Part shown: positions 1 to 64,000 of the stretch, in pieces
Numbering within the stretch: position 1 is the first letter of the stretch
Layout of the letters: the number at the start of each line of letters is the position of its first letter
Sequence record: NC_070962.1
Reading direction: 5' to 3' (one strand)
DNA: 64,000 bases
Notes under the pieces: model-generated
Database searches by the model: none
What the model was told of the DNA's origin: nothing
Seen by the model: the letters and a program-made list of their open reading frames with translations, nothing else
Translations under genes and position numbers: made by a program

Positions 1-531
1 ATGAGTATCACCGTCATTGATGATTTTATTCCACAAGATCTTTTCGATGAGATGATGGAGTTTATTCCTACAGATATTCCGTGGGAGTATGAAGATTTCT
101 CTGTCAATGAAGGTGATAATGTGCCCCAATTAGTTCATCTCTTTTATCACAATTATCGTCCACAATCTGAGTTTTTTGATGATATTTTGCCCGTATTACA
201 TTGTATTGATGACTTATACTGTATTGCAAAAGTGAAGGTCAATGGTACATTAAAAGGATGCAATTTAAAAGAAAAACCTTATCATATTGATGTAGAGAAT
301 ACTGATACAAATCCAGGACATATGTTCCCTGCTCCATCATTAAAAGTTTGCATCCTTATGTTAAACAATAACAATGGATATACACAGATTAAAGATAAGT
401 CAAGTGGAGTCACAAGACTGTTTAAAAGTAAAGCAAACAGAGCACTATTCTTTCCCAATACTTATGAACATATGGGAACAAATTGTACTGATCAAAACTT
501 AAGAATGACATTGAACATTGTGTATGCCTAA
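1..531 (+). CDS. 2OG-Fe(II) oxygenase-like protein
   Basis: HxD (PYHID), distal His (YEHMG) and R-x-x-L-N (RMTLNI) in the order expected for the double-stranded beta-helix fold. Starts at base 1, so the 5' end may lie outside the window. Confidence 0.7.
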   Translation: MSITVIDDFIPQDLFDEMMEFIPTDIPWEYEDFSVNEGDNVPQLVHLFYHNYRPQSEFFDDILPVLHCIDDLYCIAKVKVNGTLKGCNLKEKPYHIDVENTDTNPGHMFPAPSLKVCILMLNNNNGYTQIKDKSSGVTRLFKSKANRALFFPNTYEHMGTNCTDQNLRMTLNIVYA

Positions 532-749
532 TGAAAAAAGTTTGGAGATTATGGTGTAAAGCATTAGGAGAGAAAGCAACAAATAATGACATTGAATCAG
601 ATGTTGTTGCTATCATCCGAACTCTTATTCTTTTCTCTTATCTTATCACTAATTGCTTTATTATTGCAGGAGTTATTCGACATTATGACAATCAACAAAT
701 TCAGTGTGGTGTATCAACAGGAAAGGAAGAAAACAGGGTATTGGAGTAA
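531..749 (+). CDS. small hypothetical membrane protein (cyanophage-type WRLWCKALGEK family)
   Basis: 72-aa ORF whose start overlaps the upstream stop; hydrophobic segment VVAIIRTLILFSYLITNCFIIAGVI. Confidence 0.65.
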   Translation: MKKVWRLWCKALGEKATNNDIESDVVAIIRTLILFSYLITNCFIIAGVIRHYDNQQIQCGVSTGKEENRVLE

Positions 750-852
750 GCAAGAAGCAACATTCTTTGATGTGAGAGATGCTATGCTCTGGGAACGTCA
801 TGTAAAAGAATTAGGGTGCAAAAACGTTGAAATTGTACCAATTTTAGGTTAA
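685..852 (+). CDS. hypothetical protein (55 aa, MTINKFSVVYQQ...)
   Basis: ATG at 685 is in frame with track ORF 586..852. The upstream extension is Leu-rich shadow of the previous gene, so I moved the start. Confidence 0.5.
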   Translation: MTINKFSVVYQQERKKTGYWSKQEATFFDVRDAMLWERHVKELGCKNVEIVPILG

Positions 853-902
853 AATCAATTAAAAATGTATTTAAAAACATATATGAGTGTTTTCTAACAG
901 TC

Positions 903-923
903 TGTGGAAAAACCTGTGGAGAA
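903..923. promoter_or_regulatory. two tandem DnaA-box-like 9-mers
   Basis: TGTGGAAAA at 903-911 (reverse complement TTTTCCACA, a perfect box) and TGTGGAGAA at 915-923 (one mismatch), 12 bp apart and next to an AT-rich stretch at about 850-895. Confidence 0.45.
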
Positions 924-1025
924 CCTTGACAGTAACTGTATAGGGTCTTCAGAGTTACTTTGCAGTGATTTTATGCCTTCTTAAATGTCTTCTAAATGCC
1001 TAATCTTATTGTGATCTTGGCGTGC

Positions 1026-1054
1026 AGTCTATCAGGATTTCTCAGAAATGTCAA
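1026..1054 (-). promoter_or_regulatory. leftward sigma70-type promoter
   Basis: On the minus strand: TTGACA (1054-1049), 17-bp spacer, TAGACT (1031-1026). Confidence 0.6.
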
Positions 1055-1148
1055 CACCGAGAACAGAAAAATCTCAGAACCCTGACATAAATAACCAAAA
1101 TCTTTCTGAGAATTATACATAAGAATATCGCAACACTTCGTGGTATTC

Positions 1149-1177
1149 TTGACACACAACTCAGAATGGTTTATAAT
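1149..1177 (+). promoter_or_regulatory. consensus sigma70 promoter
   Basis: TTGACA (1149-1154), 17 bp, TATAAT (1172-1177), 29 bp upstream of the ATG at 1207. Confidence 0.85.
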
Positions 1178-1206
1178 AACTGAGCAGTCAAATCACCAGA
1201 AGAACA

Positions 1207-1374
1207 ATGCCTTACGCACAGAAATCCAAGTATCGCATCACTCTTGAGATTGAAGCAATGGATGACTTTAACCCGCATCAGATTGACTGGGAAAAGTTAT
1301 TTGAATTGCAGGGTGATGAGAAGGTCGAAACTTACATTGAAGACCTCTCCAGTAAGTATGATTCACTCTGGTGA
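1207..1374 (+). CDS. small hypothetical protein (55 aa, MPYAQKSKYRITLEIEAMDDFNPHQIDWEKLFELQGDE...)
   Basis: Translated by hand (below the track cutoff): ATG 1207 to TGA 1374, directly behind a perfect sigma70 promoter. Confidence 0.75.
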   Translation: MPYAQKSKYRITLEIEAMDDFNPHQIDWEKLFELQGDEKVETYIEDLSSKYDSLW

Positions 1375-1400
1375 TTATGTGAGGTAAGCATAGAGAATTT

Positions 1401-1457
1401 GTGCCAGTCGGTGAAGTGTCCACTATTGCCGCACAGGGCACCAAAATCGTGTATCTT
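1401..1457 (+). promoter_or_regulatory. probable cyanomyovirus early-type promoter (CCAGT...AAGTGTCCAC boxes plus -10 TATCTT)
   Basis: gtgCCAGTcggtgAAGTGTCCAC at 1401-1423 and TATCTT at 1452-1457. It resembles, from memory, the upstream element of early genes in T4-like cyanophages; not verified against an alignment. Confidence 0.5.
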
Positions 1458-1514
1458 ATAAGGGTGGAAGGGACAGCACCCGACCACAACACACAGTCTC
1501 TCAATTCTCTCATC

Positions 1515-1862
1515 ATGCGTAAGATCGAACAGCAAATGTGTGCCGCAGTTCAAAAGAACATCAACTGGCAATCTGCTAACACTGCTGTTACTTTTGACGA
1601 GGAATCTGGCATCTCTGCAGTGTTTCTCCACGGCAACAAAATTGCTGAGGTTTCTGATACCGACATGACAATCTTTGATGGTGGTTGGCAGTCCAACACT
1701 ACAAAGTCTCGTCTCAATGCACTTTGCCAAGAATTCTGCATTGCTGGTGAAGGTGTCTTTCAGAAAGATTTCCAGTGGTTTGTGAGAAAGTTTGTCGGCA
1801 AGATCGGTGACAAGGATATCTTCAAGAATGAAGAATTCGAGTCTGGTTTTGTTTTTGCCTGA
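1515..1862 (+). CDS. conserved cyanophage early-type hypothetical protein (MRKIEQQM...LHGNKIA...DGGWQSNTTKSRLNAL)
   Basis: ATG 1515 is in frame with the track ORF. The track's GTG start at 1401 falls inside the promoter element, so I moved the start. Confidence 0.75.
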   Translation: MRKIEQQMCAAVQKNINWQSANTAVTFDEESGISAVFLHGNKIAEVSDTDMTIFDGGWQSNTTKSRLNALCQEFCIAGEGVFQKDFQWFVRKFVGKIGDKDIFKNEEFESGFVFA

Positions 1863-1926
1863 TGCACAATTGACCTGGTGATGTCATTAAACTCACCAAC
1901 AGTTCCTAACACTTTTCTCTTTTATC

Positions 1927-2082
1927 ATGACCCGCAGCACTGCACTTGGAATGCTCAAAGTTGGCAACAACGGCAATGAGATTCTTCAGATTCTCGATGT
2001 GATTGTGAACGACATTGAGCAGGCAAACATTCAAGATTGTGCCGAACACTATGCTGCAATCAGTGCAGACTTTGAGTTCTGA
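1927..2082 (+). CDS. small hypothetical protein (51 aa, MTRSTALGMLKVGNNGNEILQILDVIV...)
   Basis: Translated by hand: ATG 1927 to TGA 2082, followed at once by a terminator. Confidence 0.7.
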   Translation: MTRSTALGMLKVGNNGNEILQILDVIVNDIEQANIQDCAEHYAAISADFEF

Positions 2083-2092
2083 GAATAACACT

Positions 2093-2120
2093 GAGGGCAG
2101 GTCATTCTGCCCTCTTTGAT
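2093..2120 (+). terminator. intrinsic terminator
   Basis: GAGGGCAG (2093-2100), loop GTCATT, CTGCCCTC (2107-2114), then TTTGAT (short U tract). Confidence 0.65.
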
Positions 2121-2346
2121 TATATCACAGTTTTATTCGTTCGTCAACAGCAGTTGTTGATATTATGGGGGTTCGTTATAAAAAAGCATTGGGAACCTAA
2201 CCTACAGAGGTGACAATTCGACCTCGATATAACACTTAGAAAAAAATTTTCCGAGGGTATAAACCGACCTCAGGAAGTCGCATATATAATTCGTCGATGG
2301 GTTTCATTGCCCGTCAAAAAATTTCGCAGAAAAAAATTGGTCCTAT

Positions 2347-2538
2347 ATGGAAAAACTATATCATATCTACGCAGGTAATCAATGTCTTTTTCCAAATATC
2401 AAGGAAGAGGAATTCAAGACTACGTGGAATACTGTAAAGGGTATGGTTGGTCTCATGCAGACGAACTATACTGAAGAAGACTTATCTTATGAGGAAGTCA
2501 TCATTAATCGTCAATTAATGCAAGAAGCATCATATTGA
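2347..2538 (+). CDS. small conserved hypothetical protein (63 aa)
   Basis: Clean ORF after the non-coding block; same AT-rich codon style as its neighbours. Confidence 0.7.
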   Translation: MEKLYHIYAGNQCLFPNIKEEEFKTTWNTVKGMVGLMQTNYTEEDLSYEEVIINRQLMQEASY

Positions 2539-2563
2539 CAAACAACACATACACTGATAGAAT
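2535..2563 (+). promoter_or_regulatory. sigma70 promoter with extended -10
   Basis: TTGACA (2535-2540), 17 bp, TAGAAT (2558-2563), with TG at 2555-2556. Confidence 0.8.
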
Positions 2564-2586
2564 TGATCTGAAGGTTATCTAAAACT

Positions 2587-3360
2587 ATGGCAAAAGGATT
2601 TACTGTTAAGGCAAATGCACCAAAGAAAAAGAGTGCAGATGCTGAGTTTGACATTGCAGCAATCAAAGAACGAATGAAGGGTAAGAAGATTGTCTTCTGT
2701 CTACCTGGACGTGGTTGCTCATTTACGTTTCTCAAAAACTTTGTACAACTGTGCTTTGATCTTGTACAAAATGGCATGAGTATCCAGATCAGTCAGGATT
2801 ACTCTTCCATGGTTAACTTTGCACGGTGTAAGGTACTTGGTGCAAATGTACTACGAGGTCCCAATCAGAAACCTTGGGACGGCAAACTAGAGTATGATTA
2901 TCAACTCTGGATTGATAGTGACATTGTATTCAACACTGATAAGTTCTGGCAACTCTGTGATAGTGCTATTGCTGCTGATGGTACAGAGAAGGAAGTAGTT
3001 GCTGGTTGGTATCTAACTGAAGATGGTAAGACTTCTTCTGTTGCACACTGGTTGGAAGAAGAAGACTTCCGTTCTAATGGTGGTGTGATGAATCACGAAA
3101 CCATTGAGACACTACCTAATCGTAAGAAACCATTCACAGTTGACTACACTGGTTTCGGATGGGTACTGATCAAGCACGGTGTATTTGAGAGTCTTGAGTA
3201 TCCCTGGTTTGCTCCTAAGATGCAAGTCTTTGAGTCTGGTGCAGTACAAGACATGTGTGGAGAAGACGTATCATTCTGTCTCGATGCGAAGGAAGCAGGA
3301 TTTGATATCTGGTGTGATCCTCGCATTCGTGTCGGTCATGAAAAGACACGGGTAATCTGA
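2587..3360 (+). CDS. GT-A fold (family 2-like) glycosyltransferase-like protein
   Basis: LWIDSDIVF (DxD), TGFGWVLIK, GEDVSFC and a C-terminal VGHEK: the usual motif order of GT-A enzymes. Confidence 0.65.
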   Translation: MAKGFTVKANAPKKKSADAEFDIAAIKERMKGKKIVFCLPGRGCSFTFLKNFVQLCFDLVQNGMSIQISQDYSSMVNFARCKVLGANVLRGPNQKPWDGKLEYDYQLWIDSDIVFNTDKFWQLCDSAIAADGTEKEVVAGWYLTEDGKTSSVAHWLEEEDFRSNGGVMNHETIETLPNRKKPFTVDYTGFGWVLIKHGVFESLEYPWFAPKMQVFESGAVQDMCGEDVSFCLDAKEAGFDIWCDPRIRVGHEKTRVI

Positions 3361-3515
3361 TGAACATCGACATCTATTATCAAGGTAATAAGATGTATTC
3401 TAATGTCACTCATGAGGAAGCAGCAGATATTCTTCATGAGTTAGCATTAGAGAGATATGAGGAAAAGAATGATATTGACTTAGATCAATTGGAAATTGTA
3501 CAACGTGTAGAATGA
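3360..3515 (+). CDS. small acidic hypothetical protein (51 aa, MNIDIYYQGNKMYSNVTHEEAADILHELA...)
   Basis: Translated by hand. Its start overlaps the upstream TGA and its stop overlaps the downstream ATG (ATGA), which suggests translational coupling. Confidence 0.7.
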   Translation: MNIDIYYQGNKMYSNVTHEEAADILHELALERYEEKNDIDLDQLEIVQRVE

Positions 3516-4678
3516 GAATTGCGATTATAGGCAAAGGTACTTCTGCGATTATTACTGCTCTACGTCTGATTCAAGATGATCATGACGTAGAGTTTTTTTA
3601 TGATCCAGATAAAAAACCTTTAAGTGTGGGTGAATCAACCACACCTCATATTCAGACATTAATCTTTGAATCTCTGGACATTACGATTGGAGATCTTGCA
3701 GATGCAGGTGTAATCTCTTACAAGAATGGAATCAAATATATTAACTGGGGAAGTGGTGAATCATTCCGTCACCATTTTCATGGAGGTGAAGTTGCTTTTC
3801 ACTTTGAGAGTGGGAAGTTAAATCCGTTCATTCACAATCACTTAGAGAAAGAACTTGGAATTGTTTATCATCCAGAGAGAGTTGATGGGTATGATATTGA
3901 GGATGACCAAGTTATAATTAATGACAAAGAGTATGACTTCGTAGTCAACTGTGCAGGGTGGGATGATGCATCCGAATATTATAAACCTATCTTTGAGACG
4001 GTAAACTCTGCGATCTTATATACCTCTGAGTCTATTGATGATCCGACTTATACTCTTCACCGCGCTACTCGGGATGGATGGGAATTTGGATTACCTTTTC
4101 CTGAACGAGGACTTACTAAGCACGGCTACCTCTACAACCGTAACTTCTCGGATCCAGATATACCTGGAAAGAAAATCGAATGGACTCCAAGATTCTCTAA
4201 GAAATTGCTTCAGAATCCTTTTGAAGCATACAATGGTAATCGACTTTTCTTTCTTGAACCACTAGAAGCATTATCATTATATTATTACAGTGAATTTGCA
4301 TCAACAATTGCTGAATTCTTAAAGACTAATCGAGATGAAAAATCATATCAAGAAGTGAATACACATTATCTTAAGAGTATGACTTGTTATACAAAATCAG
4401 TGTCATGGTTTTATTCTTATGGATCGATTTATGATTCACCATTTTGGAAGATAACACAAGCACGGGCAAATGTATATTTTAATTCTCAGTGCTTATCAAA
4501 TCGTCTAGATTCATTACTAGAAGCATATCATTCAAAATCAATAAACATTGGTTGTTTTGATTATCATGACTTTAAGGACGTTCATTGCGGAATGCTTCAG
4601 AGACCCATCCAGAAGGTCCTAGAAGGTGTGTTTAAATACCCACCAACCCCTTTACATATCCAGGATGATCTTGTATAA
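3512..4678 (+). CDS. flavin-dependent tryptophan-halogenase-like (PrnA family) protein
   Basis: N-terminal Rossmann motif IAIIGKGTSA, VGEST, SYKNGIKYINW (catalytic Lys region) and FLEPLEA (catalytic Glu region). WxWxIP is replaced by WEFGLP. Confidence 0.7.
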   Translation: MRIAIIGKGTSAIITALRLIQDDHDVEFFYDPDKKPLSVGESTTPHIQTLIFESLDITIGDLADAGVISYKNGIKYINWGSGESFRHHFHGGEVAFHFESGKLNPFIHNHLEKELGIVYHPERVDGYDIEDDQVIINDKEYDFVVNCAGWDDASEYYKPIFETVNSAILYTSESIDDPTYTLHRATRDGWEFGLPFPERGLTKHGYLYNRNFSDPDIPGKKIEWTPRFSKKLLQNPFEAYNGNRLFFLEPLEALSLYYYSEFASTIAEFLKTNRDEKSYQEVNTHYLKSMTCYTKSVSWFYSYGSIYDSPFWKITQARANVYFNSQCLSNRLDSLLEAYHSKSINIGCFDYHDFKDVHCGMLQRPIQKVLEGVFKYPPTPLHIQDDLV

Positions 4679-4679
4679 T
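4651..4679 (+). promoter_or_regulatory. sigma70 promoter
   Basis: TTTACA (4651-4656), 17 bp, TATAAT (4674-4679). Confidence 0.7.
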
Positions 4680-4704
4680 ATAGAGGTAAACACAACGGAG
4701 TTAC

Positions 4705-4854
4705 ATGGCAGTACGTTCAAAGATCGGTCTATCAGGTGTTAATTTTATGCCTGGCAAACCCAAGAAGACACGTCAGGGTTGTAGTCAGCACACCAAACTT
4801 GCAGCATCCTCACGTAATGGCAAAAAGAAACGTTATCGTGGACAAGGACGGTGA
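4705..4854 (+). CDS. small highly basic protein (49 aa, ...KPKKTRQG...KKKRYRGQGR)
   Basis: Translated by hand; GGAG ribosome-binding site just upstream. Confidence 0.75.
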   Translation: MAVRSKIGLSGVNFMPGKPKKTRQGCSQHTKLAASSRNGKKKRYRGQGR

Positions 4855-4887
4855 TTAAATAGTAAAGAAATACTTAAAGGTATAACT

Positions 4888-4983
4888 ATGCGTTGGATTC
4901 ACAAAGGTGGCAAATCAAAACCAGATAAAAGGTGTAAAAATGTCTTTACACCCAAAAAATCATGTAAGAAGAAAAAACGTTAA
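4888..4983 (+). CDS. very small Lys-rich protein (31 aa, MRWIHKGGKSKPDKRCKNVFTPKKSCKKKKR)
   Basis: Translated by hand; preceded by TAAATA at 4856-4861 and an AAGG-type RBS. Confidence 0.5.
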   Translation: MRWIHKGGKSKPDKRCKNVFTPKKSCKKKKR

Positions 4984-5021
4984 ATTGTGAGGTTAAATAG
5001 AACAGATCTTAACTGTTCTTA

Positions 5022-5735
5022 ATGCCAGCACTTATATGTAATCTTCCATCAACGGAAGTATGGGTTAGAAAAGAATATCTCACAGATCATCAGTTTGGTC
5101 ATGGTGAGTTTGTCAAGGGCGTTTGGGTATCGTGTAAATCGATACCTGGACGTGCTTTTTATTTTGAGACATATTTGCCCGAATATGCAGCAATGTATGA
5201 TAAATTGCCGATTAGTGCCTTTTTATCAAAACCAAAGACTCCAGATCCTGATATGAATCTTCCAAATCTTCAATTTTGGAACTGTATGGACTATGGAGTA
5301 GTAGCAGTTCAGAAGCAATTCATCGGTTCTATGGACTATGAACTGTATACAAGAGATTTTGGCATTCAAAAAGGCACTTATGTTTGCACTTTAGACAATT
5401 ATCATCAAGATCCTGACGTAATTGACTATGCAACAAGTGAAAATCCTGCCGAACATAAGTCACATAACCTCATTGAACTTGAAAATGGGCAGTATGCACT
5501 GTATCCAAACAACAGAATTCGTATTTTTGACAATAGTTTGACTCCAGAAGAGCCAAAAATGCCCGATTTTAAGGTTTCAACCGTAGAATATCAAGTTGAA
5601 AATGGTTTTGAACGTCTTGGAATGGGTCGAGAGGAAGAATATTTTTGGAAAACTGCTCAAGAACGCAAAAAAGAAGAAGAAAATCCCGAAGAAATGTATA
5701 AATCGCAAGAAGGAAGGTTTTTAGATCCGCAATAA
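5022..5735 (+). CDS. conserved cyanophage hypothetical protein upstream of gp25
   Basis: 237-aa ORF with late-promoter core TAAATA at 4994-4999. Confidence 0.8.
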   Translation: MPALICNLPSTEVWVRKEYLTDHQFGHGEFVKGVWVSCKSIPGRAFYFETYLPEYAAMYDKLPISAFLSKPKTPDPDMNLPNLQFWNCMDYGVVAVQKQFIGSMDYELYTRDFGIQKGTYVCTLDNYHQDPDVIDYATSENPAEHKSHNLIELENGQYALYPNNRIRIFDNSLTPEEPKMPDFKVSTVEYQVENGFERLGMGREEEYFWKTAQERKKEEENPEEMYKSQEGRFLDPQ

Positions 5736-5740
5736 TCGTC

Positions 5741-5746
5741 TAAATA
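5741..5746 (+). promoter_or_regulatory. T4-type late promoter core
   Basis: TAAATA about 30 bp upstream of the gp25 start. Confidence 0.55.
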
Positions 5747-5775
5747 GGTTGATAATACCTATTTTGCGTGTACTG

Positions 5776-6177
5776 ATGCCTGTAGAAAGGATAAGTAGAG
5801 GGTTTAAAGACCTAAGTATGACGTTTAATTCAAATCCTCTTACTGAGGATTTAATAACTTTAAAGAATGATGTTGCAATTGCAAGGTCAGTTCGCAATCT
5901 AGTGATGACATATACTGGAGAACGTTTCTTTCAACCAAATCTTGGTTCTCAAGTATCCCGTTTGTTATTTGAACCTATGTCACCAATTGTAAGTGATCAG
6001 ATAAAGGATGAAATAACACGAACAATTACAACATATGAACCAAGAGTTGAATTGCAGCAGGTTATATGTCAACCAAGATATGATGAAAACGATTATGCAG
6101 TAACTGTTAAATATAAGATAATTGGACTTGATTTAGCACCAACAGAACTTTCATTCTTACTACAACCAACGAGATAA
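5776..6177 (+). CDS. gp25: baseplate wedge subunit gp25
   Basis: FKDLS...NPLT.DL...KND.AI.RSVRNL..T..GERFFQPNLGS and YEPRV motifs. Start moved to the ATG at 5776. Confidence 0.92.
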   Translation: MPVERISRGFKDLSMTFNSNPLTEDLITLKNDVAIARSVRNLVMTYTGERFFQPNLGSQVSRLLFEPMSPIVSDQIKDEITRTITTYEPRVELQQVICQPRYDENDYAVTVKYKIIGLDLAPTELSFLLQPTR

Positions 6178-8124
6178 ATGGCAATTACTAAATTTACAAG
6201 TCTGGACTTTGAACAGATAAAAGAAACTTTAAAGTCATATCTACGTTCCAACTCAACGTTTACTGATTATGACTTTGAAGGATCTACTTTATCCACAGTC
6301 ATAGATCTTCTTGCATATAACACATATATTGCTGCATATAATGCAAATATGTTAAGCAATGAAGTTTTCATCGATGGTGCTACTCTTAGAGAAAATGTAG
6401 TCTCTTTAGCAAGAAATGTTGGTTATTTACCAAGGACAAAAACTTCTGCTAAGGCAAACATTAGTTTTTTTGTTGATACTTCCGACTTATCATCTGCACC
6501 TCGTTCTATTACCTTAAATAAAGGATCTGTAGCGATTAATAGAACGAATAATACAAACACAAGTAAAACTTTTTGTATTCCAGAAGCAGTAACTGCCACA
6601 GTATTTCAAAATTCAGCAACTTTTGATAATGTTACAATATATGAGGGTTCATTGATTGAATCAACATTTACTGTAGATTCAAATCAAACGAATCAAAGAT
6701 ATATTTTAGATAACGTTGGAATAGATTATTCAACAATTAGAGTTACTGTAAAAGATGATTTCTTTTCAGATGATTTTGTTGTTTATAGGATGGCATCATC
6801 TATTTCGGAATTAACACCAACCTCAAAAGTATTTTTTATACAGGAAATTGAAGATGAACGATATGAATTAATTTTTGGTGATGGCGTATTTGGAAATAAA
6901 TTGCAAGATAATAATTTAATTACAGTTTCGTATATTGTTACTAATGGTGAGGATGGAAATGGTCCATCTAATTTTACATTTTTAGGAAGTTTAGTTGATA
7001 ATAATGGTAACGTTATTGCTAGAAACGTTTCCGAAATTTCTGTATTAAGTCCTGCTACTGGTGGTGCAGATATTGAATCTGTTCAATCAATTAAAAATTA
7101 TGCTGGAAGAACATATGCCTCTCAAGGTAGAGCAGTAACTTCTAATGATTACGAAACAATTGTTAGGAGAGTATATCCAGAAACCGATTCTATTAATGCA
7201 TTTGGGGGAGAAGAACTTGATCCACCAAGATACGGTAGAGTTTTTATTACCATTAAACCTAAAACTGGTTTATATGTATCAAATGCTCTTAAAGATAGTA
7301 TAAAAAGAGAACTTAGAAAATACTCTGTAGCAGGAATTGTCCCAGAAATTTTAGATACTAAATTTCTATTTGTTGAGTGTAAGACTAATGTTTATTATAA
7401 TCCATCTTTGACGAAATCATCTGAAAATGTCAATCAAGCAGTTAGTTTAACTTTAACTAAATTTGCTGCTTCTGAAGAGATGAATATGTATGGATCTAGG
7501 TTTAGATATACTCAATTTACATCTTTAATTGATAAGTCTGATAGGTCGATTACATCAAATATCACAGAAATAAGAATTCGTCGTGATATGAGAGCAGTCG
7601 TCAATAGATTAGCAGAATATGAGGTTTGCTTCGGAAATTCATTCAAAATGTTGGATAGAACTGGTTACAATATAAAATCTTCTGGTTTTTCTGTAGCTGG
7701 AATAAATGGTCTTGTATATTTTTCAGATATTCCTAGTTCAGATAACATGGGTGAATTAGTTCTTATACAAGTACCAGATGCAATTGAATTGCCATATGGT
7801 GGAACAGAAGATCAACCAAAACCATCAGCAACTATAGTAAGAAGAAATGTTGGGAATATTGATTATGCTAAAGGTGAAATTAATATTAGTGCAATAAATA
7901 TAACATCTACTGAGATTCCACTAAATTCAACTATTGAAATATCGGCAACTCCACTTTCAAACGATGTAATTGGATTACAAGATTTGTTCCTTCAATTTGA
8001 TACTGGATCATCTGGTATAAATGTTATTGAGGACAATATTTTGTCTGGTTCAGATCCTACTGGATCTAGATTTATTGTAACACCGACTAATTATAGTAAC
8101 TCAGTTATTCGACCAAGATCCTAA
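6178..8124 (+). CDS. gp6: baseplate wedge subunit gp6
   Basis: LDFEQIK..LKSYL...TFTDYDFEGS, A.LRENVVSLARN.GY.P, QGRAVT.NDY; follows gp25. Confidence 0.93.
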   Translation: MAITKFTSLDFEQIKETLKSYLRSNSTFTDYDFEGSTLSTVIDLLAYNTYIAAYNANMLSNEVFIDGATLRENVVSLARNVGYLPRTKTSAKANISFFVDTSDLSSAPRSITLNKGSVAINRTNNTNTSKTFCIPEAVTATVFQNSATFDNVTIYEGSLIESTFTVDSNQTNQRYILDNVGIDYSTIRVTVKDDFFSDDFVVYRMASSISELTPTSKVFFIQEIEDERYELIFGDGVFGNKLQDNNLITVSYIVTNGEDGNGPSNFTFLGSLVDNNGNVIARNVSEISVLSPATGGADIESVQSIKNYAGRTYASQGRAVTSNDYETIVRRVYPETDSINAFGGEELDPPRYGRVFITIKPKTGLYVSNALKDSIKRELRKYSVAGIVPEILDTKFLFVECKTNVYYNPSLTKSSENVNQAVSLTLTKFAASEEMNMYGSRFRYTQFTSLIDKSDRSITSNITEIRIRRDMRAVVNRLAEYEVCFGNSFKMLDRTGYNIKSSGFSVAGINGLVYFSDIPSSDNMGELVLIQVPDAIELPYGGTEDQPKPSATIVRRNVGNIDYAKGEINISAINITSTEIPLNSTIEISATPLSNDVIGLQDLFLQFDTGSSGINVIEDNILSGSDPTGSRFIVTPTNYSNSVIRPRS

Positions 8125-8136
8125 CTTAGATATAAA

Positions 8137-11100
8137 ATGGATATAAGCAGAATCCGTCTATCTCAAATTCTGGAAAGTCAAATTCCAGATTTTATTAATG
8201 ACGAATTTCCTTTGTTTAAGGATTTTTTACGTCAATATTTTGAAGCAAATGAAATTGCAGGAGGATCTTACGATCTTCTTTCAAATATTGACAAGTATGT
8301 CAATTTAAATACATTAACTCTTACTCCACGAGATACTAGATCTACCGAAGATTTTGAATATGATGATACCACTCTGACGGTAGAATCTACTTATGGATTT
8401 CCTAATAAGTATGGACTTTTAAGACTAAATCCATCTTTTGATGGAGAAAGATATTATGGTGGTGAAATTGTAACTTACACATCAAAAACTGATACTGAGT
8501 TTAAAGGAATTGTTAGGAATTTTAGTGGAATAACAGAAGTTGGTGATGAAGTAGTATTCTCAGATTCTGTTATTGATGAGAGCAGCAATTTTTATTACAA
8601 TGGAACTTTTGTTCAGAATTTAAGTTCTGTATTTTTAGTCGAATTTTTAAATAAATTAAAATCTCAAATTGCTCCTGGTTTTGAAAATAGAACTTTAAAT
8701 TACAATGTTAACGATAGATTATTTTTATCCAGAACAAGTGATTTTTATAAAACAAAAGGAACTGCTGAAGGATTTAGAATTCTATTCAGAGTATTATATA
8801 ATGAGCCCGTTGATGTAATTATTCCGTCAACAAATATTTTTGAATCATCTGCATCATCTAATAGAAAAACTAGAGATTTAGTTCTTTATGTAGATGATCA
8901 AGAAACTGATTATACAGATCTAATTTTACATAGAACTATTAAACAACCTACAGATAGTATAGATGAATCATCTGATTTATCTGCATATGGAACTATCACT
9001 AATGTTGAGAAAATTGAAAGAAATGGTGTAATATATTATGTTGTAAGTTTAGATAGTGATTATGATAAAGATATTTCAGTATCAGGAACAGTTTTTGGTG
9101 AATTTGTACCAACACCAACAACTAAAGTAACCGAAGACTTTAAACTAAATCTAGATGGTTCTTATCCAGAATTTTTAAATGTAGATTCTACTATAGGATT
9201 TGATGATGCATCTTCTTTAGATGTATATAATATTATTAATGGTGAAACTTTTGTTAATACAATATCATATAATTTAAGAACCTCCACAGAATTTTATGGA
9301 GTAACATCGGAGGTTGCAATTCCTAGAGGAACACTTCTTTCATCTAGGAGATATGCCTTTGTTGAATTTGATAATAGGACTGTATATTTCAGAGTAACTG
9401 GAATTTTAAGTCAAATTATTCCAGATAAAAGTTCTTATTTCTCAGAAGGAGATCCTATTAAGTTTAATAGTGTAGGATTAAAAGAAGACACTAAAAAATA
9501 TAATGATTGGACTTTTAATTGCAATCCGACGTATAATATTTCAAATTTAGAACTGCAAGATTCCATTAATAGAAGATATAAATTCAATCTAGATGGAAAT
9601 TATGATTTATCTCTATTTGACAAATTTTTCCTGATAGATAACAACAATAATTCTTATAACGTTATAATTTCTGCTAGAGAAAGTCTTTCAGAATATGTCA
9701 TAACGTCAAATAGTATCATTGATTTATCAGCAAGAAGTTTTACTATTGAGAGAAAATTAAATAAAGCAAATTTTGACTTTTTCCCAGAAGCAAATAATTT
9801 TGTAACAGATGTACAAAATGTTTGGAGACCGATTGATTATAATGATGAACTATTTGTAGCATCATCTTCTTTACCCAATTATAGAAATGAAAACTTAACC
9901 ACCAATGACAAAAGAATTACATTTAGTGCTAATATTCCATCAGACAGGTCAACAAATAAAGAGTTAAAAATCGGTCAAGACGCTACAGCACAAATACCAG
10001 AAAAAACTCATTCTTTCTATACTGGTGATTCCATAATATACAGTGAGGATGATGATGATGAGGAAAATACTAATAGACTTAGTATACCAAATGGAAGATA
10101 TTATGTAACTGTTGTTGATAATAAAACAATTAAACTGTCTACTAGTTTAAACAGAGTTTACACTAAAGAATATGTTTCAATAACTGGAAATGTTACTGAT
10201 AATACTTTTTATTATTCAGATTTCTTTGACATTGAAAAAGTATTAAACATTGAGGAACCATTCGTTTTAAAATCTAAAAGATGTATAAAAAGAATTTTAC
10301 CTCCTATCGATCAATCAACCAATGAAACAACAAAACCAGGTAAAATTGGTATATTTAAAAACGGTGTAGAACTTTTAAACTATAAATCAAAAAACAATAT
10401 TTTCTACGGTGGACTTGAGTCAATTGAAGTTTTATCTAGTGGAGACGGTTATGACATTATTAATCCACCATCATTAGATATTTTTGATGGAAGCAACGCT
10501 GATGGTTTAAACAATGGTGGAATTGGAGCTACTGGTAATTTTGTAGTACAAGGTTCAGTTGTAGATATAAAAATATTAGGTGGTGGATATAATTACACAG
10601 AAACTCCAACAGTTAACGTATCTGGAGGTAATGGTAAAGGATGCGTTATTGAACCAGTAATGGAAACTTACACTCATGGTGTGACTATTGACGCATCAAG
10701 TGGATTTAATGTAGGTATTTCATCAAATACTATTATATCATTAGAAGATCATTTATTTTCACCAGGTGAAAAGATTCTCTATAACTGTGAGTTAAATAAT
10801 CAAGAAATTGGTGGATTAAAAAATAAAGCAATTTATTTTGTTGGAGTTGTAGATAATACTTCATTCACATTACACAAATCAATCGTTGATGCTAAAAACA
10901 ACTTAAATCCAATTGATATTACTGAATTTGGAGAAGGTAATCACAAATTTGATTCGGTTAAAAAGAAAAAAAGAATTGGATCGTTAAATGTTACATATTC
11001 TTCTGATGATTTTACATATAGAAAAGTTTCATACGATCCTTCTGTTGTTTCAACCCCTATTGACTACTATACCAATGCAATTACTATTCCATCACATGGA

Positions 11101-14100
11101 TTTAATAATGGTGAAATAGTAATATATGAATCATCAACAACAGAAATTTCTGGACTGTCCAGTGGCACATCATATTATGTTACAAAGGTGGATAATGATT
11201 CATTTAAATTATCTTCTTTAGGTATTGGCACACTACCAAAAAATCATTACTATAATGAAAAAACATTTGTAGAAATGACGACACCTGGTGTTGGTAGACA
11301 ATATTTTAGATATCCCAATATCGAAGTAAATATTACACCTTCTGGTCAGGATGTTTCTTCAGTCGAACCTCAAGTTTTACCAATTGTTAGAGGTCAAATT
11401 AAAGAAGTATTTTTGGAATCTAATGGTGTTGGATATGGATGTACTAATATCTTTAACTATGAGAGACAACCACAAATAACAGCAGAACCTGGAAAATTAG
11501 CTTCGGCAAAACCATTCATTGTTGATGGTGAAATTAAAGGTGTAATCATTCAAAACTCTGGACAGAAATATGTTTCTACACCATCTGTACAAATTTTTAC
11601 TGACGGTGAAGGTGGATTTGGTGCAGATTTAATTCCAATTGTAGACAACGATGGTAGACTTTCAGACGTTCTTGTAAAAAATGGTGGAGCTGATTATAAC
11701 GATGCTACAGAGATTGAAATTGTATCTGCTGGATCTGGAGCAAAATTTAAAGCAAAAATTTATAATTGGAATGTAAATGAAGTAGAAAGAGCACTTAACA
11801 GTAATCAGATATATGATGATGATGGATTCTTACACCAAGATTCAACAATACCAATAGAAGATGCTGAAGATCATGGTTTACTACAATATACGCATTGTTA
11901 TGCACCAAGAAAACTGAGACAAACAATATACAATAAAAAAGTAGTAAATGGAAGAACTACATTCAATCCAGATCTTATCTTAGATAGATTGGGTAGAGAA
12001 ATTAATTCTACCTCACACTCACCAATTTTGGGATGGGCATATGATGGAAATCCTATCTATGGTCCATATGGATATACCAATAGAGACGGAAGTGGTGGTG
12101 TTAAACTCATGCAAAGTGGGTATAGAAAGAGAACTTTAACAAATAGACCATCTGTAACTGTTTATCCTTTAGGATTCTTCTGCAATGACTATGAATGGTT
12201 TAGTGATGGTGATTTGGATGAATTTAATGGAAGGTTCTGTGTAACTCCAGATTATCCAAATGGCACATATGCTTATTTTGCTACTGTTGGTGATAATGAT
12301 TCCATATTTAAAAATTATAAACTACCAACATTTCCATATGTTATTGGTGATAAATTTAAATCAAAACCAATTGAATTTAATTTCGTTTCTAGATTAAATC
12401 AAGATACATTTTTCTCCGATCTTCTTGGGGACGACATTCCATATAATTATATCAATTATAATTTAATCAGAAATGTTACTCCCCATAATTTAGCAGGTGT
12501 AGATGGCAAATATAACTATATTTTTGATCCTTCTCAGTATATAACTGTTGATTCAAAAGTTAAATCTGTTACTTCTGGATCTGTTGACAATGTGATTATT
12601 TTTGAAGGTGGTAAAGATTTTAAAGTTGGTGATAGAATTATTTTTGCTGATAGTGGGGAGGGAACAACAAGACCAGTTGCAAAAGTTGCAAGTATTGGTG
12701 GAACGGATGCAACGTCTGTTTCTGTGGCAGTTTCTTCATTTAATAATGCAGAACTAGTTCCAAGTCCAAGCACTGGTGGTGTAGTTGCAATTTGCAGTTA
12801 TCCACATAATTCATACACTGGTCCAGGAAAAATTAATGATTTAAATAATCAAAGTTATTTTTCTGATGAACTTATTGTATATAATAGAGATTTAAAGATT
12901 GCAGGATTTGGAACGGATAATATTGTTATAGATTTACCATCTGTTACTGGAATTGTAACATATATTAATGTATTTGGACTCGAATCTACACAAAATATTA
13001 TACCAGTTTTACCAAATGATATTTTTAAAATTGAATATGGATTATTTAATGAGGAAGTTAAAGTATTAAATATTGATTTTAAAAATTCTAGACTTAGAGT
13101 TCAAAGAGAGGTTAATGGAACTATTGGAACTAGTTATCCAGTAGGTACAGCACTGTCAGAAGATCCTAGAAAATTTATCATCAAGAATGAGTCTCCAAGC
13201 GATTCTTCAAATAGATTCAATACTCAGTTGTATTTTAATCCAAAAGAAAGTGTTGGTGTTGGAATTGGAACAACTCTATCAATATCAAATCCAGGAGCAG
13301 GGAGCACTCAAATATTCGTTGCTGGTGATAGAATATATCTACCAAATAATACATTAAGAGTTAACGATAAAATCTATTATGAATATGATAATGGACCAAT
13401 TACAGTAGAGTCTTTTGGAGATAATTTCAATCTTCAAAAAGATAGACCATATTATGCATATCCTTTCCCAAATGGTTATATTGGAATTTCTTCTAGACCA
13501 GTTGGTGTTGGATCAACAGGACCAGTAGGTGTTGGAAGTATCACCGAACTTTTATCTTTCACAGGTTTTGGAGCTGGTGATAATCATAGTTTTTATACAA
13601 GATATAATGATGTACATGCTGTTGATATTACCACTTTTGAAGTTACAGTCAATACTTCAAAAAACCATAATCTTGTATTTGATGATCCAATAACTGTTAC
13701 ATGCGAACCTAATATTGAAAAAACATTAGAAGTTTTTTATAATCAAGAAAATGCTAAATTTGCAGTAGGAAAATTTGATTTTGTACATGCAGACATCAAT
13801 CCAAAATTTAATACAATTACCCTTACTAATCACGGTTTAGACAATGGGCAAAAATTGATTTTGGAATCAACTGCACCTCCTGGTGGTATGGTTAATAATG
13901 GTGTTTATGTTGTTGGTGTTGTAAATGAAAATACAATTAAATTATACCACACAAATAATGGTGGTGTGGTTAATATCGTAAACCAATCAACTGGTAGATT
14001 ATTGGTCGTTAACCCACAATTAAATCTAATTAGAAATAAGACTTTAAAGTTTGATTTATCTGACTTTAGTCTTTCTTATGTTAGAAATAATATTAGATAT

Positions 14101-17100
14101 CCTGCTTTCAACCTCAAGTTTTACCGTGATAAAGAATTAACTCATGAATTTTTATCATCTTCTAAAGATAAGACTTTTAGCGTCATTAAAACTGGAAGAA
14201 TTGGTGTTACTTTAGATGCTAATGTTAAATTGATCTGTGATGATGAATTCCCAACAAAACTTTATTATGTTCTAGAACCACTAAAGAGCACTCAAGTACC
14301 AGTAGCATACTCACTAAGCAGTATTGATACTGACATGAATAATGTCATTACTTTTAACAATAGCCCTATAAGTGGAACATATAACGTCAGAAAACCAACC
14401 AACACCTCTTTCTCATATAGAATTGCAGAGAGACCAGATTCTGATAATTATGTTACTGGATTATCAACAATAAGATATTCAACAATATCTACAACTGCTT
14501 CTGGTCCTATCAATGAGGTTTCATTTATATCAACTGGTAGTAACCTCATAAAAGTACCACTTATTGAAAAAGTAGATTCAATAAGTGGTGTTGATTCAAT
14601 TCTTTTCCCAAGGACTGATAGTATTGGTATTGCAAAAAATATTGAAATTAATGATATTGGATTTGATTTCCCAACAGATCCAACTTTAATCCCAAGAGCA
14701 TACACTCCATCTATATACAAAATTGACCCATTGACATCAATTGATAGTATTGATGTCCTTGAAAAAGGATACCGATATACGATTCTTCCAGATCTAGTTT
14801 TATTGGATGGATTTACAAATAAAATTGTTACTGATGTAGATTTACGTTACATTGAAGAAGATGGTTTTAAAGTTGATATTGTAAAAAATACTAAAAACTT
14901 ATATGATGTAGAACCAAGATTACTCCCAATCAATAATACTAATGGATATAAGATTTTAACTTTAACTTATGATAGTGGATCTAAAGATGCTACTGTCATC
15001 TTAGATGTAGTTGGATTTAGTACAATAACTGCATGGCCATTCCCAGTTGGTTCTGAGTTTATGGTTGAGGGTGTTGTGACTAAAGACCCAGATAATGATG
15101 AAGGATACAATTCTTCCGACTATAATTATAAGAAATTATTTACAGTAAAAACTGCTGATCCAAATATTGGTGGTCAAGTACCATCATTTACTTTCAATAT
15201 GGGTGATTTTGTGATTAAAAATTCACCTGGTATATTTAATGACTTGATTACATCTGGAAGAGTTATACCACAAAGTTTCTTCCCACAATTTAAAGTTAAT
15301 AGAATTGCGAATAAGTACTTTACTGATGAAATTGTAACAAATGGAACATCCGAAGATATTGTAGTTTCTTGGGATGTTAAGAATGAATTGTTGAAGATAT
15401 TTACTAGTTTCCCTGAAAGATATAAAGTTGGTGATGTTATGAGAGGAAAAACCTCTCAATCTAGTGGAACACTTACTGAAGTAGTTGGAATCTCTTCAGT
15501 ATCATATATTACTGGTGCATCTAATGCGGAGAGGTATAAACCTTTTGACAGAAAAGGATTTTTAAATGATGAAACTCAGAGATTACATGATAGTGATTAT
15601 TATCAATATTTCTCATATTCATTAAAATCTGAAGTTGGTATCACTAGTTGGAAAGAACCTGTTGAATCTTTAATTCATCCAGCTGGATTTAAAAAGTTTA
15701 GTGAACTTCAGGTAATATCAGATAAAGATGATCAAATTGGTATTTCAAGTTTGGGAATAGGAGCAGATCAAAATGAATCTGGATTCTTAGGAATTTCTAA
15801 CTTTTCTTCTTATTATGATTTAAATTGTGTTCATGATATTGATCTAGTAACTGAAAATAATATCCTTAATAAAACTTCCGATGAAATTAGATTTAATTCT
15901 TTAATTCTAGTTGACTACTTTGAATCTATTGGAAATAGAGTTCTTATCGTTGATGATATAAGTGACCAATTTAATAGTAATCCTAGACCAACTGCTTTCG
16001 TAACTGTAGATACTTTTAGTTTAAGAAAGTTCAGATCCAAAAAGTATGTAATGTTTACTTCTAATAAGAAGTTCCCTGGTGAAAGACAAATGATTATTGT
16101 GAATGTCCTCCACAATAATACTTATGGTTTCTTAACCCAATATGGTAGGGTAGAAACTAATAATATTCATGGTTATTTTGATGTTGGAGTTTTTGAGGAT
16201 AATGGTCTACTACTATTCTATCCACTAGAATATAGATACAGTGATTTTAGTATTAGTGGATATCAATATGCAATTGCTAATAGCATCACAGGTGTTTCAA
16301 CTCATTATATTGGAGATAGTAACTCTATCGGATTTGCTGGAATTCAAACAGCATATTTGCCACAAGGAACCTCTACTTCTACAAAGATTGTAGGTATTGA
16401 TTCTTCATATACATCTGCTAAAGTTTTAGTTACACTTGAAAGTTCGGATTTACAATATTATCAATATGATGAATTCAATATTGTTCATGACGGAACAAAT
16501 ATTCATAATATCGAGTTTTCAACACTAGCAACTGATAACTTTGCCAACCAAGATGTTTCTCTTGGTATTGGCACATATCAATTTGAATATAATGGTAATG
16601 ATGTTGAAGTTAGACTGACACCGAATAGTGGATTATCCACTGCATATGATGTATCTTCTACTGTTGTAGCAATTTCAAATACGTCTAGAACTTCAATTGG
16701 TTCAAGTCTATTCAATACGACATTGACTACTGTTGGTCTTGGAACAACAGTATCAATCTCACCATTTGCTGGTGTGAATACATCTATTCAAATAATTGAC
16801 TTCGATCCTCAATATAAGGGTTTCAATGCTTATGTAAGCATTGAAGATATGACGAATAACATCGTTCAGATGTCTGAATTGGTCTTTACTCACAATGAAA
16901 CTGATGCTTATATTACTGAATTTGGTAGAGTTAGTAATCGTGGAATTTTTGAGGACGTTGGTTTAGGAACATTTACAACTTATGTTGATGGATCTACTGG
17001 AAGAGCAAGACTGGAATTTGTTCCATATCCAGCAGATCCTGGATTTACTAGAGAAATTGAAGTTCGTATATTTGTAGGATCACTGAACTTAGTTGATCTT

Positions 17101-20100
17101 GGGGTATCAAATAGTTATTATAATTATGAAAGTGGTAGATTCTCTACATTATATGGTGACTATACTGGAACTGAAAATGACGTTAAGAGAAGTTTTGAAC
17201 TAAGACATCAGGGTGATTTAATTTTTGAAAGAGTATTTGATTCAACTGCTTTAGGAACAACTGTTTCTACTGATGAAAATGTTTTAATTCTTCCTAACCA
17301 TTTCTTTGTTACAGGTGAATTAGTAAGATATACAGTTCCAAATGAAGACGATATTCGTGTAGGAATTGCTACTACATCAGTAGCTGGTGTTGGTGTTACC
17401 GATAAACTTCCTACGGATTTGTATATTGTTAAGGTTAATGACAGTAAAATCAAATTTGCCGATAGTGCAGAAAATGCTCTGAAGTTTAATCCAGAGACAT
17501 TGACACTATCAAGTGTTGGTGTTGGAACACAACATAAGATAACATCAACAAATAAGGATGCTAAGGGTATCTTTACCATCGATAACATGATGCAGTCACC
17601 TTTGGTCGCATTGGCAATTACTACATCTGTTGCTGATGATATTGCACTAACAGAAACTTTAATCAATACTGCTGGAATTACATCATTCTTTGCAAATGAT
17701 ATTATTCAGATTGATGATGAAGTGATGTTGATTGAAACTGTTGGTGTCGGCACTCAGGATAAAGTAAGAGTCAGAAGACCTTGGATGGGTACTGAACTTG
17801 GAATTCATACAGCAGGTGCATTAGTAACTAAACTAAAAGGTGATTATCAAATTACTGGATCAGTAATTAACTTTACTTCACCACCATATGGTAAAGTTCC
17901 AATAACTGTTGATTTAAACCAGTTTGGTGTTCCATTTGTAGATCCTTCAGAAAGAGATTATACTGGTATTACAACTAACTCATACTTCCACGGAAGAACA
18001 TTTATGAGATCTGGTATTACCGACGAAACTGAAGAGACTTATACTAAGAACTATAGATTTGATGATATTTCTACCAAGTTTACTGGCATTAGAACTGCGT
18101 TTGATATGACTGTTAATGGTCAAGACGTTCTTGGTATTTCGACAGATAATGCCATTGTTCTTGTCAAGGATATCTTCCAGCAACCAACAAGACCTGGAGT
18201 ATCTTCAATTGCAGGTAATTATGAGTTTGTAGAAGTTGGTGGAAAAACTAAGATCCTATTTGACGGATCTATCTCTTCTGATGATTTCACTGCAGTAGAT
18301 GGTCAAGATATTAATGTTCCAAATCTACCAATTGGAGGAATTATCGTAAATATTGGATCTACAACAGGTCTTGGATATCAACCTCTAGTTGCTGCGGGTG
18401 GTACTGCTACAATTTCTGGATTTGGTTCTATCACATCCATCAGCATTGGAAATAGTGGTTCTGGATACAGACCTGGCATTCAGACTCATATTAATGTAAT
18501 TGCAGAAACATCTAGTTCCGTTTCCATAATTGGTTATGCAACTGCTCTTAATGGACATATTACAGGAGTTGCTATTACAAATCCAGGAACAGCATATACT
18601 AGTATAAATCCACCAAGAATTAGATTCGATTCTCCACTAAGTTATACTGATATTCCTCTGATCTATTCTAGTGATTCTCCAAATCAAGGAATTGGAAGAA
18701 CTGCATCTATCGATATGTTTGTTAGTAGAGATACTAGTGTAGGTGAATTTAAGTTCAACAATAATGGTTATGCTTATGGTCAGGGTGAAATCCTAACTGT
18801 TGCAATTGGTGGAACAACAGGTATTCCTACAGATACATCTAAGACATTTGATGAATTCCAAATTACTGTTAATGAAACGCATAGTGATGAATTTAACTCT
18901 TGGGCAATTGGACAACTCCAACAGTTAGATAGTTTAGATGATCAATTTGATGGTATCAGAAGAGTATTCCCAATTTCTTTCCAAGGTGATAGACTCTCAA
19001 TTAGAGCAAGACCTGGTAGTAATATTGATGTATCTGCAACTCTTTTAATCTTCATTAATGATATCTTACAAGTTCCAAATCAAGCATATACCTTCAAAGG
19101 TGGTAGTTTGATTATCTTTGCAGAACCAATTCCTAAAGAGTATACTTCAAGAATTGTTTTCTATAGAGGAACTAGAGATGTTGATGTTGAAGAAGTTGAT
19201 ATTGTAGAACCTATTGAAGTTGGTGATAAAGTTAAGATTATGTCCGACATTGCTTTCCAAACCGAGGATAAGAGAACTGTAGAAGACATCCTATCTTCCG
19301 ATATTCTTCTCACAAACCCATATAGTGGTATTGGAAGATTAAATGATGAAACAATTGAAAGACCACTGATGGCATGTAAGCAGACTGAAGATCTCTTTAT
19401 TAACGGTGAATATGTAGGAAAAGATAGAAGACTGTATGAACCATACATCTTCCCAACAACAAACCTAATTCAACCAGTAGGTATCGATACTACTGTTGCT
19501 TGGGTAGAAGGAACTGCAACATTCTTTGATAATAAAAAAGAAAACCTTGCTGAGAAAAAATTACAACAGATTCAAATTATATCTCAGGATGTGACACAAG
19601 TTGGATTTGCGACAGTTGTTATTTCTGGTTTAGGATCAATTACAAGTATTACTATCAGTAATCCTGGAACTGGATATACATTTGCACCACAAATTGCGAT
19701 TGGACCTCCAGCACCTGGTGGTACAAATGCAACTGCTGAATGTACTATTGCCAATGGTTCTATTAATGTAATCAATGTCACCAATAATGGTGCTGGTTAT
19801 ACTGGATCTAACGCACCTTATGTAAATATTGAACCACCAAGAGTTTCACGTGAACCAATCAGACAAGTTCAATATGATGGAGATTTTGGTACTATTGTTT
19901 CTGTTGCTAATACGAATGTCGGTGTCGGTTCTACTGCATTAGAATTAAGTCTTTACATTCCACATGATTCTGTTGTTAGAAATCTCGGAGTTAATGATTC
20001 TGGTTTGACAACTTCAGGCATCACTGGTCTTGTAACAAGTTATTATTTTACTGCTTCTAGAACAAATGTTGGTAATGGTATTACTGCATTCTATAATGAT

Positions 20101-20499
20101 GGAAATACTCTGAGCATTTCTACTGATAAGTTCAATAATATCTTCCAAGTTTATGATATTGATAGAACTACAGAGTCTGTTCCAGGAATTGGAGTTACTG
20201 ATATCGTTAAGGTTACTACATTAGTAGAATATCCAATTGATCTTGCAGAAAATCTTGGCACATTTGACAATGATCAAGAAACTTTTGATTCTACCGTATT
20301 GACTTTTGATAATGGGGGTGAAGATAATGGTTACTTTGGAAACTTCTCTTGGGGAAGAATTAACTGGCATCCAACTAAGAGTAGAAAGCAACCTCTAGAG
20401 TTTACTTCTTATCATGAAAATGGTTTTGTTGGAATTTCTACTTCACCATTTATTCGTAGAACATTCCCTCTAAGAACTAAACTATATACTCAATATTGA
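8137..20499 (+). CDS. gp7: giant baseplate wedge initiator (gp7-like) with repeated beta modules and a YHYH-like domain
   Basis: N-terminus ESQIPDFINDEFPLFKDFLRQYF and FYKTKGT..GFRILFRVLY; position between gp6 and gp8; 4120 aa. Confidence 0.75.
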   Translation: MDISRIRLSQILESQIPDFINDEFPLFKDFLRQYFEANEIAGGSYDLLSNIDKYVNLNTLTLTPRDTRSTEDFEYDDTTLTVESTYGFPNKYGLLRLNPSFDGERYYGGEIVTYTSKTDTEFKGIVRNFSGITEVGDEVVFSDSVIDESSNFYYNGTFVQNLSSVFLVEFLNKLKSQIAPGFENRTLNYNVNDRLFLSRTSDFYKTKGTAEGFRILFRVLYNEPVDVIIPSTNIFESSASSNRKTRDLVLYVDDQETDYTDLILHRTIKQPTDSIDESSDLSAYGTITNVEKIERNGVIYYVVSLDSDYDKDISVSGTVFGEFVPTPTTKVTEDFKLNLDGSYPEFLNVDSTIGFDDASSLDVYNIINGETFVNTISYNLRTSTEFYGVTSEVAIPRGTLLSSRRYAFVEFDNRTVYFRVTGILSQIIPDKSSYFSEGDPIKFNSVGLKEDTKKYNDWTFNCNPTYNISNLELQDSINRRYKFNLDGNYDLSLFDKFFLIDNNNNSYNVIISARESLSEYVITSNSIIDLSARSFTIERKLNKANFDFFPEANNFVTDVQNVWRPIDYNDELFVASSSLPNYRNENLTTNDKRITFSANIPSDRSTNKELKIGQDATAQIPEKTHSFYTGDSIIYSEDDDDEENTNRLSIPNGRYYVTVVDNKTIKLSTSLNRVYTKEYVSITGNVTDNTFYYSDFFDIEKVLNIEEPFVLKSKRCIKRILPPIDQSTNETTKPGKIGIFKNGVELLNYKSKNNIFYGGLESIEVLSSGDGYDIINPPSLDIFDGSNADGLNNGGIGATGNFVVQGSVVDIKILGGGYNYTETPTVNVSGGNGKGCVIEPVMETYTHGVTIDASSGFNVGISSNTIISLEDHLFSPGEKILYNCELNNQEIGGLKNKAIYFVGVVDNTSFTLHKSIVDAKNNLNPIDITEFGEGNHKFDSVKKKKRIGSLNVTYSSDDFTYRKVSYDPSVVSTPIDYYTNAITIPSHGFNNGEIVIYESSTTEISGLSSGTSYYVTKVDNDSFKLSSLGIGTLPKNHYYNEKTFVEMTTPGVGRQYFRYPNIEVNITPSGQDVSSVEPQVLPIVRGQIKEVFLESNGVGYGCTNIFNYERQPQITAEPGKLASAKPFIVDGEIKGVIIQNSGQKYVSTPSVQIFTDGEGGFGADLIPIVDNDGRLSDVLVKNGGADYNDATEIEIVSAGSGAKFKAKIYNWNVNEVERALNSNQIYDDDGFLHQDSTIPIEDAEDHGLLQYTHCYAPRKLRQTIYNKKVVNGRTTFNPDLILDRLGREINSTSHSPILGWAYDGNPIYGPYGYTNRDGSGGVKLMQSGYRKRTLTNRPSVTVYPLGFFCNDYEWFSDGDLDEFNGRFCVTPDYPNGTYAYFATVGDNDSIFKNYKLPTFPYVIGDKFKSKPIEFNFVSRLNQDTFFSDLLGDDIPYNYINYNLIRNVTPHNLAGVDGKYNYIFDPSQYITVDSKVKSVTSGSVDNVIIFEGGKDFKVGDRIIFADSGEGTTRPVAKVASIGGTDATSVSVAVSSFNNAELVPSPSTGGVVAICSYPHNSYTGPGKINDLNNQSYFSDELIVYNRDLKIAGFGTDNIVIDLPSVTGIVTYINVFGLESTQNIIPVLPNDIFKIEYGLFNEEVKVLNIDFKNSRLRVQREVNGTIGTSYPVGTALSEDPRKFIIKNESPSDSSNRFNTQLYFNPKESVGVGIGTTLSISNPGAGSTQIFVAGDRIYLPNNTLRVNDKIYYEYDNGPITVESFGDNFNLQKDRPYYAYPFPNGYIGISSRPVGVGSTGPVGVGSITELLSFTGFGAGDNHSFYTRYNDVHAVDITTFEVTVNTSKNHNLVFDDPITVTCEPNIEKTLEVFYNQENAKFAVGKFDFVHADINPKFNTITLTNHGLDNGQKLILESTAPPGGMVNNGVYVVGVVNENTIKLYHTNNGGVVNIVNQSTGRLLVVNPQLNLIRNKTLKFDLSDFSLSYVRNNIRYPAFNLKFYRDKELTHEFLSSSKDKTFSVIKTGRIGVTLDANVKLICDDEFPTKLYYVLEPLKSTQVPVAYSLSSIDTDMNNVITFNNSPISGTYNVRKPTNTSFSYRIAERPDSDNYVTGLSTIRYSTISTTASGPINEVSFISTGSNLIKVPLIEKVDSISGVDSILFPRTDSIGIAKNIEINDIGFDFPTDPTLIPRAYTPSIYKIDPLTSIDSIDVLEKGYRYTILPDLVLLDGFTNKIVTDVDLRYIEEDGFKVDIVKNTKNLYDVEPRLLPINNTNGYKILTLTYDSGSKDATVILDVVGFSTITAWPFPVGSEFMVEGVVTKDPDNDEGYNSSDYNYKKLFTVKTADPNIGGQVPSFTFNMGDFVIKNSPGIFNDLITSGRVIPQSFFPQFKVNRIANKYFTDEIVTNGTSEDIVVSWDVKNELLKIFTSFPERYKVGDVMRGKTSQSSGTLTEVVGISSVSYITGASNAERYKPFDRKGFLNDETQRLHDSDYYQYFSYSLKSEVGITSWKEPVESLIHPAGFKKFSELQVISDKDDQIGISSLGIGADQNESGFLGISNFSSYYDLNCVHDIDLVTENNILNKTSDEIRFNSLILVDYFESIGNRVLIVDDISDQFNSNPRPTAFVTVDTFSLRKFRSKKYVMFTSNKKFPGERQMIIVNVLHNNTYGFLTQYGRVETNNIHGYFDVGVFEDNGLLLFYPLEYRYSDFSISGYQYAIANSITGVSTHYIGDSNSIGFAGIQTAYLPQGTSTSTKIVGIDSSYTSAKVLVTLESSDLQYYQYDEFNIVHDGTNIHNIEFSTLATDNFANQDVSLGIGTYQFEYNGNDVEVRLTPNSGLSTAYDVSSTVVAISNTSRTSIGSSLFNTTLTTVGLGTTVSISPFAGVNTSIQIIDFDPQYKGFNAYVSIEDMTNNIVQMSELVFTHNETDAYITEFGRVSNRGIFEDVGLGTFTTYVDGSTGRARLEFVPYPADPGFTREIEVRIFVGSLNLVDLGVSNSYYNYESGRFSTLYGDYTGTENDVKRSFELRHQGDLIFERVFDSTALGTTVSTDENVLILPNHFFVTGELVRYTVPNEDDIRVGIATTSVAGVGVTDKLPTDLYIVKVNDSKIKFADSAENALKFNPETLTLSSVGVGTQHKITSTNKDAKGIFTIDNMMQSPLVALAITTSVADDIALTETLINTAGITSFFANDIIQIDDEVMLIETVGVGTQDKVRVRRPWMGTELGIHTAGALVTKLKGDYQITGSVINFTSPPYGKVPITVDLNQFGVPFVDPSERDYTGITTNSYFHGRTFMRSGITDETEETYTKNYRFDDISTKFTGIRTAFDMTVNGQDVLGISTDNAIVLVKDIFQQPTRPGVSSIAGNYEFVEVGGKTKILFDGSISSDDFTAVDGQDINVPNLPIGGIIVNIGSTTGLGYQPLVAAGGTATISGFGSITSISIGNSGSGYRPGIQTHINVIAETSSSVSIIGYATALNGHITGVAITNPGTAYTSINPPRIRFDSPLSYTDIPLIYSSDSPNQGIGRTASIDMFVSRDTSVGEFKFNNNGYAYGQGEILTVAIGGTTGIPTDTSKTFDEFQITVNETHSDEFNSWAIGQLQQLDSLDDQFDGIRRVFPISFQGDRLSIRARPGSNIDVSATLLIFINDILQVPNQAYTFKGGSLIIFAEPIPKEYTSRIVFYRGTRDVDVEEVDIVEPIEVGDKVKIMSDIAFQTEDKRTVEDILSSDILLTNPYSGIGRLNDETIERPLMACKQTEDLFINGEYVGKDRRLYEPYIFPTTNLIQPVGIDTTVAWVEGTATFFDNKKENLAEKKLQQIQIISQDVTQVGFATVVISGLGSITSITISNPGTGYTFAPQIAIGPPAPGGTNATAECTIANGSINVINVTNNGAGYTGSNAPYVNIEPPRVSREPIRQVQYDGDFGTIVSVANTNVGVGSTALELSLYIPHDSVVRNLGVNDSGLTTSGITGLVTSYYFTASRTNVGNGITAFYNDGNTLSISTDKFNNIFQVYDIDRTTESVPGIGVTDIVKVTTLVEYPIDLAENLGTFDNDQETFDSTVLTFDNGGEDNGYFGNFSWGRINWHPTKSRKQPLEFTSYHENGFVGISTSPFIRRTFPLRTKLYTQY

Positions 20500-20509
20500 T
20501 ATTGATAAA

Positions 20510-21061
20510 ATGAAGTTACCAGTGATTATATTACACGATTTTGCAAAAATCGGTGAAAGTGATAAAAAACTTATGATTAATGATGTCCTTTCAAGCAGAA
20601 GACAGCACTTAATTAGAGATTCAAATGCATATAAATCAAATAGCCCAATTGAGGTAGATCAAACTGGGCTATTTTCTGTTTTATACTCAAAATTTGTTGA
20701 AAAATCGGAAGAGTTGTTTGGTAAATTAAATTACGAATCAGACAATAGTGACAAGTGTTGGGCATTTTGTACAAATAATGAATATTGGGCATTTAATCCA
20801 CATGTTCATGAATGTACGATCAATTCTGTCTACTATTTGAATGTTCCAAAGCATAATGGCCATGAATGTGGACCAATTATGTTCACGGATGATCCAGATT
20901 CTGGAAAATGGGAGTTTTATCAACCAAGAAATGATGATTTAATTATTTTTCCTGGAGATCTACACCACGATCCAAACTTTGTTCCAACAGACGAATGGAG
21001 AATTTCTGTAAATATGGAAATTCGTTGCAAAAACAAGATTAAGTGGTCTGCTTATAAATAA
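20510..21061 (+). CDS. putative 2OG-Fe(II) oxygenase (HxH-type family)
   Basis: FNPHVH, INSVYYL, IFPGDLHH.P and RISVNM motifs. Confidence 0.7.
   Translation: MKLPVIILHDFAKIGESDKKLMINDVLSSRRQHLIRDSNAYKSNSPIEVDQTGLFSVLYSKFVEKSEELFGKLNYESDNSDKCWAFCTNNEYWAFNPHVHECTINSVYYLNVPKHNGHECGPIMFTDDPDSGKWEFYQPRNDDLIIFPGDLHHDPNFVPTDEWRISVNMEIRCKNKIKWSAYK
21053..21060 (+). promoter_or_regulatory. T4 late promoter
   Basis: Exact TATAAATA 23 bp upstream of the ATG at 21084. Confidence 0.75.
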
Positions 21062-21083
21062 GTCATAAAGTCAGTCTATCATA

Positions 21084-21863
21084 ATGGCACTACAAGGTAT
21101 ATCAACTGGAACTACACCAAATGACGGTACTGGAGATTCTCTCCTTGTAGGTGCCGTTAAGGTTAATGATAATTTTCAAGAAATTTATAATGCTCTTGGA
21201 AATGGTACAAATTTATTAACTGGAAATCCTGGTCTTACTGTTGGATTTATCACTGCCACTGGAGCATCTTTTACTGGAGATGTATCTATTGGTGGAACTC
21301 TTACATATGAAGATGTAACTAATATTGATTCTGTTGGATTGATTACTGCAAGAGATGGTATTTCAGTTCTTGGTGCGGGAATTACAGTAACTGGTGTTTC
21401 TACATTTTATAGTTCTACTACAATTGGTGCGGCAAGTACTTTCACCGATAGTGGTCTTTCTGTGGGTTCTGCGGTCACTGTAACTGCAACTGGAGTCAAT
21501 GTAACGGGTATTGTTACTGCAACTACATTTGAAAAAATTGGTGGTACTTCATCACAGTTTCTAAAAGCAGATGGTTCTGTAGATAGTAGTACATATTTAA
21601 CTACCGCATTGGGAAATCTTGTTGAAGATACGACACCGCAACTCGGTGGTGATTTAGATCTAAACAATAGGGATATCACTGGAACTGGTGATATTTCTAT
21701 TGATACTGGAAATATATCTTTAACTAATGGTTATTTGCAGTCTAATTTGGGGATTAGCACTAATTCTGGATCAACCACTGCCCAAATTAATGTTGACTCG
21801 ACTGGAAATCAGTTGATAATTACTGTGCCAGGTGTTGGTTCAACAACCCTACCATTAACCTAA
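21084..21863 (+). CDS. short virion structural/fibre-like protein
   Basis: gp9/gp10-like N-terminus GTTPNDGTGDSL..GAVKVNDNFQEIY, Thr/Gly-rich beta repeats and LVEDTTPQLGGDLDLN. Confidence 0.65.
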   Translation: MALQGISTGTTPNDGTGDSLLVGAVKVNDNFQEIYNALGNGTNLLTGNPGLTVGFITATGASFTGDVSIGGTLTYEDVTNIDSVGLITARDGISVLGAGITVTGVSTFYSSTTIGAASTFTDSGLSVGSAVTVTATGVNVTGIVTATTFEKIGGTSSQFLKADGSVDSSTYLTTALGNLVEDTTPQLGGDLDLNNRDITGTGDISIDTGNISLTNGYLQSNLGISTNSGSTTAQINVDSTGNQLIITVPGVGSTTLPLT

Positions 21864-21887
21864 TAAATAACTAGAAAATAAACGATC

Positions 21888-23456
21888 ATGTCTGCAATCG
21901 TAACAGATCAACTTAGAATATTGAATGCAAGGAATTTTGTAACAGAAATTACTTCTCTTGATAATTCATATTATGCTTATGTTGGATTAACAAATCCCGA
22001 CGATTATTTGGGAAGTTGGGATGAAGATCCTCCTGCACCAAAAGATAATTTTGACCAGGAAAATCATAATTGGGACACTATTGTTGGATTAAAGAAAATT
22101 AATCCCGATAATGTAAGATTTGCAGTTAAAAAAAATAACTGGACATCTGGTATTACCTATGACATGTATAGGCATGACATTAATCGTGATAAAGTATCTC
22201 AACCATCACTTGCCACTAGTTTATATTCTGCAAACTACTTTATCGTAAATAAAGATTTTAAAGTTTATATTTGTTTGCAAAATGGAACAGATCCAGAAAA
22301 CCCAAATGGAAGACCGTCTCTTGACGAACCAACTTTTATTGATTTAGAACCAAGAAGTGCTGGTACAAGTGGTGATGGATATATTTGGAAATATTTGTTT
22401 ACTATTAATCCAAATGATATTATAAAATTTGATACTTTAAATTATATTACAATTCCAACGGATTGGTCAACTGCAGATGAATACCAATCTGTTAGATTAA
22501 ATGCTGCAAATAGTGGGCAATTAAAGATTGCTACTATTAAAACAAGAGGAGTTGATGTAGGATCACCAAACCAAATTTATACTTGTGATATAGTTGGTGA
22601 TGGAACTGGTGGTGAAGCAACAATTGTAGTTGATAATCAATCAAAAGTTGATTCTGTAACCATTTCAAATGGAGGTTCTGGTTATACTTATGGTCGTATC
22701 GATCTTACCACTGGCAATTTTCCCCAAAATGCAACAACAACTCCAACATTTGATGTAATCATTCCACCAAAGGGTGGACATGGAGCAGATATTTATAGAG
22801 AACTTGGTTGTACAAAAGTTTTAATTTATTCACAAATTAAAAATGATGCAACAAACCCAGACTTTATTGTCGGAAATAGAGTTGCAAGAATCGGAATTAT
22901 TGCAAACCCAGAAGAATTCAATTCTACAGAATCTCTTTCTAAGGACCAAGCAAGTGCTTTATATGCATTAAAGTTGACTGGAGTAAATAATCAAAATGAT
23001 TATATTAATGCATTATTCTCTCCTAATGGCACTATAACACAAACAGTATCTGCTGGATCAACTGCGGTCGGTAGAGTTGTTTCATATAATAAAAATACTG
23101 GGGTATTAAAATATTGGCAAGATAGAACGAATCATGGTTTTGATTATGATTTAGATAATTTGGATGTTACTGCAACATATGGAAATAATTTAGTTGAATT
23201 TACTTCAACTCCAGGAACTGGTGGATCTTTGAATATTAATGGATCTAATCAAGATCTTAAAATTGACGATACATTTAATGATAATAAATTCACTATAAAT
23301 AACCTAAGTTATTATCTTGGACAATCATTTACTGATGGTATTTCCGCACCAGAAGTGAAAAAATACTCTGGGGATCTAGTTTACATTGACAATAGACCAT
23401 CTATCACAAGATCTGAAAATCAAAGAGAAGATATCAAAATCGTATTGCAATTCTAA
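21888..23456 (+). CDS. gp8: baseplate wedge subunit gp8
   Basis: NWTSG.TYDMYRHD, VYICLQNG, DGYIWKYLFTI and the C-terminal YIDNRPSITRSENQREDIKIVLQF; TAAATA at 21864-21869. Confidence 0.9.
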   Translation: MSAIVTDQLRILNARNFVTEITSLDNSYYAYVGLTNPDDYLGSWDEDPPAPKDNFDQENHNWDTIVGLKKINPDNVRFAVKKNNWTSGITYDMYRHDINRDKVSQPSLATSLYSANYFIVNKDFKVYICLQNGTDPENPNGRPSLDEPTFIDLEPRSAGTSGDGYIWKYLFTINPNDIIKFDTLNYITIPTDWSTADEYQSVRLNAANSGQLKIATIKTRGVDVGSPNQIYTCDIVGDGTGGEATIVVDNQSKVDSVTISNGGSGYTYGRIDLTTGNFPQNATTTPTFDVIIPPKGGHGADIYRELGCTKVLIYSQIKNDATNPDFIVGNRVARIGIIANPEEFNSTESLSKDQASALYALKLTGVNNQNDYINALFSPNGTITQTVSAGSTAVGRVVSYNKNTGVLKYWQDRTNHGFDYDLDNLDVTATYGNNLVEFTSTPGTGGSLNINGSNQDLKIDDTFNDNKFTINNLSYYLGQSFTDGISAPEVKKYSGDLVYIDNRPSITRSENQREDIKIVLQF

Positions 23457-23461
23457 GAATT

Positions 23462-26400
23462 ATGCCACAACTCACTAACCTCAACACCTTTCCATATTTT
23501 GACGATTTTGATGAGTCAAAGAATTTTTATAAAGTTCTTTTTAAGCCTGGACAACCTGTTCAAGCTAGAGAATTAACCACAATTCAATCTTTATTGCAAA
23601 ATCAGATTGAAAATTTTGGAGACCATATTTTTAAAGAAGGTTCGGTTGTTATTCCAGGTTCTCTAGTAGTTAAACCAAACCAAATTACTTTAGAACTTGA
23701 AAAAACATTTAATGGACTAGATATTACCCAATATTTGCCATCTTTAGTTGGAAAAACTGTTGTAGGTGAAGATACTGGTGTTAAGGCAAAGATAGAGGCA
23801 TATCAAGGAACATACGTTTTTGTAAATGTTACTGAAACTGGACTAGATAACGAATCTCAGGATTTTATTGCTGGAGAAGCAATTTATATTGAAGAGACTA
23901 TCCCTTTAACTGATGCTGCGATTACTAGTTTTGTTGCTGGATCCTCAGTTGCATCAATTAGAGATGTTGCTGAGGGTTGTATTTCAAAATTAACAGAAGG
24001 TGTATTTTACCTTAAAGGATACTTTGTACAGGTTCCTGAGCAAACATTAATTGTATCTGTAGATGAACCAGAACCAACATTTAAACTTGGTTTTGAGATA
24101 AAAGAAAATTTTGTAACTTCATATGATGATCAAACATTATATGACAATTCCCAAGGATTTTTAAATTTTGCTGCTCCTGGCGCAGATCGTTTAAAAATAG
24201 ATGCAGAATTAATTGCGGTTATTGATGGGGATGAGATTCCTCAAAATTTTGTGGAACTTGCAGATGTTTTAAATGGAAGTGTTTTAACCTCAAAAGTTGA
24301 AAATCCTGAGTATAATATTCTTGCTGATGAAATGGCAAGAAGAACCTATGAGGAAAGTGGAGATTACTATGTAAAACCATTTACATTAGAGGTAAAAAAT
24401 ACATTACAAGATTTTAAAGGTAGTGATGGTCTTTATACTTCAGATGAAAGTACCTTAAGTGGTGAACCTCCAAGAGAAGATTTAGCTGCATATCAAATTT
24501 CTGCAGGAAAGGCATATGTTCAAGGTTATGAGGTAAATATTCAATCTGGTGTAGTTTTAGATATTGATAAACCAAGAACTACTAAAGAATTTAAACAGCA
24601 AGCAATTGAATATTCAACTGGGTCAACACTAAGACTTAATAATGTATATGGTGCTCCAAAAATTGGGTTATCAACATCATATACAGTATCACTAAGAAGT
24701 GAAAGAGTTGGTAGTGCTGCTACTATTGCTGCTGGAAAAGAAATTGGTTTAGCAAGGGTTTATGATTATGCTCTCGAAACTGGATCTTATGATACGTCCA
24801 ATTCTGCCACAAACTCTTGGGATTTAACTTTATTTGACGTTGTTCCATTCACCGATCTAAGTTTGAATGAAAATGTAACAACATTATCAACACCAACCTT
24901 TATCAAAGGTAAGTCTAGTGGTGCTGTTGGATTTTTAAGATATGATGTTTCTAGTTCTACTGGTATTATTACGGCATATAACGTAACTGGCAACTTCATT
25001 AAAGGTGAGGAACTTTTATTTGATGGGCAAGAAAGTGATAGAATTGTTTTGTCTTCTACTAACTATGGTATTTCTAATGTTAAATCAATTCATGGTGAAA
25101 TTGGAATTACTACATTCTCTGGTGACGTAAAACAAACTTCTGTATTAGAACTTGGACAATGTGACTTTAGTGGTGGTGGAGTTACAGTAGCACAAGCTGA
25201 CCGTGATTTTAGTAAAAACTTTGTAGTTGGTGATCTAATTTCTTTCAAAAAATCAGGAAATACAGTTCCTTCTTTCAATAGAGTAACTGCGGTAACTACA
25301 GATAATCTAACTGTAGAGGCAGTTCAAAGTGTTTCTGGTGTAGTTGATGGAGCATTGTTTGGTAATGGTACAACAAATGTATCTAAAGTAACCACCAGGT
25401 TAGGTGATAATGGATCCGACACCTTATACACACCTTTACCAAAGAAAAACATTGCGAATGTAGATCTAAAAGATGCTGTAATTACTATTAGAAAAACATT
25501 CAATACGTCAATTGTTGCTGATGCTACTGGAGGTAGAATAACGATTCTTCCAGCAGAACTAGAAACTGGTGAAACTTTCTTACCTTTTGATGAAGAGAGA
25601 TATATCGTTGTTAATAAGAATGGTCAAACAGAAGCATTAACTGAAGATAAGTTCACAATTACAAGTGGAAGTAGAGAGTTAATCATTAAAGGTTTGTCTA
25701 TTGTTGGTGATGCAACTCTAATTGCTACATTAAGAAAATCCCAGGTAAAGGCACAAAATAAGATTAAAAACAGAGTTAAGACGATTATTGTTGATAAATC
25801 ATCAACTGCTGGATCTGGAATTGGTGCCACAACTCTCAATGATGGTCTTACCTATGGAAACTATCCATATGGTACAAGAGTTCAAGATGAAGTCATTTGT
25901 CTTTTAGAACCAGATGTAACTAAGATTCATGCAATATATGAGTCTTCTACTACTGGATCTCCACAATTACCAAGACTTACCCTAAGTGATATTAGTAGTT
26001 TTAATGGTAGTGTTGAAGATGCACTAAATGGTGAGGAAATTGTTGGAACAACTAGTGGATGTGTTGCAGTTTTGGTTAATAAAATTTCATCTTCAACTGC
26101 TGAAGTTGTTTATATTAACGGTAAAAAATTCAATGTCGGTGAAGAAATTACATTTAAAGAATCTTCAATTACTGCTGATATTGATGTGGTTGTTGATGGA
26201 GACAATGACGTAACTGCAAAATATGTATTGAATGCTGGACTAAAATCTACTATTTACGATTACTCAAGAATTAAGAGAAAACCAAATATTCAAGCACCTA
26301 CAAAAAAATTAGCAATTGTATATGAATATGCAAACATTGATTCTACCGACACTGGAAATCTTTTAGTAGCAAATTCATATGAAAATTTTGACTACAAAGA

Positions 26401-29400
26401 CATACCTATTACAGATGGAGAAAAGCAGAGTGATATTTTAGATATTAGACCAAAAGTAAAATCATATTCTGTAGCAGAAAATGTAAGATCACCTTTTGAG
26501 TTTTTGGGTAGATCTTTTGCATCAACACAAAACTCAAATCTTAATGTATTAGCATCTGATGAATCTATCACTGTAGATTATTCAATATATCTTGGAAGAA
26601 TTGACAGAATCTATCTAACAAAACAAAAGTCTTTCCAAGTAGTTAAAGGAGTTCCAGAGGAATCTCCACAAAAACCAGTTCCATTGGAAAATGCTATGGA
26701 GGTTGCTACCGTAGCTTTCCCTCCATACTTAGAAAAAGTTCAAGATGCAAAAGTTTCAATTATATCTCATAAGAGATATCAAATGAAAGATATTGCTCTA
26801 TTAGAGCAAAGAATTAAAAATCTAGAATATTACACTCAACTTTCATTACTTGAAACAAATACTCAAAATCTTGAGATTAAAGATTCTGATGGTGCTAATA
26901 GATTTAAATCTGGTTTCTTTGTTGATAACTTTACTTCCGTTCAAAATCAAGTCAGCACTATTTCTGCCAAAAACTCTATTGATGCAAGAAATAATGAACT
27001 AAGGCCAGCATCTTATACTACACAATTAGACTTATTACTCGGATCTACACAATTAACTGGAATTAATGGTGAATTGGATCCAAATGCTGATCCAAGATAT
27101 GTTACTGATTTAATCGGTGAAAATATTAGGAGGTCTACAGTTGATCCTAATGGGTCTGTTGGTACAGATGGTATGGGTGTTATTACACTAGACTATGAAG
27201 AAGTTCCATTTATTAGCCAACTTACAGCAACTAGAGTTGAAAATGCTGCTCCTTACTTTGTAAATTTCTACAAAGGAAAAATTACACTAAATCCATCTTC
27301 AGATATCTGGATTGATCAAGCTAGAGTAGAAACTCAAACTATTGATGGTCTTATTGGTGGTTTTAGTCAAACAACTATTCAAGCTAATGCATCTGATTTA
27401 GATCCACAAGCAGGATGGTCTCCAATTACTTGGGGTGGATGGAATGAAAATTGGACTGGAACATCAACATCCGATACTGTTATTACTGCAAGTGACTCAG
27501 CAACTCTCCAAGGTGGTAGTGGAACAAGACCAGGCAGTACAACTGCTTCGGCATCTGTAACCACAAGAACAACAACAAGAACTGGAACTGCAACTCAATC
27601 TGGTACTTCTACAAGAGTTCAAACTACACCAGGAAATACTATTAATCTTGGGGATAAAGTTATTTCTTCTGATGTCTCATCCTTTATGAGATCTAGAAAT
27701 ATTGAAATTATTTCAAGAGGAATGAAACCTCATACAAGACTATATTCATTCTTCGGAACATCTTCAGTAACTAAGTATTGTGTTCCAAAACTGATTGAAA
27801 TTGAAATGATTTCTGGAACATTTAATGTTGGAGAAATTGTTCAATCTGCTGGAACTTCCTCAGTTAGCCCATCAGTAGTTTCCGATTCTCCATATATTGT
27901 ATTCAGAACCGCAGTTTGTAATCATAGAACTGGACCATTTAATGATCCACTGGATATCTACACGGTTAATCCATATACCCGTGAGGAGATGCCAGATCTA
28001 TATTCAACATCTTCAACTACGTTGAATGTCGATTTAACGTCTCTAAGTATTGCACCTATGGGTGATTATTATGGATATATTGCTGAAGGAATGATCCTTC
28101 AGGGAAGAAGTAGTGGTGCTAGAGCAAGAGTCAGTTCTCTCAGACTTACCACAGATAATGTGGGAACGATGCAAGCATCTTTCTACATTCCGAATCCAAA
28201 TGCTCCTGGAGCTCCAAGATTTAGAACAGGATCACTTACCTTTAAATTAAGTGACTCTCCATCTATTGATCCTATTGAAGGAACTGCATACACTGGTGGT
28301 CAGAAAGATTTCTTCTCATCTGGAACAATTCAAAATGTTCAAGGTCAAGTAATTTCAACTCGTAATGTTGAGTTTACCACTGCTCAAACTACTCAATCGA
28401 GATCTATTAGTGATGAAAGTCAATCTATTGTAGATATTGATGTTAATGTTGATGTAACACTACCTCAACCTGTACCAATTCCTCGTCCACAACCACAACC
28501 TAGACCTCAACCACAACCTAGACCTTCACCTAGACCTCAACCAAATCCAAGTCCTAGACCTCAACCTAGACCTGTACCTAACCCTACACCAAATCCACGT
28601 CCATCTCCTAGACCTAGACCAAATCCACGTCCTAGACCTCAGCCACGTCCTAGACCAAATCCTAGACCACAGCCACGTCCTAGACCAAGACCTAGACCCA
28701 GACCTAGACCAAGGCCACGTCCTAGACCAAGACCAAGACCTAGACCAAGGCCACGTCCTAGACCAAGACCTAGACCAAATCCAGCTCCACGGAATGATGA
28801 TGATGATCCATTAGCACAGTCTTTTACAGTTGGTAATTCTCAGGATCCAACTGGTATATTTGTTACTTCAGTCGATCTATACTTTAGAACGACATCAACG
28901 ACAGGTGAGACTTGTTTTGTTGAATTGAGACCAATGGTCAATGGATTCCCATCAAGTGATGAAATTTATCCATTATCTCAGGTAGTACTAAATGGATCTC
29001 AAGTTGAAGTTTCTGAAGATGCAAGTGTACCTACAACGGTAACATTCCCAGCACCTGTTTATCTTGAAGGAAATAAAGAACATTGTATAGTCGTTGGTTC
29101 AAACTCGACTGATTATCAACTTTGGATTTCTAGACTTGGTGAAGTAGATGTATCTACCTTATCCAGACCAGAATCTGAGCAAGTTCCTATTACTAAACAA
29201 TCTACACTTGGATCACTATTTAAATCACAAAATAGTAGAACATGGACTGCTAGCCAATATGATGATCTTAAGTTTAGTATTAATAGGGCAAACTTTGTAG
29301 AAAATGGAAACATTAGTTTCTATAATCCAGATTTAGCACTTGGAAATAGACAAGTTGCAACTTTGAAGAAAGATTCCTTAGATGTTTCTTCTAGAAGAAT

Positions 29401-31273
29401 TATTGTTGGACTTGGTACAACTGCAAGAAATTGGGGTGATGATATTGTTCCTGGTAATACCGTTATTCAGGATAATTCAAATGCATCTGGTAATTTTGTG
29501 ATGGGTCTTGGCATTGCTACTGGCACAATGTCAGTCACTAATGCTGGACTTGGACTCACACCTTCCACTGGTTTCTTCCAATACGACAATGTTCCACTAA
29601 CCAAACTAACTGGTAGAGGTGAAAATGCAACTGCAAATATTCATGTAAACAATGGTGTTGCAGCTGCTGCTACAATCTCTGATGGTGGTAATGGATTCAA
29701 AGTTGGTGATGTTCTAACTGCTACCATTGGTGGTGGAGTTGGTAGAAATCTGCAACTTTCCGTGACAGATACTTTTGGTATCAGTGAACTCATTCTTGAT
29801 CAAGTTCAGGGTGACTTTAAAGTTGGTGGTGGAAATACTCTAAGATACATCAATTCAAGTGGTGTAACTACCGAGTTTACTGATCAAGGATCAACAGATG
29901 TTCTAACAGCACCAAGAATAGTAACTGACGGATTGCACATTAAGGTCAATCATCTAAATCATGGTATGCATTCTGATACTAATAATGTTGTTATTCAAGG
30001 TGTTACTTCAGATGTCCCTGTAGTAAGACTTGAAGGTGATTATGATAGAACATCAACATCTGATCTTGTTATCTCCGATGCATCAAACTTTGAGAATTTT
30101 GAAGGAGTTGGTGTTGGAACCACCAATCCAGGATATATTAAAATTGAAAATGAAATTATTTCCTATACATCAGTAACTGGCAATACTCTTGGTGGTATTA
30201 CACGATCTGTAGATTCAACTTTTGCTGGTGGATATGAAGATCAATCAATTGTGTCTAAGTATGAGACATCAGGTATTTCTTTAAGAAGAATTAATAAAAC
30301 CCATGCTTTACAAGATGCAACTATTTCGGAAAGTAAGGGTCTTGATCATTACAATCTAAAAATTGATACATCAGAAAATGGCATTGATAGGTCAAATTCC
30401 ACTTCTTTCCCAACTTTATATTTGAATCAATCAAAATCTACTGGTGGTGAATCTGTAACTGCAACTCAGAATATCCATTATGAAATTATGCAACCTGTTG
30501 TTCAAACCATGGTTCTACAAAGAACTAATTTGACTGCAAGAGCAAGAACAGTGACATCAACAAGTATTGATGGTAATGAAGTGTCATTCTTAGATGCTGG
30601 TTATGAAAATGTCGTTCTAAATGACGATAATTATTTTGATACTCCAAGAATGATTGCATCCAAGACAAATGCCGATTCATTATTAGCAACATTACCTGGA
30701 AATAAATCATATGAACTTGAATTGAACATGAGATCAGCTGATCCAAGACTTTCACCTGTCATTGACTTAGATAGAATTGGGTCCATCTTTGTTTCAAACA
30801 GAGTTAATAATGTAGTTACTAATTTCAATACCGATCCACGTGTTGCAACCGTAGATGATGATCCAAGTGCATTTGTTTACGCAACAAAAGCAATCGGTCT
30901 AGAAATTCCCGCAAATAATATTAAATTACTATGTGCTGCATACATTAATAACTTCTCCGACATTAGAGCATTCTATGCATTAACTAATGATCCATCAGAG
31001 GATTTAATTTACTACCCATTCCCAGGTTATGATAATTTACTTGAAACTGGTCAGGTAATTGATTCTTCTAAGAACAGTGGTAGACCTGATAAGTTGGTTC
31101 CACCAACAGACAATAAAGGATTTGCATCTACTGCATTAGTATTCAAAGATTATACCTTTACTATTGAAAATCTACCGTCCTTCAAGTTCTTCAGTGTGAA
31201 ACTAGTTGGAACCTCAACCAACCAGTGCTATCCACCAAGAATTCGTGACCTAAGAGCAATCGCATTCGCATAA
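23462..31273 (+). CDS. VrlC/DUF4815-like large virion structural protein
   Basis: PYFDDFD..KNFYKVLFKPGQPVQARELT, FAAPGADRLKI, NRFKSGFFVDNF, DPLAQSF and a terminal PRIRDLRAIA; carries a Pro/Arg tract. Confidence 0.8.
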   Translation: MPQLTNLNTFPYFDDFDESKNFYKVLFKPGQPVQARELTTIQSLLQNQIENFGDHIFKEGSVVIPGSLVVKPNQITLELEKTFNGLDITQYLPSLVGKTVVGEDTGVKAKIEAYQGTYVFVNVTETGLDNESQDFIAGEAIYIEETIPLTDAAITSFVAGSSVASIRDVAEGCISKLTEGVFYLKGYFVQVPEQTLIVSVDEPEPTFKLGFEIKENFVTSYDDQTLYDNSQGFLNFAAPGADRLKIDAELIAVIDGDEIPQNFVELADVLNGSVLTSKVENPEYNILADEMARRTYEESGDYYVKPFTLEVKNTLQDFKGSDGLYTSDESTLSGEPPREDLAAYQISAGKAYVQGYEVNIQSGVVLDIDKPRTTKEFKQQAIEYSTGSTLRLNNVYGAPKIGLSTSYTVSLRSERVGSAATIAAGKEIGLARVYDYALETGSYDTSNSATNSWDLTLFDVVPFTDLSLNENVTTLSTPTFIKGKSSGAVGFLRYDVSSSTGIITAYNVTGNFIKGEELLFDGQESDRIVLSSTNYGISNVKSIHGEIGITTFSGDVKQTSVLELGQCDFSGGGVTVAQADRDFSKNFVVGDLISFKKSGNTVPSFNRVTAVTTDNLTVEAVQSVSGVVDGALFGNGTTNVSKVTTRLGDNGSDTLYTPLPKKNIANVDLKDAVITIRKTFNTSIVADATGGRITILPAELETGETFLPFDEERYIVVNKNGQTEALTEDKFTITSGSRELIIKGLSIVGDATLIATLRKSQVKAQNKIKNRVKTIIVDKSSTAGSGIGATTLNDGLTYGNYPYGTRVQDEVICLLEPDVTKIHAIYESSTTGSPQLPRLTLSDISSFNGSVEDALNGEEIVGTTSGCVAVLVNKISSSTAEVVYINGKKFNVGEEITFKESSITADIDVVVDGDNDVTAKYVLNAGLKSTIYDYSRIKRKPNIQAPTKKLAIVYEYANIDSTDTGNLLVANSYENFDYKDIPITDGEKQSDILDIRPKVKSYSVAENVRSPFEFLGRSFASTQNSNLNVLASDESITVDYSIYLGRIDRIYLTKQKSFQVVKGVPEESPQKPVPLENAMEVATVAFPPYLEKVQDAKVSIISHKRYQMKDIALLEQRIKNLEYYTQLSLLETNTQNLEIKDSDGANRFKSGFFVDNFTSVQNQVSTISAKNSIDARNNELRPASYTTQLDLLLGSTQLTGINGELDPNADPRYVTDLIGENIRRSTVDPNGSVGTDGMGVITLDYEEVPFISQLTATRVENAAPYFVNFYKGKITLNPSSDIWIDQARVETQTIDGLIGGFSQTTIQANASDLDPQAGWSPITWGGWNENWTGTSTSDTVITASDSATLQGGSGTRPGSTTASASVTTRTTTRTGTATQSGTSTRVQTTPGNTINLGDKVISSDVSSFMRSRNIEIISRGMKPHTRLYSFFGTSSVTKYCVPKLIEIEMISGTFNVGEIVQSAGTSSVSPSVVSDSPYIVFRTAVCNHRTGPFNDPLDIYTVNPYTREEMPDLYSTSSTTLNVDLTSLSIAPMGDYYGYIAEGMILQGRSSGARARVSSLRLTTDNVGTMQASFYIPNPNAPGAPRFRTGSLTFKLSDSPSIDPIEGTAYTGGQKDFFSSGTIQNVQGQVISTRNVEFTTAQTTQSRSISDESQSIVDIDVNVDVTLPQPVPIPRPQPQPRPQPQPRPSPRPQPNPSPRPQPRPVPNPTPNPRPSPRPRPNPRPRPQPRPRPNPRPQPRPRPRPRPRPRPRPRPRPRPRPRPRPRPRPRPRPNPAPRNDDDDPLAQSFTVGNSQDPTGIFVTSVDLYFRTTSTTGETCFVELRPMVNGFPSSDEIYPLSQVVLNGSQVEVSEDASVPTTVTFPAPVYLEGNKEHCIVVGSNSTDYQLWISRLGEVDVSTLSRPESEQVPITKQSTLGSLFKSQNSRTWTASQYDDLKFSINRANFVENGNISFYNPDLALGNRQVATLKKDSLDVSSRRIIVGLGTTARNWGDDIVPGNTVIQDNSNASGNFVMGLGIATGTMSVTNAGLGLTPSTGFFQYDNVPLTKLTGRGENATANIHVNNGVAAAATISDGGNGFKVGDVLTATIGGGVGRNLQLSVTDTFGISELILDQVQGDFKVGGGNTLRYINSSGVTTEFTDQGSTDVLTAPRIVTDGLHIKVNHLNHGMHSDTNNVVIQGVTSDVPVVRLEGDYDRTSTSDLVISDASNFENFEGVGVGTTNPGYIKIENEIISYTSVTGNTLGGITRSVDSTFAGGYEDQSIVSKYETSGISLRRINKTHALQDATISESKGLDHYNLKIDTSENGIDRSNSTSFPTLYLNQSKSTGGESVTATQNIHYEIMQPVVQTMVLQRTNLTARARTVTSTSIDGNEVSFLDAGYENVVLNDDNYFDTPRMIASKTNADSLLATLPGNKSYELELNMRSADPRLSPVIDLDRIGSIFVSNRVNNVVTNFNTDPRVATVDDDPSAFVYATKAIGLEIPANNIKLLCAAYINNFSDIRAFYALTNDPSEDLIYYPFPGYDNLLETGQVIDSSKNSGRPDKLVPPTDNKGFASTALVFKDYTFTIENLPSFKFFSVKLVGTSTNQCYPPRIRDLRAIAFA
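28463..28792 (+). repeat. Pro-X dipeptide repeat tract (110 aa), including a pure (PR)17 run at 28673-28774
   Basis: Read directly from the sequence. Synonymous codons vary (Pro cct/cca/ccc; Arg aga/agg/cgt). Confidence 0.95.
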
Positions 31274-31274
31274 C

Positions 31275-31493
31275 ATGTACCTAAAAGTAGAAAATCATTC
31301 AAATCTTTATCGTGATTCATCCACAAATGCAATTGTCAATACCGATATGACAGAATATCAAAACTATATGAACTCCCTCAAACATAAAAAGAGGGAGTTG
31401 AAACGAATGGAAAAACTTGAGGATGATGTCAAATCCGTCAAGGATGATCTCAAAGAAATTAAGGATCTGCTCAAATGTCTAATCAAAGAATAA
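31275..31493 (+). CDS. small coiled-coil hypothetical protein
   Basis: LYRD..TNAIVNTD..EY followed by the heptad pattern LEDDVKSVKDDLKEIKDLLK. Confidence 0.75.
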   Translation: MYLKVENHSNLYRDSSTNAIVNTDMTEYQNYMNSLKHKKRELKRMEKLEDDVKSVKDDLKEIKDLLKCLIKE

Positions 31494-31861
31494 CATTCAA
31501 CCCTAACGTTAATGCACCATATGGAGTAAATTTCAATATTTACCCTGGTTCCGATTTAAAAGTTAATTTTACTACTTATGATATGAGTAGTGGAAGATAT
31601 GATTTTGATGGTTGGACAGGTTCTGCTCAAATGACTAAGAGTGTATCTATTGGATCAACAATGTATGCTCATGGAACATTTGATTTTAGTTTTACAAGTG
31701 CATCAAACGGTGAATTCAAAATTGCAATGGGTGCCACAGATACTAGAGCACTGACATCTGGAAGATATTATTATGATATATTAGTAAGTTCTGGAACCAC
31801 AACATATAGAATTGTAGATGGAAATATTATGGTACAACCAGGTATTTCTTCTGCTCCCTAA
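31475..31861 (+). CDS. putative virion structural protein (beta-sandwich)
   Basis: 128 aa; T..L..GRYYYDILVS......RIVDGNI.V.PG motif; directly upstream of gp13. Confidence 0.65.
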   Translation: MSNQRITFNPNVNAPYGVNFNIYPGSDLKVNFTTYDMSSGRYDFDGWTGSAQMTKSVSIGSTMYAHGTFDFSFTSASNGEFKIAMGATDTRALTSGRYYYDILVSSGTTTYRIVDGNIMVQPGISSAP

Positions 31862-31883
31862 ATAATTTTAAAGCTGTAATAAA

Positions 31884-32726
31884 ATGGCACAACCATCATC
31901 TAGACAAGATCTAATTAATTATGTTAAGAGACAATTAGGTGCTCCTGTTCTAGAAATCAATGTTGCTGATGAGCAGATTGATGATCTAGTTGATGATGCT
32001 TTGCAATATTTCCATGAAAGACATTTTGACGGTGTAGTTAGAACATACTTAAAGTATAAAGTAACGCAGGATGATATAGATCGAGGAAGATCAAGAGGTG
32101 GTGCGACAGTTTCTGGAATCACTACTGATACCGTAACACAAACTGTCGGTGCAACCTCATCATTTGCATTTGAAGAAAACTCAAACTATTTACCAGTTCC
32201 AAGTTCCATTACTGGTGTAAATAAAGTCTTCAGACTTCAATCATCATCTGCAACTAGTGGATCGATGTTTAGTGTGAAATACCAGTTGTTCTTAAATGAT
32301 CTATATTATTGGGATTCCATTGATCTTCTTCAATATTCAATGGTTCAATCAAAACTTTCTGATATCGACCATTTATTAAATCCACTCAAGCACTTTAGAT
32401 TCAATCAAAGACAAGATCGTCTTTATATTGATGCAGATTGGGCAACATTAGTTGAAGATGATTACTTTGTTATTGATTGTTGGAGACTTCTTGATCCGAG
32501 CACGTATACTCAGGTATGGAACGATTCGTTCCTTAAGATGTACCTGACTGCCCTCGTAAAGAGGCAATGGGGTCAGAACCTTATGAAGTTCCAAGGAGTG
32601 AAACTTCCAGGTGGTGTAGAACTTAATGGTCGTCAAATGTTTGATGATGCAGAAAAAGAACTTGAGAGAATTAGAGAGAAGATGTCATCCACATATGAAC
32701 TTCCACCTCTAGATATGATCGGTTGA
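31884..32726 (+). CDS. gp13: neck protein gp13
   Basis: LINYVKRQLGAPVLEINVADEQIDD, KRQWGQNLMKF.GVKLPGGVELNG; TAAATA at 31859-31864. Confidence 0.93.
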   Translation: MAQPSSRQDLINYVKRQLGAPVLEINVADEQIDDLVDDALQYFHERHFDGVVRTYLKYKVTQDDIDRGRSRGGATVSGITTDTVTQTVGATSSFAFEENSNYLPVPSSITGVNKVFRLQSSSATSGSMFSVKYQLFLNDLYYWDSIDLLQYSMVQSKLSDIDHLLNPLKHFRFNQRQDRLYIDADWATLVEDDYFVIDCWRLLDPSTYTQVWNDSFLKMYLTALVKRQWGQNLMKFQGVKLPGGVELNGRQMFDDAEKELERIREKMSSTYELPPLDMIG

Positions 32727-32730
32727 TACC

Positions 32731-34179
32731 ATGTTAAATCCATTCTTTCAACAAGGTTCACGAAGTGAGCAGAATCTAGTTCAAGACTTAATCAACGAAC
32801 AGTTGAGGATGTATGGTGTAGAAGTATACTACATCCCAAGGCAATATCTAACTAAAAATACTGTAATTGAAGAAGTAATTCAATCAGAATTTACGAGTGC
32901 ATATCCGATTGAGGCATATGTCAACAATTATGATGGTTATGATGGTCAAGGAACATTACTATCTAAATTTGGCATTACAGATCTGGATGATTTAACTCTC
33001 ATCATCTCCAAGGAAAGATATGAGCAATATATTACACCTCTGATCAGAGATCTTCCAAATATTGAGTTAGCAACTAGACCAAAAGAAGGTGATCTAATCT
33101 ATTTTCCATTTGGTGATAGATTATTTGAGATTAAGTTTGTTGAGCATGAACAACCTTTCTATCAACTTCAAAAGACCTATGTCTACGAGTTGAGGTGTGA
33201 ACTTTATAGATATGCTTCAGAAGTTATTGATACTGGTGTAGATCAGATTGACGATAACTTTACAGATCAAGGATATATTCAAACATTTACCGTTGCTGGT
33301 GTTGGTGAAACAGCAGCAGCATATACTGGTATAGTAGATGGTGCTTTAAGTACTTTCTATATTTCTGATTCTGGATATGGATATAATGCTCCTGTTACTT
33401 TGGGTCTCTCAACAGCACCTACAGGTGGTGTAAATGCATCTGGAATCGTTACTGGAAGAACTACATATGGATCTGGAGGAGATCAGTTCCTTACAATTCA
33501 AGGTATTGAATTAAGAAATCCTGGAGCAGGATATACAGTTTCTCCACTAGTTACATTTGCAGGTAAGACAACTGGTGTTGGTGCTGGAGCAACTGTGGGT
33601 ATTGTAACTATGGGTGCAGTTGGTGTTGTTACTGTTACCAGTGTTGGATCTAATTTTGTTGAAGAACCAAGTGTAACATTCTCAGCACCACCTGGAGCAG
33701 GAACTACAGCAACTGGTAGAGCAATTCTTGCCTCAGATAATACTATTGATTATGTTACTCTAACAAATGTTGGATCTGGATATACTGTTGCACCATCTAT
33801 AACATTTGGTTCTCCAAACCAAGTTGGAACTGGACAATTTGAATATAATGAAATTGTTACTGGAACTTCAGGTGTAACTGGTAGGGTTAAATCTTGGAAT
33901 GTTGGTACAAAAAAACTACGTCTATCAAACTTGACTGGTGATTTTAAAAATGGTGAAATAATTACTGGTGAAAAATCTGGAGCACAGCATAAAATTGTTA
34001 TACTAAATACTATTACCACGAATCCGTTGATCGAAGACAATTCATACGATGTTCCCGAAGAATCCTCATCTGTAGAGGAGACAAATCCATCAAGTAGTTA
34101 TGACGAAAATGTTGAGATTCAATCTGAAGGGGATGATATTCTAGATTTCACGGAAAGAAATCCATTTGGACGGGTTTAA
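32731..34179 (+). CDS. gp14: neck protein gp14 with a C-terminal beta-repeat insertion
   Basis: EQNLVQDLINEQLRMYG, RPKEGDLIYFP, FYQLQKTYVYELRCEL and terminal LDFTERNPFG. Confidence 0.92.
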   Translation: MLNPFFQQGSRSEQNLVQDLINEQLRMYGVEVYYIPRQYLTKNTVIEEVIQSEFTSAYPIEAYVNNYDGYDGQGTLLSKFGITDLDDLTLIISKERYEQYITPLIRDLPNIELATRPKEGDLIYFPFGDRLFEIKFVEHEQPFYQLQKTYVYELRCELYRYASEVIDTGVDQIDDNFTDQGYIQTFTVAGVGETAAAYTGIVDGALSTFYISDSGYGYNAPVTLGLSTAPTGGVNASGIVTGRTTYGSGGDQFLTIQGIELRNPGAGYTVSPLVTFAGKTTGVGAGATVGIVTMGAVGVVTVTSVGSNFVEEPSVTFSAPPGAGTTATGRAILASDNTIDYVTLTNVGSGYTVAPSITFGSPNQVGTGQFEYNEIVTGTSGVTGRVKSWNVGTKKLRLSNLTGDFKNGEIITGEKSGAQHKIVILNTITTNPLIEDNSYDVPEESSSVEETNPSSSYDENVEIQSEGDDILDFTERNPFGRV

Positions 34180-34199
34180 AAAAATAACAATGTATTACC

Positions 34200-35213
34200 A
34201 TGTTTGAATATTTTTACCACGAAATCTTAAGAAAAACCATCATAGGATTTGGTACGCTTTTTAATGACATTACTATAAAGACTACAGATGCAAACAATAA
34301 TATTATTAATACCGTAAAAGTTCCTCTTGCATATGCACCTCAACAAAAGTTTCTTGCAAGATTAGAGCAGTCAGAAGATTTAAATAAAACCACTCAAATT
34401 ACATTACCAAGAATGTCTTTTGAGTTTACTGGATTGCAGTACGACTCTTCAAGAAAAGTAACTACAACTCAAAAATTTATGGTTCCAGCTGCTTCTGGAG
34501 ATGGAACCATTAAGAAAGCATTTATGCCAGTTCCTTATAATATGTCATTTGAGTTGAACATTTATACAAAAATAAATGACGATGCTCTTCAAATTGTTGA
34601 ACAAATTTTACCATATTTCCAGCCACAATACAATTTAACTATTGAACTAATATCCGAAATGGATGAAAAAAGAGATATTCCCATCGTTTTAGAAGGAATA
34701 TCGATGGATGACCAGTATGAGGGAAATTTTGATACAAGAAGAGCTTTAATTTATACACTAAGATTTAGTGCAAAAACATATCTATTTGGTCCAGTTACTG
34801 CAGATATTGGTGCAAAGATTATCAAAAAGGCAAATGTTGGATACTATGCATCTTCCACTTCTGGTGATAAGAAAAATAGAGATGTCACATATTCTGTTGA
34901 ACCAAAAGCACTTGAAGATCTTGATAATGGTGTAATAACTACCACGTCTGGTAATATTTCTAAAACAGACGAAACTATTTCACTTCAGTCTATCACCAAT
35001 ATTGAAGAAGACTCTTATATTCAAATCAATAAAGAAGTTATATACGTCAAGCAGAAATCAGATTCTGAAAATAAACTTCTAGTTAGAAGAGCACAAAATA
35101 ACACTACAGCAACTGCTCATGTTTCTGGAACCAATGTAACTGAGGTTGATTCTGCTGATAATGCTTTAGTAGAACTTGGTGATGACTTTGGGTTTGATGG
35201 AGGATTTATCTGA
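34200..35213 (+). CDS. gp15: tail sheath stabilizer/terminator gp15
   Basis: YFYHEILRKTIIGFGTLFN, VPLAYAPQQKFLAR, LPRMSFE and QIVEQILPYFQP. Confidence 0.93.
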   Translation: MFEYFYHEILRKTIIGFGTLFNDITIKTTDANNNIINTVKVPLAYAPQQKFLARLEQSEDLNKTTQITLPRMSFEFTGLQYDSSRKVTTTQKFMVPAASGDGTIKKAFMPVPYNMSFELNIYTKINDDALQIVEQILPYFQPQYNLTIELISEMDEKRDIPIVLEGISMDDQYEGNFDTRRALIYTLRFSAKTYLFGPVTADIGAKIIKKANVGYYASSTSGDKKNRDVTYSVEPKALEDLDNGVITTTSGNISKTDETISLQSITNIEEDSYIQINKEVIYVKQKSDSENKLLVRRAQNNTTATAHVSGTNVTEVDSADNALVELGDDFGFDGGFI

Positions 35214-35668
35214 TGGGAAAATTTAATGATTTGAACGAGACTTTTAATATTGAAGAAGATGCACCTATTGTTGAGGTAGATGCTTCTTCTGAGATTGTTG
35301 AGGAATCTAAAAAAGAAAAACCAGTCAAGAAAGATGATGTAACAAATGATTACGAATATACAAGAGGTAATCTATATTCAATTATCGAAAAAGGACAGGA
35401 AGCAATAAACGGCATACTTGAGTTAGCACAAGAAACAGAAACTCCAAGAGCATATGAAGTTGTTGGACATTTGATTAAGAATGTTTCTGATGCTACTGAT
35501 AAATTATTAGATCTTCAGAAAAAAATGCATGAGTTGGAGCAAGATACTAAGAAGCAGGCACCTACAACCGTAAATAATGCATTATTCGTAGGATCAACTG
35601 CAGAATTATCAAAACTTTTGAATAAAAATGCTTTTGAAAATATACAAAATGAAACCTTGAATAAATAG
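35213..35668 (+). CDS. gp16: terminase small subunit gp16
   Basis: DYEYTRGNLY..IEKGQEAI, PRAYEV..LIK and NNALFVGSTAEL. Confidence 0.9.
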   Translation: MGKFNDLNETFNIEEDAPIVEVDASSEIVEESKKEKPVKKDDVTNDYEYTRGNLYSIIEKGQEAINGILELAQETETPRAYEVVGHLIKNVSDATDKLLDLQKKMHELEQDTKKQAPTTVNNALFVGSTAELSKLLNKNAFENIQNETLNK

Positions 35669-35706
35669 ACAAAAGAAGCTTTTGAGTAACTTTACGCGGA
35701 GTTGAG

Positions 35707-38700
35707 ATGAATACAAGTCCAACAATTAGGTTAAAAAGATCTCTAACTGCGGGATCTGTTCCTAGTCTAGAACAGTTAACTTATGGTGAGTTAGCTATTA
35801 ACCATTATGATGGTACGGTGTTTGTTCGTCAAGATACTGAGGGTGTAGGAATCTCAACTAGAGTTGTTACAGTCGGTGCTGGTAAAAGTATTGGTAATAC
35901 TTGGTTTGTTACTGGTGCTGGTGATGATTTGAATAGTGGTTTATCTCAACAAGATGCTTTAGCATCTATTAAACAAGCATCCATATATGCACAACCTGGT
36001 GACACTATTAAAGTGTCTGCAGGTTACTATGTAGAAAATAATCCAATTGTACTTAGGGATAATGTATCTGTTGAAGGATTTGAACTAAGAAACTGTTTCG
36101 TTGCTCCAAATAACCCAAATCAAGATTTATTTCATATCAATAATGCTTGCCATTTAACGGATTTGGCATTTGTTGGTAAAGGTGCTGATATTGGTGGTGG
36201 TTCTAAAGGTGTTCCTTCTGGTGGATCGGAACCAGGATTCCTCGGTGAACCAATGGAATATGGGAAAGCAGTTGTTGCTTTCGTTCCATTACTAGGTGTT
36301 GCTNCAGATAGATATTTCGACGGTGCAAGATTAATTCGTCAGAATGCAGATTATATTGCTGGTGAAGCCGTTGGTTTTCTCACCAGTGGATTTAGTGGTA
36401 TTGCTGGATCTCACAGAGCACAGGATGCTGCAAGACTTATTGATCTAAACGCAGAATATATTGCAGCAGAAGCAGTAGGATTTATCACCAGTGTCAACTA
36501 TGCTGGTGGTGCATTTACAATGTCCTTTGGTACAGCAAGAAATTGCCAAGATGACATTCATGATGTACTAGAAGCAGTTGCTCACGATCTAAGAGCAGGA
36601 TATAAAGATGGTACTCAAGCAAACAGCAGATCTGTAGGTGCTGCACAATCTTACTTTGTTGGTGGAGCATTATCTCATATCTTAGGTGCTGGTGTTTCTG
36701 AGGCAACAATTGCAGCAATGGATCGTGCTGCTGGTATTGCAACCTTTGTTATCAATAACAAACCATATGGATTTGAAAATGTTGGTTCTGGTGTAACTAT
36801 TACTGCATTTGAGTATACACCACTTACTGGTGTTTCAACTGTAACAACATTGATTGGTCATGGATTAAGTACTACTGATCACGTTTCACTTGCTGGACTT
36901 GCATTTACTTGTGATACTGAGCATTCTGGTGTAACAACTACCATTTTCCCTGACGGAAGTAGCCCTTCTGGACATATCTTCAAGATTGATGCTGATGCAT
37001 TATTTAATAGCAATCAATTCGTTATTAATGTAGGTATCTCTACAATTGCACATAGTTATACCCCAAGTTCTGGTACTGCTACTACAGTTTTTCAATATAG
37101 CACTTTTGAGCAGCAGTTTGATACTGGTGCTGCTGCAGGAACTCCACTTCGTGGTGAAAACGTTGTAGGAAATGGAATTTGCCTCAACGTCAATAATGAC
37201 ATTACAGAACTAGTAGGAATTGTAACCAGTGCAATTGGTGCAGGTAATACTGATAGTCTTCCAGGAATTACAACTGGTATGAGACTGGATCAGAATAAGT
37301 GCCGTCGTGATGTTGCAAAAATTTGGAAGTCTGTTTGTTATGATATTACCCGTGGTGGTAATACAAAGGTCGTTGGTGCAGGTAAGTCTTACTATGATGC
37401 TAATGGAAATAAACTTTCAATTCTCGTCGATCCCGATGAATTTGAACAGTCTGTTATTGCACTAGAATATTCTAAGGATATTGCAAGAAGAATCGTTAAC
37501 AACGTAAGGGATGGTTCTTATACTATTGGAACCGCATTTAGTATTAGTGGAGCAAATTATTCTCCAACAGCAGGTATTCTTACTGTTACTACTAACGTTG
37601 GACATGGTTTAACAGCAAAAGATACCGTTAAACTTTCTGGTCTTGCATTTAGTTGTGCTACTCACAATAACAGCATTGGTGTTTACGACTTCCAGTATGA
37701 TAGACAGTCTGGATTCAGCACTGTCATTCTAGATAATGATCATGGACTAAGTTCTGGAGATGAGTTTGAGCTACGCAACCTCACATTTAGTTGTGGTGAT
37801 TCTGGTCTTGGACCAGTAGTAAACGTTAGTAATGTGGTATATGATGAGAACGTAGGTATTATTACTGTTACGACTTCATCAGCATCTGGTGTTTTTGCGG
37901 GTGAACCAGTACAACTTAAAAATATTGCGTTTACTTGTGCTGCAGAACATGCTGGTGTTACGACAACTATTTTCCCAGATGGTTCAAGTCAGAATAATAT
38001 TAATGGATATGGATATGATGTATTTACAGTCCTTGCAGTAAATAGTGCAACAGAATTCCAAGTCAATGTTGGACCTTCAACAATTGCACACACATATGAT
38101 ACTGGTGGTACTGTACAAGCAGGTGTTACAACTACAGTATTCCCAGACGTTCAAAGCAATGATTATGTCTTTGATGCTTATGTAGGAACTGCAGGAACAG
38201 TCATCTACACTAATGTAGGTATTTCTACAATTGAGCATACTTATGCTTCTGGTGGTGAAGTAAGAATTGGTGTCACTACAACAATCTTCCCTAACGGTGG
38301 AGTATTTGGTGATTGTTTTGAAGTTCAGGATTATGTATCTGACACTCAAGTTAAAATTAATGTTGGTATATCAACATTCCTCCATGTTTATGAAAGTGGT
38401 GGCACTATTCAAAAGACAAGAACCTTCAGACCAGATATTGGTCAGATTAGAGACGTAAGCATTCAAATTGATTCTGATACGGGTAATAATAATACTGTTG
38501 GTAACTGTAAGAACGTTATCTCTGCAATGAACACTGCAGTTGGTATTGCCACAGCAATTATTGAAGATGGTCTCAGAACACTTCAAGAACCTCTCTATCT
38601 AACTCCAACAAGTGCAGGATACAATCCATCAAATGGTGAATTGCAATTCACTTTAGTGGGTCATGGATTAACTACTGGAGACAAAATTAAAGTTGCTCCA

Positions 38701-40143
38701 AATTCTATAGTATTTACTTGTGGTTCTGATGGAAATATTACTCAAATTGGATATCCAGACAAAACAAGTCCAATTTATGATAAATTTACACAAATAAAAT
38801 CTTATACCTCAGATACTTTCACAATTGATGTTGGAATTTCACCAGAAACTTCTACTCATACATTTGTTTCTGCAGCAACTTCTGCAGTGAACTATGGTGG
38901 TGCTGGTATTTCTACAAGATTCCCAGGAAATGATGGATTAGGTTCTGACTTTGAGAATGATGTATCTTTCTCTCCTGGTACTGATGGTCCAGTTCTAAAG
39001 GGTCCTTATATTAGAAACTGTACTAACTTCATTGAAAACAGCATCGGTATGAGAATCGATGGATTTGATGCTGATCCTGGTGATAAGGATGAACTAGGTG
39101 TACAAGGATCAATGAGTGTTGACTCATTCACTCAATACAATCAGGGTGGTATCGGAGTATCCATCACAAACGGTGCATATGCTCAGTTGGTGTCTATCTT
39201 CACCATCTGCTGTAATGAGGCAATTGTAACCCTCTCTGGTGGTCAGTGTGACCTTACAAACTCCAACTCTTCATTCGGTGAGTTTGGTCTAGTTTCTAAG
39301 GGTGTTGGTGATGAGACTTCTAGCTCTAACTATAGACAAACTGCTGAAGTTGTAAAACCAGGTAATCCTGGAAGAACAGTTGAACAGGGTGTTTATGATA
39401 TTGGTGATAAAAAGGTTGTTTTGACTGGTGTTGGAACTCAAAGACCTTATGATGGTCAGACCCTATTCTTTGATGAACTTTACTACTCTGTAGAAAAAGT
39501 TAAAGTTACAAATGGGGGATCTGGATATCAAGGTGCTGTACCATCAGTTACATTTAGTGATCCATCAGGTCCAGATGGAATTACTGCACAGGGTATTCCA
39601 ATTATTGAAGATGGTGTCGTTACCGACTTCCTAGTTGCTAACTCTGGAACACAATATCAAGTCGATTCTTTCCCATCAATTACAATTGGACCACCTCCTT
39701 CTGGTGGAACTCAGGCAACTGCTGAAGTTCAAAGAATGCAACCACTATACTTTAAGGTTGCTTCTGCAACACTCCCCCATAATGGAATCTCAACTATCAC
39801 AATGAGTCAGGGACTAAATAATGATTTAACAGGTGGTGAAGTTGCATATATAACTCGTCAGAGTTTGCAAATTACATCCTCTCACTCATTTGAATATGTT
39901 GGTGCGGGTAATACAATCCTCACCGCAAGACCTTCAGTTGGAGGTATCATTATTCAAGATAATGAAGTTGTTCAAGAAGATGGTGGTCTCGTAGTTTATA
40001 CAAGTACGGACCAAGCAGGTAACTTCAGGATTGGTGATGGTATTCAAATTGACCAAGCAACTGGAACCATCTCTGGTCGTGTTTATATTAAATCATTGTT
40101 CAACAGCGTTACACCATTCATTCTAGCACTCGGAGGAAACTAA
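35707..40143 (+). CDS. large virion fibre/structural protein with nested repeats (1478 aa)
   Basis: Fibre-type N-terminus (LKRS.TAGSVP...GELAIN..DG); beta-helix-like segment; helical repeats (RY/AxDAARLI..NA.YIA.EAVGF twice); FxC / GVTTTIFPD / NVGISTIxHxY modules. One ambiguous base at 36304; TAAATA at 35662-35667. Confidence 0.7.
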   Translation: MNTSPTIRLKRSLTAGSVPSLEQLTYGELAINHYDGTVFVRQDTEGVGISTRVVTVGAGKSIGNTWFVTGAGDDLNSGLSQQDALASIKQASIYAQPGDTIKVSAGYYVENNPIVLRDNVSVEGFELRNCFVAPNNPNQDLFHINNACHLTDLAFVGKGADIGGGSKGVPSGGSEPGFLGEPMEYGKAVVAFVPLLGVAXDRYFDGARLIRQNADYIAGEAVGFLTSGFSGIAGSHRAQDAARLIDLNAEYIAAEAVGFITSVNYAGGAFTMSFGTARNCQDDIHDVLEAVAHDLRAGYKDGTQANSRSVGAAQSYFVGGALSHILGAGVSEATIAAMDRAAGIATFVINNKPYGFENVGSGVTITAFEYTPLTGVSTVTTLIGHGLSTTDHVSLAGLAFTCDTEHSGVTTTIFPDGSSPSGHIFKIDADALFNSNQFVINVGISTIAHSYTPSSGTATTVFQYSTFEQQFDTGAAAGTPLRGENVVGNGICLNVNNDITELVGIVTSAIGAGNTDSLPGITTGMRLDQNKCRRDVAKIWKSVCYDITRGGNTKVVGAGKSYYDANGNKLSILVDPDEFEQSVIALEYSKDIARRIVNNVRDGSYTIGTAFSISGANYSPTAGILTVTTNVGHGLTAKDTVKLSGLAFSCATHNNSIGVYDFQYDRQSGFSTVILDNDHGLSSGDEFELRNLTFSCGDSGLGPVVNVSNVVYDENVGIITVTTSSASGVFAGEPVQLKNIAFTCAAEHAGVTTTIFPDGSSQNNINGYGYDVFTVLAVNSATEFQVNVGPSTIAHTYDTGGTVQAGVTTTVFPDVQSNDYVFDAYVGTAGTVIYTNVGISTIEHTYASGGEVRIGVTTTIFPNGGVFGDCFEVQDYVSDTQVKINVGISTFLHVYESGGTIQKTRTFRPDIGQIRDVSIQIDSDTGNNNTVGNCKNVISAMNTAVGIATAIIEDGLRTLQEPLYLTPTSAGYNPSNGELQFTLVGHGLTTGDKIKVAPNSIVFTCGSDGNITQIGYPDKTSPIYDKFTQIKSYTSDTFTIDVGISPETSTHTFVSAATSAVNYGGAGISTRFPGNDGLGSDFENDVSFSPGTDGPVLKGPYIRNCTNFIENSIGMRIDGFDADPGDKDELGVQGSMSVDSFTQYNQGGIGVSITNGAYAQLVSIFTICCNEAIVTLSGGQCDLTNSNSSFGEFGLVSKGVGDETSSSNYRQTAEVVKPGNPGRTVEQGVYDIGDKKVVLTGVGTQRPYDGQTLFFDELYYSVEKVKVTNGGSGYQGAVPSVTFSDPSGPDGITAQGIPIIEDGVVTDFLVANSGTQYQVDSFPSITIGPPPSGGTQATAEVQRMQPLYFKVASATLPHNGISTITMSQGLNNDLTGGEVAYITRQSLQITSSHSFEYVGAGNTILTARPSVGGIIIQDNEVVQEDGGLVVYTSTDQAGNFRIGDGIQIDQATGTISGRVYIKSLFNSVTPFILALGGN

Positions 40144-40146
40144 ATC

Positions 40147-40485
40147 ATGGCAGCCGTCGCAGTCAATAACTTTAGAACAATCACTCATACGGTAACTACA
40201 GGTGCAGCAACAGACATTTATACTGCACCTACTGGATATACCTCAGTATTCCTACTCATTCAGGTAACTAATACTGACCCATCAACAAAAACATTAAGTC
40301 TCTATCACAAGAGAGAAGCAGTTGAAACAGCACTTTTAGTTGACTATCCAGTTGCTTCTAAAGATAGTTTGAGTTTACTTAATGGTAAACTTGTTTTACA
40401 GACTGGTGATAAAATAGCAATTTCGGGTAATGCATCAGGTGTGATGAAATTAGTTGCATCTGTACTGGAGACATCTAACTTCTAA
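40147..40485 (+). CDS. small virion structural protein (fibre-associated)
   Basis: 112 aa; IYTAPTGYTSV.L..QVTN and GKLVLQTGD.I motifs; lies between two fibre genes. Confidence 0.6.
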   Translation: MAAVAVNNFRTITHTVTTGAATDIYTAPTGYTSVFLLIQVTNTDPSTKTLSLYHKREAVETALLVDYPVASKDSLSLLNGKLVLQTGDKIAISGNASGVMKLVASVLETSNF

Positions 40486-40500
40486 TACGGTAATAAATCA

Positions 40501-42636
40501 ATGCAAGCACGTAAAAGGTTTTTTTCAGGTAGAGAAACATCTTTATCTTTGGGAATTAAAGATTTTTCCGCAAATGACACAGTTCTTGAAGTAACTGAGG
40601 GTCGAGTTGGTTTTGGAACAACTCAGGCTGCATATCAACTTACCGTTAATGGTAGTATGCAGTTACATAATGCACTATATGATTATAAAAATTTACCTGG
40701 AGAACAAGGTCTATCTCTAATTTCTACTGGATCTTCTGTCGTTTGGGGAACACCAGAAATTACTTTTGGTGGCATTACCGTTCAAGAAGAAGGTGTAACA
40801 GTTGGTACTGCTGGTAGTGTTCAAACACTGAACTTTGTCGGTCAGAGTATTGAAGCACAGGCATTCCTAGGTATTGCAACAATTACAGTAGATCCATTCG
40901 ATCCTGCTGGTGAAAATACTTACGTGCAGTTTAATGATAATGGATCTTTTGGTGGAGCAGATGGATTAGTATATAATGGTACTCTAAAGAAAGTTGCTGT
41001 TGGTGATACTACTTTTGGATCAGAAAACCTTTATGTAACAGGTAATGTTGGTATCAGCAGTGAACTAAATGTATTAAAAGTATTTGTTGCTGACAAATCT
41101 CCGACTTTGGCAAATGAACTTGCCAGTAAAGAATATGTTGACCTCTTCGCAACTGCGGCATTGGTCATTCAGCAGGNAGTTGCTGCTGGTACTACGGAAA
41201 ATATAGCTAATAGTGTTTATGTTGATGGTTCAACAGCAGGTATTGGTAATAGTGAATTAGGTATCGGTGCATCTTTGTATTCTAGTGCGAACGGTGTACT
41301 TGTAATTGACGGATTTAGCCCAATCATTGATGATCGTATTCTAGTTAAGGATCAGACTACAGAATATGAAAATGGATTCTATGTGGTCAAAGATCCTGGA
41401 AGTGTTTCTTCTCCATGGATTATGGAAAGAACACAAGACTTCGACCAACCAGATGAGATCGTTGCTGGTGNGTTTACCTTCGTCACGAATGGTACTGTCA
41501 ACCAAGCAAACGGTTTCGTGCTTATTGATATTGTTCCTGGATTTAACAATGGTGGTTATGTTGGTTTCTCCACACTATCCTTTACACAGTTCTCTGCTGC
41601 TGGTCAGTTAGAAGCAGGTCTAGGTCTGTATAAAGATGGATCAACAATTAACGTTGGTACTGCAAGTTCTGATCGCATCAGAGTCAATACTAATGATATT
41701 GACCTTGCAGTTGTTAACACTACAGATACATTTACAGACTCTACTGAAGAAAAGTATTTTGTGACCACAGTTCAAACTGATGGTTATGGTAGAGTGACTG
41801 GAATTACAAGTGATAAGCATCAATATGCATCATATACAGATCACGGTGTTATAAGAGTTGAACCTTTAGCATTCAGTATCAATGCTGTTTCTGGTATTGT
41901 CACTGCTGCCGATTACTTCAATGTAACTAATATCAATATGCCTCTTGGTGATAATATTGGTATTGCAACTATCAACCTGATTAAAGGATGTGAGATTGAT
42001 AGTAATGGAAGTATTTTGTCAATGCAGAATGCTAATTTCCTTGGTATCGTCACTGCAAATTCATTCTCTGGTGATGGTTCTGGATTGAGTAACATTATCA
42101 CTGGTGTTGGTCTTGCAACTGAGGGTGGTTATGTTGGTAGTGGTGCAACTACTCTGGACTTCAGAGGTCCTGGTATGGGTGTTGTAACAATTGATATTTC
42201 TAGTGGTATTGGTACTGTTAATGTTGAGGGTGGTAGAGATATTGATGAGATTGGTTCTGCAAACCAAGTTCTTTATAAAGATAATAACAATACTGCAACT
42301 ACTTCTGCTAACTTACAATTTAACGGAACTAATCTAACTTGTGCAGGAACAGTTACTGCAAACTCTGACGAAAGACTTAAGAAGAATATTGAAACTATCA
42401 CTGATGCACTTCATAAAGTAAAAAGTCTTCGTGGTGTAGAGTATGATCATAAGAATACTGGTGATCATTGCTTAGGTCTAATTGCACAAGAGGTTGAGCA
42501 AGTCATTCCTCAAGTTGTATATGAAGATGCACAAGGCACTAAGTCAGTTGCTTATCAAAATATTGTTGCACTCCTAATTGAAGCAGTTAAAGATCAGCAA
42601 AGACAGATTGACGAACTTAAGAGACAACTGGGCTAA
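40501..42636 (+). CDS. tail fibre with C-terminal intramolecular chaperone (peptidase S74-like)
   Basis: NSDERLKKNIETI..ALHKVKSLRGV.Y, LGLIAQEVEQVIP.VV, VAYQNIVALLIEAVKDQQRQIDELK. Ambiguous bases at 41177 and 41471. Confidence 0.85.
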   Translation: MQARKRFFSGRETSLSLGIKDFSANDTVLEVTEGRVGFGTTQAAYQLTVNGSMQLHNALYDYKNLPGEQGLSLISTGSSVVWGTPEITFGGITVQEEGVTVGTAGSVQTLNFVGQSIEAQAFLGIATITVDPFDPAGENTYVQFNDNGSFGGADGLVYNGTLKKVAVGDTTFGSENLYVTGNVGISSELNVLKVFVADKSPTLANELASKEYVDLFATAALVIQQXVAAGTTENIANSVYVDGSTAGIGNSELGIGASLYSSANGVLVIDGFSPIIDDRILVKDQTTEYENGFYVVKDPGSVSSPWIMERTQDFDQPDEIVAGXFTFVTNGTVNQANGFVLIDIVPGFNNGGYVGFSTLSFTQFSAAGQLEAGLGLYKDGSTINVGTASSDRIRVNTNDIDLAVVNTTDTFTDSTEEKYFVTTVQTDGYGRVTGITSDKHQYASYTDHGVIRVEPLAFSINAVSGIVTAADYFNVTNINMPLGDNIGIATINLIKGCEIDSNGSILSMQNANFLGIVTANSFSGDGSGLSNIITGVGLATEGGYVGSGATTLDFRGPGMGVVTIDISSGIGTVNVEGGRDIDEIGSANQVLYKDNNNTATTSANLQFNGTNLTCAGTVTANSDERLKKNIETITDALHKVKSLRGVEYDHKNTGDHCLGLIAQEVEQVIPQVVYEDAQGTKSVAYQNIVALLIEAVKDQQRQIDELKRQLG

Positions 42637-42661
42637 ATAATTTTATCAAGATATAGATATC

Positions 42662-44215
42662 ATGGCAAAGACCTGCAAACCAGGATATTACTGGTGCTAT
42701 ACCGACAAGAAGTGTAAAAAAATTCCTGTCGGTTGGCATGTTGGTCGTGGTGGAATGATTGAAAAAGATGATGAAGAGACCAAGAAAAAGAATGGAAATG
42801 GTGAGTCTTCTGAAGGTAATGGTGGTGAAAATGGTGGAGGAGTGAGTGAAGGAACTCTTCACAAGTGGTTCAAAGGATCCAAGTCTAAAGATGGTAAAGG
42901 TGGTTGGGTCAATGTGGTAACAGGTGGAACCTGTGCAAGTGATGAACCAGGTGAAGGAACTCCAAAGTGCGTTTCTTCATCAAAACGTGCAAGCATGAGT
43001 AAAAAGGAAAGACTTTCTGCTGCTAGAAGAAAGAAGAAAGCAGATCCTGGTCAACAACAAAAAACTGGTGCTGCTAAACCAACTTATGTTGCAACTGACA
43101 AACCAAAGAAAAAAGTAAAAGAAGATCTTGAACTCACCGATGCATATGGTGAGACTTTTGCAGTAGTACAAGACGTTATCGAGACAAAACCAATGGAATC
43201 AAAAGCACCACCTATCGAGTCATATGAAACTTATGACCTTGAAGCAATGACTGAAGGCAAGGATAAGAAAGGTAAAGGTAGTGGTACAAAAGATGCTTGT
43301 TACCATAAAGTCAAGTCCCGTTATTCAGTATGGCCTTCTGCATATGCATCTGGAGCACTAGTTAAGTGTCGTAAGGTTGGTGCTGCTAATTGGGGCAATA
43401 GCACTAAGAAAGAAGAATACTCTGATTGGAGATCAGAACTATTCAACGAGGATTGTTGGGATGGTTATGAAAAGAAAGGTATGAAGACTATGTTTGGTAA
43501 GAGATATCCAAACTGCGTTAAAAAGAAAAGTAAAAAGATAAAGGAAGATGTGGGACAAGTCAGATATTGTCCAAAGTGTGAAAAGGATGAAACTAGAGAA
43601 GAATGTGCATATGGTCCTAGATATTGGGATACATTCTCCCTACCATCAAGTCTAAAGACTACTTTTGAATCTATGGATCCAGAAGAGAGAGATGAGGTTT
43701 GTCCATACTGCAGTTGCGATCCTTGTGAGTGTGAAGGTGTAGAGATTGAAGAATCAGTAAGAGTTCCTGCAAAGACTGGCAACATCTTCTTTGTTATGGT
43801 TACTTGGAGAGGAAAAGGTTATTCTCTCAAGATGTTCTTCCCACAAGCAAAGAGACCTACCAGAAAAGAAGTTGAACTTGAAGTTCAGAAAGTCTATCCT
43901 GGTGGTAGAGTCAGATATATGGAAATTGCTGACGTAAAACCAGGTGAGCAATTCCTTCAGGTTTCTGAGGGTGCTGCTTGGACTAAAAAAGCAGGTAAGT
44001 CTGAGTCTGGTGGTCTCAATGAAAAAGGACGTAAGTCCTACGAAAGAGAGAACCCTGGTTCTGATCTAAAAGCACCTTCTAAGAAAGTTGGTAATAAAAG
44101 AAGAGCATCATTCTGTGCAAGAATGAAAGGTATGAAGAAAAAACTCACTTCTGCCAAGACTGCTAACGATCCAGATAGCAGAATCAATAAGTCCCTTAGA
44201 GCTTGGAACTGCTGA
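42662..44215 (+). CDS. modular Cys/Lys-rich late protein, probable internal head protein
   Basis: Successive short modules (CKPGYYWC; KWFKG...PKC; DACYHKVKSRY.VWPSAYASG; CWDGY...PNCV; RRASFCARM...LRAWNC), each ending in an x-x-E motif; TAAATA at 42634-42639. Confidence 0.6.
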   Translation: MAKTCKPGYYWCYTDKKCKKIPVGWHVGRGGMIEKDDEETKKKNGNGESSEGNGGENGGGVSEGTLHKWFKGSKSKDGKGGWVNVVTGGTCASDEPGEGTPKCVSSSKRASMSKKERLSAARRKKKADPGQQQKTGAAKPTYVATDKPKKKVKEDLELTDAYGETFAVVQDVIETKPMESKAPPIESYETYDLEAMTEGKDKKGKGSGTKDACYHKVKSRYSVWPSAYASGALVKCRKVGAANWGNSTKKEEYSDWRSELFNEDCWDGYEKKGMKTMFGKRYPNCVKKKSKKIKEDVGQVRYCPKCEKDETREECAYGPRYWDTFSLPSSLKTTFESMDPEERDEVCPYCSCDPCECEGVEIEESVRVPAKTGNIFFVMVTWRGKGYSLKMFFPQAKRPTRKEVELEVQKVYPGGRVRYMEIADVKPGEQFLQVSEGAAWTKKAGKSESGGLNEKGRKSYERENPGSDLKAPSKKVGNKRRASFCARMKGMKKKLTSAKTANDPDSRINKSLRAWNC

Positions 44216-44535
44216 TGAAAACCTTCAAACAATTTATGTCAGAGTCAGTCAATATCTCTGGCGACTTCAACGGAAACCTATATGTAAACTCTCAACCTGA
44301 GCAACCACAACAGGTTGGTGAAAATTATGTTGCAGATGTTACCTGGATGGGTAGCATCTATCGTCTTGAGATGGTATCCAAGAATGGTATTCCAACTAAA
44401 CAAGAACTTGGAGAACAACTACAGAAAGATTATCCTGGAGCAATGGTTCAAAACATTTATCCAGTAGAAGAAAAGAATTTCAACATTAAAAATGCAAGGA
44501 GATATCATCCTTCAAAACTAGAGTGGATTGACTGA
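44215..44535 (+). CDS. putative internal head protein with T4-type capsid-targeting sequence
   Basis: ATG overlaps the upstream TGA. The N-terminus MKTFKQFMSE resembles the T4 internal-protein capsid-targeting sequence MKTYQEFIAE. Confidence 0.65.
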   Translation: MKTFKQFMSESVNISGDFNGNLYVNSQPEQPQQVGENYVADVTWMGSIYRLEMVSKNGIPTKQELGEQLQKDYPGAMVQNIYPVEEKNFNIKNARRYHPSKLEWID

Positions 44536-44537
44536 TT

Positions 44538-45287
44538 ATGCCTTTCAAGAATTTTTTATGGGATGAAGCATGGGAACTGAATGTTTCCCGTGATAAAGTC
44601 CGTGGTGCATTTCATGTTATCAAGTTTGGAACAAATAATGATGTTGACGGTTCATTAGAAACTATTTGGGATGCTGGTGGTCTTTATACATATCTGACCA
44701 CTGCAGCAACAGTCACTGTAACTAGTACAGATGCCGACGACTCTGCTTCTGGAACTGGTGCAAGAACTGTAACCGTAGAAGGACTTGATGCAAACTATAA
44801 TCTAGTTTCAGAAACACTAACTGTTGGTGGAGGTGCAGGAACTGTTGAGTTCTATAGAGTGTTCCGTGCTTATGTTGCATCAGCTGGTTCTAGTGGTAGT
44901 AATGAAGGAACTATCTCAATTTCTTCTGGAGGAACAACTCTTGCACAAATTCGTGCTGTAGGTTCTCCAACTCTCAGAGGATTGGGTCAAACGTTTATGT
45001 GTCTATATACAGTGCCAGCAGGATACACTGGATATATCTTTGACTGGAATGTTTCAACTGCAAAAGCAGATGGTGATGTGTTCTTATTGAAGAGACTTGT
45101 CAATGATGGTGCATGGAGAACACAGGATTCTATGCATACAAACATTAATTCTATTGAGAGATCTTATAAGTTTCCACTAAAAATTGAAGAGAAAGCAGAT
45201 ATTGAAGTTAGAGCATTATCTCCAACAAACAATATGAAGTGTGCATCAACCTTCTGTATTCTGTTGGTACAAAACAACGATACTTGA
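44538..45287 (+). CDS. conserved hypothetical (probable structural) protein
   Basis: 249 aa, Thr/Gly-rich: KFG.N.DVD..ETIWDAGGLY, GARTVTVEGLDANY. Confidence 0.65.
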   Translation: MPFKNFLWDEAWELNVSRDKVRGAFHVIKFGTNNDVDGSLETIWDAGGLYTYLTTAATVTVTSTDADDSASGTGARTVTVEGLDANYNLVSETLTVGGGAGTVEFYRVFRAYVASAGSSGSNEGTISISSGGTTLAQIRAVGSPTLRGLGQTFMCLYTVPAGYTGYIFDWNVSTAKADGDVFLLKRLVNDGAWRTQDSMHTNINSIERSYKFPLKIEEKADIEVRALSPTNNMKCASTFCILLVQNNDT

Positions 45288-45294
45288 GTGAATT

Positions 45295-46947
45295 ATGAGT
45301 GACGTATATCTTGGTAATCCTAATCTAAAAAAAGCAAATACACCTCAAGAGTTCACAAAAGAACAGATTGAGGAGTTTATTAAGTGTAAAGAAGATCCCG
45401 TATATTTTGCAAAGAATTACGTTCAGATCGTTACTCTTGACCATGGTCTCCAACCATTCAAGATGTATGACTTTCAGGAAAAGTTAGTCAATAGATTTCA
45501 TAAAAACAGATTTAATATCTGTAAGATGCCACGACAGACTGGTAAGTCTACAACGTGTGTGTCTTATCTACTTCACTATGCAGTCTTTAATGACAGTGTA
45601 AATATTGGCATTCTGGCAAACAAAGCAGCAACTGCCCGAGAACTTCTCGATAGGTTACAGACTGCTTACGAGAACTTGCCACGATGGATGCAACAGGGTA
45701 TTATATCCTGGAACAAAGGTAGTTTGGAATTAGAAAATGGCAGTAAGATATTGGCAGCTTCTACATCTGCAAGTGCTGTCCGAGGTATGTCGTTCAACAT
45801 CCTCTTTCTCGACGAGTTCGCGTTCGTCCCAAATCACATTGCTGACTCGTTCTTTGCCTCTGTTTATCCTACTATTACGTCTGGTAAATCAACGAAGGTA
45901 ATTATTGTTTCTACCCCACACGGTATGAATCATTTCTACCGCATGTGGCACGATGCGGAGAAAGGTAAAAACGAATATGTCCATACTGATGTTCACTGGT
46001 CTGAAGTTCCTGGTAGAGATGCAAAGTGGAAAGAACAGACTATTGCGAACACATCAGAACAGCAGTTCAAGGTTGAGTTTGAATGTGAGTTCCTAGGATC
46101 CGTTGACACACTCATTGCTCCTAGTAAATTGAGAACATTGGTGTATGATGCACCGATGCATAAGAATGCGGGTTTAGATGTATATCAATCTTCTATAGAA
46201 AATCATGATTATGTAATGACTGTTGACGTTGCAAGAGGAGTTGGAGAAGACTACTCTGCATTCGTCGTAGTTGATATTACAGAGTTTCCTCATAGAGTTG
46301 TAGCAAAATATAGAAACAATGACATCAAACCGATGCTGTTTCCTAATATCATCTATGAGGTAGCAAAGAGTTATAATAGTGCATATATTCTATGTGAAGT
46401 AAATGATATTGGAGATCAGGTAGCAGCAATTCTACAATACGATCTTGAGTATCAAAACCTTCTGATGTGTTCTATGAGAGGTAGAGCAGGACAGATTGTT
46501 GGACAAGGATTTTCTGGCAAGAAGACACAGCTAGGTGTTAAAATGTCTAAGACTGTGAAGAAAGTCGGATCACTCAACCTCAAGACTCTGATTGAAGAAG
46601 ATAAACTCATCTTCAATGACTATGAGATCATCTCAGAGTTGACAACATTCATCTCAAAGCACAATTCATTTGAGGCAGAAGAAGGTTGTAATGATGATTT
46701 GGCAATGTGTCTTGTCATCTATGCCTGGTTGGTTCAGATGGACTACTTCAAAGAGTTGACTGATCAAGATGTTCGTAAGAGATTATATGAAGAACAGAAG
46801 AATCAAATCGAACAAGATATGGCACCATTTGGATTTATGTCCGATGGTTTAGAAGATACTAGTTTTGTTGATGCACAAGGAGATCGTTGGTCAAATGCAT
46901 CGATTGGTGAATATGGTGATATGTCATATATGTGGGACTATCAGTGA
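45295..46947 (+). CDS. gp17: terminase large subunit gp17
   Basis: Walker A PRQTGKST, Walker B LFLDEFAF, VSTPHG, nuclease motifs VDVARGVGEDYSA and NDDLAM. No intein or intron visible. Confidence 0.97.
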   Translation: MSDVYLGNPNLKKANTPQEFTKEQIEEFIKCKEDPVYFAKNYVQIVTLDHGLQPFKMYDFQEKLVNRFHKNRFNICKMPRQTGKSTTCVSYLLHYAVFNDSVNIGILANKAATARELLDRLQTAYENLPRWMQQGIISWNKGSLELENGSKILAASTSASAVRGMSFNILFLDEFAFVPNHIADSFFASVYPTITSGKSTKVIIVSTPHGMNHFYRMWHDAEKGKNEYVHTDVHWSEVPGRDAKWKEQTIANTSEQQFKVEFECEFLGSVDTLIAPSKLRTLVYDAPMHKNAGLDVYQSSIENHDYVMTVDVARGVGEDYSAFVVVDITEFPHRVVAKYRNNDIKPMLFPNIIYEVAKSYNSAYILCEVNDIGDQVAAILQYDLEYQNLLMCSMRGRAGQIVGQGFSGKKTQLGVKMSKTVKKVGSLNLKTLIEEDKLIFNDYEIISELTTFISKHNSFEAEEGCNDDLAMCLVIYAWLVQMDYFKELTDQDVRKRLYEEQKNQIEQDMAPFGFMSDGLEDTSFVDAQGDRWSNASIGEYGDMSYMWDYQ

Positions 46948-47168
46948 TGGATTTTGATGAGCAGATTAAATTAGGACATCTGTTACTATATGATAGAGAA
47001 TGTAGAGTTTGTGGTCAATCTAAGAATCTTGTAAGTGAGTTTTATAGAACTCGTAAAGATAGAGGACCAGTAGCATCTTCATACTCATATGAGTGTAAAG
47101 AATGTACGATAAAAAGAATTATGAGGAGTAAAAAAAGTGATAACTTATGGGAATATCCAGATTGGTAG
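46947..47168 (+). CDS. small Zn-finger protein (CxxC...CxxC)
   Basis: RECRVC...YECKEC; ATG at 46947 overlaps the gp17 stop. Confidence 0.65.
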   Translation: MDFDEQIKLGHLLLYDRECRVCGQSKNLVSEFYRTRKDRGPVASSYSYECKECTIKRIMRSKKSDNLWEYPDW

Positions 47169-47206
47169 TTCACGTCTAGTTTCCCACTCCAAAAGTAAGT
47201 TTTTAA

Positions 47207-47212
47207 TAAATA
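47207..47212 (+). promoter_or_regulatory. late promoter core for gp18
   Basis: TAAATA in the intergenic gap, 34 bp before the gp18 ATG. Confidence 0.6.
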
Positions 47213-47246
47213 TTTTTTAGATAAACTGAAACACACGGAGAAAAAC

Positions 47247-49412
47247 ATGGCGACTCCTCAATTATCTCCTGGAGTATTAATCCGAGAGGTTGACTTAACT
47301 GTTGGAAGAGCTGAGAATGTTTTAGATAATATTGGTGCTATTGCTGCACCTATGGCAATCGGTCCTATCGATTACCCAATTGAAGTTGCTACTGAACAAG
47401 AACTTATCAATACCTTTGGTAAGCCAATTTCAACAGATAGTCATTACGAGTACTGGATGACTGCATCTTCTTTCTTATCTTATGGAGGAGTCCTTAAGGT
47501 AGTAAGAACCGATGGTAGTAATCTTAAAACTGCAAACGCAAAAATTACAAACGCATACACCAAAGCATCTGGTGTTGGTGATACAGATCTAAAAATTAAA
47601 AACATTGATGACTACAACCTAAACCATGCAGACGAAGTAGCAACCTATGCTTTTGCTGCTAAGACTCCTGGTACTTGGGCAAACGATCTTAAAGTTGCTT
47701 ATATTGATAGTAAAGCAGACCAAATCCTAAGTGTTGGATCTACCTCTGGAATTGCTGTAGGTGCTGCGGTTACTTACCACTACGATAACGAAGTTCTCGC
47801 AGGTTCTGGAACAACAGAGGCCCTCAGAGGAGGAAGATTGGAAGGTGTTGTTACTGAAGTTGGTCTTACTGATATTAGTGTCAAAGTTGTACAAAGAGTT
47901 TCTTCTGCATCAACTGTTTATCCAGTTGATTATTCAGAGGGTGATGAAGTAAGATCTTTCCCTGCAACAGCAACTATTGGTAGTGGCATTGGTTCAATGA
48001 CAATTGCAGGTGCTGCTGCTACTAATGTAACTGCAAGACAAGATTGGTACGATCAGCAAGTGATTGCTCTGGATAATCAAATAATTTATTGGAGTCAAAT
48101 TGCTCCAAGACCTGGTACATCAGTATATGCTGATGAAAGAGGTGGTAGATTTGACGAAATGCACGTTGTAGTTATTGATGACTATGGCACCATTAGTGGA
48201 GTAAAAGCAACTGTTCTTGAAAAGCACGTTGGTCTTTCAAAAGCAGCAGATGCAGTTTCTGCAATCAATTCTCCTCAGAAGAACTACTATCATCAATACC
48301 TTGCAGACTTCTCCAATTACATCTATGTTGGTGACAACGTTTCTGATGGAAGTGGTCTAGAAAATGTTGCTCAGACTAAAGTTGGACTCAGCACTGCTGC
48401 TGGACTTTGGGGTCAAGATGCTCAGGATGTTGCATTCTCTGCTATCGGCAATTACACTTATGCACTAAAAGGTGGTAAGGACTATGCTGACAGTCAGAAC
48501 AAAATGCAAGCATCTTTGGGTGATCTAATCACATCATACAGACTCTTTAGAAATGATGATGAATTCGCAGTAGATTATCTACTCATGGGTCCAGGAATGA
48601 CCAATAAGTATGAGTCTCAAGCAAAAGCACAAGAACTCATCGCAATTGCTGAACTCAGAAAAGATTGTATTGCGTGTATTTCTCCACATCGTGCTGATGT
48701 TGTTGATATCACTAATAGTGAAACTCAAACAACTAATGTTCTTGAGTTCTTCAACTCATTAGCATCTTCTTCTTATGCAATCTTTGATACTGGTTATAAG
48801 TATATGTACGATAGATTTAACAATAGATTCCGTTATGTCCCATGTAATGGAGACGTTGCTGGTCTATGTGTAAGAACTTCTATCGAAGCATATCCTTGGT
48901 TCTCTCCTGCTGGTCAGCAAAGAGGTGTTATCAATAATGCAGTTAAACTAGCATACAATCCAACCAAGGCACAAAGAGATCGTCTCTATCCTAAGAGAAT
49001 TAACTCAATCGTTAATACTCCTGGAACTGGAATTATCCTCTTTGGTGATAAGACTGCACTCGGATATGCATCTGCATTCGATAGAATCAACGTTCGTCGT
49101 CTATTCCTCACAGTTGAGCAAGCACTAAAGGGTGCTGCTGATGCACAACTCTTTGAACTCAATGATGAGATCACAAGAGCAAACTTCATCAATATTGTCG
49201 AACCTTATCTACGTGATGTTCAGGCAAAGAGAGGAGTTTATGGATTCCTAGTGGTTTGTGATGAAACAAATAACACTCCAGACATCATTGACAACAATGA
49301 GTTTAGAGCAGACATCTTCCTGAAGCCTGCTAAATCCATTAACTATGTAACCCTCACATTCGTTGCCACCAGAACTGGTGTCAGCTTTGAGGAAGTTGCT
49401 GGTAGAGTTTGA
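47247..49412 (+). CDS. gp18: tail sheath protein gp18
   Basis: LSPGVLIREVDLT, PWFSPAGQQRG, SAFDRINVRRLFL and IFLKPAKSINYVTL.FVATRTGVSFEEV. Confidence 0.97.
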   Translation: MATPQLSPGVLIREVDLTVGRAENVLDNIGAIAAPMAIGPIDYPIEVATEQELINTFGKPISTDSHYEYWMTASSFLSYGGVLKVVRTDGSNLKTANAKITNAYTKASGVGDTDLKIKNIDDYNLNHADEVATYAFAAKTPGTWANDLKVAYIDSKADQILSVGSTSGIAVGAAVTYHYDNEVLAGSGTTEALRGGRLEGVVTEVGLTDISVKVVQRVSSASTVYPVDYSEGDEVRSFPATATIGSGIGSMTIAGAAATNVTARQDWYDQQVIALDNQIIYWSQIAPRPGTSVYADERGGRFDEMHVVVIDDYGTISGVKATVLEKHVGLSKAADAVSAINSPQKNYYHQYLADFSNYIYVGDNVSDGSGLENVAQTKVGLSTAAGLWGQDAQDVAFSAIGNYTYALKGGKDYADSQNKMQASLGDLITSYRLFRNDDEFAVDYLLMGPGMTNKYESQAKAQELIAIAELRKDCIACISPHRADVVDITNSETQTTNVLEFFNSLASSSYAIFDTGYKYMYDRFNNRFRYVPCNGDVAGLCVRTSIEAYPWFSPAGQQRGVINNAVKLAYNPTKAQRDRLYPKRINSIVNTPGTGIILFGDKTALGYASAFDRINVRRLFLTVEQALKGAADAQLFELNDEITRANFINIVEPYLRDVQAKRGVYGFLVVCDETNNTPDIIDNNEFRADIFLKPAKSINYVTLTFVATRTGVSFEEVAGRV

Positions 49413-49455
49413 TATTGGTTTTTTCATAAATTAAAACAAGGGAGACTAAACTAAA

Positions 49456-50103
49456 ATGGCTAACAACCCAACACTCAAAAACTTATCATCATTCAAAACC
49501 AGACTTGCTGGTGGTGGTGCAAGACCAAATATCTTTGAAGTTCAGTTAGATAATTTCCCAGGTGAAATTTCTTCAGTTTGGGGTTCAGAGGAAAAAGTAG
49601 ATTTCAGATTCTTCTGTAAGACTGCTCAGTTACCAGCATCTAACGTTGCACCTATTGAAATTCCTTTCAGAGGTAGAACATTGAAGGTTGCGGGAGACCG
49701 CACCTTCGATACCTGGACAGTAACAATCATCAATGATGAGGACTTTAAACTCAGACATGCTTTTGAGGCATGGATGAATCTTCTATCCAAACTTGATAAT
49801 GCTACTGGTGCTGCAAACCCAGCGTCTTATATGGTTGATGCAACTGTTCATCAACTAGGAAGAAGTGATAAAGTTCAGGGAACTAAAGTTCGTAACAATG
49901 TTAACACTCAGGGTCCTGGATTTGGTGCTTCTGGTGATGGATCATCTACTGTTCTAAGAACCTACAATTTCAAAGACATTTTTCCAACAAATGTTTCTGC
50001 GATTGATCTTTCCTATGATACAACTGATACTATTGAAGAATTCACCGTTGAATTCCAAGTTCAGTACTTTGAAATGACAGGTGGTCCTGGAACCCTCAAG
50101 TAA
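49456..50103 (+). CDS. gp19: tail tube protein gp19
   Basis: GGGARPNIFEV, IPFRGRTLKVAGDRTFDTWTVTIINDEDF and IEEFTVEFQVQY. Confidence 0.96.
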   Translation: MANNPTLKNLSSFKTRLAGGGARPNIFEVQLDNFPGEISSVWGSEEKVDFRFFCKTAQLPASNVAPIEIPFRGRTLKVAGDRTFDTWTVTIINDEDFKLRHAFEAWMNLLSKLDNATGAANPASYMVDATVHQLGRSDKVQGTKVRNNVNTQGPGFGASGDGSSTVLRTYNFKDIFPTNVSAIDLSYDTTDTIEEFTVEFQVQYFEMTGGPGTLK

Positions 50104-50138
50104 TATCTACTAAATAGATAAAACTTAGCAGTTAAATT

Positions 50139-51812
50139 ATGTCCAGACTTTTTGGATTTTCAATTGAAGATTCGGATCCAAAGTCACCGTCAGTAGTCTC
50201 CCCCGTTCCTCCAAATAATGAGGACGGGGTTGACCATTATTTGAGTACAGGATTTTTTGGATCTTACGTTGATATAGAAGGTGTATATCGAACAGAGTTT
50301 GATCTACTTAGAAGATATAGGGAAATGTCTCTACATCCTGAAGTAGATAGTGCAATCGAGGATATTGTAAACGAAGCAATTGTTTCTGATTCTGATGATT
50401 CACCCGTAAAGATTGAATTATCAAATCTAAATGCCAGTGATGGTATTAAGAAAAAAATTCGTGAAGAATTTAAAACTATTCTAGATTTATTGGATTTTGA
50501 TAAAAAGTGCCACGAAATCTATAGGAATTGGTACATTGATGGGAGACTATATTACCACAAGGTAATTGATCTCAAAAAACCTCAAGAAGGTATTCAAGAA
50601 TTACGTTACATTGACGCAATGAAGATGCGTTATGTTCGTAAAACTAAAAAAGATAATACTAATCCTGGCATCCTTGTAAGGAAAAATAGTGAAGATCCAA
50701 TGGATTATGTGTTCCCTGAAGTAGAAGAATACTTCATGTACACACCAAAACTTCAATATCCAAACCAGGCAGCTGGTGGAATGAATGATGCCAAGGGTGT
50801 AAAGATCGCAAAAGATGCAATTTCATATTGCACATCTGGATTGGTAGATAGAAATAAGGGATCAACTTTATCGTATCTTCATAAAGCAATCAAGTCTCTC
50901 AATCAACTTCGTATGATTGAAGACTCTTTGGTTATCTACAGATTATCTAGAGCACCAGAACGTAGAATTTTCTACATTGATGTTGGCAATCTACCTAAGC
51001 AAAAAGCAGAACAATATCTGCGTGATGTTATGAGTAGATATCGTAACAAACTCGTATATGATGCGGGTACTGGTGAGATTCGTGATGACAAAAAATTCAT
51101 GTCAATGCTAGAAGATTTCTGGCTACCAAGACGTGAAGGTGGTAGAGGAACTGAAATTTCTACTCTACCTGGTGGTCAAAATCTTGGTGAAATCACTGAT
51201 ATTGATTACTTTAAGAAAAAACTATATCAATCACTCAATGTTCCACCATCAAGAATGGATGGTGATAGTGGTTTTAATCTTGGTCGTTCTTCAGAAATTC
51301 TAAGAGACGAACTCAAGTTCACAAAGTTTGTTGGACGTTTGAGAAAGAGATTCTCAAATATGTTTAATGATATGCTCAAAACTCAACTTATTCTTAAAAA
51401 TATTGTTACTCCTGAAGATTGGGAGTTGATGAGTGAGCATATTCAATATGACTTCCTATATGATAACCATTTCTCAGAACTCAAAGAAACTGAGTTAATG
51501 ACTGAAAGACTTAATATGGTTGCAACTGCAGAACCATATGTCGGAAAGTATTTCTCTCAAGATTATCTGAGAAGAAAGATCCTTCGTCAAACTGATGAAG
51601 AAATCGTTGAACAGGATAAACTCATCGAGAAAGAAATTAAGGCAGGAATTATTCCAGATCCAGCAACTATTGATCCAGCAACAGGAATGCCATTTGCTCC
51701 TGAAGGTGGTGATTTAGGTCAACCAGTTATGGAACCTGATATGGAAGCAGATGCTCAAGCAACTGCAGCACCTGAAATTGGTGCAAAAGATCTCAAAGAT
51801 GCTGAGATCTGA
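50139..51812 (+). CDS. gp20: portal vertex protein gp20
   Basis: YRLSRAPERRIFYIDVGNLPKQKAEQYL, EDFWLPRREGGRGTEI.TLPGGQNLG; TAAATA at 50111-50116. Confidence 0.98.
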   Translation: MSRLFGFSIEDSDPKSPSVVSPVPPNNEDGVDHYLSTGFFGSYVDIEGVYRTEFDLLRRYREMSLHPEVDSAIEDIVNEAIVSDSDDSPVKIELSNLNASDGIKKKIREEFKTILDLLDFDKKCHEIYRNWYIDGRLYYHKVIDLKKPQEGIQELRYIDAMKMRYVRKTKKDNTNPGILVRKNSEDPMDYVFPEVEEYFMYTPKLQYPNQAAGGMNDAKGVKIAKDAISYCTSGLVDRNKGSTLSYLHKAIKSLNQLRMIEDSLVIYRLSRAPERRIFYIDVGNLPKQKAEQYLRDVMSRYRNKLVYDAGTGEIRDDKKFMSMLEDFWLPRREGGRGTEISTLPGGQNLGEITDIDYFKKKLYQSLNVPPSRMDGDSGFNLGRSSEILRDELKFTKFVGRLRKRFSNMFNDMLKTQLILKNIVTPEDWELMSEHIQYDFLYDNHFSELKETELMTERLNMVATAEPYVGKYFSQDYLRRKILRQTDEEIVEQDKLIEKEIKAGIIPDPATIDPATGMPFAPEGGDLGQPVMEPDMEADAQATAAPEIGAKDLKDAEI

Positions 51813-51841
51813 TAAATAAAAACGTTACTTAAATTAAAATC

Positions 51842-52009
51842 ATGGACGATTTAATGGATATGATCCTTCAAGATGAGTCACCAACTAATATTAGTGACAG
51901 AATTAAGGATATGCTCTTTGCAAAAAGTGCAGAAAAAATTGATGCTTTGAAACCATCTATTGGTAATGGAGTCTTCGATGAGACTGAAGTTGAATCTGAG
52001 GAGGAATAA
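51842..52009 (+). CDS. small acidic protein in the gp67-like (prohead core) position
   Basis: Translated by hand (55 aa, MDDLMDMILQDESPTNISDRIKDMLFAKSAEKID...); TAAATA at 51813-51818. Confidence 0.65.
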   Translation: MDDLMDMILQDESPTNISDRIKDMLFAKSAEKIDALKPSIGNGVFDETEVESEEE

Positions 52010-52011
52010 AT

Positions 52012-52110
52012 ATGGAAGAGGAATACCAAGCTACTGACAGCAATGACATGCCACTAGATAATAGTGATAATGGTTATTCGTCAGATGAATCAGCACCAAT
52101 GGAGGATTAA
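52012..52110 (+). CDS. very small acidic ORF (32 aa, MEEEYQATDSNDMPLDNS...)
   Basis: Translated by hand; fills the gap between 52009 and 52116. Low complexity, may not be expressed. Confidence 0.35.
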   Translation: MEEEYQATDSNDMPLDNSDNGYSSDESAPMED

Positions 52111-52115
52111 CTATC

Positions 52116-52397
52116 ATGGCAATGGGACCATTTAAGAGTTTAAATGAGAATTATTTTCAACTAGGTAGTGGAAATGATACTACTTGTGATAGTGCCACAT
52201 ATGTCAGACTTACTAACATTTCAAATACTACTGCATATGATATAAAAGTCAGAACTACTGCAAATGATGATGGTACTAATGTGGGACGTACTATTATTGC
52301 ATGGGGAGAGTCTTTTATTCTAAAAAAAGAACCAGCAGAGTTTGTTCATGGTTCTAATGGAAATGTTTATGCTTCACCAATATCCCCTAGAGAATAA
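52116..52397 (+). CDS. small head-module protein, paralog 1
   Basis: ATYVRL ... ILKKEPAEF motif; GGAGG RBS upstream. Confidence 0.7.
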   Translation: MAMGPFKSLNENYFQLGSGNDTTCDSATYVRLTNISNTTAYDIKVRTTANDDGTNVGRTIIAWGESFILKKEPAEFVHGSNGNVYASPISPRE

Positions 52398-52669
52398 TGT
52401 CAGATCATAGAGCAATTAAACTCAAAGGGACAACCCTTCACACACCAACATCTTATAGTACTGTTGATGATGCTACTTATGTTAGAGTAGTCAGTTATTC
52501 TAGTGGTGGGCAAAATTTTAGAATATCTAATGATTCATCAGGATCCGATATTGTTGCAAGATATGCAGTAGCTCCAGGAGAAGCACTTTACATCAGAAAA
52601 GAACCAAGTCAATTTCTTGGTGGTGGTGGTGGCAACATGAGATGCAACGCAGTATCCATAGAAGGTTAA
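52397..52669 (+). CDS. small head-module protein, paralog 2
   Basis: ATYVRV ... YIRKEPSQF motif; start overlaps the previous stop. Confidence 0.7.
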   Translation: MSDHRAIKLKGTTLHTPTSYSTVDDATYVRVVSYSSGGQNFRISNDSSGSDIVARYAVAPGEALYIRKEPSQFLGGGGGNMRCNAVSIEG

Positions 52670-52705
52670 GAAAACTAAATAGAAAATATAAGCACAGTTT
52701 TCACA

Positions 52706-53356
52706 ATGAAACTAATTAGAGAAGAAATAGAAAAGGTAGAGGTTATTACCGAAGAAAAGAACGGTAAGAAAACTCTTTATATTCAAGGACCTTTTCTCCA
52801 AACCGAACAACAAAACCGTAACGGCAGAGTATATCGTCGTAACGTAATGGAACGTGAGGTTAAGAGATATACTGATGAGCACATTTCAAAAGGTCGTGCT
52901 CTAGGTGAACTCGGTCATCCAGATGGTCCAACCATTAACCTTGACCGTGTTTCTCACAAAATCGTTTCTCTTGAGCAAAAGGGAAATGACTTCATTGGTA
53001 AGGCACAAATCCTATCAACACCAATGGGTAAGATTGCTGAGTCTCTTCTTAAAGAAGGTGTATGTCTCGGTGTTTCTTCCAGAGGTATTGGTTCACTTCG
53101 TCCAACCAAAGAAGGTTACTCTGAAGTTGGTGAAGACTTTATGTTAGCAACTGCAGCTGATATTGTTGCTGATCCATCTGCACCTGATGCATTTGTTCAG
53201 GGAATTATGGAAGGTAAAGAATGGGTTTGGGAAGGTGGTATCCTTCGTGAACAAGCTGCAGCAAAAACTGCACGTAGAATCAACACCTTAGTTGATCAAA
53301 GAGCACTTGATGAGCACAAGCTCGGATTATTCAATGATTTTTTAAATTCACTATAA
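52706..53356 (+). CDS. gp21: prohead core protease gp21
   Basis: NRNGRVY, ALGELGHP (His), LGVSSRGIGS (Ser) and DIVADPSAPDAFV; TAAATA at 52676-52681. Confidence 0.97.
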   Translation: MKLIREEIEKVEVITEEKNGKKTLYIQGPFLQTEQQNRNGRVYRRNVMEREVKRYTDEHISKGRALGELGHPDGPTINLDRVSHKIVSLEQKGNDFIGKAQILSTPMGKIAESLLKEGVCLGVSSRGIGSLRPTKEGYSEVGEDFMLATAADIVADPSAPDAFVQGIMEGKEWVWEGGILREQAAAKTARRINTLVDQRALDEHKLGLFNDFLNSL

Positions 53357-53386
53357 GTAGTGGTGCTTACATAAAATATTTTAATT

Positions 53387-53394
53387 TATAAATA
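53387..53394 (+). promoter_or_regulatory. T4 late promoter
   Basis: Exact TATAAATA upstream of gp22/gp23. Confidence 0.75.
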
Positions 53395-53436
53395 AATATA
53401 GTTAATCTAAACTAAAAGATAAACGGAGAGTTACAA

Positions 53437-54579
53437 ATGTCTAGTGACAACAATTTACAGGAAATGGAAGCAGGCACTAAGCAATCCAAAACTGCTGTTA
53501 ATTCTGGAGCTGCTGCCGCAGATCCTATGCAAAAAATGGCAGATCCTGGAACCCAACTTGCTTCTGTAGAAGATCTCGGTGGTCCTACCCCTGAGAATTA
53601 TAAGTCTGACGACGATTCAGCAAAACTCAAAGAACCAGCTGCAACACTCAAGCAAGTTAGAGATGTTGTTACTAAGTCTGCTGGTAAAGCAGATCCTATG
53701 CCAAAAGGTATGAAAGAAGAAAGTGAAGAACTAGAGGATGAAGAAATTGTCGCTGAAGAAGAAACTGCAGAAGAAGAAGTTGTCACTGAAGAAGAAGCAG
53801 CAGAAGAAGTTGTTGCTGAATCTGAAGAAGAAGTTGTCGAAGAGGCAACTGAGGAGTATGACATTGAAGAGGATGTAAATGCTCTTCTCCAAGGTGAGGA
53901 ACTCTCCGAAGAATTCCAAGAAAAAGCAAAAACCATCTTTGAAGCAGCAATCAATGCAAAGGTTGCAGCAATCAAAGAAGGTCTAGAAGCACAATACGAA
54001 GAAAAACTACTTGAAGAAGTAGCAGAAATCCAAGAAGGTCTAACTGCACGTGTTGACTCTTATCTAGAGTATGTTGCAGATGAGTGGATGTCCGAGAACG
54101 AACTCGCAATCGAACATGCACTTAAGACTGAAATGACTGAATCCTTCCTCACTGGAATGAAGGATCTTTTTGAAGCACATTATGTAACTATTCCTGAAGA
54201 AAAATACAATGTAATTGATAGCATGGTAGAAAAACTTGATGAAATGGAGACTAAACTCAACGAGCAGATTGAGAAGAATGTTTCCCTAAACTCCAGACTC
54301 GCAGAGGCTGTTGCTGAGGGTATTCTTGATCAAGTTTCTGGTGGTCTCGCCGAGACACAGAAGGAAAAGCTCGCTTCACTTGCTGAAAGTGTTGAGTTTG
54401 AAAGTGAAGAAAAATATCGTGAAAAACTGGAAATGCTAAGAGAATCATATTTCTCTACCAAGGCAGCTCCAAAAGCAAAAACTGAGACACTATCTGAAGG
54501 TGCAGATGCTGCTCCAGAAGTAGTTTCTGGATCTATGGCAGCATACCTGAAGACACTCTCTTCATTTGCTAAAAACTGA
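53437..54579 (+). CDS. gp22: prohead core scaffold gp22
   Basis: Glu-rich protein; LSEEFQEKAKTIFEAA, VDSYLEYVADEW..ENELAIE and MAAYL; between gp21 and gp23. Confidence 0.93.
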   Translation: MSSDNNLQEMEAGTKQSKTAVNSGAAAADPMQKMADPGTQLASVEDLGGPTPENYKSDDDSAKLKEPAATLKQVRDVVTKSAGKADPMPKGMKEESEELEDEEIVAEEETAEEEVVTEEEAAEEVVAESEEEVVEEATEEYDIEEDVNALLQGEELSEEFQEKAKTIFEAAINAKVAAIKEGLEAQYEEKLLEEVAEIQEGLTARVDSYLEYVADEWMSENELAIEHALKTEMTESFLTGMKDLFEAHYVTIPEEKYNVIDSMVEKLDEMETKLNEQIEKNVSLNSRLAEAVAEGILDQVSGGLAETQKEKLASLAESVEFESEEKYREKLEMLRESYFSTKAAPKAKTETLSEGADAAPEVVSGSMAAYLKTLSSFAKN

Positions 54580-54626
54580 ATTCAATATTAATCAAACGAA
54601 AACAAACACTTTATAGGTAAACCGCA

Positions 54627-56024
54627 ATGTTCAATTCCGAGCAGTTGCAGGAGAAGTGGGCACCCGTTCTCGACCATCAGGGTCTTGATAACATTCAAGA
54701 TTCCCATAAGAGAGCAGTTACCGCAGTCCTGCTAGAAAACCAAGAAAAATTCCTAAGAGAGCAGAACGCATTCAATTCTTCTGGCTCCTTCCTTGCTGAG
54801 GCACCAACCAACGCAGTTGGTTCTGACGGATTCCAAGGTGGATCTGCAGATGCTGGTCCTACCGCAGGTTTCGACCCAGTTCTGATTTCCCTAATCAGAC
54901 GCTCTATGCCTAACTTGGTCGCATATGACCTCGCAGGTGTTCAGCCAATGAGTGGTCCTACTGGACTCATCTTTGCAATGCGTTCCCGCTACACCAACCA
55001 GAGCGGAACCGAAGCACTGTTCAACGAAGCAGATACTGCATTCTCTGGACAAGATTCTGGATTCAACAACACCACTGGCATGTCTGGTGTTGCTTCTGGT
55101 ATGGGTACTACCGCACAGTCTGGTAGCAATCCTTCCGTCCTCAACCCAACCGCATCTGCTGACGAACTAGCATATAACGTTGGTCAGGGCATGAGAACTG
55201 ATGATGCTGAGAACCTCGGCGTCACCGATCAGTTCAACGAGATGGCATTCAGCATCGAGAAAGTTACTGTGACTGCAAAGTCCAGAGCACTCAAAGCTGA
55301 GTACTCCCTAGAACTAGCACAAGACATCAAGGCAATCCACGGTCTGAATGCTGAGGCTGAACTTGCAAATATTCTCTCTACTGAGATTCTTGCAGAGATC
55401 AACCGTGAAGTCATTCGTACCATCTATAAGGTTGCTGAGCAAGGTGCTACCGTCAACACCGCAACTGCTGGTGAGTTCGACCTAGACATCGACTCCAACG
55501 GTCGTTGGTCTGTTGAGAAGTTCAAGGGTCTACTCTTCCAAATCGAGCGTGATGCTAACCAGATTGCACAGAGAACTCGTAGAGGAAAGGGCAACATCAT
55601 CATGTGCTCTGCAGACGTTGCTTCTGCTCTAGCCATGGCTGGTGTTCTAGACTACACCCCAGCACTCAACGCAAACCTCAACGTCGATGACACTGGCAAC
55701 ACCTTTGCTGGTACTCTACTCGGTAAGTTCCGTGTATACATCGACCCATATTCTGCAAACAATTCTGCTAACCAGTATTACGTTGCAGGTTATAAGGGTT
55801 CTTCACCTTATGACGCAGGTCTCTTCTACTGCCCATATGTACCTCTCCAGATGGTACGTGCAGTTGGTGAGAACACCTTCCAGCCAAAGATTGGCTTCAA
55901 GACCCGTTATGGTCTAGTTGCTAACCCATTCGCAGAAGGTGATGTTTCTAACCAGGGTCTTGGTAGACTACAAACCAACTCCAACCGTTACTACAGACGT
56001 GTAACTGTTAAGAACCTCATGTGA
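54627..56024 (+). CDS. gp23: major capsid protein gp23
   Basis: EKWAPVL, FDPVLISLIRRSMPNL, GVQPMSGPTGLIFAMRSRY, KSRALKAEYSLELAQD and FQPKIGFKTRYG. Confidence 0.98.
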   Translation: MFNSEQLQEKWAPVLDHQGLDNIQDSHKRAVTAVLLENQEKFLREQNAFNSSGSFLAEAPTNAVGSDGFQGGSADAGPTAGFDPVLISLIRRSMPNLVAYDLAGVQPMSGPTGLIFAMRSRYTNQSGTEALFNEADTAFSGQDSGFNNTTGMSGVASGMGTTAQSGSNPSVLNPTASADELAYNVGQGMRTDDAENLGVTDQFNEMAFSIEKVTVTAKSRALKAEYSLELAQDIKAIHGLNAEAELANILSTEILAEINREVIRTIYKVAEQGATVNTATAGEFDLDIDSNGRWSVEKFKGLLFQIERDANQIAQRTRRGKGNIIMCSADVASALAMAGVLDYTPALNANLNVDDTGNTFAGTLLGKFRVYIDPYSANNSANQYYVAGYKGSSPYDAGLFYCPYVPLQMVRAVGENTFQPKIGFKTRYGLVANPFAEGDVSNQGLGRLQTNSNRYYRRVTVKNLM

Positions 56025-56045
56025 TCCTTTTCACACGGTTTCATT

Positions 56046-56070
56046 GGACCTCTTCGGAGGTCCTTTTTTT
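56046..56070 (+). terminator. intrinsic terminator after gp23 (cUUCGg tetraloop)
   Basis: GGACCTC-TTCG-GAGGTCC followed by T7. Confidence 0.92.
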
Positions 56071-56075
56071 ATGCC

Positions 56076-56104
56076 TTGACACCAGTTGATTTTTCCACTA
56101 TAAT
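56076..56104 (+). promoter_or_regulatory. consensus sigma70 promoter
   Basis: TTGACA (56076-56081), 17 bp, TATAAT (56099-56104). Confidence 0.85.
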
Positions 56105-56133
56105 TTGAAAAGTTGTTTTCAATTGATATTACA

Positions 56134-56445
56134 ATGCCACTTTATCCCGAACTCGATCAAGTTTTCCAAACCGATTCCCTCTACACTAAAATGACTTCCG
56201 ATGAAGTCAAAGAAGCAGTATCAATGTCCAATCGTTCTGGAGGTTCAAAACCACGTTACCCTTGGTATACATATGATGTTGGAGAATCATTTTTCAAACC
56301 AATGTCAAAGGATGAACTTGACGCAGATAAAGGTCGGCCAGCACCTCCACCAACTGTTAGAGAAATGGGAATTCAATGGACTAGTAAGAGAATTTATAAT
56401 AAAAAACGGAAACAATACGGTTATCAATGTACAAGAATTGCTTGA
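56134..56445 (+). CDS. small putative DNA-binding protein (RYPW..YDVGESFF motif)
   Basis: The first ATG downstream of the promoter is at 56134. The motif resembles the YPF..MEVGDSFFVP family of small phage proteins. Confidence 0.6.
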   Translation: MPLYPELDQVFQTDSLYTKMTSDEVKEAVSMSNRSGGSKPRYPWYTYDVGESFFKPMSKDELDADKGRPAPPPTVREMGIQWTSKRIYNKKRKQYGYQCTRIA

Positions 56446-56468
56446 AGGTCTTCGGACCTTCTTTTTTT
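56444..56468 (+). terminator. intrinsic terminator (cUUCGg tetraloop)
   Basis: GAAGGTC-TTCG-GACCTTC followed by T7. Confidence 0.92.
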
Positions 56469-56498
56469 ATGCATACATAGTAAAGCAGAGAAACTATC

Positions 56499-56669
56499 AT
56501 GCTAAAAACACCAAGAGACATTGTAAACGATAGACTTTCATGGTCTAGTGATGATGCAATCAAGAATCATTGTGTTTATGTTTTGGAGCAATATTTAAAA
56601 GAAGAACCATCATTGACGACAGAAGAACTAAAGCAAGCACTTGGAAATTACCTTATGGGACTGGAGTAA
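56499..56669 (+). CDS. small hypothetical protein (56 aa, MLKTPRDIVNDRLSWSSDDAIKNHC...)
   Basis: Translated by hand; fills the gap before gp3. Confidence 0.6.
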   Translation: MLKTPRDIVNDRLSWSSDDAIKNHCVYVLEQYLKEEPSLTTEELKQALGNYLMGLE

Positions 56670-56698
56670 TAAATAGAATATCTAAAGATCTTTAGATC

Positions 56699-57289
56699 AT
56701 GTCGAATGCTTACAAAAGACAGATTCAAAATAGAAATTTTCTGTCACCAGTTGGATTTAAATTCTCTTTAGCAAGAGCACCTCAACTGGCATATTTTACC
56801 AATTCAGCAAATATTCCTGGACTTAGTTTAGGGGTTGCAGAGCAGGGATCTTACCTAAAGGTAATTCCTGTTCCTGGTGACATGATGGATTTTAATGATT
56901 TTACAGTAAGATTTTTAGTTGATGAAGATTTAAAAAATTATCTAGAAATACAAAACTGGATTAGAGGATTGGGTTTTCCAGAATCACTTTCAGAAGTTTA
57001 TGATTTACAGAAAGAAACAACTTTGACTGGGAAACCATTTTCTCAAAATACTCAAATGAATGTATATTCGGATGGTGTATTACAGATATTAACAAATACT
57101 GAAAATTTACAATATAATGTAATGTTTAAAGATATGTTCCCAGTATCTTTATCAGATTTAGAATTCGATTCTACGGATACAGACATTCAATATTTCAGTG
57201 CATCAGTAACTTTCAAATACTCTGTCTATACAATAACTAACGAGTATAATGTAAACGTAGCAGGTAATTCTTCAACAAATAATTTGTAA
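56699..57289 (+). CDS. gp3: tail completion protein gp3
   Basis: NRNFLSPVGFKF, F....NIPGL.LG, FLVDEDLKNYLEIQNW and FKDMFPVSLSDLEF; TAAATA at 56670-56675. Confidence 0.8.
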   Translation: MSNAYKRQIQNRNFLSPVGFKFSLARAPQLAYFTNSANIPGLSLGVAEQGSYLKVIPVPGDMMDFNDFTVRFLVDEDLKNYLEIQNWIRGLGFPESLSEVYDLQKETTLTGKPFSQNTQMNVYSDGVLQILTNTENLQYNVMFKDMFPVSLSDLEFDSTDTDIQYFSASVTFKYSVYTITNEYNVNVAGNSSTNNL

Positions 57290-57298
57290 TTTTTAATT

Positions 57299-57736
57299 AT
57301 GACATTTGACATTAGTATGATTAAATCGATGTGGGAAAAAGATTCTCAAATCGATATGGATAATTTGCATCAGGAGTCAATAAACATTCCTGTTTTGCAT
57401 TCTAAATACTATGACATTTACAATAATCTGCTTCTCCTAAAAGCAAAGGCAGAGCAGCAAAGAAAAAATGTCAGACACGAAAGATATGAATATTATTCTG
57501 GTAAAGCAGATCCCGATGTTTATCAGAAAGATCCTTTTCCTAAAAAAGTAAGAGATAAAGATGCTATGAACAAGTATCTTGATGCTGATAAGAAACTATC
57601 TACTATCAGTATGAAGATCGAATATTATCAGGTAATGATCAACTATGTTGATAGTATTCTTAAACAAATATCTAATCGAACATACCAAATAAAAAACTCA
57701 ATTGAATTTTTGAAATTCCAAGCTGGATATGGCTAA
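57299..57736 (+). CDS. uvsY: recombination mediator UvsY
   Basis: WEKDSQID...IPVLHSKY...YEYYSGKA...NRTYQIKNSIEFLKFQAG; upstream of uvsW. Confidence 0.9.
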   Translation: MTFDISMIKSMWEKDSQIDMDNLHQESINIPVLHSKYYDIYNNLLLLKAKAEQQRKNVRHERYEYYSGKADPDVYQKDPFPKKVRDKDAMNKYLDADKKLSTISMKIEYYQVMINYVDSILKQISNRTYQIKNSIEFLKFQAGYG

Positions 57737-59192
57737 TCTAATTATTGAAAAAGTAAACGAAGTATATCTTAAAATCAAAACTGAACCACACATTGAATAC
57801 GAATTAAGAGATCATTTTAGATTTGAAGTTCCTGGGGCAAAGTTTATGCCCCAATATCGTAAAAGAAATTGGAACGGAGAGATACACTTATTTGATATGA
57901 GAACAAAGAGACTTTACATAGGTCTCTTACATAGACTTGTCGAATTTTGTAGCAATTACAATTACACGTATGAGTTTGTATCAAACAAGTACTATGGTAA
58001 ACCTTTTGAAGTCAATAAAGAAATTAGTCTAGAAGGAGTTAAGGATTATCTTGCTTCGATAACTGCTCTAACCCCAAGAAATTATCAGATTGAAGCAGTC
58101 CATGATGCATTAAAATATAACAGAAAGATTCTGTTAAGTCCCACTGCGTCAGGAAAAAGTCTGATGATTTACGCTGTCGTGAGATATCATGTGGATAAAG
58201 GTCGAAAAATTCTTGTAGTTGTTCCAACGACCAGTCTAGTAGATCAACTCGTCTCTGACTTTCGGGACTATGGATGGGATTCTGATTCATACTGTCACAA
58301 AATATACGCAGGATGTGAAAAACAAACGGATCTCCCTGTAACCGTTACTACATGGCAGTCTATTTATAAATTAGAACGTAGTTATTTTGAAGACTTTGAT
58401 GTAGTCATTGGTGATGAGGCACACTTATTTAAGAGTAAGTCTCTCATTACAATCATGACACACCTCCATCATACTAAGTATCGGTATGGTTTTACTGGAA
58501 CACTTGATGGAACTCAAACTCACAAATGGGTTCTAGAGGGATTATTTGGTCCTTGTTATCGTGTGACAAGAACATCAGAACTGATGGAGAAAGGACATGT
58601 ATCAGATTTAGAAATTAGATGTCTCATTTTAAAGCATGATCCTAGAAAGTTTGATACTTATGAAGATGAAATACAATATTTAATTACGCATGAAAGAAGA
58701 AATAAATTTATAATCAATCTTGCGAAAGGATTGGAAGGTAATACATTAATACTTTATAGTCGGGTTGCCACACATGGTGAACCTCTTTTTGAAAAGATAA
58801 ATAGTTCCGTAAGTGAAGGACGAAAGGTATTTTTTGTCCACGGTGGAGTTGACTCTGAAGAAAGAGAAGAAGTCCGACGAATAACTGAGAATGAAAGTAA
58901 TGCAATTATTGTAGCATCATATGGAACTTTCTCAACGGGAATTAACATTAGAAATCTTCATAATGTTATTTTTGCTAGTCCGTCTAAATCAAGAATCCGC
59001 AATTTACAATCAATAGGTAGAGTTTTAAGAAAGGGTAAGAATAAGAATAAAGCAACTCTTTATGATATTGCAGATGACTGCACAGTTAGAAGTTTGAAAA
59101 ACTATACTCTCAATCACCTTATTGAAAGAATTAAAATCTATAATCAAGAAAAATTTAATTACGATATTATAAACATCGATTTAAAAAATTAA
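57729..59192 (+). CDS. uvsW: RNA-DNA/DNA-DNA helicase UvsW
   Basis: SPTASGKS, VVPTTSLVDQ, IGDEAH, GFTGTL and LQSIGRVLRKG. Confidence 0.96.
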   Translation: MANLIIEKVNEVYLKIKTEPHIEYELRDHFRFEVPGAKFMPQYRKRNWNGEIHLFDMRTKRLYIGLLHRLVEFCSNYNYTYEFVSNKYYGKPFEVNKEISLEGVKDYLASITALTPRNYQIEAVHDALKYNRKILLSPTASGKSLMIYAVVRYHVDKGRKILVVVPTTSLVDQLVSDFRDYGWDSDSYCHKIYAGCEKQTDLPVTVTTWQSIYKLERSYFEDFDVVIGDEAHLFKSKSLITIMTHLHHTKYRYGFTGTLDGTQTHKWVLEGLFGPCYRVTRTSELMEKGHVSDLEIRCLILKHDPRKFDTYEDEIQYLITHERRNKFIINLAKGLEGNTLILYSRVATHGEPLFEKINSSVSEGRKVFFVHGGVDSEEREEVRRITENESNAIIVASYGTFSTGINIRNLHNVIFASPSKSRIRNLQSIGRVLRKGKNKNKATLYDIADDCTVRSLKNYTLNHLIERIKIYNQEKFNYDIINIDLKN

Positions 59193-59581
59193 TGGAAAAA
59201 CAATATACAGATTTTTACGCAACAATAAAACTTAAAAATACTGAAGAAATATTCTCTATGGTATCACCTTCTAACGAAGGTGATAAAACATTTCTAATGT
59301 TATTAGATCCAGTTACTATTGATGAAATAGTAATTAGAGGTCAAGCATGTTATAAAATAGATCCTTGGTTAAAAACATCATCTTCAGACATGATACTTTT
59401 GAATATGGAAGATGTTTTAACAATAGTAGAATGTCAAGATGATCATACAATTAAAATGTATAGATCTTTTTGTAGAAAAACAAAGGAAGATAATCAAAAA
59501 TATAAACTAAGTAGAAAAATGGGATATCTATCTTCTGTAGATGATACCCGTAAGTACTTAGAAAAACTCTTTAAAAGCTAG
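59192..59581 (+). CDS. conserved T4-like hypothetical protein (possible Sm-like fold) between uvsW and gp55
   Basis: FYATIKLKNTEEIF and IDPWLKTSSSDM; conserved position. Confidence 0.7.
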   Translation: MEKQYTDFYATIKLKNTEEIFSMVSPSNEGDKTFLMLLDPVTIDEIVIRGQACYKIDPWLKTSSSDMILLNMEDVLTIVECQDDHTIKMYRSFCRKTKEDNQKYKLSRKMGYLSSVDDTRKYLEKLFKS

Positions 59582-59615
59582 TAGCTATAACTTCCTTATC
59601 AACCTCAACAGAGAT

Positions 59616-59644
59616 ATTCTACTCATATTTTACATGTTTGTCAA
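59616..59644 (-). promoter_or_regulatory. antisense sigma70 promoter
   Basis: On the minus strand: TTGACA (59644-59639), 17 bp, TAGAAT (59621-59616). Confidence 0.6.
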
Positions 59645-59657
59645 GCTATGCTATAAT
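59629..59657 (+). promoter_or_regulatory. sigma70 promoter for gp55, extended -10
   Basis: TTTACA (59629-59634), 17 bp, TATAAT (59652-59657), with TG at 59649-59650. Confidence 0.8.
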
Positions 59658-59687
59658 AAGAACATATTGAATTACTGGTAAAGATGA

Positions 59688-60185
59688 ATGCCAAGAAAAA
59701 AACAATCAGAACATTATGTAAATAACAGAGAGTTTCTAGATGCAATCGTAGAATACAAGAAGGCAATTGCTGAAGCAGCAGAGAAAGGTGAACCAAAACC
59801 TCGTATTACAAATTACCTTGGAGAGTGTTTCCTTAAGATTGCAACTCATTTATCATACAAACCAAACTTTGTCAACTACATCTTCAAAGATGACATGATC
59901 TCTGATGGAGTTGAGAATTGTATTCAGTATATTCATAATTTCAATCCAGAGAAATCTACAAATCCTTTCGCATACTTTACTCAAATTATTCACTATGCGT
60001 TTCTGAGACGTATTCAGAAAGAGAAGAAGCAGTTGGATATTAAGAATAAAATTTTAGAAAAGACGGGATATGATCAAGTGTTTGTCAATGACAATACTAT
60101 TGACAACTCAAATTATGCAGACTATAATAGCATCAAAGATGCTGTCTATTCTAAACTCAGAGGAATGGGTTCAAATAACGTATGA
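59688..60185 (+). CDS. gp55: late-transcription sigma factor gp55
   Basis: HYVNNREF, YLGECFLKIATHLSYKPNF, DMISDGVENC and NPFAYFTQIIHYAFLRRIQKEKKQ. Confidence 0.96.
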   Translation: MPRKKQSEHYVNNREFLDAIVEYKKAIAEAAEKGEPKPRITNYLGECFLKIATHLSYKPNFVNYIFKDDMISDGVENCIQYIHNFNPEKSTNPFAYFTQIIHYAFLRRIQKEKKQLDIKNKILEKTGYDQVFVNDNTIDNSNYADYNSIKDAVYSKLRGMGSNNV

Positions 60186-61231
60186 AGATTGCCCTTATTA
60201 CCGATCAACACTTTGGAGCACGTAAGAATTCAAAACTCTTTCATGATTTCTTTCTGAAGTTTTACAATGATGTATTTTTCCCGACTCTGAAAGAGGAGGG
60301 AATCACTACGATTGTTGATATGGGGGATACTTTTGACAACAGAACTGGTATTAACTTTAGTTCACTAAAGTGGGCAAAAGATAATTATTATGATGTTCTG
60401 GAAAGTATGGGATGTAAAGTCCATACTATTGTAGGAAATCATACTGCATTTTATAAAAATACTAATAATGTAAATGCAGTTGACCTTCTTCTTCGTGAAT
60501 ATAAGAATGTTGAAGTATATTCCGAACCTTCTGAGGTTACTATTGATGGTCTAAAACTGATGTTTATTCCGTGGATTAACAAAGAAAATGAGGAAACTAC
60601 TTTCAAACTTCTTAAAAAGACAACTAGCAAGATTGCGATGGGGCACCTTGAACTCCGAGGATTTGCTGCTAATAAACAGTGCATCATGGAGCATGGTCAT
60701 GAGAGCAAATTATTTAAGAAGTTCACCAAGGTCTTCAGCGGTCACTATCACACTAGATCGAATGATCAAAACATCCACTACACAGGAAACGCATATGAAA
60801 TCTACTGGAACGATGTAAATGATGTACGTGGATTTACAATCTTTGATACTGAAACTTTAGAGCATAGGTTTGTCAATAATCCTTATAGTATTTTTCATCA
60901 TGTTTACTATGAAGATACTGACTACAAGACCTTTGACTTTTCAAAATATCAGAATATGATTGTAAAAGTCATTGTCAGGAAGAAGACTAACAACAAAAAC
61001 TTTGAAAAGTTTATTGATAAGTTTTATGTTGCAAACGTTGCTGATCTAAAGATTATAGAAAGTCAAGACTTTAATGGTTGGTATTCAAAAGATCAAATTG
61101 AAGAGATTGAATCTGAGAACACTTTGAGTTTGTTAAATAAGTACATACAAGAGTCTGAGATTGATTTGGATAAATCAGAACTATCTAAAATTATCAAAGA
61201 GGTGTATCAGGAAGCTTGCGAAATGATCTAG
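60182..61231 (+). CDS. gp47: recombination endonuclease subunit gp47 (SbcD/Mre11-like)
   Basis: TDQHFG, MGDTFD, VGNH, GHLE and FSGHYH metallophosphoesterase motifs. Confidence 0.96.
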   Translation: MKIALITDQHFGARKNSKLFHDFFLKFYNDVFFPTLKEEGITTIVDMGDTFDNRTGINFSSLKWAKDNYYDVLESMGCKVHTIVGNHTAFYKNTNNVNAVDLLLREYKNVEVYSEPSEVTIDGLKLMFIPWINKENEETTFKLLKKTTSKIAMGHLELRGFAANKQCIMEHGHESKLFKKFTKVFSGHYHTRSNDQNIHYTGNAYEIYWNDVNDVRGFTIFDTETLEHRFVNNPYSIFHHVYYEDTDYKTFDFSKYQNMIVKVIVRKKTNNKNFEKFIDKFYVANVADLKIIESQDFNGWYSKDQIEEIESENTLSLLNKYIQESEIDLDKSELSKIIKEVYQEACEMI

Positions 61232-61232
61232 T

Positions 61233-61502
61233 ATGTACATCATTGTAATCGACGGAGAAGAAGATAGGGGAGCATATTCTGTAGCAGATGAGAATGGTGA
61301 AAACGTTCTATACATCTGGGAGAATGAAGATGATGTAGAACGTTTTGTCATGATGCTTGAGGAAAGTGGTTCTCCGAAGATGAGATCTGTCGAAGTTGAA
61401 GAAGATTTATTATTTGAAACATGTAGTCAACATGGTTACATGTATGCTATTATTGGTAGTGATGAGTTAGTGGTTCCGCCCGAAGAGCATGATTTATTTT
61501 AA
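61233..61502 (+). CDS. small acidic hypothetical protein between gp47 and gp46
   Basis: 89 aa; GAYSV..E.GE.VLYIWE.EDD.ERF; conserved position. Confidence 0.7.
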   Translation: MYIIVIDGEEDRGAYSVADENGENVLYIWENEDDVERFVMMLEESGSPKMRSVEVEEDLLFETCSQHGYMYAIIGSDELVVPPEEHDLF

Positions 61503-63204
61503 GAAAATTAGTTGGAAAAACTTTCTCTCAACTGGTAATCAATTTACCGAAGTCCAACTTGATGAATGTCAGAATAGTTTAATTATAGGAACAAATGGTG
61601 CAGGAAAATCTACAATCCTTGATGCACTGACATTTGTTCTGTTTGGAAAATCATTTCGTAAGATTAATAAACCGCAACTTATTAACTCTACGAATGAAAA
61701 GGATTGTGTTGTAAATATTGATTTTAGAATTGGATCAGTAGAATGGTCTATTGTCCGTGGCATTAAACCAAACATCTTTGAGATTTATCGTGATGGAACT
61801 CTTCTAGATCAAGCAGCATCTGCAAATGATCAGCAAAAATATCTTGAGCAAAGTATTCTCAAGATGAATTATAAGTCTTTTACTCAGATCGTAATTCTGG
61901 GAAGTAGTAATTTTACACCGTTTATGCAACTGCCAGCATCGGGTAGACGGGAAGTTATTGAAGATATTTTGGATATTAAAGTTTTTTCTACGATGAATAA
62001 TATCATCAAGGATCAACTTAGGAAGCATCGGGAAGATATTAAAGTATTGAATCTTAAAAAGGAATCAGTATCTGACAAAGTTTTGATGCAAGAAAACTTT
62101 ATTAAAGAACTTGATACCCGAGGAAAGAATACTCTGCAAAAATACGAAGATAAGATTAGTGAGTTGAATATTGATATTGATGTCTTCAATCAGAATAACA
62201 AGATTGAGGAGAAAGAAATTCTGAGATATCGAAAAGAACTTGAAAGTGTTCAAGATGCTAAAACTAAAATTCGTACACTTGGTAATCTGAAAGGAAAGAT
62301 CTCGCAGAAGATGGATTCCATCAAACGTGAGCAAAATTTCTTTTCAGATAATCTCACTTGTCCTACTTGTGAGCAAACAATCGAAGAGTCATTTCGTACA
62401 CAACGATTGAAAAATTCAAATACAAAACTAAAAGAACTGGAGGATGGTTTTGAACAACTTATCGATACTATCAAGTCTGAAGAATTTCGTGAGTCAGTTT
62501 ATGACAACATTACGAAATCTATTATGGAGTCCCAAAGTAAAATTAGCACCAATAGTGCTAAGATCTCATCACTACAGGCACAGATAACTGGACTCAATCA
62601 TGAGATTAAAACTCTCAATGATCAGTCAACCAATAAGAATGAAGAGAAAGAAAAATTAAATGCTTATAAAGAAAGTCTTGAAAAAGTCTTTGATGATTTG
62701 ACGGAGAAGAGAATTAAAGTCTCTAATCACGATTTTCTCCATGAACTTCTGAAGGATAGTGGAGTAAAGTCAAAGATTATTGAAAAGTATCTTCCACTCA
62801 TCAATCAACAAGTATCAAAGTATCTTCAGATGATGGAGTTCTACATCAACTTCAAACTTGATGAAGAGTTTAATGAAACTGTTGAGTCACCAATTCATGA
62901 AGACTTTTCTTATTCTTCATTCTCTGAGGGTGAAAAACAACGCATTGACCTAGCACTATTGTTTACTTGGAGAGAAGTTGCTAAGATTAAAAACTCTACT
63001 AGCACCAATCTTTTGATTATGGATGAGATCTTTGATTCTTCACTCGATGGATTTGGTACAGATGACTTCCTGAAGATTATTCGTTTTGTTGTTAAGGATG
63101 CAAACGTATTTGTTATTTCTCACAAAGAATCTCTTCATGACAAATTTGATAGAGTTATTAAATTTGAAAAACGTAAAAACTTCTCCCAGATTGTAGAGTC
63201 ATGA
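61489..63204 (+). CDS. gp46: recombination endonuclease ATPase subunit gp46 (SbcC/Rad50-like)
   Basis: GTNGAGKST, central CPTC hook, FSEGEKQRIDLALL, LIMDE and ISH. Confidence 0.97.
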   Translation: MIYFKKISWKNFLSTGNQFTEVQLDECQNSLIIGTNGAGKSTILDALTFVLFGKSFRKINKPQLINSTNEKDCVVNIDFRIGSVEWSIVRGIKPNIFEIYRDGTLLDQAASANDQQKYLEQSILKMNYKSFTQIVILGSSNFTPFMQLPASGRREVIEDILDIKVFSTMNNIIKDQLRKHREDIKVLNLKKESVSDKVLMQENFIKELDTRGKNTLQKYEDKISELNIDIDVFNQNNKIEEKEILRYRKELESVQDAKTKIRTLGNLKGKISQKMDSIKREQNFFSDNLTCPTCEQTIEESFRTQRLKNSNTKLKELEDGFEQLIDTIKSEEFRESVYDNITKSIMESQSKISTNSAKISSLQAQITGLNHEIKTLNDQSTNKNEEKEKLNAYKESLEKVFDDLTEKRIKVSNHDFLHELLKDSGVKSKIIEKYLPLINQQVSKYLQMMEFYINFKLDEEFNETVESPIHEDFSYSSFSEGEKQRIDLALLFTWREVAKIKNSTSTNLLIMDEIFDSSLDGFGTDDFLKIIRFVVKDANVFVISHKESLHDKFDRVIKFEKRKNFSQIVES

Positions 63205-64000
63205 AATTTGTAACTTTAGCAGGATTACCTAGAAGTGGATCAACTCTTCTAGGTAATCTTTTACAGCAGCATCCAGATATGACTGTAGAGATGGATTCTG
63301 TTTTGTCCATGATACTTACAAACATGTCTCAACATGCTGAAAAAGTTTATAGTGAAACTCAGCATACAATGAATGAAATGAAAACATTGTATCAGTCTTT
63401 TATGAGAGCAGGAATATCTTCGTGGTTAGAAAATTTATGCAATACTAATGTTTATGTTGATAAGGATAGAAGTTGGGCAGTAGATTTTGATTTATTATTT
63501 AATCTTGTTCCCACAGCAAAGGTAATTTATGTTGTTAGGGACCTGAGAGGAGTTATATCTTCATTGGAAAAAATGGAAACACAAAATAGAGTTATGTCTC
63601 CATCAACTCCAGAACTATATCCATTTGAAACTAGAGAGGAATATCATGACGTTGATTTGATGGATAAAAGAATCGAGTCATATATGAATGGTGATATGCT
63701 TTATACTCCATTATTTGCATTGAAAGAAATTTTAGATTGCGAAAGAAAATATTTGAAGAACTTTAAGTTTGTTAGATATGAAGATTTAATTGAAGATCCA
63801 CAGAAAGTATTATCTAATATCTACAATTTTATTGGTGCTGATGATTATACGAATGATCTGAATAATGTAACGCAAAGATATCACCACGATTCAATATATG
63901 CACCTTGGGGTGATCATACGATACGTCCCAAGGTAGTTTCTAAAAAAGAAACATATGAGTTTCCGTTGATAAAACGGAAATCTCAACATAAAATACTAAG
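63201..64000 (+). CDS. PAPS-dependent sulfotransferase (3' end outside the window)
   Basis: Absent from the ORF track. ATG 63201 gives MKFVTLAGLPRSGSTLL (5'-PSB loop), VIYVVRDLRGVISS (3'-PB) and VRYEDL; the frame stays open to base 64000. Confidence 0.85.
   Translation, partial: MKFVTLAGLPRSGSTLLGNLLQQHPDMTVEMDSVLSMILTNMSQHAEKVYSETQHTMNEMKTLYQSFMRAGISSWLENLCNTNVYVDKDRSWAVDFDLLFNLVPTAKVIYVVRDLRGVISSLEKMETQNRVMSPSTPELYPFETREEYHDVDLMDKRIESYMNGDMLYTPLFALKEILDCERKYLKNFKFVRYEDLIEDPQKVLSNIYNFIGADDYTNDLNNVTQRYHHDSIYAPWGDHTIRPKVVSKKETYEFPLIKRKSQHKIL

What the first reader, a model, noticed from the sequence alone, without database searches (positions are those of the whole stretch)
42662..44215. Candidate capsid polyprotein: Cys/Lys-rich mini-domains separated by prohead-protease-type sites
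Seen: about eight unrelated short modules, most with paired Cys and many Lys (CKPGYYWC..KKCKK; KWFKG..C..PKC; DACYHKVKSRY..KCRK; CWDGY..PNCV; CPKC..EC; CPYCSCDPCEC; VTWRG..YPG; SFCARM..WNC). The boundaries end in x-x-E: GVSE, KVKE, AMTE, KKEE, LFNE, KIKE, EIEE, QVSE. Known: T4 gp21 cleaves head proteins after (hydrophobic)-x-Glu, and gp23 here shows the matching FLAE-APTN junction. Inference: one late gene delivers a set of small basic or metal-binding peptides into the head, where gp21 releases them to condense DNA or to be ejected as early effectors. This is my best candidate for an undescribed system.
Basis: partly seen in the sequence, partly recalled or inferred. Interest (0 to 1): 0.75.

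Follow-up and report, generated by a model that had tools for sequence, protein, structure and literature searches.

The report
Protease-cut polyprotein of cyanophage head peptides
A virion protein of the marine cyanophage S-SCSM1 looks like a string of small, unrelated, mostly basic mini-proteins joined by linkers carrying the cutting signal of the phage's head-maturation protease; the same building plan recurs in thousands of ocean phage genes and appears undescribed, but the cutting itself has not been shown.

Summary
The window is Synechococcus phage S-SCSM1, and the ORF (42662..44215, 517 aa, SSCSM1_29) is a published mass-spectrometry virion protein of unknown function.

The modules are real units. 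They are conserved blocks that appear in different orders and numbers in more than 6,000 related protein clusters. Fourteen unrelated module types, eight of them in this protein, are each preceded by hydrophobic-x-Glu when they are internal (52-100% of contexts against 15% expected). That motif is avoided inside module cores. It falls in predicted disordered linkers and sits where the start Met lies in free-standing copies.

The phage has a T4-type gp21 protease (Peptidase_S77), and its gp23 site aligns with the T4 site. The next gene (ORF30, a paralogue of module E) and the virion NMNAT both start with a T4-like capsid-targeting leader. Short relatives in the same terS-terL slot have the form leader + module + hydrophobic-x-Glu + DUF6321.

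Cutting at these sites would give basic 4-10 kDa modules and acidic spacers.

Not shown: the cleavage itself, a location inside the head, and the function. ORF29 also has no leader of its own.

It is a new variant of the T4 internal-protein system.

The parts
42662..44215 (+). ORF29 (SSCSM1_29): 517-aa virion protein and candidate polyprotein
   Evidence: ORF and sequence. Annotated 'virion protein' from MS of CsCl-purified virions. Member of phrog_727, with DUF6321 at aa 445-515.
42662..42763 (+). Module A (aa 1-34): C-x6-C-x5-C mini-domain, net +5
   Evidence: Conserved block. N-terminal in 103 of 127 occurrences. All 22 unique internal contexts have hydrophobic-x-Glu 4-7 aa before the first Cys.
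42764..42850 (+). Acidic Gly/Asn-rich spacer (aa 35-63) ending in V-S-E63
   Evidence: pLDDT below 50 over aa 40-63. pI 4.5. E63 is conserved in front of module B.
42851..43123 (+). Module B (aa 64-154): net +15, conserved Cys91 and Cys103, ends in V-K-E154
   Evidence: Near-invariant block. P1 is Glu in 124 of 160 unique upstream contexts. Only 3 internal hydrophobic-x-Glu against 45 expected.
43124..43255 (+). Acidic spacer (aa 155-198) with a conserved ELTDAYGE element and two sites (V-I-E174, M-T-E198)
   Evidence: pI 4.0-4.3. Low pLDDT. The ELTDAYG element recurs after hydrophobic-x-Glu in relatives.
43256..43450 (+). Module C (aa 199-263): three-helix, net +7, Cys213 and Cys236. Its tail carries the YSDWRSELFNE spacer motif ending at E263.
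   Evidence: (P1 is Glu in 94 of 138).
43451..43546 (+). Module D (aa 264-295): beta-hairpin, net +7, Cys265 and Cys285, ends in I-K-E295
   Evidence: Hydrophobic-x-Glu lies upstream in 93% of 158 unique internal contexts.
43547..43753 (+). Acidic 8-Cys segment (aa 296-364): a C-x2-C...C element and a 5-Cys cluster, net -12, ends in I-E-E364
   Evidence: Present in only about a third to a half of relatives. Charge. It is the only part with enough Cys for a metal site (inference).
43754..43969 (+). Module E (aa 365-436): beta-beta-alpha-beta fold, net +6, paralogue of ORF30, ends in V-S-E436
   Evidence: BLASTP against ORF30 gives 36% identity over 50 aa, E 2e-8. P1 is Glu in 74 of 76 contexts. 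Model.
43970..44212 (+). Module F (aa 437-517): includes DUF6321, net +15, Cys485 and Cys517, with a conserved internal L-N-E454
   Evidence: Pfam E 3e-22. Found stand-alone in podoviruses and behind capsid-targeting-like leaders in short relatives.
44215..44535 (+). ORF30 (106 aa): stand-alone module-E paralogue. Its first 10 residues (44215-44244) form a T4-like capsid-targeting leader ending in M-S-E|S.
   Evidence: Compared with the T4 ipII/ipIII leaders read from NC_000866. The leader is nearly invariant in 113 relatives. It is one of only 2 strict matches among 2234 Met starts in the genome, against 0.14 expected.
44538..45287 (+). ORF31 (249 aa): virion protein that always follows in the terS-terL slot. 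Its role is unknown and it is not shown to be part of the system.
   Evidence: Synteny with S-SKS1.
52706..53356 (+). gp21 prohead protease, the proposed processing enzyme
   Evidence: Pfam Peptidase_S77, E 2.5e-35. Annotated as a virion protein.
53437..54579 (+). gp22 scaffold with an acidic N-terminal extension rich in hydrophobic-x-Glu. Possible docking partner for the basic polyprotein (inference).
   Evidence: T4_CASP domain at aa 143-373. Sequence and sites.
54627..56024 (+). gp23 major capsid protein. The reference gp21 site L-A-E58|A lies at nt 54792-54800.
   Evidence: Aligns with the T4 gp23 L-T-E65|A site. Pfam Gp23.

Best explanation
ORF29 is a late-expressed polyprotein that is built into the prohead and then cut in trans by the phage's T4-type prohead protease gp21.

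The cuts fall after Glu in hydrophobic-x-Glu motifs that sit in disordered linkers. The likely sites are E63, E154, E174, E198, E263, E295, E364 and E436, with E34 and E454 as possible extras.

Cutting would release five or six small basic, mostly two-Cys mini-proteins: A, B, C, D, E and F (4-10 kDa, net +5 to +15). These would stay with the packaged DNA. The acidic spacers would be discarded, as scaffold fragments are in T4.

Shown here:
- the module architecture and its shuffling among relatives;
- the conserved junction grammar and its avoidance inside modules;
- the presence of the protease and of a matching gp23 site;
- T4-like targeting leaders on the paralogue ORF30 and on short relatives;
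- presence of the protein in virions, from published MS.

Inferred:
- that the cuts happen;
- that the protein is inside the head;
- how it gets there without a leader of its own (N-terminal module A, or electrostatic binding to the acidic scaffold);
- what the peptides do. Charge neutralisation or condensation of DNA is the most likely role, given the extreme conservation and basicity and the stand-alone copies next to capsid genes in podoviruses. Co-ejection as early effectors is the alternative.
For: Virion presence: annotation and MS.

Family: more than 8000 hits and 6456 clusters at 50% identity.

Modules: conserved blocks whose order varies among relatives, for example B-D-C-F, D-B-F-A and E-B-C.

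Junction grammar:
- P1 is Glu and P3 is V/M/I/L/F before modules B-F.
- 61% of 549 module starts have the motif, against 2.2% of other linker positions.
- Thirteen module types have hydrophobic-x-Glu upstream in 52-100% of unique internal contexts, except one anchor set too far downstream. The expectation is 15%. Hydrophobic-x-Asp occurs in only 0-13%, or 2 of 6 contexts for one small type. That list includes five types absent from ORF29.
- Module A has the motif in 22 of 22 internal contexts, at the position the start Met occupies in N-terminal copies.

Depletion inside cores: module B has 3 motifs against 45 expected, and module E has 12 against 46.

Structure: six of the ten sites in ORF29 lie inside segments with pLDDT below 50.

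Charge: predicted products alternate between basic and acidic.

Protease and reference site: gp21 is Peptidase_S77. The gp23 site L-A-E|A aligns with T4 E65.

Targeting leaders:
- ORF30's leader matches the T4 leader at residues 4, 7, 8 and 10. PMC9026906 identifies these as the targeting and processing residues.
- ORF30 is a paralogue of module E.
- Short DUF6321 proteins have the form leader + module + hydrophobic-x-Glu + DUF6321. One of them sits in the same terS-terL slot on a T4-like contig that carries Peptidase_S77.
- The virion NMNAT carries the same kind of leader.
Against: - There is no direct evidence of cleavage. The published MS data are given only at protein level.
- ORF29 starts with module A, not with a capsid-targeting leader, and most long relatives also lack one.
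- P3 is mostly V/M here. The sites listed for T4 gp23 and gp24 and the T4 ipII/ipIII leaders read have L or I at P3.
- In S-SCSM1 the gene lies next to tail-fibre genes.
- A near-invariant L-N-E454 lies inside the best-conserved domain, so not every motif can be a site.
- Within ORF29 alone the motif count is not above chance.
- ORF30 was not among the MS-detected virion proteins.
- Because the motif travels with each homologous module, the many occurrences are not independent. The independent evidence is about 14 module types.
Confidence: 0.65

Rival explanations
1. ORF29 stays intact and is an ordinary multi-domain accessory protein of the virion (tail, neck, baseplate or head). The hydrophobic-x-Glu motifs are just a shared linker or N-cap feature of the modules.
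For: The gene sits between tail-fibre genes and terL. There is no N-terminal capsid-targeting leader. The MS detection does not distinguish the intact from the processed form. The motif count in the single protein is not above chance.
Against: About 14 unrelated modules share the same junction, with Glu strongly preferred over Asp. The motif is avoided inside cores. The junction sits exactly where free-standing copies begin. Short relatives in the same slot carry T4-like targeting leaders. Module order is free, which is hard to reconcile with a fixed structural role.
Confidence: 0.15
2. ORF29 is a prohead-core (scaffold-like) component that gp21 degrades and that mostly leaves the head. Its role would be in assembly, and it would not supply peptides that stay with the DNA.
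For: The same site grammar occurs in the acidic part of gp22. In T4, gp22, gp67 and gp68 are degraded to small peptides that leave the prohead (PMC9958956). The cyanophage reviews consulted report that gp67 and gp68 are missing from cyanophages.
Against: The protein is detected in mature CsCl-purified virions. The modules are strongly basic, which favours retention on DNA. Stand-alone copies exist in T7-like podoviruses (no prohead protease gene among the annotated genes of the fetched stretches), beside separately annotated scaffold genes.
Confidence: 0.1
3. The modules are external capsid decoration or cement proteins, or they act only inside the infected cell and contaminate virion preparations.
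For: In podoviruses the stand-alone genes lie next to the major capsid gene. Paired Cys could form disulfides in an exposed, oxidising position (inference).
Against: The cryo-EM structure of the related podovirus P-SCSP1u shows no decoration proteins (PMC10575957). Very basic 4-10 kDa proteins and capsid-targeting-type leaders point to the interior. There is no Pfam or fold match to known decoration proteins.
Confidence: 0.05

Closest known systems
T4 internal proteins (IPI, IPII, IPIII, Alt), targeted by the capsid targeting sequence and trimmed by gp21
   Same: - Both are small basic proteins encoded by a T4-type phage that has a Peptidase_S77 protease and a gp22 scaffold.
- Both have a hydrophobic-x-Glu junction.
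- ORF30, the NMNAT and short family members carry a 10-12 residue leader with the same key positions: 4, 7, 8 and 10.
- The repertoire differs from phage to phage.
   Different: - T4 proteins are single units with one N-terminal propeptide. ORF29 strings six to eight unrelated units with a site before each and acidic spacers between them.
- ORF29 has no leader of its own.
- There is no sequence or fold similarity to T4 internal proteins.
- The module sequences are extremely conserved, unlike the fast-evolving T4 set.
Inner-body and ejection proteins of phiKZ-like giant phages (phiKZ, 201phi2-1, SPN3US), cut at several x-x-Glu sites by a gp21-like prohead protease
   Same: Several Glu-specific cuts per head protein, redundant sites in propeptide regions, and retention of mature fragments with the DNA (PMC9026906).
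   Different: Those proteins are large, and one mature fragment is kept after the propeptides are removed. They are not a chain of independent shuffled mini-domains. No homology was found, and the P3 preference is different.
Polyvalent proteins of phages and conjugative elements (Iyer et al. 2017, PMC5512222)
   Same: One polypeptide that combines many unrelated domains, is packaged and delivered with the DNA, and is proposed to be cut into units. Domain order is variable.
   Different: Polyvalent proteins carry enzymatic effector domains and an embedded peptidase (MPTase) for self-processing. ORF29 has no enzyme or peptidase domain. Its units are 3-10 kDa basic modules, and the proposed protease acts in trans inside the prohead.
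Adenovirus core protein precursors (pVII, pre-Mu/pX), trimmed by the viral protease inside the capsid (own knowledge, not tested here)
   Same: Very basic DNA-condensing peptides made as precursors and released by a capsid-resident protease during maturation.
   Different: A eukaryotic virus, an unrelated protease and unrelated proteins. Each precursor yields one basic product rather than a series.
Pfam DUF6321, DUF3008, DUF5661 and PHROG families 727, 3477, 12753, 4689 and 1742
   Same: ORF29 and its relatives are members by HMM score.
   Different: These entries carry no function. The searches made here found no paper on the junction grammar or the link with the protease.

Membership tests
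T4-type head-internal proteins (capsid-targeting leader, processed by gp21) | N-terminal leader of about 10 residues: aromatic at 4 and 7, hydrophobic at 8, Glu at 10 | tested here: not met
   ORF29 begins with the Cys module A (MAKTCKPGYYWC...) and has no such leader. The neighbouring paralogue ORF30 does meet this feature, and so do short relatives.
T4-type head-internal proteins (capsid-targeting leader, processed by gp21) | Hydrophobic-x-Glu motif at the junction between the removed part and the retained part | tested here: met
   Seven junctions in ORF29 fit the motif. It is conserved in front of about 14 module types across the family and depleted within cores.
T4-type head-internal proteins (capsid-targeting leader, processed by gp21) | The same genome encodes a Peptidase_S77 prohead protease and a T4-type scaffold, with a matching site in gp23 | tested here: met
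   Pfam Peptidase_S77 E 2.5e-35, T4_CASP E 1.4e-80, Gp23 E 2.4e-147. The gp23 L-A-E58|A site aligns with T4 E65.
T4-type head-internal proteins (capsid-targeting leader, processed by gp21) | Protein present in purified virions | tested here: met
   Checked by look-up, not by experiment here. GenBank product 'virion protein'. PMC9602691 reports 45 virion proteins from MS of CsCl-purified particles. No peptide-level data are held.
T4-type head-internal proteins (capsid-targeting leader, processed by gp21) | Actual cleavage by gp21, location inside the head, and exit with the DNA | not testable with these tools
   Needs virion top-down or semi-specific MS, a gp21 assay, and localisation or ejection experiments.
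Pfam DUF6321 | HMM score above the gathering threshold | tested here: met
   79.5 bits against a cut-off of 28.5. The match covers aa 445-515 and the whole 72-position profile.
Polyvalent proteins (Iyer et al. 2017) | Several enzymatic or effector domains plus an embedded processing peptidase in one chain | tested here: not met
   Pfam finds only DUF6321 in ORF29. Relatives add only DUF3008, DUF5661 and DUF192. No peptidase domain was found. Definition taken from PMC5512222.
Capsid decoration proteins (Soc/Hoc-like) | Sequence or fold similarity to a known decoration protein | tested here: not met
   No Pfam, PDB-sequence or Foldseek match.
Zinc-ribbon or other metal-binding mini-domains | Four conserved ligands (Cys/His) per unit | tested here: inconclusive
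   Modules B, C, D and F have only two near-invariant Cys each, which fits a disulfide better than a metal site. Module A has three Cys and a half-conserved His. The acidic segment at aa 296-364 has 8 Cys but is present in only a minority of relatives. Cys geometry in the model could not be read out.
Anti-phage defence or counter-defence families (PADLOC) | HMM match | tested here: not met
   No hit for ORF29 or ORF30 at E up to 0.1.

The most novel reading that the evidence does not exclude
T4-like cyanophages, and probably other marine T4-like phages, use the terS-terL slot as a combinatorial loading dock. Mini-protein cassettes, each carrying its own protease-site leader, are shuffled into polyproteins of two to more than ten units. 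The prohead protease unpacks them inside the capsid.

In this reading the released peptides do more than neutralise DNA charge. They are ejected with the genome as the first phage proteins in the cell. One example would be module E/ORF30, whose model weakly resembles the RNA-polymerase binders T7 Gp2 and YkzG. Enzymes such as the NMNAT would ride in by the same leader.
Probability: 0.3. Interest if true: 0.85.

Novelty: new variant of a known kind. Interest (0 to 1): 0.72.

Why it matters
T4-like cyanophages are among the most abundant viruses of the ocean's main primary producers, yet the reviews and genome papers I could search say nothing about what they carry inside the capsid besides DNA.

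If this reading is right, several things follow:
- It identifies a nearly universal gene family: 498 phage records and more than 6,000 clusters at 50% identity.
- It gives that family a simple, testable grammar of protease-released head peptides.
- It shows that the T4 capsid-targeting leader exists in cyanophages.
- It explains why a metabolic enzyme (NMNAT) turns up in cyanophage virions.
- It gives a short tag and a junction rule that could be used to load proteins into cyanophage heads.
- It adds a trans-processed polyprotein of mini-domains to the known ways in which tailed phages deliver proteins.

Tried and rejected
Function by homology led nowhere:
- Pfam gives only DUF6321, and the PHROG families have no function.
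- PADLOC gives nothing.
- A profile search of PDB sequences gives nothing at E up to 1.
- Foldseek of the ORF29 model against the PDB has a best E of 0.67 (phi29 p6, not significant). Against BFVD it finds only family members.
- Foldseek of the ORF30 model has a best E of 0.54. The T7 Gp2 and YkzG resemblance (E 0.88, target TM 0.67) is a lead only.

Peptide-level MS evidence: the one supplement held for PMC9602691 lists genes and BLAST hits but no peptides.

Late promoter: no TATAAATA lies near ORF29, and the motif is not enriched in the window. 'Late gene' therefore rests on position only.

Simple enrichment of hydrophobic-x-Glu within ORF29 alone is not significant.

An unsupervised test used the start points of BLAST alignments between unassigned segments. 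It gave a weaker but same-direction signal: 146 of 285, about 51%, against roughly 20% expected.

The KKEE252 border was rejected as a site. It has no hydrophobic P3 and is not conserved.

Internal repeats were rejected, because the modules are unrelated to one another.

It was re-run without that protein.
Full report
**What the sequence is.** The window is the first 64 kb of Synechococcus phage S-SCSM1 (MK867354.2), a T4-like cyanophage of the Kyanoviridae, in the record's own coordinates. The finding is one intact ORF, 42662..44215 on the + strand. It encodes 517 aa and is named SSCSM1_29 / QFG06285.1. GenBank calls it 'virion protein'. The paper on the phage explains that such labels come from mass spectrometry of CsCl-purified particles, in which 45 phage proteins were detected (PMC9602691). 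The supplement held here gives no peptide-level data. Upstream lie terS and three tail-fibre or virion genes. Downstream lie ORF30, ORF31 (a virion protein), terL, sheath, tube, portal, gp21, gp22 and gp23.

**Checking the observation.**
- The protein has 77 Lys and 19 Cys.
- Seven of the eight borders have a hydrophobic residue two positions before the Glu. KKEE252 does not.
- The modules are unrelated to one another.
- Taken alone, ORF29 does not hold more [LIVMF]-x-E than shuffled versions: 10 against 7.7 +/- 2.4. The case therefore has to rest on where the motifs are and on relatives.

**The modules are real, and they are shuffled.** The family is very large: more than 8000 hits in one search and 6456 clusters at 50% identity in the other, essentially all from marine metagenomes and cyanophages. 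Conservation along ORF29 falls into these blocks:
- A: aa 3-31
- B: aa 64-150
- C: aa 199-246
- D: aa 264-288
- two Cys clusters: aa 300-318 and 345-358
- E: aa 365-432
- F: aa 437-517, which includes DUF6321

The blocks are separated by variable stretches. HMMs of the blocks show that relatives carry them in different numbers and orders, for example B-D-C-F, D-B-F-A, E-B-C and A-A-B-C-D-F. Relatives also carry other modules that ORF29 lacks, including DUF3008, DUF5661, DUF192 and several unnamed ones.

**The junction rule.**
- In unique sequence contexts, the residue just before modules B, C, D, E and F is Glu in 124/160, 94/138, 97/147, 74/76 and 83/143 cases. V, M, I, L or F dominates two positions earlier.
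- In 149 representative proteins, 61% of 549 module starts are preceded by hydrophobic-x-Glu. The figure is 2.2% for other linker positions and 0.6% for core positions.
- With sequence anchors, thirteen module types have the motif in the ten residues upstream in 52-100% of unique internal contexts. The exception is module C, whose anchor lies too far downstream. The expectation is 15%. The same motif with Asp is rare, at 0-13% (2 of 6 contexts for one small type). Five of these types are absent from ORF29.
- Module A is N-terminal in 103 of 127 occurrences. In all 22 unique internal contexts it has the motif 4-7 residues before its first Cys, which is where the start Met sits in N-terminal copies. 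The same equivalence holds for modules B, GWSDKYK, DUF3008 and NPRIPRK.
- Inside module cores the motif is avoided. Module B has 3 against 45 expected and module E has 12 against 46. Module F has 9 against 44 once a single conserved L-N-E is set aside.
- The occurrences within one module type are not independent, because the motif is inherited with the module. The independent evidence is that about fourteen unrelated modules obey the same rule.

**The link to the head protease.**
- S-SCSM1 has a Peptidase_S77 protease (gp21), a T4-type scaffold and gp23.
- Its gp23 has L-A-E58|A exactly where T4 gp23 has L-T-E65|A. [quoted passage not shown]
- The gene after ORF29, ORF30, is a paralogue of module E: 36% identity over 50 aa, E 2e-8.
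- ORF30 starts with a ten-residue leader that shares M1, K2, T3, F7 and E10 with the ipII and ipIII leaders read from the T4 record. It has an aromatic residue at position 4 and a hydrophobic residue at position 8.
- According to PMC9026906, residues 4 and 7 of that T4 leader direct targeting to the capsid and residues 8 and 10 direct processing.
- The leader is nearly invariant in 113 ORF30 relatives.
- In the whole 228.8 kb genome, only two of 2234 Met starts fit a strict form of this pattern, against 0.14 expected. They are ORF30 and the NMNAT, ORF91. The NMNAT is an enzyme that the authors were surprised to find in virions. Its leader is conserved from residue 1 in other cyanophages.
- Short DUF6321 proteins (85-142 aa) from metagenomes very often have the form leader + optional module + hydrophobic-x-Glu + DUF6321. 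One of them lies in the same terS-terL slot on a T4-like contig that also carries Peptidase_S77.
- The slot is also conserved in S-SKS1 and ACG-2014f, where the chain is split or extended differently.

**Physical plausibility.**
- The AlphaFold model (mean pLDDT 66) gives small folded units separated by eight segments with pLDDT below 50.
- Six of the ten motifs lie inside those segments. E263 lies two residues beyond one, and E436 is in a block with a mean of 58. E34 and E454 are in better-predicted parts.
- Cutting at the motifs outside cores would give basic pieces: A +5, B +15, C +7, D +7, E +6 and F +15, with pI 9.4-10.5. These would alternate with acidic pieces of pI 4.0-4.5. One of the acidic pieces is an 8-Cys segment with net charge -12.
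- Modules B, C, D and F each have two near-invariant Cys. That suits a disulfide staple better than a metal site. This could not be checked on coordinates.

**Relatives without the protease.** In the T7-like podoviruses HTVC304P and P-SCSP1d, DUF6321 and a GLYANIHAKRKR-type module are free-standing, very basic proteins of 48-84 aa. They are encoded beside the scaffold and major capsid genes, with no leader. They have Ala where the T4-like family has the Glu of L-N-E. The cryo-EM structure of the related P-SCSP1u shows no decoration proteins on the capsid (PMC10575957). This argues for an interior, DNA-associated role for these modules and against a surface role.

**Most likely mechanism.**
1. 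ORF29 is made late. This is inferred from its position, because no TATAAATA of its own was found.
2. It enters the prohead core.
3. It is cut by gp21 after Glu at its linker sites.
4. The basic modules remain with the DNA, and the acidic spacers leave, as scaffold fragments do in T4.

How ORF29 is recruited without a leader is open. In T4 the leader is found on IPII and IPIII but not on other core proteins (PMC9958956), so its absence does not exclude core membership. Two candidates are the predominantly N-terminal module A and electrostatic binding to the acidic, site-rich N-terminal extension of gp22. Both are guesses.

For function, I favour DNA charge neutralisation or organisation. The modules are extremely conserved and basic, and they occur in protease-less phages next to capsid genes. 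Ejection as early effectors is not excluded. The ORF30 model weakly resembles T7 Gp2 and YkzG (E 0.88, target TM 0.67), which is a lead and not evidence.

**Comparison with what is known.**
- The system works like the T4 internal proteins and like the multiply-cut head proteins of phiKZ-like phages.
- ORF29 fails one defining feature of the T4 class, because it has no N-terminal leader.
- It differs in kind of architecture: many unrelated units in one chain, each with its own site.
- Polyvalent proteins (PMC5512222) share the idea of many domains in one delivered chain. However, they carry enzymes and an embedded peptidase, and none is found here.
- I found no paper that mentions capsid-targeting sequences or internal proteins in cyanophages, or any of the DUF families involved.
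- I rate it as a new variant of a known kind.

**Weak points.**
- No direct proof of cleavage or of location in the head.
- ORF29 has no leader.
- ORF30 itself was not among the MS-detected proteins.
- The P3 preference (V/M) differs from the L or I seen at the T4 gp23, gp24 and ipII/ipIII sites.
- A conserved motif lies inside DUF6321.

The cheapest decisive test is a semi-specific re-search of the existing virion MS data for peptides that begin right after the junction Glu residues.

Noticed in passing
window 44215-44244 (start of ORF30, 44215-44535): ORF30, annotated 'hypothetical protein', begins with a ten-residue T4-like capsid-targeting leader that ends in M-S-E|S. The leader is nearly invariant in 113 relatives. 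ORF30 is a strong candidate for a cyanophage internal head protein, although it is not listed among the MS-detected virion proteins.
   Followed up: yes
outside the window: S-SCSM1 record 88819-90048 (L008:24819-26048), ORF91 NMNAT: The virion-associated NMNAT/cytidylyltransferase starts with the same kind of leader (ending L-K-E|A). It is the only other strict match in the genome, and the leader is conserved from residue 1 in P-SSM2, S-SSM7, ACG-2014f and others. This would explain why the enzyme is found in cyanophage virions.
   Followed up: partly
window 43418-43450 (ORF29 aa 253-263): A portable spacer motif, [FY]-S-[DN]-W-[RK]-x-[ED]-hydrophobic-x(0-2)-E, recurs in 65 of 388 family proteins directly in front of different modules (D, F, C and others). 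It may be an internal recognition or targeting element.
   Followed up: partly
window 53716-53931 (gp22 aa ~94-165): The scaffold protein has a strongly acidic N-terminal extension with repeated E-E-V-V-x-E units and many hydrophobic-x-Glu motifs. It lies upstream of the T4_CASP domain (aa 143-373). It is a possible docking surface for the basic polyprotein.
   Followed up: no
L004:2727-3201 (Pelagibacter phage HTVC304P) and L005:2959-3377 (Prochlorococcus phage P-SCSP1d): T7-like podoviruses encode free-standing, very basic 35-84 aa proteins between the scaffold, major capsid and tail-tube genes. These include DUF6321, a GLYANIHAKRKR-type module and a Lys-rich peptide. They have no leader. 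The Glu of the conserved L-N-E in DUF6321 is Ala in both phages.
   Followed up: partly
window 44245-44262 (ORF30 aa 11-16), compared with L002:4190-4207 (T4 gp22 aa 25-30): The six residues after the ORF30 leader (SVNISG) almost repeat the six residues after the I-F-E24 motif of T4 gp22 (SVNISP). This could be chance or a shared P1'-P5' preference. It is unexplained.
   Followed up: no
window 44215-44535 (ORF30) and 43754-43969 (module E): The AlphaFold model of ORF30 has a beta-beta-alpha-beta core whose best small-domain PDB matches are the RNA-polymerase binders T7 Gp2 (E 0.88, target TM 0.67, rmsd 2.0 over 51 columns) and YkzG. The matches are not significant and are only a lead.
   Followed up: partly
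window 36304, 41177, 41471: There are three ambiguous bases (N) in the deposited sequence. The two at 41177 and 41471 give X in the translation of the tail-fibre gene 40501-42636.
   Followed up: no
window 40501-42636: The tail-fibre gene just upstream ends in a Peptidase_S74 (endosialidase chaperone) domain at aa 622-674. It is therefore probably a self-cleaving fibre, unrelated to the finding.
   Followed up: no
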